Below, in pieces: positions 1-64,000 of a stretch of 64,000 nucleotides of DNA (positions are counted from its first letter, which is position 1; the number at the start of each line of letters is the position of its first letter). The stretch covers positions 75,640,001 through 75,704,000 of the forward strand of contig OZ024741.1 in NCBI GenBank assembly GCA_964016885.1, in the 5' to 3' direction. Origin of the DNA: Eledone cirrhosa. Its lineage: Eukaryota. A model generated the notes under the pieces. The model did no database searches, was not told the DNA's origin, and worked only from the letters and a program-made list of their open reading frames with translations. Position numbers and translations under genes: made by a program.

Positions 1-96
1 AATTTAACTGATGAGGAAACTTGATCCTCTTTAATGGGTCCCATTGTATTGTATGGGAAGGAAATTCAACACAGAATATACATCTCTTACATATGC

Positions 97-150
<54 letters not shown>

Positions 151-153
<3 letters not shown>

Positions 154-780
154 CCTGCATGCTCCGATGGATGTGTAACAGTAATATACGTGAACGACAA
201 AGCATAAATGAATTGAGAGAGAGACTGAGCATAAGAGGAATCAAATGCTGTGTGCAGGAGAGGCGGTTGCGCTGGTATGGACATGTGATGCATATGAAGG
301 ATGACAGCTGCATAAAAAGGTGCAGAGCACTAGAAGTCGATGGAAACCGCGGAGTGGGGAGACCCAAGATGACCTGGGATGAGGTGATAAAAGCCGACCT
401 TACCCAATTACACCTCTCAAAGGCAATGACACACGACCGTGACTTCTGGTGTCACGCAGTAATACAGAGTACCCGACCTCTCATGGGTACAAGCTGAAGC
501 ATATAGACAATATGCCCCCACACCCCCCACTGCAAGGTGGTCATGGAGATGCCACGGCAAAAAAGCAGCCAGCCGACACTGTAAAGTGGACGTGTAGGTG
601 CCACGGAAAAAAAGCACCCAGCACTCACTGTAAATGAGGTTGGTGTTAGGAAGGGCATCCAGCTGTAGAAATCAAGCCAAATCAGTTCCTGTATGAGCAA
701 GGCATGGTCAGCCGACCAGACACTGCCCACAACAGGACAACCCGTCTAACCCATGCTAGCGTGGAAGAACGGACGTAAAA
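151..780 (+). mobile_element. RTE-clade LINE (family 2), 5'-truncated 3' fragment
   Basis: ORF 159-497 is an RTE C-terminus (MLRWMC...RRLRWYGHV...GRPK.TW). The 3'UTR matches copies at 52.8-53.1 kb and 63.3-63.6 kb. Starts right after (TA)n. Confidence 0.9.
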
Positions 781-1012
781 TTGAAAAAACAACCGTTTAT
801 TTAAATGATGCTGGGGAGAGATAGGGAAGAAAGAGAGAGAGAAAAAATATTAATATTATGAGATAGAGAGAAGAAATTTACAAGAGGATGAATAAAGCTC
901 ATGTAACATAAATCTTCCCTCTCTCTCCCCAACATCATTTAAATAAACGGTTGTTTTTTCAATTATTTACACATTCATTTGCATATTCACACATAACTTT
1001 GAATAATCCCTA
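779..1012 (+). repeat. Inverted-repeat (hairpin+tail) insert, probably PLE pLTR-derived
   Basis: 781-829 (ttgaaaaaacaaccgtttatttaaatgatgctggggagaga..) is the near-perfect reverse complement of 913-962, followed by an unpaired tail. Confidence 0.6.
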
Positions 1013-1019
1013 ATATGTT

Positions 1020-1294
1020 TCCACTATCCAGTGAATTTCCGACCGATAAGGTATGATTTTCATGGGTACGTCTTTATTTATAAAACAAACTTTGTATTTT
1101 ATCTGATGAAAGCGCACCAAGGTTTGCTTGGTTGCCCTTGAAATATATATAATAAAATAAATATGGTTTTATAAATATAGTTTCCATTTATTTAATATCA
1201 TGGAATATTTACTCCAGTAACTTGTTGAGTGCTCTAAATCAGTTATAAACATTTATGTTTGTCGGACTTCCAACAAATTAAATACAACTTCTAC
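1020..1294 (+). mobile_element. PLE pLTR (family A) with hammerhead ribozyme
   Basis: Homologous to 23746-23943, 57110-57299 and 57560-57830. Contains the HHR, has GAGTGCTC at 1227-1234 and ends in (TA)n. Confidence 0.8.
1095..1159 (+). ncRNA. Minimal type I hammerhead ribozyme
   Basis: tattttat-CTGATGA-aagcgcaccaag/cttggttgccctt-GAAA-tatata-TA-ataaaata. 8-bp stem I, palindromic stem III ATATATAT, AUA cleavage triplet. Confidence 0.8.
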
Positions 1295-1313
1295 ATATAT
1301 ATATATATATATA

Positions 1314-2741
1314 TCATCATCATCATCATCATCATCGTTTAACGTCCGTGTTCCATGCTTGCATGGGTTTGGACGGAGGGTTTTCCCACTTGAGGCAAGA
1401 GTGGTTATCTTGCTCGCATAGGACTATCTGGCGGGTTTTCTACAGCTGGATGCCCTTCCTAACACCAACCACATTTACAGTGTGGGACTGGGAGGTTTTT
1501 ACCGTGTTACCTACACGACCACATTACAGCGTGAACTGTGTGTTTTTTTGACGTGACACCTACACGATCTCATTTGTTTCGGGCTGGATGTTGTGGCACC
1601 AACATAACTTTACATTGAAAGGGGCGGTGTGGATGGGGTGGGGGTGGTGGGACGGGGGTGTATTTTGTTAGAGATGCCTACTGACTGTAGTAGGTTTTAC
1701 TTTGTATTTAGGTAAGGCGGGTCTTCTCTATTACTGAGTACCGCCAAAGGTCTCGGTCCAGTGACATTGTCTTGGTGAGGTGTAAGTGTGTGAGGTCGGA
1801 ATTTATCAGCTCATCCCAGGTTTTTCTGGGTCTGCCTATTCCGTGGCTACCGTCTATCTTTATTGCCCTGCACTTTGTTATACAGCTATCGTCCTTCATG
1901 CGCATCACGTTACCATACCAACGTAGCCTTCTCTCGAGTAAACAACATCTGATCTCTCTTATTTCTAATTTTTTCCTTAGTTCGTTTATGCTTTGCCGTT
2001 CACGTATATTACTATTACACATCCAGCGGAGCATGCAAGCTTCGTTTCTCTCTAGTCTGCGTATATCCTCTGCACACAATGCCCAGGTCTCACTGCCATG
2101 CAACATTGCTGTTCGTATGCAGGCATCGTACAACCTGCCTTTCATTTTTAGGGAGAACCCTTTAGCGGCTAATAGTGGTATGAGCTCTCTGAACTTTTTC
2201 CACCCAGTTCTGACTCTAGCTACTGTACTTTCAGAGCACCCTCCCCCACTGCTGATTTTGTCACCCAGGTAACGGAAGCTGTCCACTATTTCTATAGAAC
2301 CCTCTGCGCAGTTGAAAGAGCTAGTATTTTGTGGGCACTTGCTGCTACTTATTGCCCCAGAACACCGGCCACATGTAAAATCTATGTTCTTAGTTAGCTT
2401 ACCTGTGATCCCACTACATCTTTTATGCACCCAAACTTTGCATTTGGGACACAAAATGGAGTTTCTACCTACGCCTTTCCTACACTCTGAGCATGGCCAC
2501 TTCCCGGAGGGGACCGCCGCCTTATTTTCTTTCTTACAAACTAGAACTTTAGTCTTAGCCAGGTTAATTTTAAGGCCTTTTGATTCTAGGCCGTGCTTCC
2601 ATGTTTGGAATTTCTTCTCTAGCTCGGCCATTGTTTCAGCTATGAGCGTTAGATCATCTGCGTATAGGAGTTCCCATGGGCAGCCGGTCTTGAACTCCAC
2701 TGTTATAGCCTGGAGGGCAATAATAAATAGTAGGGGGCTAA
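1314..2741 (-). mobile_element. RTE-clade LINE (family 1), 5'-truncated
   Basis: ORF 1708-2741 has LSPLLF..LLYADD..PHD-like finger..RRLRWYG. (CAT)n on + is the (GAT)n tail. Both ends abut (TA)n. Confidence 0.95.
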
Positions 2742-3124
2742 GATATATATATATATATATGCATATAGGTGTGTGTATATAAATACATATAGAGATAGCA
2801 TACATAGATGCACCTATTTTGCCACTGTGATTGGCAAATTGCAAATTGCATTTATTAGTGCAGTCTGTACTTGCAGAACCCTGGGTCTGAGGCAGAACCA
2901 TATGCAACCATTCCATTACAAATATACATTTTGTTAGCACTGCGGGAAGTTAGCTCGCTTATATGTTCAAACCATATCATTGAGTGGGTAATTGTGAGCA
3001 ATCGAGATGATAGCGAATATATTTCCTATAACCTCACTACTTAGACTGTTTTTTCTCCCACTTTACAGAACAGCTGGAAATGTGAGTAAATGGTATTATC
3101 ATTATTATAATATTATAATATCCA

Positions 3125-3312
3125 GGCGGTGGATTGGCAGTATCGGTAGAGGGTCGGACACCATGCTTTGAAGTATAGAGTTACCTCCCTGTATGATCTG
3201 AGTTCAAATCCCGCCGAGGTTAACTTTGCCTTTCATCCTTACGGGGTTGATAAAATGAAGTACCAGTAATGCACTGGATAATTGCTGGCCTTGTGCCAAA
3301 AAGTAGAAACAA
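3125..3312 (+). mobile_element. tRNA-derived SINE (Meta-domain-like)
   Basis: Box B gagttcaaatccc followed by gccgaggttaactttgcctttcatccttacggggttgataaaa..gtacc and an (ATT)n tail. Other copies at 15377, 19592, 30392 and 49190. Confidence 0.85.
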
Positions 3313-3564
3313 TTATTATAATATCTTCATATTCCTTTGAAATTCTTTTTTTTTTTTTTTTAACTGGCTGAGATCTATAACAGCAATTAATTCAAAATAT
3401 ATTTCATTTTGATTTTGCTGCCAGCACAGTCCCTAGGCAAACAACAAGTCATTCTTCCATGCCTGACGTCACTATTTGCTGCCAATGGCCATAGCCATTG
3501 TAGTAGTAATTTCTCAGTGCTCAGACTGGACAGATCACTTTGCATCATTTTCTGTTTTAGTTCT

Positions 3565-3687
3565 ATCCGCTGATGAAGCAATGCAGGGATGGCACGCATA
3601 GACACACCTATTCTGCCACTGTGATAAGCAAATTACAAATTGCATTTGTCAATGCAGTCAGAACTTGGAGAAACCCTGGGTCCAGGT
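3565..3687 (+). ncRNA. Hammerhead ribozyme with ~93-nt branched stem II
   Basis: atccg-CTGATGA(3570-76)-agcaa..[two internal hairpins]..ttgga-GAAA(3670-73)-ccctggg-TC-caggt. The upstream repeat copy reads ttgca-GAA-ccctggg-TC, supporting a gcaa/ttgc stem II base. Confidence 0.65.
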
Positions 3688-3842
3688 CTGAACAATGTGC
3701 AACTGCTCCATTACAAATATACATTTTGTTAGCACTCTGAGAGAAGTTAGCTCGCTTATATGTTCAAACTATATCTCACGGAGTGAGCAATCGAGATTAT
3801 AGCTAATATATTTCCTATAACCTCCCTACTTAAACTATATGC

Positions 3843-3878
<36 letters not shown>

Positions 3879-3879
<1 letters not shown>

Positions 3880-5628
3880 AAGTAATAGCGCAACTAATCA
3901 GAGAGAGAATTGACCTAGATGAAATGCAGTTCGGGTTTGTGTCAGGCAAAAGTACCACAGACGCTCTTTTCATAGTACGACAACTACAGGAGAAGTACCT
4001 AGCTAAAGGTAAACCCCTCTACTTAGCTTTTGTCGACTTGGAGAAAGCCTTCGACAGAGTCCCCCGCTCCATTATCTGGTGGGCTCTTAGAAAACTAGGC
4101 GTTGACGAATGGCTTGTGAGGGCTATACAAGCCATGTATAAAGAAACAGTCAGCAAGGTTAGAATTAACAACGAATATAGTGAAGAGTTTAGCGTAAAAG
4201 TTGGCGTCCATCAAGGCTCTGTTCTCAGCCCCCTACTATTTATTATTGCCCTTCAGGCTATAACAGAGGAGTTCAAGACAGGCTGCCCATGGGAACTCCT
4301 ATACGCAGACGACCTGACACTCATAGCGGAATCAATGGCCGAGCTAGAGAAGAAATTCCAAACATGGAAGCACGGCCTAGAGTCAAAAGGACTTAAAATT
4401 AACCTGGCTAAGACCAAAGTTCTAGTTTGTAGGAAAGAAAACAAGGCGGCGGTCCCTTCTGGGAAATGGTCGTGCTCGGTGTGTAGGAAAGGCGTAGGTA
4501 GAAACTCCATTTTGTGTCCTAAATGCAAAGTATGGGTGCATAAAAGATGTAGTGGGATCACAGGTAAGCTAACTAAGAACATAGATTTTACATGTGGCCG
4601 GTGTTCTGGTGCAATAAGTAGCAGCAAGTGCCCACACAATACTAGCTCTTTCAATTGCGCAGAGGGTTCTATAGAAATAGTGGACAGCTTCCGTTACCTG
4701 GGCGATAAAATCAGCAGTGGGGGAGGGTGCTCTGAAAGTACTGTAGCTAGAGTCAGAACTGGTTGGAAAAAGTTCAGAGAGCTTATACCACTATTAGCTG
4801 CTAAAGGGTTCTCCCTAAAAATGAAAGGCAGGTTGTACGATGCCTGCATACGAACAGCAATGTTGCATGGCAGTGAGACCTGGGCATTGTGTGCAGAGGA
4901 TATACGCAGACTAGAGAGGAACGAAGCTTGCATGCTCCGCTGGATGTGTAACAGTAATATACGTGAACGGCAAAGCATAAACGAACTAAGGAAAAAATTA
5001 GAGATAAGAGGGATCAGATGTTGTTTACTCGAGAGAAGGCTACGTTGGTATGGACACGTGATGCGCATGAAAGTCGATAGCTGTATAACAAAGTGCAGGG
5101 CAATAAAGATAGACGGTAGCCACGGAATAGGCAGACCTAGAAAAACCTGGGACGAGCTGATAAACTCCGACCTCACACACTTACACCTCTCCAAGACAAT
5201 GTCACTGGACCGAGACCTTTGGCGGTACTCAGTAACAGAGAAGACCCGCCTTGCCAGTAGGCATCTCTAACAAAATACACCCCGTCCCACCACCACCACC
5301 CCCACCCCATCCACACCACCCCGTCCTATGTAAAGTTATGTTGGTGCCGCGCCATCCGGGCCGAAACAAATGAGATCGTGTAGGTGTCACGACAAAAAAA
5401 CACACAGTCCACGCTGTAATGTGGCCGTGTAGGCAACACGGTAAAAACCTCCCAGACCCACACTGTAAATGTGGTTGGTGTTAGGAAGGGCATCCAACTG
5501 TAGAAAACCTGCCAGACAGTCCTATGCGAGCAAGACAATCACTCTTGCCTCAAGTGGGACTACCCCCGTCCAAACCCATGCAAGCGTGGAACACGGACGT
5601 TAAACGTTGATGATGATGATGATGATGA

Positions 5629-5632
<4 letters not shown>
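3879..5632 (+). mobile_element. RTE-clade LINE (family 1), 5'-truncated, RT half intact
   Basis: ORF 3924-5270 (QFGF..DLEKAFD..GVHQGSVLSP..YADD), 3'UTR, (GAT)n tail and (TA)n flanks. Confidence 0.95.
3924..5270 (+). CDS. RTE reverse transcriptase (partial ORF)
   Basis: Uninterrupted RT motifs, nearly identical to the C-terminal half of ORF 59240-62215. Confidence 0.85.
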   Translation: MQFGFVSGKSTTDALFIVRQLQEKYLAKGKPLYLAFVDLEKAFDRVPRSIIWWALRKLGVDEWLVRAIQAMYKETVSKVRINNEYSEEFSVKVGVHQGSVLSPLLFIIALQAITEEFKTGCPWELLYADDLTLIAESMAELEKKFQTWKHGLESKGLKINLAKTKVLVCRKENKAAVPSGKWSCSVCRKGVGRNSILCPKCKVWVHKRCSGITGKLTKNIDFTCGRCSGAISSSKCPHNTSSFNCAEGSIEIVDSFRYLGDKISSGGGCSESTVARVRTGWKKFRELIPLLAAKGFSLKMKGRLYDACIRTAMLHGSETWALCAEDIRRLERNEACMLRWMCNSNIRERQSINELRKKLEIRGIRCCLLERRLRWYGHVMRMKVDSCITKCRAIKIDGSHGIGRPRKTWDELINSDLTHLHLSKTMSLDRDLWRYSVTEKTRLASRHL

Positions 5633-5660
<28 letters not shown>

Positions 5661-5662
<2 letters not shown>

Positions 5663-6372
5663 TCATCATCATTTTACATCCACTTTTCCTTGCTTGCAAG
5701 CATGGGACAGGTCCTCTTCAACACAGCATCTCTCCATTCGTCACGCTCTTTTGTCATCTCTTCTGTGAGCTTCAGCGATCTGAGGTCAGCTCTCACCACC
5801 TCCGCTCATGTTTGTTGTGGTCTTCCTCTACTGCGTCTTCCTTCCACTGGGCATTTCTTTACCCAGCGGTCATCTTCCATGCGCATCACATGGCCATACC
5901 AACACAGTCTTCTCTCCCGCACACTACAACTTATCCCTCTTATACACAGTTTCACTCTCAACTCATCAATGCTTGGTCGTTCACACACATTGATATTGCA
6001 CATTCATTGGAGCATGCTTACTTCATTTCTCTCCAGCCTTCGCATATCCTCCACAGTTGCTGCCCATGTCTCATTACCATGCAGCATCGCACATCTCACA
6101 CAGGCATCATACAACCAATCTTTCATTCGTAGGGAGAAACCCTTCTTTGTCCACAGAGGAAGCAGCTCCCTAAACTCCTTCCATTCTGTCCTCATTCTAG
6201 ATACTATGGCCTCGGAGCATCTCCTCCCTTTCTAATCTGATCACCTAGATATCAGAAGCTATCAATCACCTCTATAGATCCTACCTGCGTTTGAAAAATG
6301 TGTCTATCACTGACACTTCTACTATCAGTTTTCCCTGAACATTTACTACATATGAAGTTTTCCTTCCCTAAT
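5661..6372 (-). pseudogene. RTE-clade LINE (family 3) 3' fragment, degenerate
   Basis: Frameshifted ORFs 6004-6195 and 5806-6003 (LYDACVRCAMLHG.ETW..RRL.WYGHV). Homologous to 25595 and 55938. Confidence 0.85.
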
Positions 6373-6640
6373 ATTTTGTTTTTGAATTTGTTTTTCTGAA
6401 AACGTGGATTGAAACAGATATTGTTATACTTTGGGAGGGTCATGCTGCCAATATAAACACACACACCTGTTAGTTTTCACTTCAATTTATTACAAATTTC
6501 CAGTTGGCTGGTTCAATATTCAGATGGTTGTTCATATATTGTCAAAGCTCTTTCATCACACATTCTGTGACATCCTCAGTGACTGATTTCTTATTTTGTG
6601 TCTCTCCTTTATTCTGTCATACACCATCTTGTTTTTGAGT
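6371..6640 (-). mobile_element. Solo pLTR of the PLE at 26749-28827, with degenerate HHR
   Basis: Matches 26750-27005 and the tail at 28760-28827. Minus strand reads gtca-CTGAGGA-tgtcacagaatgtgtgat-GAAA-gagctt-tgac. Confidence 0.8.
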
Positions 6641-6689
6641 CTTGACAACACAATTTTAACAGACAATGTGCACCTGCAAAAAATTATTG

Positions 6690-7421
6690 CAAAAGTAGTG
6701 CCAGTTGGATATTTGTCAGGATTTGCTTGAAAAACTCAAAATTGAGCCAAGTTTCTTGGATAAAGTAATAACAGGAGATGAATCATGGATGTTCCATTGA
6801 CAAAACAGCAAAGTGAGGAATGGCACACGAAAAATTCTCTTTGTCCAAAGAAAGTACGCATGAGCAGATACAGGATAAAAACAATGATTATCTTTTTTTT
6901 TTCGACAGTCGTGGTATTGTTCACAAAGAATTTTTACCTCCAGGACAGACAGTTAATTGAACCTTCTACAAAATGTCTTAGAACGACTTTGAAAACGGGT
7001 CCAGTGAGTCTGAAAGGAGATTGCAGGAGATTGGGTGCTGCACCATAATAACATACCTGCTCACACAGAGGATTTATGGCTCAATTAGAGGATTTATGGC
7101 AAAAATATTCCCACCTTTCCACATCCTCCCTACAGCCCAGATCGAGCTCACTGTGATTTCTGCCTCTTCCCTAAGTTGAAATCGAAGTTGAAGGATCATC
7201 ATTTTAGGACTGTGGAAAACTTACGAAAAAATTGTAAACAGCAAGCTAAGGACACTCACTTAAAATGACTTTGGGTACTACTACAATCAATGGAAGAAAG
7301 GTTGGAACGACTGTGTGACTTTCCAAGGGTAGTATTTTGAAGGAGATAACTTGTAATTTCATGTACATCCAATATACATTTAAATATAACTTCAGTATAC
7401 TTACTTTGGAGACAAACCTCG
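6690..7421 (+). pseudogene. mariner transposase remnant (3' part)
   Basis: Frameshifted motifs ITGDESW, QSEEW..PKK, KTMIIFFFD, LHHNN.PAH, HPPYSPD..CDF.LFPKLK, YFEGD. Ends in acctcg (TIR-like). Confidence 0.9.
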
Positions 7422-7694
7422 CACAGGTGTGTGAGTGTGTGTGTGTGTGCATGTGTGTGTATGTGTGTGGGGGGGGGTGATAACCTCCATTGGTATGCAC
7501 CTGGGGCTCCACTCATTCCTACAAAATCATGCAATAAAGTAGAAATATGATATAAAAGCAGAGGAAGGAATATATATGGATATGGTAAAATATATTTAGT
7601 TAGGAAAACCACAGAGAAAACAATTCGTATGACAGGGTGGATAAAACTATTAAAATATTAAAATAGAAAAGTTAGTTTATGTATATATTTGCTT

Positions 7695-7965
7695 ATACGT
7701 GTATGTATGTATGTGTGTATGTGATTATGTACATGTGTGTAGGTACATATGTGTAATAGTGTGTGTGTTGTATGTGAATGTATGTAGGTGTGCATGTGCA
7801 TGCTTGTATGTATCTGTGTGTATGTGCATGTGTGTGTTTATATATATATGTCTGTGTGCATTGGGTGTGCATGTGTGAATGTGTGTTTTGCATGTGTGTG
7901 CATGTGTGTTATGTGTATGTATGTGTGTGTACAGGCAGGCATGTGTGTACATGTGTGTGTGTGCA
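7695..7965. repeat. Degenerate (TG)n/(TATG)n microsatellite
   Basis: Seen directly. The overlapping ORFs are spurious. Confidence 0.95.
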
Positions 7966-8324
7966 TATCTGGTCTATGATTCAGCTTTCATTCCATATGC
8001 ATTTCAAATTTTCTATAAGTGGTGAAGAAAACATTATGCCTGGCTATAAATTCCAGTGACATTTACAATCTGCTCTTTGGTATTTCAACATGAAATTCAA
8101 AATATTGATGTTTTAACATTATTTATAAAATACTACAAAATATTTGGTGAGAGTTTAAGAGCCGGATGTAACCAATCATCAAATTGGGTCCATCAAACAT
8201 ACTCTGTTCTGGCTTGGAACTAACTTGTTTCAGGGTAAAACGTCATGAATGTCACATCTCTCAATGACTCATTTCAGTCAGCTTTACAATTCTTTTGAAA
8301 AATAGGTTCATAGATTGGGTATAT

Positions 8325-8780
8325 AGGTAGTGAAATGATAGAATTGTTAGAGAATCGAATTAAAAGCTTTCATATTTGTTCCAGCTCACAATGTTCTGTG
8401 TTCAAATCCTGCAAAAGTCAATTTTGTTTTTCATCCTTTCATTAAATTACTGGAGTTGATATAATTGACTTTCTCCTCCCTACAAATTGCTGGCCTTGGA
8501 AAACATTATTTATATGTTTTATATCTTCATGCTTTTAAGTATCTTCTTTTATGGTGACAAATTGACAGACATTAGAATGCCCAGGTTAAATGCTTTGGTA
8601 TTTTATCCAGCTCGGTGTTCAAATCCTGATAATGTCTATTTGTCTTTTATCTTTTTGTGATCGATAAATCAAATACCAGGTCAAAATTAGCAGTAGATTG
8701 GTGGAACGGTTAAAAAATCAGACAGGTTGCTTTGTGATTTCTGATCCAGCTCTGTCCATTGTGAGTTCAAATCCCACCTC
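8325..8780 (+). mobile_element. Cluster of three old tRNA-SINE remnants
   Basis: Repeated gttcaaatcc box B with decayed ..ttttcatcct..gataaa..tacc and aattgctggcctt motifs. Confidence 0.6.
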
Positions 8781-8939
8781 TTTCTGCTAGATGTTGTAAC
8801 TAACAGATAGTATCAGCATGCAGTAGAAGTGGCGATTTATTGCAGTAAAAGCAGCCATTAGAAAAAGCTATGATGATGTCAAGGCCTTGTCAATGCTTAC
8901 CCTTCATAAAAGGTTGGATGAAACAACAGCAACACCAAA

Positions 8940-10015
8940 TATCATCATCATCATCATCATCAACGTTTAACGTCCGTGTTCCACGCTTGCATGGGTTTGG
9001 ATGGGGGTTTTCCCACTTGAGGCAAGAGTGGTTGTCTTGCTCGCATAGGACTGTCTGGCGGGTTTTCTACAGTTGGATGCCCTTCCTAACACCAACCACA
9101 TTTACAGTGTGGGGCTGGGAGGTTTTTACCATGTTACCTACACGGCCACATTACAGCGTGGACTGTGTGTTTTTTTGTCGTGACACCTACACGACCTCAT
9201 TTGTTTCGGCCTGGATGTTGTGGCACCAACATAACTTTACATTGAAAGGGGCGGTGTGGATGGGGTGGGGGTGGTGGGACAGGGGTGTGTTTTGTTAGAG
9301 ATGCCTACTGACTGTAGTAGGTTTTACTTTGTATTTAGGTAAGGCGCGTCTTCTCTATTACTGAGTACCGCCAAAGGTCTCGGTCCAGTGACATTGTCTT
9401 GGAGAGGTGTAAGTGTGTAAGGTCGGAATTTATCAAGTCGTCCCAGGTTTTTCTGGGTCTGCCTACTCCGTAGCTACCGTCTATCTTTATTGCCCTGCAC
9501 TTTGTTATACAGCTGTCGTCTTTCATGCACATCACGTGACCATACCAACGTAGCCTTCTCTCGAGTAAACAACATCTGATCCCTCTTATTTCTAATTTTT
9601 TCCTTAGTTCGCTTATGCTTTGCTGTTCACGTATGTTACTATTACACATCCAGCAGAGCATGCAAGCTTCGTTCCTCTCTAGTCTGCGTATATCCTCTGC
9701 ACACAATGCCCAGGTCTCACTGCCATGCAACATTGCTGTTCGTATGCAGGCATCATACAACCTGCCTTTCATTCTTAGGGAGAACCCTTTAGCGGCTAAT
9801 AGTGGTATAAGCTCTCTGAACTTTTTCCAACCAGTTCTGACTCTAGCTACTGTACTTTCAGAGCACCCTCCCCCACTGCTGATTTTGTCACCCAGGTAAC
9901 GGAAGCTGTCCACTATTTCTATAGAACCCTTTGCGCAATTGAAAGAGCTAGTATTTTGTGGGTACTTGCTGCTACTTATTGCACCAGAGCACCGGCCACA
10001 TGTAAAATCTATGTT
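8940..10015 (-). mobile_element. RTE-clade LINE (family 1), 5'-truncated
   Basis: ORF 9335-9913, 3'UTR and (CAT)n tail on +, 5' end at (TA)n. Confidence 0.95.
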
Positions 10016-10038
10016 ATATATATATATATATATATGTA

Positions 10039-10318
10039 ATTATAATGAAATGACAGGAGGCTGGATTTGTGTAAATCCTTGAAAGGTTTATTATACTATG
10101 ATCATTTCAATGATCATAGTATAATAAACCTTTCAAGGATTTACACAAATCCAGCCTCCTTTCATTTCATTATAATATTTAACTCCGTAATAGCACCACC
10201 AACTACAAAAACAAAGACGGTTGAACTGCCTTACGTTGAGTACTCTCTATATTATTACATTACGATTGACCATACGGAATAGACCAGCTCTATACAGTGG
10301 TGAACCTCAAACCTGAAT
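10039..10318 (+). mobile_element. Hairpin+tail PLE insert (family B)
   Basis: ~70-bp arms (10039-10108 / 10110-10176). The apex carries the HHR 3' half GAAA-tgatca-TA. Tail has GAGTACTC at 10238-45. Homologous to 39576-39960. Confidence 0.8.
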
Positions 10319-10340
10319 ATATATATATATATATATATAT

Positions 10341-10670
10341 ATAAGGAAAAAAGATGAAATCGAAAATGCAACTGGAGTCTTTTTTTTTTAAATATATTTA
10401 TTTGGTTCCTTTACCGGTTTTGCAGTTCTTGTGCTTTTCAAAAGTAGAATTGAGATGGAGGCTTTATGGTTTTTCTCCACAAACCCTCCATTTCAATTCT
10501 ACTTTTGAAAAGCACAAGAACTGCGAAAATGGTAAAAGAACCAAATAAATATATTTTTTTTTAAAAAGACTCCAGTTGCATTTTCGATTTCATCTTTTTT
10601 CCTTATACTTTCACTCGTGTAGCACACCTCGTTTTTTTTTCATTTTGTAAAAAAACCTCACTTTCTAAAA
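10341..10670 (+). mobile_element. Hairpin+tail PLE insert (family C) with U3-A8 variant HHR
   Basis: ~120-bp arms and ~60-nt tail. Arm consensus ctt-TTGAAAA-gca-caagaac-tgc-GAAA-ccgg-TA-aag. Confidence 0.75.
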
Positions 10671-10682
10671 TATATATATATA

Positions 10683-10921
10683 TAGGAAAATGTATGACCC
10701 CGACGGCAGAGCTCAAGCCGTTTCGATGGCTATTCCTGGACTAAATGAGAGTTTTTAGCCAGGCTAAAAATTCTCATTTAGTCCAGAAATAGCCGTCAAA
10801 ACGGCTTGAGCTCTTCTGTCGGGGTCATACATTTTCCTATTACCCACTCTACTACCCTAAGTATTGAGTGAGTACTCTGGTGCGTTATGGTCCATCTGGT
10901 TCCTTACCACAACTCCTTTGT

Positions 10922-10922
<1 letters not shown>
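10683..10922 (+). mobile_element. Hairpin+tail PLE insert (family D)
   Basis: ~77-bp arms, tail with GAGTACTC at 10870-77. Homologous to 26540-26738 and 57345-57529. Confidence 0.8.
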
Positions 10923-10979
<57 letters not shown>

Positions 10980-10984
10980 ATTAT

Positions 10985-11250
10985 TAAAAGTGATTGTGTT
11001 CTGGTATGCTCCCCTGATCTATAGGTGATCAAGTGATTGTCTTATTTTTTGAAGTTCATGTTACAGATAGATAGATTATTGGCATCACAGAATTCCAGAA
11101 GCCTGGAACCTTCCACACTTCTAGCACCAAACCATAACCCCTGTAAATCATATCAAAACCCTTGCAGCGTTACCTGCAATGATTATGAAGTCACTGTTGC
11201 TTATTTGAGAAGTAGTGTGCCTTAGGGACTTGTAGAACCTGTCTTTTAGT
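10985..11250 (-). pseudogene. RTE endonuclease-domain fragment
   Basis: Aligns to 61660-61930 (GSRLLEFCDANNLSICN.NFKK..LITYRS). Confidence 0.75.
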
Positions 11251-12186
11251 AAGTCCAACAGAACTAAGTAGACAGTGTCAGCTCTGAAGTTATGGAAAAA
11301 GATGAAAGCTTGGAGAAGCAAGTGAAAGATGAATTGGTGTTGGTTTTGGCTTTCTATGTCTGAAATAAAGAAGAGTGTTTGCATGGTCATTTGGAGACAG
11401 AAGGTGAATTCATTTTCATCTTTAGGAATTCTTTAACTCTCCAACTCTGTAGTCCATTTGTCATAAGAAACAACAATCAGGCTCATGACAACGGTTAGTA
11501 CCAGTAGTAGCAGAAGAACAAGTAGTTATTGTAATAGAAATTGGGTTTAGAGTGTAATGTATTTGCGGTGCTGAGTTTTGATTGATCTAAATAGTTATGG
11601 TGGTGTGTGTGGGTGGGTTGAAGAGAAAATGAGGGATGAGGTCGAATTGAGAGTGGAGAGAACAGTTTTTTTTTTAATCGAGGGAAAAAAATTGAAAAGA
11701 CAGAATATTTTTTTAGTTTCGATTGAAGACAAGGGAAAAATATGGACAGGAGGACTAGAGGGCCTTAAAACAAAACAAATTTATGAGACCTGAAAAAGTA
11801 AAGTAGATTAATGATGAACAGGTTGTTGGGAGAAAGACAAGTGATTTTACATTACTTGCAGTCTTTCAAAACAGTAGTGATAGAATATATATATAATTGT
11901 TTTATATAGTATATGATATGTGACTCAAGTAATATTTGCATCAGGAGAGAAAATTACAAAATGCTGATCATTAAATCAGAAGTATTGTTATAATAGTAAT
12001 AAGGAATAACAATAAATTATTGTTAACAGATTATTATTATTATGTATAAATATAGCTAATATAAAGAAAAATTTCCTTTTATAATGTTAATCATAGTTAT
12101 AAATTCTGGGTTTACTATTTATTCTATAATTATTACTTAGATAAAAATCAGTATATGCATAAGAGTGCATATATATATATATATAT

Positions 12187-14614
12187 GGAAGCAGAGCAAA
12201 GAAAGTTCAAGCATGTTCTACAACGCGAGGACCAAAAACGTGAGGTGTTCAGGATTGCTAGGCAATGTGTCAAGGAAAACAGTGATATTGACAGAGTTGG
12301 AGAGTTAAAGAATTCCTAAAGATGAAAATGAATTCACCTTCTGTCTCCAAATGACCATGCAAACACTCTTCTTTATTTCAGACATAGAAAGCCAAAACCA
12401 ACACCAATTCATCGAGGATAAGTGTGTCCTAAATAATGATGGTGTACTTGCCATCACTGACGCTGATAAGAAGGTAGCTTGGAAGTGTCACTACGAAAGG
12501 CTACTAAATGAGGAGAATAATTGGGAGAAAGAAAGTCTCTCCCACATCGATCCAATAGAGGGACCAGCAGTGGAAGTTGAAGGTAGTATAATGAGTAAGG
12601 CGATCAAAGACATGAAGACGGGCAAGGCGGCCGGGCCTTCGGAAATAGTTGCCGAAATGCTGAAAGCATCTGGAACGGTGGGACACACCATGGCCACCCG
12701 GATAGTAAACCAAGTCATACAGTATGGGGTCGTTCCGAAGGACTGGCGCAGCAGCATCATCATTAACAAGGGTAAAGGTGATGTCCTAGATAGGGGAAAC
12801 TATAGAGGCATTAAATTAATTGACCAGGTCATGAAGGTCACAGAAAAAGTAATAGCGCAACTAATCAAGAGCGAATTGATCTAGACGAAATGCAGTTCGG
12901 GTTTGTGTCAGGTAAAAGTACAACAGACGCTCTTTTCATTGTACGACAACTACAGAAGTACCTAGCTAAAAGTAAACCCTATACTTAGCTGTTGTTAACT
13001 TGGAGAAAGCCTTTGACAGAGTCCCCCGCTCCATTATCTGGTGGGCCCTTAGAAAACTAGGTGTTGATGAATGGCTTGTGAGAGCTATACAAGCCATGTA
13101 TAAAGAAACAGTCAGCAAGGTTAGAATTAACAACGAATATAGTGAAGAATTTAGCGTAAAAGTTGGTGTTCATCAGGGCTCCGTCCTTAGCCCCCTACTA
13201 TTTATTATTGCCCTTCAGGCTATAACAGAGGAGTTCAAGACTGGCTGCCCATGGGAACTCCTATATGCAGATGACCTAACGCTCATAGCTGAATCAATGG
13301 CTGAACTAGAGAAGAAATTCCAAACATGGAAGCATGGCCTAGAATCAAAAGGCCTTAAAGTTAACTTGTCTAAGACTAAAGTTCTAGTTTGTAGGAAGGA
13401 AAATAGGGCACCGGTCCCATCTGGGAAATGGCCATGCTCAGTGTGTAGGAAAGGAGTAGGCAGAAACTCCATTTTATGTCCCAAATGCAAAGTATGGGTA
13501 CATAAAAGATGTAGTGGGATCACAGGTAAGCTAACTAAGAATATAGATTTTACATGTGGCCGGTGCTCTGGTGCAATAAGTAGCAGCAAGTGCCCACAGA
13601 ATACTAACTCATTCCATTGCACAGAGGGTTCTATAGAAATAGTGGACAGCTTCCGTTACCTGGGTGATAAAATCAGCAGTGGGGAGGGTGCTCTGAAAGT
13701 ACAGTTGCTAGAGTCAGAGCTGGATGGAAAAAGTTCAGAGAGCTTATACCACTATTGGCCGCTAAAGGGTTCTCTCTAAAAATGAAAGGCAGGCTGTATG
13801 ATGCCTGCATACGAACAGCAATGTTACATGGCAGTGAGACCTGGGCATTGTGTGCAGAGGATATACGCAGACTGGAGAGAAATGAAGCTTGCATGCTCCG
13901 CTGGATGTGTAATAGTAATATACGTGAACGGCAAAGCATAAACGTACTAAGGGAGAAATTAGAAATAAGAGGATCAGATGTTGTTTACTCGAGAGAAGAC
14001 TACGTTGGTACGGTCATGTGATGCGCATGAAAGACGACAGCTGTATAAAAAAGTGCAGGGCAATAAAAATAGACGGTAGCCACGGAGTAGGCAGACCCAG
14101 AAAAACCTGGGACGACTTGATAAATTCAGACCTCACACACTTACACATCTCCAAGACAATGTCACTGGACCGAGACCTTTGGCGCTACACAGTAATAGAG
14201 AAGACCTGCCTTACCTAAGTACAAAGTGAAACCTACTACAGTCAGTAGGCACCTCTAACTAAATACACCCCCCGTCCCACTACCCACACCCCATCCACAC
14301 CACCTCTTTCAATGTAAAGTTATGTTGGTACCACAACATCCAGCCCGAAACAAATGAGGTCGTGTAGGTGTCACGACAAAAAACAAACACACAGTCCACG
14401 CTGTAATGTGGCCGTGTAGGTAACACGGTAAAAACCTCCTAGTCCCACACTGTAAATGCGGTTGGTGTTAGGAAGGGCATCCAGCTGTAGAAAACCCGCC
14501 AGACAGTCCTATACGAGCAAGACAACCACTCTTGCCTCAAGTGGGAAAACTCCCGTCCAGACCCATGCAAGCGTGGAATATGGACGTTAAACGATGATGA
14601 TGATGATGATGATG
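12187..14614 (+). pseudogene. RTE-clade LINE (family 1), 5'-truncated, frameshifted, with a 121-nt foreign insertion
   Basis: ORF pieces at 12412-12884, 13000-13779, 13755-14021 and 14018-14218, plus 3'UTR and (GAT)n tail. Confidence 0.95.
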
Positions 14615-14725
14615 ATCTTTTCCTGGGTCCTGTATTTTCGTTGCTCTAGTGATGCGGCTGGACTGCCGACCGCTATATCTGATTTTCTAAGCTGTCTGAA
14701 CGTAATGTTATTACTCTGGGTTCTT
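14615..14725 (+). mobile_element. pLTR fragment homologous to 43800-43915
   Basis: tcttttcctgggtcc..gatgcggctggactgc..gttattactc is the reverse complement of 43810-43913. Confidence 0.7.
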
Positions 14726-14867
14726 CCTGTTATTACCATAGTTCTCTTCATCAGTATGTTTAATTCTCTGCTAAAATACATATATATCTCACACTGTATT
14801 AAAAGCCTAATCTCTACCCTCTAGATATATCTATATATCATTTCAAATTATTATTATTATATATCTA

Positions 14868-15349
14868 ATCTAATCTGGCCGAGTTTACACTCGCAAATAA
14901 GAACCAGGGCTGCCCCTAGGAGCATTGGATTTGGTGTACTTCATATTTGTTTTGGTTGCTGAATACAATCAGGGGTCGCTGTTTCTCCTGAAGGTCAATA
15001 TTTCTCTTCTACCTCGAGTGAGAACGCCTTTCCATTGTCAATTTGCATTGATTATCTGCAAAGCCACATTGTTCTCAGAACCACTACACCAGTCTTTCAA
15101 TGCGTGCAGCTGGAACTACTGCCACCCATTGATTTGGCAGGATTTTTTTTTTTTTTAGATGGCCATTGACTCTTATGAGTTCTTCCACCCTTTGTCAGGT
15201 TTTGTTTTTTTATCCTGCAAGATGTCCAAAATCACCCTCCTCACCAAGTAAACTTGGTGGGGTTGCCAGTTTAGTTGCCAACAACCCGACTATGCAACAG
15301 GTTGTACTGGGTTACATGCTAACTGTAACACTCAAAGAGTGACTTGACA
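14868..15349 (-). mobile_element. Short non-autonomous retroelement, probably an RTE-type 5'UTR derivative
   Basis: 15160-15349 is the reverse complement of 44117-44310 (..ggcgactaaactggca.cccacc..ggtgaggaggg). Ends in a (GATTA)n-like tail on minus. Confidence 0.5.
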
Positions 15350-15376
15350 TTAAAATATATATATATATATACATAT

Positions 15377-15556
15377 AATTGTTTCTACTTTAGGCACAAG
15401 GCCAGCAATTACCCAGTGCATTACTAGTACTTTATTTTATCGACCCCGTAAGGATGAAAGGCAAAGTCAACCTCGGCGGGATTTGAACTCAGATCTTAAA
15501 GGGATGCTGGAAAGCATGGCGTCCAACTCTCTACCAATACTGCCAATCCACCGCCA
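15377..15556 (-). mobile_element. tRNA-derived SINE (same family as 3125)
   Basis: Reverse complement of 3125-3312. Confidence 0.85.
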
Positions 15557-16009
15557 TATATATATACATATAATGTTATATCAACCTGAAGTTTCTCTTA
15601 AAATCTTCAAATATAATTACAATGCCAAATGTATGCATATCATGCTTTGAATATTTCAAGTATTTTCTATATTTTATACAATATATATAATGTTGCTATA
15701 GCAATATCCCTCCATACATGGTATCATAGGGGCAGTTATTATTTGATGATGATATATAAAAATGTCTGAAATGCATCCAAATAATCTTTTATATTTTATT
15801 TTCCTGTGTACTGAGAAATAGATGTTTACATATAAAGTGTTCATATTTCACACGTTATTCTTTTCACAGCAAAGGCTTCTAATTCAAAACGAATAGTTAT
15901 AGCTAGCTTAAGTTTACCTCAAATTTCTATCTTAAAAACTGTTACGTTCTAACATTGATACTTATCATATGTGAGTGTGTGTGTGTGCATGCATGCATGT
16001 ATGTATTAT

Positions 16010-16855
16010 ATTTATGTATGTTCTTCTGGTTTTATAATTTCACAAATATTTGCCAATAGAGAGAGAGTCGGTTTCTAACATAGACACAAAACTCTCTCAT
16101 TGGAATTTACACAACATCAACTAGGTAGATATGCATGCATGTGTAGGTATGGATGTTATTGTATGTGTGGATGTGTATGTGTGCATGTGTATATGCTTAG
16201 TATCTGTACATGTGTATATGCAGTTATTAGATGCAAAATGTTTGGAATGTTTTACATATTTTTACTGTTCCATTAATGAATTGTACTTGTAATTTCCTAA
16301 CTAGTTGTGTTCTTTCTGCTCCTGTGAAGCGCAGCTTCTCAAGATTTGTATTGAGGCAGTTACTAACAAGTCCCAGTGCTCCAATAAACACAGGCATAAA
16401 TCTGAAGGTATAATCAGGGTGGAGTATCTGCAGATTTCTCATCAGTTCTGCATAAATAGTCTCCTTTTCGCTAACTTCTACTACTGTGCATGCCTTCTTT
16501 TCCCTGTCCCATATCATAATATCTGGTCTGTTATGCCTGCATTTTATTGGGCATTTTACTGGAACATTCCACCAGTACTCTTTCATATTATGTATATGTA
16601 TGTCTTCCATATTGCTGTAGCTTTTAATGTGTTTATTATCGGGGCTATCTTTTCTACGGATTTCATTGTACAGTGGTTTGGCCACTACATCATGCCTCAT
16701 AGGTAGATAGTACCGCGATGACATCTTTGGACAGCTGCTCATGACATGGGTGACATCTTCGATGTTAATTCTGCAGAGTCTGCACTTATTATCACATCTA
16801 GGTGTTTTGCCTGCATCCCTATCATTTTTGTGAATCAGGTATTTCATGTAGATTT
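16010..16855 (-). pseudogene. R4/Dong-like RLE non-LTR retrotransposon 3' fragment
   Basis: CRLC..E..H..SSC zinc knuckle, RHD, NRPDI..D....VVEVS, P..IGALG. Embedded in (CATA)n repeats. Confidence 0.8.
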
Positions 16856-17024
16856 CCTTATGTATGTGTGTATGTATGTATGCATGCATGTATTTATGTG
16901 TGTATGTATGCATGCATGTATGTATGTGTGTATATATGCATGTATGTATGAATGTATGTATGTATGTAAGTATGTGTATATATATATATGTATGTATGTG
17001 TATGGGTGTATGTGCATATGTATG

Positions 17025-17295
17025 AATATTGTTTTTAATTTCTCACCAAAACAAGGCACTCTCATTGGATTTTAGACAAAATCAGTTAGATAATTATGTA
17101 TGTATGTCTGTATGTGTGTGTATGTGTACAGGTATGGATGTCATTGTATGTGCAGATCTGAATGTCTTGAATTATATATGTGCACATATACATAAGTTTC
17201 TATATCTAAACACTTGTGTATGCAGTTATTATGTGCTAAACTTCTGGAATCTTTTACATATTTTTTCCATTAATAAATTGTACTTGTCAATTCTG
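17025..17295 (-). mobile_element. Second, shorter 3' fragment of the R4-like family
   Basis: Aligns to 16020-16295 (ORF end and 3'UTR). Confidence 0.7.
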
Positions 17296-17946
17296 TGACT
17301 ATTCTCTCTAAAAAAGATTTGCCTTCATTGTTGTAGTGGTTGAGTAAATGTTGACAGATCTCCACACAATTGTTCTTATGCACTTCAGTATACTCCCTTG
17401 GCACCCATCTCTCACAGACTTCACGGAAGTGAAGCTTGTCATGGATGATTTTTGTATGCAAAACCATGACTAATTTGCAGAGAATGTGCCACCTCATCAA
17501 TAATCACTCATCAGTTCACCAAAACAATCTCTTAAGCTTGCTGAATCTTCATGTCAGTGGTGGATGTTGATAAACATCTTGCTCCCTCTTCATACTTCAC
17601 AATTGTCCAGCCATTTAAAAACTTTTCAATCCACTCATACACACTTCTATGTGGTAGAGCACTGTGTCTGTATTGTACTGAAAGTCTGCAATGAATTTTA
17701 GCCCCTGGCACACGTTCAGACCAGAGAAATTGGATCACTGATCTCTGTTCTTCCTTGGTGGACACTGCCAGTGGAGTAGCTATATTTACTCTGTAACACA
17801 GGAAAGAAAATTGACGTGATCAAGGTTAAAGTTCAGTTACATAACCATAAGAGTAACACCTTTTAGTACACTAGTGCTGAAAGCAGTGCAGCCAAACTAA
17901 AAAAAGGTTTGGCAAAAATGAGAATAATTTTTTACTTCCCCTCGTA
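17290..17946 (-). pseudogene. mariner element, 5' TIR and N-terminal transposase
   Basis: TIR ta|cgaggggaagtaaaaaattatt on minus. Motifs EQRSVIQFL..IH.RL..YEW..F..G, RWVPR.., FLERIVT. Confidence 0.9.
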
Positions 17947-18074
17947 TATATATATATATCATCATCATCATCATCATCACCGTTTTACATCCATTCTTCC
18001 ATGCTAGCATGTGTTAGATGGGTTGTCCTGTTGTGGGCAATGCCATATATATACTATATAAGCATATGTATATA

Positions 18075-19483
18075 TATGAAAGTTGCTGAAAGGGTTATAG
18101 CACATCTAATCAAGGACAGAATCAAGTTAGATGAGATGCAGTTTGGATTTATGCCAATTAGGGGTGTTATTGATGCTCTCTTTCTAGTGAGACAACTAAA
18201 GGAGAGGTATTTAGTTACAAGTAAGCCACTGTACCTAGCATTTGTAGATCTAGAGAAAGCCTTTGACAGGGTCCCACACTCTAAACTAGGTGTAGATGAA
18301 TAGCTTGAGAGAGCTGTCCTAGCCATGTATAGAGGAACTACCAGCAGAGTGACAGTTGGCAATGAGTACAGTGATGAATTTTAAGTGCAGGTAGTTCACC
18401 AGGGATCAGTCCTCAGTCTACTCATTGTACTTCAGGCCATCACTGAGGAGTTTAAAACTAGTGTTCCATGGAAGTTCCTTTATGCTGAGACCTAGTCCTC
18501 ATAGATAAGTCTGCAGGAGAGTTAGAAGTAAAATTTCAAGCAAACTTAGGGAAAATCTTGACATAAGAGGAATTGGTTGTAGTGTGCAAGAGAGAAGACT
18601 ACATTGGTATGGCCATGTGATACACATGGAAGATAGCAGCAGCATAAAGAAATGCAGATAAACCCCAGTGGCTGGAACCCATAGAAGAGGTAGACCTAGG
18701 AAGACATAGGATAAGGTTGAAAAGTCCAACCATAAAAAGATAAACCCTACAACAGAAATAACGGAAGACCACAAGAGTTGGCACTACTCAGTGCTGAAGA
18801 AGACCCAATCTGCAGCATACAATGTGACCGACCTATCCTCCCCCATTCCACCAGCACTTCCTAACAGTTACACTCAACTTCACTACTTCAATCTTCACAC
18901 ATACACACATTCCTAACAGTTCCTCTGCCCCATGAAGTGGTTAGTGATAGGAAGGGCTTCCAGCCATGGAGAGCTTGCCAAGCAAACAAAAAAAAGGCTC
19001 AGGAGGACCTTTTAGTCATGTCATGGACATAACAACCTCCCTAGTGTTGGTGATCTACATGATAAATGTACTCAGTGCACACTGTAAAGTGGTTGGTGAT
19101 AGGTAGGGCATAAAACCATAGAAAGCTTGCCAGACAATGGGTTAGGAGGACCCTTCAGTCATGTCATCCTTCATATTGTTAGTGATTTACATGATTAATG
19201 CATCCAGTATATGCTGTAAAGTGTTTGGTGATAGGAACGTGATCCAGCCATTGAAATCTTACCAAACAAAGGGTTGGGAGAAATCTCAGTTGTGTCAAAG
19301 GCCTGACAACCTTTCCTGAGTACTTGGTGGAATGTGAGAGTGTACATAATTGCAAAGGTCCCTGGCTTGCCTGGGAGATTAGTACCTATACTTCAGTACG
19401 GACTTGGTCTGTATAGATCCATCCAACCCTTTCTAGCAGGGAAAGTGGACGTTAAAATTACATTGAGAATGAGAATGATGATG
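18075..19483 (+). pseudogene. Old RTE fragment with internal deletions and repeated 3'UTR
   Basis: MKVAERVIA..DEMQFGF..DLEKAFDRVP and RRLHWYGHV. Three repeats of gtggttggtgataggaagggc..cagcc. Confidence 0.8.
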
Positions 19484-19591
19484 ATATATATGTGTATGTG
19501 TATATATATAAATATATATATATATATAATATATATATATATATAATAATAATAAATGTAATCTGAGTTTTTCGAATATTATTAATAATAT

Positions 19592-19768
19592 TGGCAGTAT
19601 CGGTAGAGGGTCGGACGCCATGCTTTCCAGCATAGTTACGTCCCTTTACAATCTGAGTTCAAATCCCGCCGAGGTTGACTTTGCCTTTCATCCTTACGGG
19701 ATCGATAAAATAAAGTACCAGTAATGCACTGGGTAATTGCTGGCCTTGTGCCTAAAGTAGAAACAATT
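19592..19768 (+). mobile_element. tRNA-derived SINE (same family as 3125)
   Basis: Near-identical to 3134-3312. Confidence 0.85.
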
Positions 19769-19875
19769 ATTAATAATATTTGATTTGTTTGCAATTATGC
19801 AAACAGCCTCTTTTAAGCCATGTCAATAGAATGAGCTCCTCATTCTTCTTCCTGTGTTGGCATGTAAACAGAACA

Positions 19876-19931
<56 letters not shown>

Positions 19932-20059
19932 GGAAAAGAATGAAATAAAATTTCATTTGTCACTCTTAGTACGGTTGATACTTAAATATAAGTATGTATA
20001 CGTACATACATATATGTATACAGACGTACAGTATATATGTATGTACGTATACATACTTA

Positions 20060-20145
<86 letters not shown>

Positions 20146-20148
<3 letters not shown>

Positions 20149-20250
20149 ATAATAATAAAATTGAAGACGAAAATCCAAAGAGGGCTCGATAAGGAAAATA
20201 TATATCAAATATATAAAAACCGTAGAGCAAATATTTATTTTAATAAATAT
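20146..20250 (-). mobile_element. Tail-only copy of family E
   Basis: Reverse complement of 59005-59108, lying between (TA)n tracts. Confidence 0.75.
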
Positions 20251-20284
20251 ATATATATATATGTATGTATGTATACACACATAT

Positions 20285-20495
20285 ATATCTATCTATCTAT
20301 CTATCTAAGGCGGGTAAAATTCCCGAGATCCATGGACGAGTTCTCTCCAGCGGTCTCTGTCCCTCATTATCGCTGCCATATCCTGCATCTCCAACAGACC
20401 AGTGTCTGTCCTTAGGGCATCAACATATGTTAACCTTGGTCTTCCTCTTCTAGTGTGTCCATGTAGGGGCTCCCAAAGGATCACTGAGTGCAATG
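20285..20495 (-). pseudogene. 3' end of a distinct RTE-type LINE with a (GATA)n tail
   Basis: [30 protein letters not shown], stop codon, then (ATAG)n. Confidence 0.7.
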
Positions 20496-21263
20496 TCAAT
20501 ATAATATAATATATATATATATATATATAATATAGTATATATATAAATATATATATGTAGAGAGAAAGAGAGAGATAGATGTGTTTATATTTTAAATATA
20601 AAATAAATTTTACAGTCTTATTCAATAAATTATACACATGTACATAAACTAGGTTATTTGCTTGTTAGTGAGAAGAAAACCAGAACTGACAATCAACCAA
20701 GAATTATTCTTTTCCACCAATTTCACAAATATATATCAGAATATGTAATCGCATGCTTCATTGTTTTATTTTTTGCTTTCACACCCCATCTCCAAAAGTT
20801 AACTAGAAACCAAATTACACATTACAGCATCAATTTCGAATGCCAGGTGGTTATTTCCCAAGTAATTCTTCTATGATTTAGAAATAATGCCTTTAATAAT
20901 GGTTTGTTTCACTCAATAATTTTAACCATAATTTCTTTACATAAGATCTGCTAAATCTCTATAATAATGATTGTACTACATTTATTGTATTTTTATATTT
21001 TTGTTGATCTGTCACATAAACTCTACAATCTGTTGAGATGTTTAAAAAATTTTTATTTAGAATTCTTGGAATACAGATGTAAGAAAAGGAAAATATAACA
21101 GTGGGGGGAGAAGACAAATATTCTAAGTACTCTAAAATTCCTTTCAGGAATCAGTATTCCATCAAGTGTTCTCTATTTCTCTATCTCCCCTCTCTCTTTC
21201 ACACACTTACATCTACCTCCCTCTATATATCTACCTCTGTATTTATATATATATATATATACA

Positions 21264-22136
21264 TATTTAATATGTATAATGATCATGTTTCTCAGTAAAT
21301 AAGTCCAATGGACCTTGGTTCATAGCATCAATAATTCAAATTTAAAAGATATATGAAGAGAGAGAGAATCATATATTGTTTGAGAAACACACAGTATTTT
21401 GAACAGATATATAAAGTAAACAACATTCCGGGAAATACACGTACTTTAACCTGTTGACTGCCACATATATTTTACACGGCTATAGTTGCTGTGCCCGTTT
21501 TCTTTTTTGTGTTTTTTTTTGTTTTTTTAGTAAAATGACTATTTTGATTGACAAACGTCACATCAATAAACTAGTAACCCCATCTAGCTTTGATGTTATG
21601 AACTGTTGGAAATGAGTTCAAACATGTTAGGATGAATTATCTCGTCTACAGCACTGAAAAGATTAAGGTGGGAAAAGTCATATTTTCTTTACAGTGCTGT
21701 TTCATAGTCCAAAAGCAAAAAAAGAAAAATTGATCTAAGTAATCAACTATGGATTGCCTTCTATCGATTTTGGATTATGAAACACTGCTGTAAGGAAAAA
21801 ATGACTTTTCCACCTTAGCCCTTTAGCATTTAAACCGACTGTATCCAGCCAGAATTATCTCACCTGTTTCTGTTCAAACTGGCTGTAACTAGCTGCTCAT
21901 AGTGACGTTAAGGTATTGTTCTCAAAATAAATAATATCAAAATCTCAAAGATTCGATATTATGTGAGATAATTATGTGAAGTAAAGTCTTTACCATGGAA
22001 TACAATAGTAAATATAGAGTAATGTAAAGGCTAAAGGGATACAGTACATATATTTCCTTGAATATTATTTGCTTTATATATCTGTACAAAATGGTATGTG
22101 TTTCTCAAACGATATATGATTTTCTCTCTCTCTCCC

Positions 22137-22228
<92 letters not shown>

Positions 22229-22330
22229 TTTAAATTTGAATTATTGATGCTCTGAACCAAGGTCCATTCACCTTATTTATTGAGAAACATGATCATCATA
22301 GATATTAAATATGTATTGGTATCTTAACAT
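21264..22330 (+). repeat. Diverged ~90-bp inverted pair (21264-21354 / 22222-22315) enclosing MITEs
   Basis: atgatcatgtttctca..ggaccttggttca.agcatcaataattcaaatttaaaa and its reverse complement. The right copy has a short tail. Confidence 0.65.
21446..22034. mobile_element. Three abutting MITE-like elements (two piggyBac-type TTAA-bounded, one with ~55-bp TIRs at 21665-21817)
   Basis: ttaacctgttgactgc..gcactgaaaagattaa; taaggtgggaaaagtca..tgacttttccacctta; ttagccctttagcatt..aatgtaaaggctaa. Confidence 0.6.
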
Positions 22331-22398
22331 AGTATATATACATACATACATACATACATACATACATACATACATACATACATACATACATACATACA

Positions 22399-22433
<35 letters not shown>

Positions 22434-22567
22434 GTATATATATATATATGTGTGTATGTGTGTGTGCAGATGCATTCAAAAAGACACCAAATAAAAGCAA
22501 CACAGGAGAATGATACAGTATAATGATGATATATATTAGTTTAATACTTGATGAAGTAGGGAAAGAA

Positions 22568-22603
22568 TCTTAATGTTTCAAATGTTAGTCCTTCATCTGA
22601 AGA
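22568..22603 (-). ncRNA. Decayed minimal PLE-type hammerhead
   Basis: tctt-CAGATGA-aggactaacattt-GAAA-ca-TT-aaga. The core is mutated, so it is likely inactive. Confidence 0.45.
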
Positions 22604-22721
22604 TAGAATGAAAGAGAGCAGAAGAAATAGAAAGATAGTCGAGAGTAAGAAGAAGAAACAGAAACAAATGTTTTAATGTGTGTGTTTAGTCTGCCATTTT
22701 GTGGATTATGTGTGTATATAT

Positions 22722-23732
22722 ATAATAATAAGTTGACGAAACCAGCATGGGTTGCATCTCAGTGTAATCAATAAGTAATGTTAAATAAACTCCCAGAGTA
22801 GACACATAGTTATTCGCTTCAATACAATGCACGTAAATGGATACCTTCAATTATTACCTGTACTCGAGTTTCAGCCACACTTAATGCAGCAATAGAGTGC
22901 ACAGCACCCACTGTCCGCATTTATCATACAATAATGCACAATCAGCACATGTGCTTCATCAGCGGGCTTGACCTAATCAATAACCAATCGATCGACAGAA
23001 TTCAATTCCAGTCCATGTCGGCTATGACTGTATGTGACACCCAACACAGTAAAACATTAGCAACTGAAATCTCTACACATCATCACAATGCTGTCCCCCA
23101 ATTGGCTACCAATTCAGAAATTTACGTGATGGCAGGAGACAAAATTCAAATAGTTCCGCTCCTGCCATAAGCACTCAGTCTACGTATCTCAAACACAAAT
23201 TAACAAGTGAGTGAAAAATTGGTTATTAGAAAAATTCGGTCTCCAATCGCTGTACAATAGAATAGTAGCATTCAGCTCTAGTCTCCAAGTCCCATGGCGA
23301 GAAATAGTGCGACAGTAATAATGGTAGTGCCTAAAACCTTTCCAGACATTAAATGTAACCGGCGATTAGACAGCGATATAGAGTTAGCACGCTGGTTAGA
23401 GTTTGAAATCTAGATATTTCGACCAGCCACGTGCATAAACCAGTTAATTTCACAACTTGTACGATTCAATAGGTGAGTGAGAGAGAAATTTATAACAGGT
23501 ATTAGAGCGTATATTAAACAAAACACAATAAAAAATGTGAAAAATTTCTCAACTTACTCTCATTGTTAATCTGCTTGTTGGGAGAAAATAATAATAAGTT
23601 GATCGAACCAGCACGGGTTTCACTGCTAGGACCGGTTGCATCGCAGCATACTCAATAGGTAATATTAAACAAACACCCAGAGTAGACACATAGTTATTCA
23701 TTTCAATACAATGCACGTAAATGGGTACCTTC
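22722..23732 (-). mobile_element. Non-coding direct-repeat-flanked PLE/retrozyme-like element II with expanded HHR
   Basis: Direct repeats at 22722-22848 and 23588-23732 (period ~884 nt). HHR at 22856-22967 lies just upstream of the 3' repeat. No sense-strand ORF. (TA)n on both sides. Confidence 0.75.
22856..22967 (-). ncRNA. Hammerhead ribozyme with ~83-nt branched stem II
   Basis: gcccg-CTGATGA-agcaca..[hairpins gcattat/ataaatgc and gggtgc/gcactc]..tgtggct-GAAA-ctcgag-TA-caggt. Palindromic stem III ACTCGAGT, GUA cleavage triplet. Confidence 0.75.
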
Positions 23733-23745
23733 TATATATATATAT

Positions 23746-23940
23746 ATCAATGATATTAAATAAATGGAAACTATATTTACAAAACCATATTTATTCTATT
23801 ATATATATTTCAAGGGTCCCCAAATTTTGGTACGCTATCATCAGATAACATATTATACTCCAGAAAACTTGTCGAGTGCTCTGAATCAGTTATAAAAATT
23901 TATATTTGTTGAATTACCAACAAATTGAATATCCCTTCTG

Positions 23941-23943
<3 letters not shown>
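23746..23943 (+). mobile_element. Family A insert: inverted HHR arm fused directly to a sense tail
   Basis: 23746-23848 is the reverse complement of the 1098-1202 homolog. 23849-23943 is the sense homolog of 1205-1294 with GAGTGCTC at 23874-81. Confidence 0.75.
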
Positions 23944-23980
<37 letters not shown>

Positions 23981-23982
<2 letters not shown>

Positions 23983-24265
23983 AAGGCCTTTTTTCAGGGG
24001 GTACCAGGGGACAAGTCCCCCCCCCCCCCCCCTCACATCTTTTCAAACGTCTATATTTTATTTTTTGTATATTTGATATAATAAATTCTTTTTAAGCTTA
24101 TTTTTTTATATCTGAATTTTATTCGAATATATAAAATTTAATTAGCATAAAATTTTACTTATGTGATAGGGTCCAGGAAAGGCACCATAAGCAATTTATG
24201 CTCCTTTAAGAATCAACAAATGTTGGTTTGTCCCCCTCACATTTTTAAGGCAAACAAGGCCCCTG
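23981..24265. mobile_element. MITE with short TIRs inserted in (TA)n
   Basis: caaaggcctt...aaggcccctg ends, internal repeat gtcccc..ctcacat.ttt. Confidence 0.5.
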
Positions 24266-24282
24266 TATATATATATATTTAT

Positions 24283-24542
24283 ACCACAAAGTGGTCGTGG
24301 AGGTGCCACGGCAAAAAAGCACCCAGCCCACACTGTAAAGTGGACGTGTAGGCGCCACGAAAAAGCACCCATGAGGTTGGTGTTAGGAAGAGCATCCAGC
24401 TGTAGAAATCAAGCCAAATCAGTTCCTGTATGAGCAAGGCATGGTCAGCCGACCAGACACTGCCCACAACAGGACAACCCGTCTAACCCATGCTAGCGTG
24501 GAAGAACGGACGTAAAACGGTGATGATGATGATGATGATGAT
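24283..24542 (+). mobile_element. RTE family 2 3'UTR with (GAT)n tail
   Basis: Matches 530-780 and 52830-53097. Confidence 0.9.
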
Positions 24543-25096
24543 AAAGAGGGAGAGAGATGTGTGTGTGTGTGAAAATTAAATGGAAAAAACATAACAGCCG
24601 ATGAAGTTCAATGAAGATATATATTAGTTTCACGCTTATACATACATACATAACTGTGACTGTAATAGGGCTCAACTAGAATGTAAACAATTCTAAACCA
24701 GACCTTTACTATCCATGAACCCATGAAAACACAAATTATAATCCTACAATCAACCCTACCCACAAAACCCTATACAGTATCAGCCATAAATTACATTCAA
24801 GCCCATCCTTCGAAATCGTAAACCAACCCTCTCAGCAAAACAACAACCAGCCTGCTCCAATTACTGATATGGATGTGTTGGATATCATTAAACTGCAGCC
24901 ATTGTATTACCATTTTACATTTTACTTAGTTCCTATAAAAGTTGTGTCTATGTCTATTTTTCCTCCCCCTCTTCATTTTTATATAACAATCATTTGTTCC
25001 TCTGCTTCTACCTCATTTCATACTTTGTGTTTTTACCTCTCTTCCTTTTACCCATTTGCTTTCATTTATTATTTGCTTTAATGCCCCACCCTCACC

Positions 25097-25126
<30 letters not shown>

Positions 25127-25127
<1 letters not shown>

Positions 25128-25438
25128 AAATAAAATAAATAAGTCAAATGTTTAAAATTTGGCTTCGTTTATTACTGCTATATATATTTAACAAAGTTAA
25201 ACACCTCAACATCATGTGTACTCATCTCTACCACACTAATTCGGACTGCTTGAAGAGGTCACAACCAAAGATGGCTGTCACCGAAATATATATAGCAGTA
25301 ATAAACGAAACCAAATTTTAAACATTTGACTTATTTTATTTTATTTTACATTACTCCGGAGTAACCAAACCAACCTGCACACTTCGTCGAGTGCTCCAAT
25401 CTGCATACTGAGGTGTTGGTATACAACCAACATATACT

Positions 25439-25441
<3 letters not shown>
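25127..25441 (+). mobile_element. Hairpin+tail PLE insert (family F) with complete HHR
   Basis: Arm 25127-25189 is inverted to 25284-25347. HHR at 25245-25299. GAGTGCTC at 25389-96. Confidence 0.85.
25245..25299 (+). ncRNA. Minimal type I hammerhead ribozyme
   Basis: actgc-TTGAAGA-ggtcacaacca/tggctgtcacc-GAAA-tatata-TA-gcagt (C3U variant). Confidence 0.75.
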
Positions 25442-25485
<44 letters not shown>

Positions 25486-25487
<2 letters not shown>

Positions 25488-25595
25488 TTTATCCCAGGTT
25501 GAATTGGGGATAACCACAGTAAGTAAGGTACTCAACACAGCAGAGTATAAATATTTAATATAGAAATGGCTTCTACAGGAGAAGCCATTTCTATA
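25486..25595 (-). mobile_element. Miniature hairpin+tail insert (family G)
   Basis: 17-bp hairpin atatagaaatggcttct/agaagccatttctatat plus a tail with ttGAGTACC on minus. Confidence 0.6.
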
Positions 25596-25915
25596 TAGAT
25601 GAGTTGAGAAAGAAACTGGGTATAAGAGGGATAAGTTGTGGTGTGCAGGAGAGAAGATTGAGATGGTATGGACATGTGATGCGCATGGAGGATGACTGCT
25701 GGGTAAAGAAGTGCCAAGAAATCCCAGTAGAAGGAGGCCGCAGTAGAGGTAGACCACGAAAAACATGGGCGGTGGTGGTGAGAGCAGACCTCAGATCGCT
25801 GAAGCTCACGGAGGAGATGATGAAGGACTGTGACAAGTGGAGAGATGCTGTGCTGAATAGGACCCATCCCACCCTTGCAAGCAGGGAAAAGCAGATGTAA
25901 AATGAAGATGATGTA
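25595..25915 (+). mobile_element. RTE family 3 3' fragment
   Basis: ORF 25604-25900 (RRLRWYGHV..GRPRKTW). Confidence 0.9.
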
Positions 25916-26028
25916 TAATTCGTTGAATTTTCTAATTGGATTTTCACCCCCAAACTGGATACCAACCCAGAGTATACCTGAACTTCCACCAAGAAATCTT
26001 TTGTATCATTAACATTTTCTTTGCTTCT

Positions 26029-26067
<39 letters not shown>

Positions 26068-26539
26068 CTATCTATCTATCTATCTATCTATTTCTATCAA
26101 TTCCTCTTTTATCTCTCCTCTTCTATCACACACTCTTACTTCTCCTCAAACTCTCAACTACTGTCATAATCAATTCTCTTTCTTACAATAGCTATATATT
26201 TCACTTTACCTATTTTATCTCCACCTCTCTTTCTCAATATTTTGGAACATTTTCTTTAATTTATCATACATTCAAATATACTTAAAACAAAATCAGACCA
26301 TATGTATGTAAATATATGTTTGTACAGAGAGGATACACATGTAATATCATATAAACACACACACACACATTTATCATCGTTGCTTTTACATTGACTTTTC
26401 CATGGATATTTGAGGCAATTTTATACAGCAAAAATGTCCTTCCTGACAGCAATCCTTTTAGTCACTTCTTACAACACAGGGATACAATGTACCTATTCTA
26501 AACTGGCTGAATACACACAGTTCATATATATATATATAT

Positions 26540-26738
26540 AGGAAAAGAGTCAGGACCCTGGCGACTGAGCTCCAGCCGTATGGACAGCTAGATCCAAGTT
26601 CGGATCTAGCTGTCAAAACGGCCGGAGCTCAGCCATCGGGGTTCGGACTCTTTTTCTATTACCCACTCTACTACCCTAAGCATCGAGTACTCTGGTGTGT
26701 TATGGTCCACCTGGTATCTTACCACACCTTCTTTGTTA
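26540..26738 (+). mobile_element. Hairpin+tail PLE insert (family D)
   Basis: ~57-bp diverged arms. Tail nearly identical to 10840-10922, with GAGTACTC at 26685-92. Confidence 0.8.
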
Positions 26739-26899
26739 TATATATATATATTGTTATACTTTGGGAGGGTCATGTTGCCAATAAGAAACACACGCACCAG
26801 TTGCTTTCACTCCATTTTATTATAAATTAAATTATAAATTTAAGAAATTTATAAATTTCCAGTTGGTTGGTTGGTTCCACATATTGTTGTTCATATATT

Positions 26900-26945
26900 G
26901 TCAAGGTTCTTTCGTCACACATTCTGTGACCTCATCAGTGACCGA
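26900..26945 (-). ncRNA. Minimal hammerhead in the PLE pLTR
   Basis: gtca-CTGATGA-g-gtcaca-gaatg-tgtgac-GAAA-gaacct-tgac. Stem III and the cleavage site are mutated relative to the 6.5-kb copy (gagctt). Confidence 0.65.
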
Positions 26946-27140
26946 GGATTCTTTTCTTTGCTTTGTGCCTCTCCTTTGTTCTGTCCTCCGCCATCTTGTT
27001 TTTGTGTGTGGTGTGTGCTTAGTTTGCGCATGTGTTACATCCGGGTGTCTGTGTGTGTTTTTATTTGTTTATTTATTTGTTTATTTACATGTTACTAGTT
27101 GGTTGTTTGTTCTATGTGCGTGTGTGTTTTCATTTTGTCC

Positions 27141-28660
27141 TTAATTGTAAGTTGTGATGTTGCTATTCCATTCATGTTTTCTATTTAATTTTGGTTGGAG
27201 TTCATTTATGTTTATTGCCTCTGTGATTTGTCTAAACATTGCGTCTTTTCTGTGTGTAGATTCTATTTTTATTTGTATGTTCTCTAATTTACCCTTATGT
27301 TCTATTTTAGCATGTTGGTGGAGTACAGATGATTCTTTTCTATCTTGAAACTCTCGCCAGTGTTCATTTATCCGTTCTCCTATACTATGAGCTGTCTCAC
27401 CTATGTACACTATATTCTTATCTTTACATTGTCCCTCAGTACATCTTATGCTATATACTATGTTTCTAGTTTTGCAGTTAATATGGGGCTTAGTTTACAG
27501 ATTATGCATTTCTTATCTATACAGGGAGGTCTTTGAAAAGGGTATGTATTACTAATAAGTGTTTTTATGGAGGTACCTGGTCTTTCCCCTATCTTAATAT
27601 TTAGTTTAAGTTTATCTAGGGCCCTTCTAAATTTGTAAGCTAGTTCACCTCTAGGGGTTGTATTGATGAACATTACACTCTGGTATTTATTGCTATCATA
27701 CCATGAGTTTATTCTATTAACCTTATTCCTAGTTCTTTCTATTCTATTCCAAAATTTGCTCCTATACAAGGGGCAGGTCCCATTTGTATCATTATTTACC
27801 ATTTTTTCCCATTTGGTTCTGGCTCCTCTATACACTCTGATTTTATCTATCTGATTGTAACCAGAGAACTGCATACGATGGATGAAGTGTTGTATGTGTC
27901 TCTCTAGTTCTTTGGGGTTGCACATGCGGGACACGTTCCTCATCACCCTTACTAAATCCGCAATCAGTATGTTGATTTTGATGTGGTCCGAAACAGCGGA
28001 GTTTCGGTGGATCAGGTATTTGGAAGTCATGGGTTTGGCATAATGGGAATGGAGGATTTGTTTTTTGTTATTAATGGTTTCTAACCAGAGCTCTGTGTCT
28101 AGTACAGGTAATCGATGGTTGGGGTGTTTGTTTGGGTAGTCTATAGTAACTTTAATACTCTGGTGGATGGAGTTAGCTATTTTCTGGATGCTTTCCATGG
28201 TGTTTTTCTCTAATTCCTGACTGTTCTCTAGAGGGCGTGTTTTTACTACAATGTTTATATCATCAACGTAGCGGGAGTACATTATCAGGGTTAAGAGGTT
28301 GCTGTCTTCTAATTGTTCTTTAAGTTTAAGTTTAAATTTATTGTCCCACCATACAATGAATAGGTTAGCTATGTCACCTGCAATGCTAACACCAATGGCT
28401 GCTCCCTCCTCTTGGGCATATGTTTTTCCATTAAATTTGAACATATGTTCCTTAAGGGTTAGTTTTATACTGGCCCCCACCACATGTGAAATCATTTTTT
28501 TTTAGTTTATCATGGTTTTGGGGGGTCCGTATGGCTCTGGTCCACTCGTTCCATCTTTCTGTGTGGGTTTTCTTGACCATTGAGGTAATGGTAGGTGGTT
28601 TGCCTCTTGCTGGCCTTGTGGGGCAGAGGTTGCTAAGGTCATGCGTATCTAGATAATCAT
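27141..28660 (-). pseudogene. PLE RT + GIY-YIG endonuclease ORF (two frameshifts, near 28500 and 27485)
   Basis: FKFNGKTY.Q..G..IG..IAN, RYVDD, LPVLD, HY.KPM..SA, SGY; linker CIDKKCIIC; shifted frame NCKTRNIVYSIRC..C..YIGET..R..EH..H..RQITEAI.I....PKLNRK.EW. Confidence 0.9.
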
Positions 28661-28823
28661 TATTATATGTAAGTTTAATTTATAATTTAATTTATAATAA
28701 ATTGGAGTGAAAGCAACTGGTGTGTGTGTTTCTTATTGGCAACATGACCCTCCCAAAGTATAACAATATCGGTTTCAACACACGTTTTCAGATAAAGAAT
28801 CTTGCTAAACAAATTCAGAAACG

Positions 28824-28889
<66 letters not shown>

Positions 28890-28890
28890 G

Positions 28891-28928
<38 letters not shown>

Positions 28929-28929
<1 letters not shown>

Positions 28930-29262
28930 AGGGAGTGTAACTTGGAGTTACTGCAGGTTCACCCGGGTGAGCACTCAATGTTTAGGTTAACTTCTGTGTT
29001 GAGGTGTAGAGCTATACAGAGTGTATTATATTGAAAAGATAACAAGGATGATTGGTTACTCCTTCATTACATTTATTGGTAGGTGACGCGCGTTTCGCCA
29101 CTGATCAGCTCAAGCATTTTAAAGGGTCCGTCAAGCTGCCAATTATAGAGTCGGGTAAGATCGATACAGATCGAACCTTGAGCTGATCAGTGGCGAAACA
29201 CGCGTCACCTACCAATAAATGTAATGAAGGAGTAACCAATCGTCCTTGTTATCCTGTCAATA
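28929..29262 (-). mobile_element. Hairpin+tail PLE insert (family H)
   Basis: ~85-bp arms at 29029-29114 / 29177-29262 carry the HHR 3' half GAAA-cgcgcg-TC. Tail has GAGTGCTC (28969-76, minus). Confidence 0.8.
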
Positions 29263-31439
29263 TATATATATGACATTAAACAGTATACATGTCATATTAT
29301 TTTTAATCCCCTTTCAATTTGTGATTTTTTTTTCTGGGTCTAGAGCAGGCATGGGCAACCTTTATTGAGCAGTGAGCTGCATTGGATGTGGCTTATCATA
29401 AGGTGGGCCACACTACTAAAATATTCAAAGCAATTTTGAAATTAGGTGGTGTTTGGTGGTAGTAGTGTATGTCATATGTTGTGTACTGATGTGGTTGTAG
29501 TGCAATGGGGTGTGAGGGTATGTAGAGATGGTGGGAGTGGTGTATTTTGTTGATGTGTTTGGGTAATGATGGGTGGTGATGTGTTAAGTGTTTTTTTATT
29601 ACTATTTACTAAGTGTGGAAGAAAGAGCTGTGCCCATGACCTTTGCCTACTCTCCAATATTGATGATATTGATGCTGTTGATGTTCAGTTTAAATTGTTA
29701 CAAGTCAACTCCTGCATGAAAGGCATGTGCAGGGAAAGAATTCTTGAGTGATGTCATTCTGGTGAGAAAGGTGACATAAGGAGCAGATGCCATTGTAATA
29801 GGAGTAGCAATGTTGACCCAAAGGTGGAACATGTCTGTTAGTGTATGTATGTATGAACCCATAGTGACATAATGTTTCTTGGGTATTTTGAACCTGGTTG
29901 AACCCATCTCTCTCCAGGCATAAACACAGTTGGTTTCTTCTAGAAAAAGTGATAGATTGATAGAGAGGAAGTGAGAAAGAAATACAGAGGAATAATTTTA
30001 CTCCAGGGCTGGACTGGTACTTTTTTTTATCAATCTTAAAAGGATGAAATGCAAAATTGACCTCAGCAGAATACAAGAATGCTAAGTAATCTATCTGCTA
30101 TTCTAACAACTCTGCCAATTTTCCATGCCATGTCTGTCAGTGATGAGTGACCTTTTTCTGAATGTGGTCAGGGATGTATGTATGTGTGGCAGAATATCTC
30201 ACATCTCGTACAGGAAAACATAAATATCATTGAAATCCTATCCAATTGTTTAAATCCTCTCCGCACTCACCTCTGAATTTTAGCACAATGAATAACTTGA
30301 AAAGGTATCTAATCTAAAATAACCCAGAATTTATATGAAGAGTAATTCCAACTTTCCTGTGAAAAAAAATAAAGAATTCTTATCTGGTAATCATAATTGT
30401 TTCTATTTTTAGGCACAAGGCCAGCAATTACCCAGTACATTACTGGTACTTTATTTTATCGACCCCGTAAGGATGAAAGGCAAAGTTAATACCAAACAAT
30501 GTTGTTGTTTTTCATCAAACAGCAATATGGCTGCCAACACAGTTGCCATCGCTATCTCAATAAATATACACATAAATGTAGAAAGAAATTTAATTCAATT
30601 CACTATACGCAAGGAAGGAGAGAATATGAATTGGAAGAAAACAGGAATAATCATCTCAGAAAAGATATTGTTGATTGTTTGATAACTTTCCCAACACCAA
30701 ATTATGGCTGTAACCAGTTCTGATAATCAGCCAAGCATGAAATTACCTTGGAAAAAAAATTGAATAAGATATTATACATTCAGGATGTGGAACAGCAAAT
30801 TACAAACATTCAGCATAAGAATAAATAATCTGTTTTCTCATCGACAAAGAAATTATTGGATATAAATTTAGTTGTTTCTGTTGTACTACTAACACACCAC
30901 AAACTGAAATGGTATTGTGATGAAGTCAACAACAACAAAATAGCATAGCAGCTACATTTTAGTTCCTAACTGGTGTCATATATTCACAAATCAAAAATGG
31001 TTTTTATTTAGATGCTTGATATTAATTCAAAAATTGTCTGTTGCAATCATATCAAAGAATTGTCAGAAAATCTGAAAAGATACAAGCAAATTTATAATAG
31101 AGGTATACATGAAGACATATACAAAATGTTTATGTATAATAAACATATTTAAGTGCCAGTATGAATGTTTTAAGCTGTGATCATGTCACAGCTATCTCAG
31201 TACCTAGTGTTTCAGGATTTTTATCCATCAGCAGTGATGTTTACTTACTTGTTACTAAGACAAGAGTAAGCTATAGCTTATGTACTTTTTGCATATATGA
31301 TATCTGCTAGATGTGCTTATTTGCAGGAGCACTAACACAAAAGATTATATAAGTTATAGCTTATTTTTCTTTAAGTACCAAGTTAATCAAATGCCACAAA
31401 TGATGGATAAAAATCTTGAAATGCAAGTGTCTGTCATTC

Positions 31440-32125
31440 TCACACAGTTAACATGTGACATAACCATCTCAGCAACTATTTCTGGTGGTCTCGCAGCTTT
31501 ACCATTCTTCAGCTCCTTCATTGCATCTTTGACCCTAAAACTATCAACTTCAATAGCTGTTCCTTCCTTTGGGTAAATTGGGGGTAGTTTCTCTTCCTCC
31601 CATTCATTCTCTACATTCATCAATCTCTCATAGTAACATTTCCAGGCCTCTTTCTTTTGTGCACCAGTGGTGCTAATTACACTAGCGTCATTTCTAACAC
31701 ATTTTCCCTAACAACATCTTGATTCACACTAATACACTTCCTTGAATGTGGAACACTTTACACCTATGAACCTCACGTCTCAAGACATTGGCAAATTTAC
31801 TTTCTTCAGCCTCTCTGAGCTAGCTTCTATCTTTGCTACTTGGTACCAGTTTCTGCTACACTCATTTTTCCAGTTTCCATGCCTGTCTCTTGGCTTTAAT
31901 GGCAGCATCTACTGTGCTGTTCATCCACCAAGCCATCTTCTGTTTGGCTGGATCTTTACTCCAGTCGTAAGTCTTGCTAGTAGTTCATAAATGTTTGTCA
32001 CATAAGAATTTCTAGTTGTCTTCTACATTGTGTGTATTTAGCTCATAATCCCTTTCATCCTGAAGGGCCTGTCTAAACCTATATTTAACCAAAAGATTCT
32101 TTAATTTCCATACCCTCCATCTCCC
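31440..32125 (-). pseudogene. Old RTE fragment (EN-RT linker)
   Basis: AWKCYYERLMNVENEW..KNGKAARPPEIVAEM. Confidence 0.75.
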
Positions 32126-32234
32126 TAATATATATATATAAATATAAATATATATATATATAAATTTATTTCCTCAGTGTTTCAGAAGTTCGAAAATTTG
32201 AGCTTCACACATGATGTTTGTGTGTGTATGTGTA

Positions 32235-32304
<70 letters not shown>

Positions 32305-32308
<4 letters not shown>

Positions 32309-32628
32309 AAAGAACACAAGAGCATCTACAACATCAAACATTTTTTATTGGCTTACAATGTTTCTTCTTTACGTAACCGTAGGATTCTTCAGAGCTATAA
32401 AAGGGGTTTTATTGGTGTTATGGACTCTACCCTTTTATAGCTCTGAAGAATCCTACGGTTACGTAAGGAAGAAACATTGTAAGCCAATAAAAAATTGTTG
32501 ATGTTGTAGACGCTCTTGTGTTCTTTATCATATATATGGCTCTGCTCCAAAGCATTGAGCTAATTATTATACTGCCAATACTTTAATGGGACACGGGTAT
32601 ACAATACCTAACTCCTATTAACCTAAGT
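32305..32628 (+). mobile_element. Hairpin+tail PLE insert (family I) with an HHR in both arms
   Basis: ~100-bp arms at 32305-32405 / 32430-32531. gct-CTGAAGA(32443-49)-atcctacg-gtta-cgtaaggaa-GAAA-cattg-TA-agc. Confidence 0.85.
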
Positions 32629-32651
32629 ATATATATATATATATATATATA

Positions 32652-33215
32652 TGGTGGTCCTTAAGAAAATTAGGTGTAGAAGAATAGTTTGTGAGAGCAG
32701 GAAATGAGTTTAGTGGGAAATTCAAGGTGCAGGCAGTTCACCAGGGTTCAGCTCTCAACACACTACTGTCCATTATATTTTGCCAGGCCATAACAGAAGA
32801 GTTTAAGACTGGCTGACCATGGGAACTTCGCTATGTGAATGATCTTATCCCTATAACTGAATCCATAAAAGAGATAGAGAATAAGTTCTGACTATGGAAA
32901 CAGAATTTGGAATCAAAAGAGCTGAGAGTAACAAAGCCAAAACTAAATTGCTAGTAAGTAGGAAAGAATATAAGACCTTTATTCCTTCAGGGAAGTGGTC
33001 ATGCTTAATATGTAGAAAAGGAGTTGGCATAAAGTTTACATGATGTACACAATGCAAATCTTGGGTACACAAGAGAAGTAGTGGGATAACTATTAGACTA
33101 ACAGGAAGGGAAGAGTTTGTATATAGATGATGGGCCTTTTCCAATCATATGAAGAATCCATAGAAATAGTTGATACATTCTACTATCTAGGACCTAAAAA
33201 CGATGATGATGATGA
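32652..33215 (+). pseudogene. Highly decayed RTE RT fragment
   Basis: Remnants of EEFKTG.PWEL, PSGKWSC.ICRKGVG and WVHKR. Confidence 0.75.
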
Positions 33216-33234
33216 TATATCTATATATATATAT

Positions 33235-34773
33235 TTGGGTTTGTGTCGGGAAAAGGCACCACTGATGCCCTCTTCCTTGTGAGGCAGTTACAGGAAAAGT
33301 ACCTAGCTAAAAGTAAGCCACTCTACCTGGCATTTGTCAATCTGAAGAAAGCCTTTGACAGAGTTCCCCCATGCTATAATATGGTGGGCTCTTAGAAAAC
33401 TAGGAGTAGATGAATCACTTGTGAAAGCTGTACAAGCCATGTATAGGGGAGCAGTCAGCAAAGTTAGGATTAGCAATGACTATAGCGAGGAATGTAGCAT
33501 ACAGGTCGGTGTCCACCAGGACTCGGTTCTTAGCCCTCTTCTGTTCATCATAGTCCTGCAGGCAATAACGGAGGAGTTTAAAACCGGATGCCCATGGGAA
33601 CTACTGTATGCAGATGAGCTTGCACTTATAGCTGAATCTATGGTAGAACTAGAGAAGAAATTCCAAACATGGAAGCAGGGACAAGAAAGAAAGGGTCTCA
33701 AAGTCAACCTGACAAAGACTAAGGTCCTTGTAAGTAGACGAGAAAACAGAACCCAGATCTCCTCAGGGAAATGGCCTTGCTCAGTATGTAGGAAAGGTGT
33801 AGGTAGCAACTCCATCCTCTGCCCCAAATGCAAACAATGGGTACACAAGAGATATAGTGGGATCTCAGGAAGCTTAACTAAGAATGTAGGTTTCACATGT
33901 AGCAGCTGTGCTGGGACAGCAAGCAGCAAACAGCCACAGGAAACAAGCACCACCAAACTCTGGGAGGGTCCTGTAGAAACAGTAGACAGCTTCTGCTACC
34001 TAGGTAACCGAATTACCAGCAGAGGTGGGTGTTCGGAAAGTACAATAACTAGGATAAGAACGGGATGGAAGAAGTTAAGGGAGCTACTGCCACTGCTAGC
34101 TGCAAAAGGCTTTTCCCACAAAATGAAAGGTGTATATACGTATGATACGTGTATATGAGCAGCAATGTTACATGGTAGTGAGACCTGGGCGCTGTCTGTA
34201 GAAGACTTGCGTAGATTAGAAAGAAACGAAGCTTGCATGCTCCGATGGATGTGTAATAGTAATATACGCGAACGGCAAAGCATAAACAAATTGAGAGAGA
34301 GACTGAGCATAGGAGGAATCAAATGCTGTGTGCAGGAGAGGAGGTTGCGTTGGTATGGACATGTGATGCGTATGAAGGATGACAGCTGCATAAAAAGGTG
34401 CAGAGCACTAGAAGTTGATGGGAGCCATGGAGTGGGGAGACCCAAGAAGACCTGGGATGAGGTGATAAAAGCCGACCTTACCCAATTGCACCTCTCAAAG
34501 GAGATGACACATGGCCGTGACCTCTGGCGTCATGCAGTATTTACAGAAGACTGTAAAGTGGACGTGTAGGCGCCACGGAAAAAAAGCACCCAGCACTAAC
34601 TATAAATGAGGTTGGTGGTAGGAAGGGCATCCAGCTGTAGAAATCAAGCCAGAATCAGTTCCCGTATGAGCAAGGCATGGTCAGCCGACCGACTACTGCC
34701 CACAACAGGACATTCCGTTAACCCATGCTAGCGTGGAAGAACGGACGTAAAACGGTGATGATGATGATGATGA
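33235..34773 (+). pseudogene. RTE family 2, 5'-truncated
   Basis: ORFs 33355-34158 and 34165-34569, 3'UTR and (GAT)n tail. Confidence 0.92.
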
Positions 34774-35256
34774 TATATATACATATATATATATGTTTTG
34801 AACAATGAAAATAAAACAAAGATAGATGCTTAATTAGTTTATTGTTTTACAATCATTTCAGAATGTTGATTGATTATAATAAATTGAGACGGTGCCTTAT
34901 TGATAGTGGTTGTACCACTACATATTACTAGTCTCGATATTCTAGATCAAATTCACCATCTTCCTTAGAAACAATGAACTATAATCATTATTTGGAAGCT
35001 GTATAAGGAGACTGAAAGGCACCACAACTGGATATGTGGATTAATAAAAATAAATAAGGGATAAAAGATAAAAATAAATATTAGGATTCACAATCAAAGA
35101 TGAAGAAATACAAGTGGAAAAAAAAAACAAATACAAAAATTTATAGTAGAAAAAAAAATAACAATAATAAGCAGAAAAAAATAAAATAAAAACATAAACA
35201 ATACTATGACGAATGAGAGGAAAATTAAATCATCAAAAGAGAACCAGTAAAGAATA

Positions 35257-35470
35257 TATTAGCAGACTGGTTGATCAGTCAGATCTGCATATTAAAAAAA
35301 TTTTCTTTTTTATTTGAATTTGGCAAAGCCAGCCATTGATCGCTCGTATACAGGAAATTGACTGGCCAGTCTGCTGATATGCAAATCTGGCTGATCAGTG
35401 GATCTGCTAATATGCAGATCTGACTGATCAGCCAGTCTGCTAATATACAAATCAGGCCGATCAGTCACTG
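35257..35470. repeat. 33-bp minisatellite (3-4 units) with one inverted unit upstream
   Basis: tgatcagccagtctgctaatatgcagatctgac units at 35360-35470. 35257-35293 is the reverse complement. Confidence 0.8.
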
Positions 35471-35710
35471 TGTATTTTTGAAAATAGCATATATTTTCAC
35501 TAGCTCTGGCAGTTTGGCAGGTGAACAGTGAGCTGTACTGATGAAGGGTGATACCCAGAAACATTAGTGTCTGAAGTTCTGTTCACATGCCAACACAAGA
35601 GCAAGAATGAAGTGTTCATTCTACTGACATGGCTATAAAATTGAGGTTTGTTTGCATAATTGCAAACAAATCAAATGTTATTATTAATATTCGAAAAACG
35701 CAGATTACAT

Positions 35711-35769
<59 letters not shown>

Positions 35770-35869
35770 TTTGGAAATATGTTGTAGTCCTTCAGTAAAG
35801 GAACCAATTTTCCAGATCAAACTAAGGAAAATATGTTTCCATTGGTTTTTTCTGACTGATACTATCAGA

Positions 35870-36215
35870 TGTGGATGTAGCATGGATTAAGAAATTTGCT
35901 TCACAATCATTTTAAGACCCAGATTTGATCCCACTGCAAGGCATCTGGGGCAAGTGTCATTTATCATAGCCTTGAGTTAATCCATGTATTGTAAGTGAAA
36001 TTACATTCACAATAACTGCTTTGAAGCATGTGGGATGGATTGTATCTATAAACCAAAAGTCCAGCCTTGTCACACTATGTCACACTGAATCTCGCTGAGA
36101 ATTACATTAAAGGTGCATGTGTCTGTGGAATTCTCAGCCACATATACATCAATTATACAAGCAGACTATCCCTTTGATCAGACAACTGGAGCACTCATTG
36201 TTGAAATCAACGGAG
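35870..36215 (+). mobile_element. Old tRNA-derived SINE (second family; also 37720-38055 and 54925-55175)
   Basis: Decayed tRNA head plus shared ccagccttgtcaca..ctgagaatt..tgtctgtggaat.ctcag.ca..tgatcagacaactgga. Confidence 0.7.
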
Positions 36216-36522
36216 GCCCATTCTATTCCATTCTTTTCCACTATCAGTTGGTTGCAATTCTTGACGGATGCATCAATATTTTTCCACTGACATGAGGCAC
36301 TATTCAAACTCAGAATACATAAAGCAGATATTTTCACAATCTGACATTTTCACAATTCCACCAATCCATTACTCCTGTTAAATAAGGTAAAGGCCCTTAA
36401 CTCCTGGTGTAGTCATAGGAGTGCTGTCCTGATATGTAGTGTGCCTTGGGCATTATAAACCTGGTGCAGCTCATCATTCTCCAGGTCAGAACATAGTAAA
36501 TTTCTAAATTTCTTCAAGAGAA

Positions 36523-36575
<53 letters not shown>

Positions 36576-39002
36576 GAGGAAGAATTGACTTTAATACTGA
36601 ACTGGTAATTTATTTATCAACTATAAAAGGATGAAAAGCAAAGTTGACCTTAGCTGGATTTGAACTCAAAGATCCTAGAGTCAGAATGAATACTCCAAAC
36701 TCTTTTTTACGACACCTTAATGACTCTTCCAACTCTATACTCGTAAAATTGGGCATTAAATCATCATCGTGATCATTTTTATATCAACTTTTCCATCCTG
36801 GCATGGGTTGGAAACGACTTTTGGACGCAATGTTTTACACCAAGATGCCATTCTTGATACCAACTGTTTTAGTCGCTTCATACAAAATGCAGTGATATCG
36901 TCTACCTATTCTAAACTGGATACTCACAACCTATATGAAAATGTTATATTCAATCTTAATATAATGTTTCAGATCATTTATTATGTCTTCTCCAAGAAGT
37001 GTAGACATTCCCACCATTCATTTGCAGCCACAAGTTTGCCATTCCAGTACGTAATTTCAGTCAAAAGGAACAGAATGCCAAAAGTTAAATTCCTGAATCA
37101 CAATCACAATATCGATAAGACAAAATGCCAGCAATCAAATTATTGTTATTTAAAATACTGACAGCTTTCATTCAGTAAAAATAATAATATGAAAGATAAG
37201 TTTGACCACAGCTGCATTTGAACTCAGAGAACACAGCTACAAAGCCTTTTTTTCGACACTCTAATGACTTGTAGTCAGTAAAATGGTACATTAAATTATC
37301 ATCATCATCATCATTTTTACGTTGACTTTTCCACTCTAGTATGGGTTAAACAAGACTTTTGAGGCAATTTTTTACAGTCAGAGGCCCTTCCTAATGCCAA
37401 CAAACCAATTTATGACAGAAAAATTCTATATGATTTATCTTAAGAAATACATGAGAATGGTTGCATAAGTTTCAAGTACCTATTTACTATGACCATTAAC
37501 CTCAGTATATTTTGTCATTTATTTGTTTCACAAAGGTTATTTCTTCACAAATTAATTTATTGCTAGTTTGTTTTGGCTGGAGTTTTGTGATGAGTTGAGT
37601 CATGATTGAGTGACTTGATAAACTGGTGCTACCCCAATCCCTCCAGATAATAGGTTGTGCTAAGTAGATTCAATATATCTTATTTGTAATCAAACTACAG
37701 CTCAATTTCATGGATATATCATGCCTGAGTGGTTACAAAGTTCACTTTGAAACCATAGTGTCCTAGTTTATATTCTAATACATAGCACTTTGAGCAAGTG
37801 TCTTTTATTATAACCTCACATTGACCCAAGACTTGTGAGTGAAATTGGGGATAAAGAAATTGTGTGGAAGACTGCCAGATCGATTTTATCTGTAATTCAA
37901 AAGACCAGACCAGCCTTATCATACAATGTATCACATTGATTCTACCTGAGAATTCTGTTAAGGATGCACATGTCTGTGGAATACTCAGTCACTTGCATAT
38001 TAATTTCTCATGCAGTCTGTTTAATTGAACAAGCAGCTAGAACATTCATCGTTGAGGTCCAATTCATAGCTCAATTTCAAAGGCTGAACCCTTTCAATGA
38101 CTATACTTGTTGCTGAGGCATGCTCTTTCAAAATATTTCCTAAAATACACTAACCATTGATTTTGTTTTGTTGTCTAAGGAGACGACATGTGGGGGAAAA
38201 ATTTTCACAATGTTTATTGCAGCTATTATGAAGTCCACTGTAAGTGGTTCTGGACAAATGATTCCATAAATTTTGGAGTTGTACATGTCTAGCAATTGAC
38301 TTGGTCTGAGACCATGTGTTGAAACTCAAGCAATTACATCATGAAAGAGGCATTTTAACCAGTTGCACATAACTTGGAAATGACATGATCTGGTGCTATG
38401 TTGTTGAAACTAAACATGATGGAAGAGTTGTTTTAGACACAGTTGTATTTGTTTGGCAAATAACATGATCTGAGACAATGTGTTGAAACTAAAGCAATTA
38501 CATCATAGAAACATCATTTTAGCTATTCAAAACCTGTTAACTTTACCTTACATTTATCATTTATTTCTTGGTGGTGAAATTTTCATTTCAGTGTTTGTGA
38601 CCTGGTTGCCATGAAATTGCGTCAATTACCATGTAGAAGAGTGTATGATGAAAATGTTGACACTATGAAATAAATAAATGTAAAGTAAAGTTGTATAATG
38701 TTAAATAGCTAAAATGACTTCCTCGATGTAATGTCATAAGTCTTTTCTTAAAATGATCAATCACTTAATATGCAAGAATGTGAACTGAGAAAATGAAAAA
38801 AGTAGCGTAGTGATATCAAATGGTAGGTGTTAAGGGTAATGGTTATTGTATTAGGTTACTATTTTTTTTTTACTTTAGCCAGTGTTTATGGGGCAAAAAT
38901 TCAGCATTTATGAATAACCAGTTCATATTTCACTCCTGAAAATGCTTTTTTCATTAAGCTGCTGAGATCTTTAGTGTTTGTTCCCCAACAAAATGTATAT
39001 AT

Positions 39003-39535
39003 ATCATCATCATCATTTAACATCCGTTTACCCTGTTAGCAAGGGTTGGATGGGTTATCACAGATCAAGTAACTACATAATCAGGATATATTCTTGCACA
39101 CCTCACATGATGCATTTTATTTTAGCACCAGCATTATGGTGGTTGCCATGTTTTGATACATCTAAAGAGGGCCCCCTGAACTATTGGTTGGTGGGATTTT
39201 TTGGTGAAAAGGCTGTGTGAGGATTAGGGTGGAGGGTATATGGGTATGTGTGAGGGGCAGAGTGTTAGGATGTGGGAGGTGTTTTGAAAGGCGATGATGG
39301 TGAAGGTGGTGCGTACCAGGTCTATGCTTCAGCCTGTGCTCATGGGAGGTGAATACTATGTGTATGCTTTAGCCTGTACTCATGGGAAGGTAGATCTTCT
39401 TTATTACTGCATAACACCAGAGATCCTGGTCCTGTGTCATCGACTTTGAGAGGTGCAATTTTGCAAGGTCAGCTTTTATCACCTCATCTCAAGTCTTCTA
39501 CTCCATAGCTTCCATCAACTTTGAGCACTCTGCAT
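39003..39535 (-). pseudogene. Decayed RTE 3' fragment
   Basis: Aligns to the family 2 C-terminus (gatgaggtgataaaagctgacctt..cacctctcaaag). (CAT)n tail on +. Confidence 0.75.
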
Positions 39536-39538
39536 ATA

Positions 39539-39575
<37 letters not shown>

Positions 39576-39577
<2 letters not shown>

Positions 39578-39960
39578 TTAAGTTCACCACTGGATAGAAC
39601 TGGTCATTCAGTATAGCCAATCATGATGTAATATTAGAAAAAGCACTCAACGTTATGCAACTCATCCATCTTTGACTGTGAATCTTGTTGGTGGTGTGAG
39701 AACAGAGTTAATAATTATTGAGTAAACAGACAGGAGGCCAAACTGATGAAATTCCTTCAAAGATTTATTTTAGCAAACACTATGTACATTTCAGGTTACG
39801 TAAGATCTTGGTGACATCATCAGGTGTTTACTGCATAATAATTATATAATAAAGGAATAATGGTAAACACAATCCAAGAGGCTATAAGGAGAGAAAGCAG
39901 ATAAAAAAAACAGAGAAAAATGTTTTTGACTCGAAGTTGGTAAGACAAAATTGATGAGAA
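39576..39960 (-). mobile_element. PLE pLTR (family B, long copy) with complete HHR
   Basis: Tail aligns to 10125-10310. HHR at 39773-39831: gtaaacac-CTGATGA-tgtcac..gtaacct-GAAA-tgtaca-TA-gtgtttgc. Confidence 0.8.
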
Positions 39961-40044
39961 TTCTCACTCAAAGGTGGTCAACCAAACTGGCAACAACTGC
40001 CCCTTGTGATCACCTTCAAGTCAAAACCATTTTTCTGTTTTTTT

Positions 40045-41965
40045 ATCTGTAGAGATTGTAGACATGCTTGAATGAAATATGTAATGAAAGATACTAGATG
40101 GAGGGGAATGTCAGCTGGATTTATTGTGGGCAAAAAACGATGCCACAAGTTTTTCTGAGTGGTAATTGACAATGGGCTCGGTGGAGTAGGGATTTTGGTA
40201 GCAGAAAAATGGGTAGACAAGTTAATTGCTGGGAATAGAGTGAAATACAGAATCATTAAACTTAGTAGTAAAAGACAGGTTCTATGAGTTCCTAATGCAC
40301 ACAACTTCTCAAATAAGCAACAGTGACTTCATAATCATTGCAGATGACTTTAATGGGCGTATCGGACAACATGGAGATGGCTTCAATGGGATCCACAGAG
40401 GTTATGGATTTGGTAATAGAAATGAGGAAGGTTTCAGGTTCCTGGAATTTTGTGACTCTAATGACTTATCTATCTGTAACAGGAACTTTAAAAAATGAGA
40501 CAACGCCTTAATCACCTATAGATCAGGTGAGCACGCCAGCCAGATAGATTTTATCCTTACCAGAAGACAAGACAGAGTCACAATTGTAAACACAAAGTCC
40601 CTCCCTGGTGAAGAATACACCTCACAACATAACCTAGTTAACGATCTTATAGTTAGGGATAGACAAACTCAATGACAGAGAACAACATGAAGGAGAAGAA
40701 TGTGAAAGTTAAAGGACCCATCAGCCAGTAACAAATTTAGAGGTATGTTGCTTGATGCTTTTGACAGTAAGGGAGAGCAAATAGAGGCATATGATATAGA
40801 GGAGCTGTGGGAGTTACTGAAAAATAAATTACTGAAAGCAATAAATGAAATCTGTGGTTGGAGCAGGTCTCTAGGAAGAAGGAGAGTGACTTGGTAGTGG
40901 AATAGTAAGATAGATGAGACAATTAAGGCCAAAAGACAGGCATGGTAAGAACGGGAGAAGTAGAGAACTCTACCAGAATGGTAGTAGAGAAACTAGGTGA
41001 CAAGTATATTTTGCAAGAAAGGAAGCAGAAAATAAGAAATTTAAGCATGTTTTGCAGTATGAGGACCAAAGGTGCAAGGTGTCCAGGATTGCAAGGCAGT
41101 GTGTCAGGGAAAATTGTGATGTTGACAGAAGTGTGTACAAGATGATAATGGCATACTTGCCTTCACTGATGCTGAAAAGAAGGTAGCATGGAAGTATCAC
41201 TCTGAAAGACTACTAAATGAGGAGAATGCATGGGAAGAAGATTCTTTGCACTAAGTTGACTCAACAGAGGAACTGGTTCTATAAGTCAGCAGTAGTATAG
41301 AAAGTAAGGCAATCAAGGATATGAAGACAGGCAAGGCAGCTTGACCGAGATGCTGAAAGCATCTGGAATGGTGTCACACCACAGCCACCCATATTGTAAA
41401 CCAAGTAATACAAAATGGTGTCATACCCAATGACTAGCATAGCAGCATCATCAACAACTACAAGGGCAAAGGAGATGCTCTAGACAGAGAAAACTATAGA
41501 GGCATTAAGTTGGTTGACCAGGTTATGAAAGTCACAGAAAGAGTTATAGCACAGCTGATTAGGAATCGAGTTAACCTAGATGAGATGCAGTTTGGATTTG
41601 TGCCAGGTAAAAGTACCACAAAGGCCTTCTTCCTTCTGAGGGAACTGCAGGAGAAGTTTCTGGAGAAAGCTTTTGGCAGTGTCCCCTGTTCCATTATCTG
41701 GTGGGCTATTAGAAAACTAGGAGTAGATGAGTGGCTTGTGAGGCAGTACAAGCCATGTATAGAGGAACAGTCAGCAAGGTCAGAATTAACAATGACTATA
41801 GCAAAGAATTTAGCATGCAGGTCGATGCCCATCAAGGCTCAGTTCTCAGCCCGCTCCTGTTTATTATCGTCCTGCAAGCTATAACAGAGGAGTTTAAGAC
41901 TGGCTGCCCACAGGAACCTCTTATAGCTGAATCTATGGCAGAATTAAAGAAGAAATTTTAAACCT
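40045..41965 (+). pseudogene. Degenerate RTE APE-endonuclease/RT 5' portion
   Basis: Colinear with ORF 62215-60100 (GLGGVGILVAEKW, IIADDFNG.IG, EFCD.NDL.ICN, DEMQFGF), with many stop codons. Confidence 0.9.
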
Positions 41966-43253
41966 GTACATTCTGAGGTCATATCCTGCCTGTTTATATT
42001 TATCTAAAATACTTCCATCAGAATTTTATGTAAGAAGGTTTAATTTTTGTTGTAAACACCAGCTAAATAATTAAAAAGTTAGTTATAGTGTTAAATTCCT
42101 GATCATTTTCAAAATTATTTGAAAATGATGAGTAATGTCTCTTAAATAAAAGCACATGAAAATCAGTGGAGAATTATGAAATTAGGTTAAGAATGAAATG
42201 AAAACTAAAAGTAAAGTGAAAATTGAATCCACATAATTTGTGGAAGTTCAGAAAGACAGTTTGTATTGGCTAAGTTTCTAATTGGTGAAAACTCATCGCT
42301 AGCTTCCTGTTGTTAATGAACGGATATTGACAGGATGTTATCATTTTATATCACTTAATTAAACCAACGGTTATTGCTCACTTATGCATCAATAACTAAT
42401 GATAAACAGTCAGCCCACTAGATAATTTCCTCTAAAGAGCGATATATTCAATAAAATACTGTGGTAGTATAGATATCACATGCCGGTTCTCAGCCAAGCC
42501 TGTAGCTCTATTAACATTTAATGGGCATCAGTTTAATCCTGTTGATAACATCTTGCATGAAGCCTCTCCTGGTTCTATAATGTGAAATCATTTCTATTGA
42601 AGTGTTCATATTTATATAAGAATCATTTCTTAACTTTTGCTCTAAGTGCCAATTTATTAACAAGAGAGTTAGTTATATTACCAAATTCCTCGAAATTATT
42701 AATTATTAAAAAAATTAATCGTAAATCCCCTTTAATTAGAAATATCATTATGAAAGGGTTAATGATGAACAAAAAGAAATGCCATAGTATCGATAACTTC
42801 ACTGTAGCATTTATTTAAAAACATAATTAATTATCCAGAGTCATTTACACTGGAGGCATTTTCTTCTACTTTCAAAAATAAATAAACTGATAAACATTAT
42901 ATATAATTTTGTAAGACAAAAATAGCCTGGAACAAAGAACATAATTAAATGATAATTTAATATTGGTTTTGGTTAGAATTGTAATACTATTGAAAAGAAA
43001 TTATGGAAGATGTCTTGTTTCTTTTTTTTCTGATTTATTAATTTACTATTTTACTGGTTTCAGTCATGAGACTGTGGCAGTGGTGGGGCGTCACTTTGAA
43101 CAAATTTAGTCAACTATATCAGTATATTTTTTTAAGTCTTGTTATATTGATCTCTTTTTGTTGAACAGATAAGGTATGAGACATAAACAAATGCAGATTA
43201 GTACAAGGACATACACAGACATCATTATCATCATCATCATCATTTAACACATG

Positions 43254-43287
<34 letters not shown>

Positions 43288-43729
43288 AATATATACCTTC
43301 TCCCTGACATCACATAGAATTCTATATGTACATAATTGCTATAGATTTTTGTTTTGTCATGTCTCTCACTCCATGGGAAGCGCTTTGGCTTGTGTCAAGT
43401 TTTGTGACCTCAGTTGGACCAGGAGTACCATTGGTAGGGGTCAAAACTGCCAAAGTCCATCTCAACAGCTGAAGACTCGGGAGTTCTGTGTCTTTCGTTT
43501 GTATTTTTATTTTCAAAAAGTATTATTTTAAGGTTTCCCCTTCAAAAAAAATGTTTTTAGTTTTGCCTTGTTTTCGTTCACTGCCTTGTCTTTTATTTGT
43601 TAACTTTTAAAGTTTATATATATATATATATATATATGTAGATAAATCTACCAAGAGTTTACGGTAGTGTCCAATCCGTATGAAGAACTCAATGTAATCC
43701 GGATATAATATTTTATATATATATATATA

Positions 43730-44085
43730 AATTTTAGTACAGCATTAAGTGTATCTAGTGTATATGCATAATCGGTCTGTAGCTTGAGCACTCAGATGAG
43801 AAAAGACCCAAGAGTAATAACATTACATTCAGACAGCTTAGCAAATCAGATATAGCGGTCAGCAGTCCAGCCGCATCACTAGAGCAACGAAAATATAGGA
43901 CCCAGGAAAAGATTTTATACTGACCCGGACATAGCGGTGAGGCTGAGTGCAAAATATATAATTTACATATATAGCATCCAACATCAGCGCTAAGTTTCTG
44001 CAAATCCAAGATCGACAAATTCCTATTGCAAGAGTCTGCAATATAATGGTTTTTGACGACAGAACATAGGATTTACTTCTTCAGC

Positions 44086-44086
<1 letters not shown>
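43730..44086 (-). mobile_element. PLE pLTR with decayed expanded-stem-II HHR
   Basis: ag-CTGAAGA-agtaaatcc..[tattgca/tgcaata hairpin]..ggatttgca-GAAA-cttag-CG-ct. Tail has GAGTGCTC at 43786-93. (TA)n flanks. Confidence 0.6.
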
Positions 44087-44116
<30 letters not shown>

Positions 44117-44118
<2 letters not shown>

Positions 44119-44320
44119 CAGGTCACCAGTTGGTGCTATTGGTAACATGTATTCCAGTACAACCTGTCCCATGGTCGGGTCGTTGGCGACTAAACTGGCA
44201 TCCCCACCAAGGTTTCTTGGTGAGGAGGGCGACTAGGGACATCCTGCAGGACTAAAAACAAAACCTGTCAAAGGGCAAAGGAGCTCTTAAGAGTCAATGG
44301 CCATCCAAAATCACCAGGAG
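44117..44320 (+). mobile_element. Copy of the 15160-15349 repeat (RTE-type 5' region)
   Basis: Reverse-complement homology to 15160-15349. Confidence 0.6.
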
Positions 44321-44719
44321 AGATGACCCCTTAGCCTTTGTCAAGGCAGAATTCTATGAGAAGGAAAACTCTGATATAAGACCTGCAACCCTGATGGTAT
44401 CCAATGATGTTGACTTGTTCTTCTTTTTGGTAAATATCATCTTGGTTAAGAGAGTGGGACTGGCTTTGTGCAGTGCCTTTGTTCACTATAAAAGCTTCAC
44501 GGCACAGGCATTGCTTTATATCTGGAGATCTCTCTGCACTTGTCGTCACATGTTACCATGGGCCCAGCACTATGTGTCAATAATTGTCACAAGTATAGTG
44601 TTTGTACCAGAGTTTTCAAGTCACTGGCTGGACTAAAAAGTCACACTTGTTCAGCGCTTCGGTAGAAGTTCTCCTACATGGATATAAAGTAGTGGTCGTA
44701 CTCGAAAACAAGTTGGCAG

Positions 44720-44905
44720 CCACCATATATGTATGTATATATGATGTTCTTCTGTACAATTTCTGTCTGCCAAATTTCCCTCACATGGCATTGTTCAACC
44801 CAAGGCTATAGTAGAAGAAACTTGCTCAAGGTACCATAGAGTAGGACTGAACCGTATACCACATGGTTGCAAAGCGAACTCCTTAACCACACAGCCATGC
44901 CTGCA
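44720..44905 (-). mobile_element. Old tRNA-derived SINE
   Basis: Minus strand reads gcaggcatggctgtgtggttaagg..ggttcagtcctact..accttgagcaagt..tctactatagccttggg. Confidence 0.7.
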
Positions 44906-45936
44906 TCTGATTTGTTTTTCTGGAGATCAGGAGTCCGATAAAAATTAGATATAAAACCTAGCAAGAGACACTCCCTCATTAGACCATAAATAGAACACAA
45001 TCAATATGACTAATTTGATTGATATGGTGTTCATGTGTCTTTCAATTAATAGGTTCTTACATTGTGGTGATTGTAATTTGAATTATTAATGTATAGGTGA
45101 ATAGTTTTATTTCAAACACTAACTTAATAGTGAGAATGTCAGTTATATTATGTGGTTTATATATATATGGCTTGACAACAAAATATCTGTAAAATAAGTA
45201 CCAGATTTGAAAAAAGTAAGTGCTCATGTCAATATAATCTAAGACTGCCTATAATTTTCAAATAATTTTTTGAAATAATCAAGAATTTGGGGGATTTAAT
45301 AATATAACTGACATTCTTACTATTAAGTTAGTGTTTGAAATAAAACTATGCAAAGATTCTTACATAAAATTACATAAAATGTTTTAGATAAATATAAACA
45401 CTAAGACTTTGAATCATAAAACCAAGGGCAGTTTTTGGTAGATTGGTACTGAAAGAGTTAACTACTCAGCAATGCCTTTGTCCTACACATGTAATGTCTG
45501 AGAAAATAATGGGGAGGGGGTGCAGTCATGGCTGACTTGTACACCTTAATTCAAATCAGGGCAAGCTTCCAGATAAGCAACAACAATATCAGCAACATCA
45601 ACAACAACAAAAATCAACAACATAAATACCTGCAACAACAACATCAACAACAAGAACATATGCATCAACAATTACAATTCAACAACAATAACATCATCAA
45701 GCATATATTTTCAACATATCTACCTAAAGGTAAGTGATACTAATGGTTCCTAATTTTCTTTAATCTTTTTTGTTGAGAATAAGTTAATTATTTCTGATGT
45801 TTTTCTTTCTGAATAAATCGAATATTTTCTGTCCACCTTTGATGGCTGTTGGACTTTTGTAAACATGTTTCAAGCGCATAAGACATTTAATTGGAAAGCA
45901 GCCATTTTTTGTGTCTTTTTTAAGGTAAATTTACTA

Positions 45937-46040
<104 letters not shown>

Positions 46041-46228
46041 TATATGATCATTTAACATCCATTTTCTCTTTTAGTAAGGGATGAACAGGTTGTTATAAAT
46101 AAAGTCAATACCTGTCATAATCTACAGAATGTATTGAGTGTGTTTTATTATAGTACCAGCACTAGAAAGGTTGCTGTATCTTTAATACAACTGAAGGTTC
46201 GAGAATTACAACTTTCGGACACAACATT

Positions 46229-46710
46229 ATCACGTCGAGGTCACCAATTTAGGAAATTAGTATCAGTGTATATAGATATTATCAAGAAGGACAATAAATG
46301 CAGGTGAGAGTTGTGACATGGTTTTACTTCACAAGTCAAATAAATTGATATAAATAATTGTTACCACATGTTGATATTCAGGTGGTCACAACTCCCAGAC
46401 TGGAGTGTGTGGAAGAGAACAGAAAATCTTCTCTTCGTAAGGTTCAAGTGTTTCTTTAGGCTGCCGGTGTTCTTCTTCTTGGGTGTGAAGGAAGTGAAAC
46501 AGGAGTCATCTCTTGACAAGGTCTCAGGTGTTCTTGTCCCTTCGAAGTTCAGGAGTAGAGTGTGTCTTATGGCTTGATTGTCCTCGACTATATAGTCCCC
46601 AGGGGGACGCAACTCCGTTTAGTACATAAATCTGCCGCTGGGAGTCACGCCCATCGCAAAGGGACGTAACTCCTATATGTGCTGAGTCACAGCCATAAGG
46701 GGCCGCTACA
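46229..46710 (-). mobile_element. LTR retrotransposon 5' LTR with tRNA-Trp primer-binding site
   Basis: Minus strand starts tgtag (46710) and ends ctaaa (~ctaca, 46248), then tggtgacctcgacgtgat, a 17/18 complement of the eukaryotic tRNA-Trp 3' end. TATA-like actatatag inside. Confidence 0.75.
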
Positions 46711-48227
46711 GTCCTCTGGAACATTTGTTTAGAAAGTTCTCTATGAATGGATGCCCTTCCTATCACCAAACACTTTACACGGTGTACTGTATGTGTTTTA
46801 TCATGACACCATTAGTAGAGAGGTTGTCATTCCCTTGATACAACTGAAGGATAATTGCAAGCCTTTTTTTATCCTGGGGGGATCAGAGTTCTGTTTTCTC
46901 TTCTACTTTCTAGGACCTTCTGGAACGAAGCCAGGAAATTGTATATAAACGACCATCTATACCGAAAACAATAGGTCTAATTTTTAAATTGGGCTGTTTT
47001 CTATGTTTTGATAAGATGGTAGAAGGTGGGGAGCTTGCTGTTTCTGGTGGAGAGGATGCATTTAATTCTATTTGGGGGATTTCTGCAGCTACAGATATTA
47101 GTCTAACTGGTGTTAATGGTGACTTCTAGCTAACCAGCTATGATATTATTGACATATCTGTATAGAGTGGTGTTGCTAAGGTCTCTAAGTGCCAGTTGTG
47201 TGTAATTGTTCTTGCTTGATGATGCAAAATTCTGTTCCTTTGTCTGATGGAAGGTATATTAAATTTTTCAAATGCTGGTTTCTTAGGGTTGTGAGCTGGA
47301 ACATAAAAAAGATTGGGGGAGGAGCAAGAGTGCTTCTGTAAAATCTTGGAGCTAGAGTATTTAAGTCTAGTCAGTTTAGCATTAAATACGTGGCTGGTGG
47401 GAGGAGGTAGTAGTGGGTTGTCAAAGTGGAATATGGGGAAAGAGCTACATTTAGTATTGATAGAGGTAGTGGTGAAAGCAGAAGTAGTAGTAGTGTTAGC
47501 AGTGGTGTTGGCAACAGTCGCATTAACTGTAAGAGTAGTGACAGCAGCCATAGTAGTAGCAGGAATGGATGTAAGTGTTGTTATCCACTTCAACTGATAC
47601 GCCATTCTACAGAAGTTGGCTTCTATATCAAGTTTCGCTTTTTTGGAGTAGCATTGACCTACAAGGAATTTTGACCCATGACTTAATTCAAATTCCTTAG
47701 TTGTGAGGGAGCTAGAAAAATCAGTTACATGCAGTTTGTTTATAGTTTTATTGGAGATATCAGTAGTTCCATCATGGTTGTTGTAATTTCAGTCAGAACA
47801 TTGATCCCTGGTGTTGGATGTATTAGTGATGGCATTAGGAATGATGTGTTTTATACACAGGTTAAGGAAGATGATCCCTCGTTTTACCAATAATTTGAAC
47901 AGTGTCAACATGACAGTAAATTCAGCCTGGCTCAAGCGTGGTGAGAATAAAGTAGTATAATTAATATGAAACATTGTAAGATATGTAATAATTGATTGAT
48001 GAGGACTTCAGAAAGTTGATAGAATGTGGTAGAAATATATGAAGGGCAAAGGATGACAAATATAACAGGGTTATTACCTCTCTTTTCAAATGCAAAACAA
48101 AAACGTTACATCCTTCCTTAGCTGGTCCAAGTGTGAGGATTTATCATTATTCTCATCACTTATATCTGCTTTTCCATGCTTATATGGATTTGACATTTAT
48201 AAATATATAAATGCATATATTTGTATG

Positions 48228-48267
<40 letters not shown>

Positions 48268-48385
48268 ACTCTCAAGAGCATGAAACTAATAAACATTTGT
48301 TCGTACTGCCTCTCTGTTTTGTTCCCGTTCAATTTTTCACTATATATATATTATATATATATATATATATATACTATATATATAT

Positions 48386-48428
<43 letters not shown>

Positions 48429-48440
48429 TATATATAATAT

Positions 48441-48783
48441 GGAGGCACATGGCTTAGTGGTTAGAGCATTGGTCTTGCAATCGAAAGGTTGTGAGTTCAA
48501 TTCTCAGACCGGGTGATGTGTTTTTTCCTTGAGCAAGACACTTTATTTCACATTGCTCCAGTTTACTCAGCTGTAGAAATGAGATGATAGGGACTGGGGT
48601 CCCTATCATTCCACTGCAAAGTGGTCGTGGAGGTGCCACGGCAAAAAAGTACCCAGCACTCACTGTAAATGAGGTTGGTGTTAGGAAGGGCATCCAGCTG
48701 TAGAAATCAAGCCAGAATCAGTTCCCGTCCCACCCTTGCAAGCAGGGAAAAATGGACGTAAAATGATGATGATGATGATGATG

Positions 48784-48784
<1 letters not shown>
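48441..48784 (+). mobile_element. tRNA-SINE head joined to RTE 3'UTR segments and a (GAT)n tail
   Basis: Box A tggcttagtgg and box B gagttcaattc. 48610-48727 matches the family 2 UTR; 48728-48784 matches the family 3 end. Confidence 0.75.
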
Positions 48785-48812
<28 letters not shown>

Positions 48813-48814
<2 letters not shown>

Positions 48815-48982
48815 GAAGTAGTTCCACAACAGTTAGTTCACTATACCGAGCTGATGATCTGCAAGGTGAAACATTTGTTCATGGTATGGTGAACTAACTG
48901 TTGTGGAACTATTTCTACCAAACTCGGCCCATGGACTGAGTGCTCTACTACTACGGATATAACCCTCCAGTGTTCTACTATT
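48813..48982 (+). mobile_element. Hairpin+tail PLE insert (family J) with the HHR in the loop
   Basis: 35-bp arms. ccgag-CTGATGA(48851-57)-tctgcaaggt-GAAA-catttg-TT-catgg. GAGTGCTC at 48938-45. Confidence 0.75.
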
Positions 48983-48992
48983 ATATATATAC

Positions 48993-49023
<31 letters not shown>

Positions 49024-49643
49024 TGAAGTTGGAAATATATTTTAAGGTCTGTTTTTCTTTTTTTTCCTTTCTTTGATTCGTCAAAGTGACATTGTTGAAA
49101 AAATGAGAGGGACAATTCTTTTTAAAAAAAGTTTTATCATGTATATAAAGTATATAAAGAATTACTGGTTTCAATGTATTATTAGAATTCATTCAAATCC
49201 CGCCGAGGTTAACTTTGCCTTTCATCCTTACGGGGTCGATAAAATAAAGTACCAGTAATGTACTGGGTAATTGCTGGCCTTGTGCCAAATGTAGAAACAA
49301 TTATTAGAATTCATCTTATCAAATGTTGAGTATTAAATTAAAAAGAATTAATAGGAATTAAAAACTAAAAATTAAAGATTTAAAATTAAGTGTTGAAGTA
49401 AGTTTTTTTCCCATCTTCCTTGTTCAAAAGTGGACTGGAGAATGAGTTCTTGTGTATATATATAGAGAGAGAGGTGTGTAGTCATGATAGTAGTAGTAGT
49501 GTTGGTAGTTGTGTTTCTTCAACAAAATTGTTTTTTGGGGTAAAGGAAACATCCTGTAAATAGGTGTGAGTATATCTGATTGTCTTAATTGACTGGTCAA
49601 GAGTTCAAATGGGGATGAGGAATTGTAAGCTAGAGACAAATTC

Positions 49644-50229
49644 TATGGCAGTAGTAGGGTTGTAAAAGAAATTCCATTATTGGAATATGGTTTTAGGGAG
49701 TTTATATAGTGTGAGGGTGTATATATAACAATACACACATGTGGGGGGGGGGGGGGTCAGCCTGTCTGTCACAAGTCCTTTTTAGGTTTTAGAAATCTTT
49801 TGAATTTTGAAAAATTTTTTTAATCTCCTACCACAAAGGGAGCTGTGACAGACAGGCTTAAACCCCCCCCCCACACACACACACACACATGTGTGTATTG
49901 TTATATATATATACACACACACACACACCACACCTCACACACACATGTGTGTATTGTTATATATATACACACACACACTACAAAATAAGAGAGAAAAAAA
50001 TTACTCATTCCAGAAGTTCCTGTTTGAGAGCCACTACTGATACTTTGCTCTGGTCTTTTTTAATTTTAGGATTTTTTTAATTTCCCACCACAAAGGGATC
50101 TGTGACAGACAGGTTGAAAACACACACACACGTGTGTGTATTGTTATATATACACCCTCACACTATATACACTCCCTGAAACCATATTCCAATAATAGAA
50201 TTTCTTTTACAACCCTACTGTTGCCATAG
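49644..50229. repeat. Fold-back: ~135-bp inverted arms with an internal partial third copy
   Basis: 49644-49780 is the reverse complement of 50092-50229. 49815-49915 duplicates 50073-50155. Confidence 0.8.
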
Positions 50230-50683
50230 CACTGCTACAGCACTGCCTTGAAGAGTTTTTTAATCAACCATATTACTCCAATATTTATTTTTTAAGTTTG
50301 GTACTTATTTTATTGATCCTTATTTTTCTATTTGTTGAATTGCCAATGGAGCGAACACCTTAATTCTATTTCTTGTTCAGACCGAGCCAATCTACACCTC
50401 CATATGCAAATGAGGCTAATCAGCCCATGTACATAGGCCTCAAATCTGTTTTCACCTATATTGAATTCCAACAGAAAGCAAGGTAAGGGGGGCACTGCCT
50501 TGATAATGACCATCAGTCAGAAACGATCGTTGGAATTTCCTCCCTTTGCTAGATGGTGCTACACCATCAGCTTCCAAGATTCATAGTCAAAGGCTTTCAA
50601 ATGTTTATTCATAAACATACCATAAATCATTAGATATACAAAATACACATGCATATCATCATCATCATCGTTTAACGTCCATC

Positions 50684-50716
<33 letters not shown>

Positions 50717-50726
50717 ATGCATATAT

Positions 50727-50961
50727 ATTAGTGAAAAAACAGGAGATTATGTCCAAAGTTGGTAGAGCTCTCAGTCAACAGGAAGAGTGTTCGGTATATA
50801 GTTAGTTCCACAACAAATTAACAAACCATACTTGAGGATACATATTTTACCCAAAGGATATTTTAACTCATATATGGTTATAGCAAAAACTATACATGAT
50901 CCTTTGGGTGAAATACATATAATTAAGTATGGTTTGTTAACTTGTTGTGGAACTAACTTTC
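50727..50961 (-). mobile_element. Hairpin+tail insert, diverged relative of family J
   Basis: Arms at 50800-50860 / 50899-50961. Tail gactGAGAGCTCtacca.. aligns with the J tail. Confidence 0.7.
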
Positions 50962-51004
50962 TCTTTCACTATATCATCATCATCATCATCATCATTTATA
51001 TATA

Positions 51005-51045
<41 letters not shown>

Positions 51046-51052
<7 letters not shown>

Positions 51053-51140
51053 TTGCTCTACGGTTCTTATATATTTGATATATATTTATCCTTATCAAGC
51101 CCTCTTTGAATTTTAGTCTTCAAATTTATTATTATTACTA
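51046..51140 (+). mobile_element. Tail-only copy of family E
   Basis: Matches 59013-59108. Confidence 0.75.
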
Positions 51141-51464
51141 TATATATCATCATATATGTATATATATAAAACCCAGCCACGAAAAAATAAGACTATAATC
51201 TTTTGCTTATTTCAATGTTATTTTTTGTTTTTTTGTTTTTCTTCTTCTTCTTCTTCTTCTTCTTCTTCTTCTTCTTCTTCTTCTTCTTCTTCATGGCTGT
51301 ATCAGCACCATCTCCCCCTCCCTCATGTACAATCTCGATTTGTTCTAAACAAGCAAGATACACATGGTGGTCATCTCTCTCTTATTTTATACTGCTTTGG
51401 TTAGATTTAAATAAATTCACAGTTCCGTGTCATTTAACCCTTTTCATAGAAAATCACTAAAAAA

Positions 51465-51533
51465 TGCCCCTGATTCTATGATACAAAGCTGATACTTTTA
51501 AAGTATCAGCTTTTTATCATAGAACCAGGGGCA
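51465..51533. repeat. 69-bp near-perfect palindrome
   Basis: 34-bp arms, 2 mismatches, 1-nt spacer. Lies next to a TTAA-bounded MITE (51543-51767). Confidence 0.85.
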
Positions 51534-52136
51534 ATACCTATTTTAACCCTTTAGTTACCAACCCAGCCAAAACCGGTTCTGGTTCTATGAAATAAAACTA
51601 CCCATTTTAAAGGTTTCCAATTTAAATAAAAATCTTCCAACATAATTTTATATAAGGACCTTACATTAATTTACTATCTTGATGAATTTAGTAAATCCTT
51701 TAAAATTCTTCATTAATTAATTAAAATAGAGTGTATTTCATTAGAAATGCAGTCATGAAAGAGTTAAAACCTTCCAGCATAATTTTAATGAATACTAACT
51801 TTTTTGAGAATGCAATCAGTTCAGTACCCTAACATCATCTTAATACTCCTTGGAGGAATAGAAAGGAAAATTGATCAGAGCAGGGTTTGTATTCAAAACA
51901 CAGCTTTCATATAATTTCTGTCATTGTTCACTTGAAGTACCAAAAATAAGGAGTTAGTTTTTACTTGATAAAAAGCTATTAACAGAATATATTGACAGAA
52001 CATTTGTTAACTTTTTACATCTTTTTAAATATTTATATTTAATTGTATAAAGAGAATTTCATAGCTGTAATAACACAAAAATTTCACTTGAGATAGAGAG
52101 CAAAATACAAAATCGACCAGAAGACAATTATAAATT

Positions 52137-53097
52137 ACATGTAGCAGCAAACAGCGACAGGAAACAAGCACCACCAAACTCTGGGAGGGCTCTGTAGAAA
52201 CAGTAGACAGCTTCTGCTACCTAGGTGACCGAATTAGCAGTGGAGGTGGGTGTTCGGAGAGTACAATAACTAGGGTAAGAATGGGATGGAAGCAGTTCAG
52301 GGAGCTACTGCCACTGCTAGCTGCAAAATGCTTTTCCCTCAAAATGAAAGGCAGACTGTATGATGCATGTATACGAACAGCAATGTTACATGGTAGTGAA
52401 ACCTGGGCGTTGTGTGCAGAAGACTTGTGTAGATTAGAAAAAAATGAAGCCTGTATGCACCGTTGGATGTGTAATAGTAATATACACGAACGGTGGAGCA
52501 TCAACGAATTGAGAGAGAGACTAAGTATAAAAGGAATCGAGTGCTGTGTGCAGGAGAGGAAGTTGCGTTGGTATGGACATATGATGTGTATGAAGGATAA
52601 CAGCTGCATAGAAGGGTGCAGATCACTGTGGGTCGATGGGGGCCGCGGAGTGGGGAGACCCAAGAGGACCTGGGATGAGGTGATAAAGGCCGACCATACC
52701 CAATTGCACCTCTCAAGGGTAATGACACATGACTGTGACCTCTGGCGTCACGCAGTAATACAGAAAACCCGACCCCTCACGGGTACAAGCTGAAGCTGAA
52801 GCATATAGACAATATGCCCCCACCCTCCACTGCAAAGTGGTCGTGGAGGTGCCACGGCAAAAAAGCACCCAGCACTCACTGTAAAGTGGACGTGTAGGCG
52901 CCACAGAAAAAAAGCACCCAGCACTCACTGTAAATGAGGTTGGTGTTAGGAATGGCACCCAGCTGTAGAAATCAAGCCAGAATCAGTTCCCATATGAGCA
53001 AGACATGGTCAGTCGACCAGGCATTGCCCACAACAGGACAACCCGTCTAACCCATGCTAGCGTGGAAGAATGGACGTAAAACGGTGATGATGATGAT
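52137..53097 (+). mobile_element. RTE family 2 3' fragment
   Basis: ORF 52281-52793, 3'UTR and (GAT)n tail. Confidence 0.92.
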
Positions 53098-53239
53098 CAT
53101 TTTGCCTGAAATATAAATATTTGTTTCCATTTCACATACATCATAATGATATTTTCAAAAGACATGGATATGTTTGAATTTAACTTAACTGTCGAATCAT
53201 TGAACTGTGAAACCATTTGATTTGAAAAGTGGTGTAAAG

Positions 53240-54535
53240 TTAAAGGAAAGTGACCCCTAAGGAAGAGGTCCTTATCCTCAATTCACCAATCCTCCCATGT
53301 GCCATTTACTCTACCCTCAGGTTAAGATTACACCAGCTAGAATCCATGATGAGTAGACTGAGTGTGATTGACGCCCACCTGGCACTCATTCTGTTGAGGA
53401 ACTGCTTCACTATACTGAAGCTCTTGTACAACTTCTGCAGTGCCCCTTGCTATAGTCAAGCATCTCTCCTCACAGATCTCAACATCTGCATCTCAAGAGC
53501 TGCTGAGGAGATATGCAACATTCGGTTTGATGACACCAAATGGCAGCAGGCTACCTTACCCATAAAATATGGCTTCCTCAATCTCTGGTCTCCTATCTCA
53601 CTGACCCTGCCTGCTTTCCTTTTGTCAGTGACCTTTTACCATGTCCTCATCAACAGGGTTCTCCACAACACAACTGAATTTTCTGTGATTGAGGAGCATG
53701 AGGTGGTCTATGTGACATGGAACCAGCTCGGCCTCCACCCAGAGAATGTTCATCTCCCTTTCTCCTCCAGTCATGTCCATTCCCCTCAAAATGGGATGGC
53801 ATCCTTATTAACATGATTTCAGACAGGAGAGTGCTCTAACTCGGCCAGCACCATCTGGCATGTTACCACTTGGCACCCAACCTGACAGTGGTGCCTGGTT
53901 CAACACAGTTCCATCACTTACAACTGGCACTCAGCTGAACAGCGACTTCTTGCACATCGGTGTTTCCCTAAGGTTCAGCCTCTACATCTGTGAGTCTCAC
54001 AAATGCTGCTGCTGTACCACTGTGGATCCTTTTGGTCTCCACCCACTGTCTTGCTGTTTCAGTGCTAGCCACCTCTCACATCATACTGCTCTCAATGAGA
54101 TCTTAAAGCATGGCTTGGGTAGTGCAGGCTTCCCTTCCCAGCTCAAGCCAGTAGGCTGGACTGAGGAAACAGCAAAAAGCCAGATGAAATGATAATCTTC
54201 CCATTCCGTTGGGGTAGGCTCCTCATCTGCGATGCCACTTGCTGTGACACCTGCTCTGGTGCATTCAGCTACCAGCCCACGCTCTGCTGCCTGCCAAGCC
54301 AAAGAGGGTAAACTGTCCAAGTATTAGTTGTTTTCTGATAGGTTTGTGGTAGTTCCTGTAGCAGTGTAGATTTCCGATTCTCTTGGCACCCCCCAGACCA
54401 CATCTCTACTCACTGCTATCAGAGTGGAGTCGGCCGCCTGCAGGTGCGATCTCCACGAGATGGAGTGGCTCTTCCAGTGTATCTCCCTCCAGGGCAATTT
54501 ATTCTTCATCCTGTTGGCTGGGAACCCGAGGCAGA
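53240..54535 (+). pseudogene. CRE-clade-like RLE non-LTR retrotransposon remnant
   Basis: HLALILLRNCF..KLLY, WQQATLPI.YG..L, PAFL.S, SGAW...P, C.C..VD.FGLH.LSC, H..LNE.LK..L..AG.PS.L.P.G, followed by a decayed P..WGR.L..DAT..DT. Confidence 0.75.
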
Positions 54536-55937
54536 GGGTAAGTTAGTTGGAGATGGAGGATACTTGTTCGAACATCACTTTCTCTCTATTTCAATATGTA
54601 GAAATAGCTTGAATCTTTAGTGTTCAATGATATAGATAATTTTATATAAATGTGAGCATTTATTGTACAACCAAAAATATAACCACATCAGAAAAAATGT
54701 TATTTTATGTTATATCTTTTTGTTATCTTTTTGTTAAGTTATGCTGCAAACACCAGATGAATTATAAGAAAGTTATATTATTAAATCTCTCTAAGTATTA
54801 TATTTTCAAAATTATTTGAAAAACAGTTACACAAGGCTTAAAATAAGTCTACTAAAAGAAACTAGTCTCTATAGATCAATATAAGTAATGATATCTAATT
54901 ACTTGTTCTCTACATGGTGTGCAGAGAAGGCATGCGGCTTAGTGGTTAAGAAAGATAATGTGAGTTCAATTCCTGACAGCATATTGAATCTTTCAGCAAG
55001 ACACTTTATTTCAAGTTGCTCCTGTCCACACAACTAGAAAAACAATGTTGTACTTGTAGTTCAAAGAGCCAGCCTTGTCACATATGTCATACTAAATTTC
55101 CCTGAGAAGGGTACACATTGATTTCACAAGCCAGCTGTTCCATTGATCAAACAACTGGAAAAATCATTGTTATGGATGATGCATAATAGAATGTTTTAAT
55201 AAAAGCCTTTATCAACAGTAAATTACACAGCTCATTCCTTGTACCCCTTTTCTCTGCAGACCGGTGACACCCTTCTCCTGGATGGCTGCTGCATTCTTCT
55301 TGCTCGCGTTGTGATCTCCTATCACTGCGTTAGACTTACCCCCCCCCCCCCCCCCCCCCCCCCGACAGTTCACTTAATATGAAGCAGAACGGCTACGACT
55401 AGCAGACGATGACACCAAGATAGCAATCAGCAACTATCACAATCATCGTCAGAACCGATGAATGTTTAAGAATACATATGTGTATGGGTTTCTGTATGTG
55501 TCTATGAATGTGTACAAATCAGCACCTATGTTCATGCATTTATGTGTATATTTCTGTCCATGTGTGTGTTTACAAATGTGTATTTTTGTCTATTAATGGG
55601 AATGATACATGGACTTGAATATATTGATTAAATTCAATCACTCCAAATTATTGGTTTTATTTGGTTCATGATATATACGAGAAACAAATAATAGACCTAA
55701 TTTCAATAAAAGTGTTCCCCTCCAGTGTCTTTATTTCTGACCATCGGAAATAATCTGCTCTGAACTTTCATATAGATTAGTGGCAGTTCTAAAGATATGA
55801 GACTTCAGCATTCTTTGATTTCTTTTTCCATCTCTTTGTTTCTTTGTCTTTGAAGTTCCTTATCAACTATTCTTTTAACAACATCTCATATGAATGACTG
55901 TGTCTCTGTATAAAATTTATATATATATATAGAGAGA

Positions 55938-56752
55938 GAGGACTGAGAGTGAACATAGCTAAGACAAAAGTGTTGATAAGTAGAAGAGAGGACAATACTC
56001 TGATTCCATCAGGGAAATGGCCATGTTCAATATGTAGGAAAGGAACTGGTATAAATTCCATAAAATGTATGCAATGCAGATCTTGGGTACACAAGAGATG
56101 TAGTGGGATAGCAGGCAAACTACCAGCTAGGGAAAACTACATACGCAGTAGATGTACAGGGAAAGCTGACTGTAGTAATCGCAATGATAGACACATTTTT
56201 CAAATGCAGGTGGGTTCTATAGAAGTGGTTTATAGCTTCCGATACTTAGGTGATCACATTAGCATGGGAGGGGGGTGTTCCGAGGCCATGGTATCTAGAA
56301 TAAGGATGAGTTGGAAGAAGTTTAGGGAGCTGCTTCCTCTGTTGACAAAGAAGGGTTTCTCCCTGTGTACAAAAAGCCAGTTATATGATGCCTGTGTGAG
56401 ATGCGTGATGCTGCATGGTAGTGAGACTTGGGCAGCAACTACAGAGGATATGTGATGGCTGGAGAGAAATGAAGCAAGCATGCTCCGTTGGATGTGCAAT
56501 GTCAATGTGCGTGAACGACCAAGCATAGATGAGTTGAGAGAGAAACTGGGTATAAGAGGGATAAGTTATAGTGTGCAGGAGAGAAGACTGAGATGGTATG
56601 GACAGGTGATGTACATGGAGGATGACCTCTGGGTAAAGAAGTGCCAAGAAATCCCAGTAGAAGGAAGACGCAGTAGAGGTAGACCACGAAAAACATGGGC
56701 GGTGGTGGTGAGAGCAGACCTCAGATCACTGAAGCTCACGGAGGAGATGGCG
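55938..56752 (+). pseudogene. RTE family 3 fragment
   Basis: ORFs 55949-56455 and 56480-56770. Confidence 0.9.
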
Positions 56753-57109
56753 AAGTCAATTTTAGTTTGATAATTTATATAGCTTCGTTAAATTAACAAT
56801 ATTCTGAAAACATTCTCAATGTTGAAAATTTTTGAATCCACAAATTATTCTAATCTCACAACTTGAAAATATAATTTTCAACATCCTTCATAACTCATAT
56901 TTGTTTTATATAAACAATCAATGCATACGCAACTTCAAAGATATAACCTATCCTAATGTAATAAGATAAAAATACTTACAACCATAATTCTTCATATAAT
57001 TGTATAACTCATAATATAGGTAACAAAATCTTTTCCCCAAAATTAATGTTATTCTTTTCTCTTTCTCTTCCTTATCATAAATATTTAAATTTTCCATAGC
57101 GTCTAAAAT

Positions 57110-57299
57110 AACGTTCCCTTCACTTTCCAGGGATAACTTAAACTGTTAAGGTATATTATCCTGGTCATGTCAAATATTTATAAAACATTTTGTATTTTAT
57201 CTGATGATAGTGTACCAAAATGTTTGGTACCCTTAAAATATATATAATAGAATAAATATGGTTTTATAAATAAAGTTTCCATTTATTTAATATCATTGT
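57110..57299 (+). mobile_element. Family A pLTR arm without tail; HHR with G12A change
   Basis: tattttat-CTGATGA(57201-07)-tagtgtaccaaa/tttggtaccctt-AAAA-tatata-TA-atagaata. Confidence 0.75.
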
Positions 57300-57344
57300 G
57301 TATATATATATATATATATGTATATGTATATGTATATATATATA

Positions 57345-57525
57345 TAACGAAGGAAATGTGGTAAGGAACCAGGTGGACCATAACGCACCAATACTTAGGG
57401 TAGTAGAGTGGGTAATAGGAACAAGTAAGACCCCGACGGCTGAGCTCAAGCCGTTTCGACGGCTATTTCTGGACTGAATTAGCCGTCGAAACGGCTTGAG
57501 CTCAGCCGTCGGGGTCTTACTTGTT

Positions 57526-57529
<4 letters not shown>
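57345..57529 (-). mobile_element. Hairpin+tail PLE insert (family D)
   Basis: Perfect ~50-bp arms at 57415-57467 / 57480-57529. Tail is the reverse complement of the family D tail with the motif segment deleted. Confidence 0.8.
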
Positions 57530-57559
<30 letters not shown>

Positions 57560-57561
<2 letters not shown>

Positions 57562-57830
57562 AAAGTTCTATTTAAAATTGTTGGGATACAACAAGTAAAT
57601 ATTTTTATAACTGATATAAAGCACTCGACAAGTATTTGGAGTAGATATACGATATTAATAAATGGAAACTATATTTATAAAACCATATTTATTTCATTAT
57701 ACATATTTCAGGGATACCAAATTAAATTATGGTATGCCTTCATCAGACAAAATACAATATATAACAGTTTTACAAATAAGCTTTGACGTACCCTATTAAA
57801 ATGCAACCATTGTTTTTGGAAGTCATCCGG
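57560..57830 (-). mobile_element. Family A pLTR with complete HHR (57690-57754)
   Basis: tattttgt-CTGATGA-aggcatacca/tggtatccct-GAAA-tatgta-TA-atgaaata. Tail has tcGAGTGCTT. Confidence 0.8.
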
Positions 57831-58351
57831 ATAGTGATTTGTTTATATTACTTTAATAAGTCATAGTGTTAAGGACAATTAGAAAAAGACGGAGAGAAAG
57901 AAAAAGACGGAGAGAAAGAAAAAACGTGGAGAAATATCGGAGAGAGAGAGATGCATGGAGAAAAAAAGAAAGAGATAAGTAAAGACAGGAGGAAAGGAAG
58001 AAAGACGAAAAAAGGAAGAAATAAGAAAAACAGAGGAAAGCAACAGAGAGATATTAATTCAACAGACAGATAAAAAAACTCAAGAGAGAGAAATGTTATA
58101 TAAAGAGAGAGGGAGATTATGAAAGCTTTACGTCTTGTCATGTTAAGTTGAGTTAACAATTCATATGAAATGAATAATAAAAATATAAATATTAATATTC
58201 ATGAATGGGACATACATATATAATATGAGAAATGAAACATTGTTTAATAATGACTATATGTTTAGTTTAAACCTTGAGATCAATATACCAAAATTTGGGT
58301 TTAATCTCCAAAATGTACATTGCTAGAGAATAGTATCTCAGGCAAAGACAC

Positions 58352-59156
<805 letters not shown>

Positions 59157-59159
<3 letters not shown>

Positions 59160-62100
59160 TCATCATCATCATCATCATGGTGGGACGGGGTGTATTTTGT
59201 TAGAGATGCCTACTGGCTGTAGTAGGTTTTACTATGTATTTAGGTAAGGCGGGTCTTCTCTGTTACTGAGTACCGCCAAAGGTCTCGGTCCAGTGACATT
59301 GTCTTGGAGAGGTGTAAGTGTGTGAGGTCGGAGTTTATCAGCTCGTCCCAGGTTTTTCTAGGTCTGCCTATTCCGTGGCTACCGTCTATCTTTATTGCCC
59401 TGCACTTTGTTATACAGCTATCGACTTTCATGCGCATCACGTGTCCATACCAACGTAGCCTTCTCTCGAGTAAACAACATCTGATCCCTCTTATTTCTAA
59501 TTTTTTCCTTAGTTCGTTTATGCTTTGCCGTTCACGTATATTACTATTACACATCCAGCGGAGCATGCAAGCTTCGTTTCTCTCCATTCTGCGTATATCC
59601 TCTGCACACAATGCCCAGGTCTCACTGCCATGCAACATTGCTGTTCGTATGCAGGCATCGTACAACCTGCCTTTCATTTTTAGGGAGAACCCTTTAGCAG
59701 CTAATAGTGGTATAAGCTCTCTGAACTTTTTCCAACCAGTTCTGACTCTAGCTACTGTACTTTCAGAGCACCCTCCCCCACTGCTGATTTTATCGCCCAG
59801 GTAACGGAAGCTGTCCACTATTTCTATAGAACCCTCTGCGCAATTGAAAGAGCTAGTATTTTGTGAGCACTTGCTGCTACTTATTGCACCAGAGCACCGG
59901 CCACATGTAAAATCTATGTTCTTAGTTAGCTTACCTGTGATCCCACTACATCTTTTATGCACCCATACTTTGCATTTAGGACATAAAATGGAGTTTCTAC
60001 CTACGCCTTTCCCACACACCGAGCACGACCATTTCCCAGAAGGGACCGCCGCCTTATTTTCTTTCCTACAAACTAGAACTTTAGTCTTAGCCAGGTTAAT
60101 TTTAAGTCCTTTTGATTCTAGGCCGTGCTTCCATGTTTGGAATTTCTTCTCTAGCTCGGCCATTGATTCCGCTATGAGTGTCAGGTCGTCTGCATATAGG
60201 AGTTCCCATGGGCAGCCGGTCTTGAACTCCTCTGTTATAGCCTGAAGGGAAATAATAAATAGTAGGGGGCTGAGAACAGAGCCCTGATGGACGCCAACTT
60301 TTACGCTAAACTCTTCACTATATTCGTTGTTAATTCTAACCTTGCTGACTGTTTCTTTATACATGGCTTGTATAGCCCTCACAAGCCATTCGTCAACGCC
60401 TAGTTTTCTAAGAGCCCACCAGATAATGGAGCGGGGGACTCTGTCGAAGGCTTTCTCCAAGTCGACAAAAGCTAAGTAGAGGGGTTTACTTTTAGCTAGG
60501 TACTTCTCCTGTAGTTGTCGTACAATGAAAAGAGCGTCTGTGGTACTTTTGCCAGACACAAACCCGAACTGCATTTCATCTAGGTCAATTCTCTCTCTGA
60601 TTAGTTGCGCTATTACTTTTTCCGTGACCTTCATGACCTGGTCGATTAATTTAATGCCTCTATAGTTACTCCTATCTAGGGCGTCTCCTTTACCCTTATA
60701 ACAGTTAACGATGATGCTGCTGCGCCAGTCCTTCGGAACAACCCCATTCTGTACGACTTGGTTAACTATGCGGGTGACCATGGTGTGTCCCACCGTGCCA
60801 GATGCCTTCAGCATCTCAGCAACTATTTCCGAAGGCCCAGCCGCCTTACCCGTCTTCATATCCTTGATTGCCTTACTTATTATACTCCCCTCGACTAACA
60901 CTGCTGGTCCCTCTATTGGGTCGATATGGGGGAGACCGTCTTTCTCCCATTTATTCTCCTCATTTAGTAGCCTTTCATAGTGACACTTCCAAGCTACCTT
61001 CTTATCAGCGTCGGTGATGGCAAGTATGCCATCATCGTTAAGTACACACTTCTCCCCGACAATATCACGGTTTTCCTTGACGCATTGCCTAGCAATCCTG
61101 AACACCTCACGTTTTTGGTCCTCGCGTTGTAGAACATGCTTGAACTTTCTTTCCTCTGCTTCCCTTCTTGCTAAGTACACTTGTCTCCTAGCTTCTCTCC
61201 TGGCCACTTGATAGTCTTCTCTACTTCCCCCATCCCGCCATACTTTCCAAGCCTGCTTTTTGGCCTTAATTGACCCCTCCACCTTACTGTTCCACCACCA
61301 TGTTACTCTCCTCCTGCCTACAGGCCTGCTCCAGCCACAGACTTCGTCTGTCGCCATCAGCAGGTTTGCTTTCAGAAATTCCCACTCTCCCTCTATATTG
61401 TCCGACTCTAAATGTTCTTCCTTACTGTCGAAAGCATCAAGTAATATGCTTTGAAATTTATTTCTGGCTGTGGGGTCCTTTAGCTTCCATATTTTTCTCC
61501 TGAAGATAGTCCTCTTCTGCTGTCGAGTACGTCTCGTCCTGACTATGAGGTCGCTAATTATCAGTCTATGTTGGGAGGTGCATTCTTCATGGGGGAGGGA
61601 TTTAGTGTTTACAACAGACACTCTGTCACGTCTTCTGGTAAGGATATAATCTACCTGGCTTGTGTGTTCCCTGGATCTATAGGTGATCAGGTGATTGTCA
61701 CGTTTTTTGAAGTTAGTGTTACAGATAGTTAGGTTATTTGCATCACAGAATTCCAGGATTCTGGAGCCTTCCTCATTTCTAGTACCAAATCCATAGCCTC
61801 CATGGATTTCGTCGTAGCCGTCACAATGTTGTCCAACGTGACCATTTAGGTCGCCTGCAATAATTATATAGTCACTGTCGGATATTTTGGAGGTAGTTAG
61901 CATCAGTGTCTCATAGAATCTGTCTTTTATAGTGCCGGGCAGTCCGGATTGGGGTGCGTACGCAGATATTACTGTCACTGTAGTTCTATTGAGGACAAGT
62001 CGTATTTTAATTATTCTGTCGTTCACTCTATTTACGTCTATTATCTTATCTGCCCACTTTTCTGCTACCATGATTCCTACTCCACCCAGCCCATCGTCGT

Positions 62101-62297
62101 TTCCCACCCAGAAAAGCTTATAACATCGTTTTTTACCCTCAATGAATCTAGCAGACCCACCCCTCCACCTGGTCTCTTGAATACAACAAACATCGACCTC
62201 CTTACGTTCAAGCATTTCTACAACCTCGTTAGCGCGACCCTTTAGGGTGCCTACATTTACGGTACCAACTCTGAAGTTTTGGATTGCGTTTGGGGGG
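59157..62297 (-). mobile_element. Near full-length RTE LINE (family 1); 5'UTR missing, 3'UTR internally deleted
   Basis: Intact ORF. The frame stays open upstream (NFRVGTVNVGTLKGR). (GAT)n is joined only ~60 nt after the stop codon. Confidence 0.95.
59240..62215 (-). CDS. RTE polyprotein: APE endonuclease + reverse transcriptase with inserted PHD-like finger
   Basis: 991 aa uninterrupted: CIQETRW, AYAPQ, AGDLNGHVG, QVDYIL, SQHRL; NYRGIKL, QFGF, DLEKAFD, QGSVLSP, YADD, FRYLG; C4HC3-type cysteine pattern. Confidence 0.95.
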   Translation of the reverse strand: MLERKEVDVCCIQETRWRGGSARFIEGKKRCYKLFWVGNDDGLGGVGIMVAEKWADKIIDVNRVNDRIIKIRLVLNRTTVTVISAYAPQSGLPGTIKDRFYETLMLTTSKISDSDYIIIAGDLNGHVGQHCDGYDEIHGGYGFGTRNEEGSRILEFCDANNLTICNTNFKKRDNHLITYRSREHTSQVDYILTRRRDRVSVVNTKSLPHEECTSQHRLIISDLIVRTRRTRQQKRTIFRRKIWKLKDPTARNKFQSILLDAFDSKEEHLESDNIEGEWEFLKANLLMATDEVCGWSRPVGRRRVTWWWNSKVEGSIKAKKQAWKVWRDGGSREDYQVARREARRQVYLARREAEERKFKHVLQREDQKREVFRIARQCVKENRDIVGEKCVLNDDGILAITDADKKVAWKCHYERLLNEENKWEKDGLPHIDPIEGPAVLVEGSIISKAIKDMKTGKAAGPSEIVAEMLKASGTVGHTMVTRIVNQVVQNGVVPKDWRSSIIVNCYKGKGDALDRSNYRGIKLIDQVMKVTEKVIAQLIRERIDLDEMQFGFVSGKSTTDALFIVRQLQEKYLAKSKPLYLAFVDLEKAFDRVPRSIIWWALRKLGVDEWLVRAIQAMYKETVSKVRINNEYSEEFSVKVGVHQGSVLSPLLFIISLQAITEEFKTGCPWELLYADDLTLIAESMAELEKKFQTWKHGLESKGLKINLAKTKVLVCRKENKAAVPSGKWSCSVCGKGVGRNSILCPKCKVWVHKRCSGITGKLTKNIDFTCGRCSGAISSSKCSQNTSSFNCAEGSIEIVDSFRYLGDKISSGGGCSESTVARVRTGWKKFRELIPLLAAKGFSLKMKGRLYDACIRTAMLHGSETWALCAEDIRRMERNEACMLRWMCNSNIRERQSINELRKKLEIRGIRCCLLERRLRWYGHVMRMKVDSCITKCRAIKIDGSHGIGRPRKTWDELINSDLTHLHLSKTMSLDRDLWRYSVTEKTRLT

Positions 62298-62426
62298 CGG
62301 GGGGAGATGGGGTTATGTTAGCCGCCCGCGGTTGAAACAAAGAGGAGTGCTCGCATTCTCGTCCACGAGGTGAATTTGTCTTCAACTTTGGCATTTTCGA
62401 TATATATATATCTCGAAAATGCCTCC

Positions 62427-62524
<98 letters not shown>

Positions 62525-62655
62525 GGAGGCATTTTCGAGATATATATATATATCGAAAATGCCAAAGTTGAAGACAAATTCACCTCGTGGACGAGAATGC
62601 GAGCACTCCTCTTTGTTTCAACCGCGGGCGGCTAACATAACCCCATCTCCCCCCG
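62298..62655. repeat. Virtually perfect ~132-bp inverted duplication around a (TA)n tract; each arm is a mini hairpin+tail element (family K)
   Basis: 62298-62429 is the reverse complement of 62521-62655 except for one TA unit. Each arm has ggcattttcga..tcgaaaatgcc and GAGCACTC. Confidence 0.85.
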
Positions 62656-63303
62656 GTTCCTTACCACACTTCCTTCGTTATATATATATTATATATATAT
62701 ATGTATATTTTATTTATTTAATTACATACTAAGCAACACAATATAATTATTCCATCACCAAAGGTTTCAAGAAACTAGATGTTTATTACAGAAACATCCA
62801 GCCTGTTCAATATATATATGTATAAATGTGCAATATGTGATGTCTTCATATTCATATACCTTTATATGTGTTTGTGCCTTTCTCCGCACAAAAATATATA
62901 TGTCTATATATGTCTTTGTGTGTGTATATATGTAATATAAATATATATATGAAAAAACAATGTTGTCTCTGATCAAGATAAAACGAGAGTGTATTTGAAT
63001 ACATATAAAAGTGAGAAAACTCATAGCTAGAGCAGCCATTAAAACAGCTAAATCATGAGGGTGAAGATGTATATGTGTAAACTTGTCTTCTACATTCTTT
63101 TTTCCAGTCACTTCTATACGTCAACACACTTCCTCTTATCCTCCTCCGTCATTTCTATATTTCATCTGCCAGTCACCCACCATGTGCATTGTCTCTCTGT
63201 TGACCACTGGCAGCTGGTCTCTGTCTTCTGAGGCATTTTTGCCCATTGCTGTCTTTGACAGCATTTAACTGTTTTAGTGATCAGCTTTCTCATTTATATA
63301 CAT

Positions 63304-64000
63304 ATCATCATCACCATCGTCACCGTTTTACGTCTGTTCTTCCACGCTAGCATGGGTTAGACGGGTTGTCCTGTTGTGGGCAGTGTCCAGTCAGCTGACC
63401 TTGTCTTGCTCATACAGAAACTGATTCTGGCTTGATTTCTACAGCTGGGTGCCATTCCTAACACCAACCTCATTTACAGTGAGTGCTGGGTGCTTTTTTT
63501 CCGTGGCGCCTACACGTCCACTTTACAGTGTGGGCTGGGTGCTTTTTTTGAGGTGGCACCTCCACGACCACTTTGCAGTGGGAGGGTGTGGGGGCATATT
63601 GTCTATATGCTTCAGCTCTGGCTTGTTCCCGTGGGAAGTCGGGTCTTCTGTACTATTGCGTGACGCCAGAGGTCACAGTCGTGTGTCATCACCTTTGAGA
63701 GGTGTAATTGTGTAAGGTCGGCTTTTATCACCTCATCCCAGGTCTTCTTGGGTCTCCCCACTCCGCGGCTTCCATCGACTTCTTATGCTCTGCACCTTTT
63801 TATGCAGCTGTCATCCTTCATACGCATCACATGTCCATACCAATGTAACCTCCTCTCCTGCACACACCATTTGATTCCTCTATTGCTTAGTCTCTCTCTC
63901 AATTTGTTTATGCTTTGCCGTTCGCGTATATTACTATTACACATCCATCGGAGCAAGCAAGCTTCGTTCTTTCTAATCTGCACAAGTCTTCCACAGACAG
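63304..64000 (-). mobile_element. RTE family 2 3' part (runs off the window)
   Basis: ORF 63783-63983, 3'UTR and decayed (CAT)n tail on +. Confidence 0.9.

Follow-up and report, generated by a model that had tools for sequence, protein, structure and literature searches.

The question of why Penelope-like retrotransposons (PLEs) keep introns through retrotransposition bears on several described systems, which are summarized here from the accessible parts of the cited papers. Penelope has a 75-nt intron in its 5' UTR (PMC8557442, PMC2377424), which is removed in most transcripts and is required for reporter expression (PMC2377424). In Drosophila virilis, this intron ends at helix I of a hammerhead, and the hammerheads are of the dimer type (PMC4209133). 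A 398-nt 5' UTR intron with long-read support is known from Chlamys-3_cRei; its 5' end is in the pLTR, and it extends across the boundary with the body (PMC8557442). An antisense or unspliced template has been proposed for intron retention in PLEs (PMC3846280). Several PLE clades target (TA)n microsatellites for insertion (PMC8557442). For a Poseidon PLE, the internal start of reverse transcription (RT) coincides in vitro with the ends of genomic insertions and lies in an AC-rich stem-loop, and a protein-binding region of the PLE surrounds this start (PMC11167929). Retrozymes are described as derivatives of PLEs (PMC7229834; bioRxiv 10.64898/2026.07.22.740005). The significance of intron retention in PLEs has been stated to be unknown (PMC8557442).

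Two hammerhead-bearing elements

The window, which is the whole stretch of 64,000 nucleotides (64 kb) that was analysed, contains two PLE-like units. Element I (2791–3836, plus strand) is non-coding and, from self-match and family alignment, consists of a 5'-truncated 3'-end copy (2791–3047), a full unit to about 3836, and then (TA)n; the self-match between 2791–3047 and 3585–3836 has 82% identity. Element II (22728–23735, minus strand) consists of a 5'-truncated repeat copy (23735–23594), a unit of about 870 nt that ends at CAACTTAT (22735–22728), and then (TA)n. A later SINE-like insert at 3112–3322 (plus strand), with an 11-nt target duplication (3101–3111/3312–3322), lies in the window copy and does not belong to the family. 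The initial annotation called both families retrozyme-like; their pLTR layout, hammerhead motif and (TA)n ends support their being non-coding, hammerhead-bearing PLE derivatives. A partial-tandem direct repeat (pLTR) is found in copies of families I and II and of a subfamily designated IIb; its 5' truncation varies, whereas its 3' end is fixed. A TA repeat lies within 22 nt of the repeat end at 13/27 ends in II, 26/47 in IIb and 6/17 in I, and most of the other ends are tandem junctions. Tandem extent is mostly 1.1–1.5 units, and at least one copy (L204) has a pair of hammerhead 3' strands separated by 844 nt. The unit length is about 550 nt in family I (70–77% identical to the window copy) and about 870–890 nt in family II (80% identical among themselves), with IIb inside the 840–890 nt range of II/IIb.

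The hammerhead motif in I and II is of type I, with an 80–90 nt insertion in helix II and a short palindromic helix III. In element I (3555–3682, plus strand) the region includes an AG at 3559–3560, the core CTGATGA at 3570–3576, the long helix II insertion, GAAA at 3670–3673 and a predicted cleavage triplet, GTC, at 3680–3682. The equivalent region of element II (22861–22974, minus strand) has an AG at 22974–22973, the core at 22962–22956, the long helix II insertion, GAAA at 22872–22869 and a predicted cleavage triplet, GTA, at 22863–22861. By a strict script, core and helices I–III are intact in 4/20 copies of II, 12/26 of IIb and 2/33 of I; that few I and II copies pass this fold test is expected of decayed copies. 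G-C/A-U exchange occurs among copies in helix II, and Rfam gave no hammerhead hit for element I or II. I and II are old, decayed non-coding PLE families. Many RT+GIY-YIG elements are present in the genome, and no DNA shared with an autonomous partner of this kind was found between I/II and 50 GIY-YIG loci (150 of 10596 candidates scored).

Other repeats accompany the two elements. Young RT-like LINE copies, 93–98% identical, occur at window positions 3879–5255, 1711–2743, 59243–60619 and elsewhere; one is inserted where the (TA)n of element I ends, and another, in the opposite direction, lies just upstream of the element. Family III, a hammerhead-like repeat that ends in (TA)n, is found at 1103–1296 (plus), at 23852–23739 (minus, with an inverted piece at 23850–23947) and at 57802–57553 (minus). 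One of its copies sits directly 5' of element II, and no tandem junction was seen among the fetched family III loci. At 32298–32626, two copies of a fourth hammerhead-like repeat (core CTGAAGA, (TA)n end) form a head-to-head inverted pair with 96% identity over 108 nt, which is a typical PLE inverted arrangement. A weak tRNA match (30.5 bits) at 48450–48507 is probably the head of a tRNA-derived SINE.

A 13-nt exon-like module beside the repeat end

An identically spaced 13-nt micro-exon had been claimed for both elements. Both module strings are present with no mismatches, at 3051–3087 (plus) and 23588–23552 (minus), and comparison of the letters verifies the same spacing in each: a common 10-mer, N5, CAG, 13 nt and GTRAGT. 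In element I, the acceptor-like site at 3051–3068 (plus; TTTTCTCCCA tract and CAG) lies immediately 3' of the repeat end, followed by the candidate micro-exon at 3069–3081 and donor-like site 2, GTGAGT, at 3082–3087. In element II, the acceptor-like site (TTTTCTCCCA tract and CAG) is at 23571–23588 (minus), the candidate micro-exon, with an ATG inside it, at 23558–23570 and donor-like site 2, GTAAGT, at 23552–23557. In both families the module begins immediately 3' of the fixed repeat 3' end. It has the marks of a micro-exon: a YAG acceptor with a pyrimidine tract, an exon within 3–27 nt and a GTRAGT donor. On an approximate splice-site matrix that serves for ranking only, donor 2 is the top-scoring donor of all three units (family-wide GT sites: 22 in I, 68 in II and 57 in IIb), and the module acceptor ranks first among 28 family-wide AG sites in I and 44 in II.

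The module pattern has only two matches in the window, elements I and II, even when up to three mismatches are allowed; the mean for shuffled windows at that tolerance is 0.03, and the shared 10-mer occurs in the same two places only. Exact matches to a 35-place version of the pattern number 38 in the element's own genome (3.0 Gb), compared to 0 for a reversed control. Thirty of these loci were fetched and belong to family I (7) or family II (23), and the remaining eight are family II-like, judged by their letters. A scan for further families had been suggested: the pattern recurs in copies of I and II, but no third family with the exact 10-mer-to-donor spacing was found, also with a looser genome pattern (43 matches, 41 of them I- or II-like; control 4). 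Neither the 10-mer nor the CAG is invariant, because subfamily IIb deviates at both. Three related, protein-free lineages with hammerhead motifs (I, II and IIb) keep acceptor-like and donor-like sites exactly 13 nt apart beside the insertion end.

Conservation of motif and spacing among family members, on which the earlier claim had been made to depend, is confirmed. AG-13-GT is intact in 13/18 copies of I and 22/29 of II, after exclusion of copies that were known only from the pattern or did not span the site (2 of 20 family I and 16 of 45 family II copies); these fractions lean somewhat high because two of the DNA queries used to gather copies held the module. The exact 8-mer TTCTCCCA is present in 9/18 copies of I and 19/29 of II. 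In family I, variants common to several copies affect 3 of 17 signal columns but 34 of the 73 columns outside the signals (Fisher p = 0.025). The whole module of family II is free of shared variants, exon and spacer columns included, so that a signal-specific effect is confined to family I. A profile comparison of I with II yields only weak cross-matches, in two places: the module (best E 0.003) and one patch of the body. When the two families are aligned jointly, colinear blocks (TGAGTA, GCAACCG, ACT, TTTTTCTCCCA, CAGA and GT-AGT) extend across about 110 nt near the repeat end; the splice-like signals agree, but neither the interior of the exon nor the remainder of the units does. Homology over these 110 nt means that the shared module was inherited by common descent and is not an independent coincidence. 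An ATG lies inside the exon or across its end in 12/18 copies of I and 24/29 of II. It shifts between I and II in the aligned copies and is absent from 11/29 copies of IIb, and a conserved peptide from a spliced product was rejected on these grounds.

A compensating shift in subfamily IIb

Subfamily IIb was found through a motif with 422 genomic matches and is more abundant than I or II. It is a younger subfamily, with 87% identity within and 70% to II. Its module was counted in 29 copies, from 30 loci with one wrongly oriented locus left out. The site reads TATCTCCCA-AC-TAG-13 nt-GTAAGT; TAG is present in 27/29 copies, the 13-nt spacing in 29/29, GT in 28/29, and all three in 26/29. At the old CAG position IIb has CGG in 19 copies, CAG in five, TGG in three and other triplets in two, and the CAG and TGG forms are probably the expected products of CpG decay from CGG. 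With family I as outgroup, IIb has lost 3 nt of exon together with the CAG, and a TAG further upstream restores the 13 nt. Among 19 indels between II and IIb, 15 are of 1 nt and the exon loss is the only one of 3 nt, against a background of 18% substitutions; a rough, post hoc chance estimate is 1 in 20–50. The compensating shift suggests selection on the 13-nt spacing. IIb also has a weaker pyrimidine tract, its TAG acceptor ranks 5/35 on the rough matrix, and between II and IIb the module is conserved no better than the average column, all of which would also fit decay.

Pairing could also have kept these letters. The module might be an RNA stem-loop at the RT start, with the donor-like letters conserved by pairing with the repeat end (ACTTA) and not by splicing. 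Family II copies do fold TCAACTTA onto TAAGTTGA, ACT(TA) is common to I and II at the repeat end, and an RT start within a stem-loop is reported for the Poseidon PLE in the accessible part of that work (PMC11167929). Mean folding z values of −0.42 (I, 17 copies), −0.69 (II, 28) and +0.41 (IIb, 26), however, indicate no conserved fold, consensus energies are near zero in I and II, helices differ between lineages, and the 5' arm varies among family I subfamilies in which GTGAGT is constant. We regard this account as very improbable. A conserved hairpin at the module was rejected as a candidate, given that the family II pairing of repeat end with donor is kept in neither I nor IIb.

Candidate introns on both sides of the module

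A search for an upstream donor inside the pLTR had been suggested, and a donor-like site does occur within the repeat, about 80–85 nt 5' of the acceptor. In element I it is GTGGGT at 2984–2989 (plus), the predicted start of intron 1. Most family I copies have GTGAGT there, and GA-GTGAGT gives a predicted intron 1 of 81–88 nt in 10 of 12 measurable copies. The site in element II is weak (GTATGC at 23646–23651, minus; GTACGC in most family II copies) and a second weak candidate lies at 23632–23627 (minus). The family II form, GA-GTACGC, ranks 8/68 and gives a predicted intron 1 of 77–86 nt in 19 copies. Because donor 1 sits inside the repeat, the predicted first intron spans the 3' end of the element, and integrated 3' ends fall between donor 1 and the acceptor, 15–25 nt 5' of the latter. 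Location of the element 3' end inside predicted intron 1 would be a simple reason for the retention of that intron.

Donor 1 is strong in I and weak in II, and II and IIb have two competing acceptors downstream of donor 2. The nearer one in element II (23456–23507, minus) comprises a branch-point-like CTCTAAT (23507–23501), a pyrimidine tract and AAG (23458–23456). In 15/20 copies of II and 17/26 of IIb, an AAG follows a CTRAY motif and a pyrimidine tract; it lies 101–107 nt from donor 2 in II and 89–97 nt in IIb, where it ranks 2/35. A long U-rich tract occurs at a similar distance in family I, without a clear YAG. The farther candidate is the AG that had been noted before the hammerhead, which is present 9 and 10 nt ahead of the CTGATGA cores that start at 3570 and 22962. 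Among copies with a readable core, an AG lies 8–11 nt before it in 11/21 of I, 11/15 of II and 20/20 of IIb (from 33, 20 and 26 copies).

From this AG, the initial annotation drew the idea that almost the whole body is an intron. Intron 2 would then end just before the hammerhead, and splicing and self-cleavage would choose between the full unit and an exon-plus-ribozyme RNA or circle of about 200–250 nt, as a special case of the micro-exon explanation. The frequency of the AG, and its position in the same place in bodies that are otherwise unalignable, are consistent with this idea, as are the pyrimidine run that precedes it in I and its location within a 33-nt block, the second-longest unchanged between II and IIb. 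The D. virilis intron that ends at helix I offers a precedent, as far as the accessible text describes it (PMC4209133). The AG, however, ranks only 9/44 in II and 9/35 in IIb and is outside the top nine in I, the nearer AG with its branch-point-like motif competes with it 89–107 nt after the donor, and its junction is in no genomic copy for the II and IIb patterns searched. Alternatively, the CCAAT-like motifs noticed by eye immediately upstream could belong to a promoter, in which case the AG would be near a start site. With a nearer acceptor available and a low rank for the AG before the hammerhead, a nearly whole-body intron is unproven, and we consider it distinctly unlikely.

By eye, CCAAT-like and TGACGTCA-like motifs occur in the bodies just 5' of the hammerhead, at 23110–22975 (minus) and 3460–3480 (plus). 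The repeats of autonomous elements have similar CCAAT-like and TGACGTCA-like motifs, which may represent an internal promoter.

Junctions of autonomous PLEs and of other families

Four of five autonomous RT+GIY-YIG junctions (L121, L123, L133 and L134, not L135) have a repeat end, then AG, then ATG 5–9 nt on, and the AG is AAG in three of these four. Downstream of one of its two 3' ends, family V, which is non-coding and unrelated to I/II, has TCAG followed by ATG. No GTRAG occurs in the next ~80 nt at the five autonomous junctions or in family V, and none of the 50 GIY-YIG loci proved to be an autonomous parent with a second donor. The acceptor layout is, thus, a common feature of PLE junctions here, and a strong donor 13 nt on is special to the I/II/IIb clade.

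This layout opens a further possibility, that the module is a vestige in which acceptor and ATG represent the end of a 5' UTR intron and the start codon of the parent PLE, with the donor co-inherited or due to chance. The signals would be unspliced and kept by descent or by binding of PLE protein near the RT start. The presence of the layout in four autonomous families and the unrelated family V is in keeping with such an origin, as is the ATG in or across the exon end in I (12/18) and II (24/29). The most abundant lineage, IIb, has the weakest acceptor, and the protein-binding region reported around the Poseidon RT start, in the accessible account, could supply the binding (PMC11167929). A vestige does not readily explain the donor, which has a GTRAG counterpart within ~80 nt at 0/5 autonomous junctions and none in family V, is the best in each unit, and, apart from the R position, is identical in lineages that cannot otherwise be aligned. 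The 13-nt spacing has, in addition, survived the compensating shift in IIb, and the ATG is not fixed: it moves between I and II, and 11/29 IIb copies lack it. We hold a vestige to be a real possibility, although probably not the correct explanation.

Several further features of these elements were observed. Neptune and Poseidon, as names for local PLE families, are our assumption from general features of these clades. L121, L133 and L138/L091 represent three autonomous families with ORFs about 65–77% identical and a common AACCG-GTAA donor-like motif in their repeats. Long open RT+GIY-YIG frames occur in L121 (minus-strand ORF 5322–2509, 938 aa) and L123 (2975–6262, 1096 aa stop to stop); L121-family copies are 96–98% identical, which, with the long open frames, points to recently active PLEs. 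A motif scan found no hammerhead in the L121 repeat. The 3' ends of L121, L123 and L133 fall at YTAAY branch-point-like motifs, which may be plain homology to the TA target. L129 has, at 1397–1441 (plus), an acceptor-like site, 19 nt and GTGAGT, antisense to an L121-family ORF and within its repeat. Family V is a very abundant hammerhead unit of about 400 nt (3090 junction matches; window 35240–35712; loci L236–L265), with two 3' ends about 35–45 nt apart, like a PLE 'tail', and with the acceptor-like TCAG and the ATG between them.

Searches for spliced copies and a proposed role in transposition

Both candidate introns are retained in every genomic copy seen. A genome search for the family II far junction with two mismatches gave 0 hits, the family II intron 1 junction gave one match with two mismatches that is not a family copy, and the near and far junctions of IIb with one mismatch gave 0 hits. 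Predicted splice joints were absent among the contig joints listed for three contig sets from one sample, aligned to element II and a family I copy. Missing processed copies are expected for a PLE and speak neither for nor against splicing. A lariat-circle template was rejected, with acceptor, exon and donor kept in a row at genomic junctions.

The explanation that we favour, and to which we give an even chance of being right, is that the module is a true spliceosomal micro-exon in a two-intron leader that was inherited from a PLE parent and is under selection. The transcript would begin in the repeat copy that lies upstream and pass donor 1; intron 1 (about 80–85 nt) would cover the repeat end, with the 13-nt exon and then donor 2 after it. 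For the end of intron 2 there are two candidate positions, about 90–105 nt downstream (II, IIb) or 9–10 nt before the hammerhead core, and the spliced product would yield no conserved protein. A borrowed PLE protein would begin reverse transcription within intron 1, which would limit the possible templates to RNA in which intron 1 is retained. These short elements encode no protein that could need protection; if the conserved splice signals are useful at all, their use must be to the RNA itself.

An extension of the micro-exon explanation, which we think unlikely, is that splicing gates transposition. The RT start would lie near the branch region of intron 1, spliced RNA could not be copied, and intron retention would follow from this geometry, with a 13-nt exon under length selection setting the share of unspliced or short-ribozyme RNA. 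The unit of about 850 nt would be a small substrate for testing these possibilities, with IIb as a natural mutant. If no splicing occurs, the module would be an ordinary inherited feature of a PLE junction.

Comparison with known systems

Non-LTR retrozymes resemble I and II, as far as the accessible parts of the two sources go (PMC7229834; bioRxiv 10.64898/2026.07.22.740005), in being non-coding, with a type I hammerhead, a short palindromic helix III, dispersed copies, partial tandem structure and low GC. They differ in unit length, which is about 300 nt compared to about 550 nt in I and 840–890 nt in II/IIb. Lineages I, II and IIb are also unlike them in the 80–90 nt helix II insertion, in that no long multimers were seen, and in the splice-like module; the accessible parts of the same sources describe no internal introns or micro-exons for non-LTR retrozymes (PMC7229834; bioRxiv 10.64898/2026.07.22.740005). 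Searches of the openly accessible literature found no report of a micro-exon in retrozymes or non-autonomous PLEs.

The autonomous PLEs L121, L123, L124/L134 and L133, which belong to the same genome and which we take to be Neptune-like, share with I/II the (TA)n 3' end and the succession of repeat end, AG within ~20–55 nt and ATG. In three autonomous families, the repeat contains a donor-like AACCG-GT that is similar to a motif of II. The autonomous PLEs differ from I/II in having neither DNA similarity to them nor a second donor after the ATG.

Chlamys-3_cRei is comparable in its boundary-spanning intron, but it is autonomous, its intron is 398 nt long, and no micro-exon or second donor is described for it in the accessible text (PMC8557442). 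D. virilis Penelope, as portrayed in the accessible parts of its two sources, resembles I and II in a short 5' leader intron that is kept in genomic copies (PMC2377424, PMC4209133). It is autonomous, with one intron shown by RT-PCR, whereas I and II are non-coding and have two candidate introns that flank a candidate 13-nt exon. The end of the Penelope intron at helix I leads to different ribozymes in spliced and unspliced RNA (PMC4209133).
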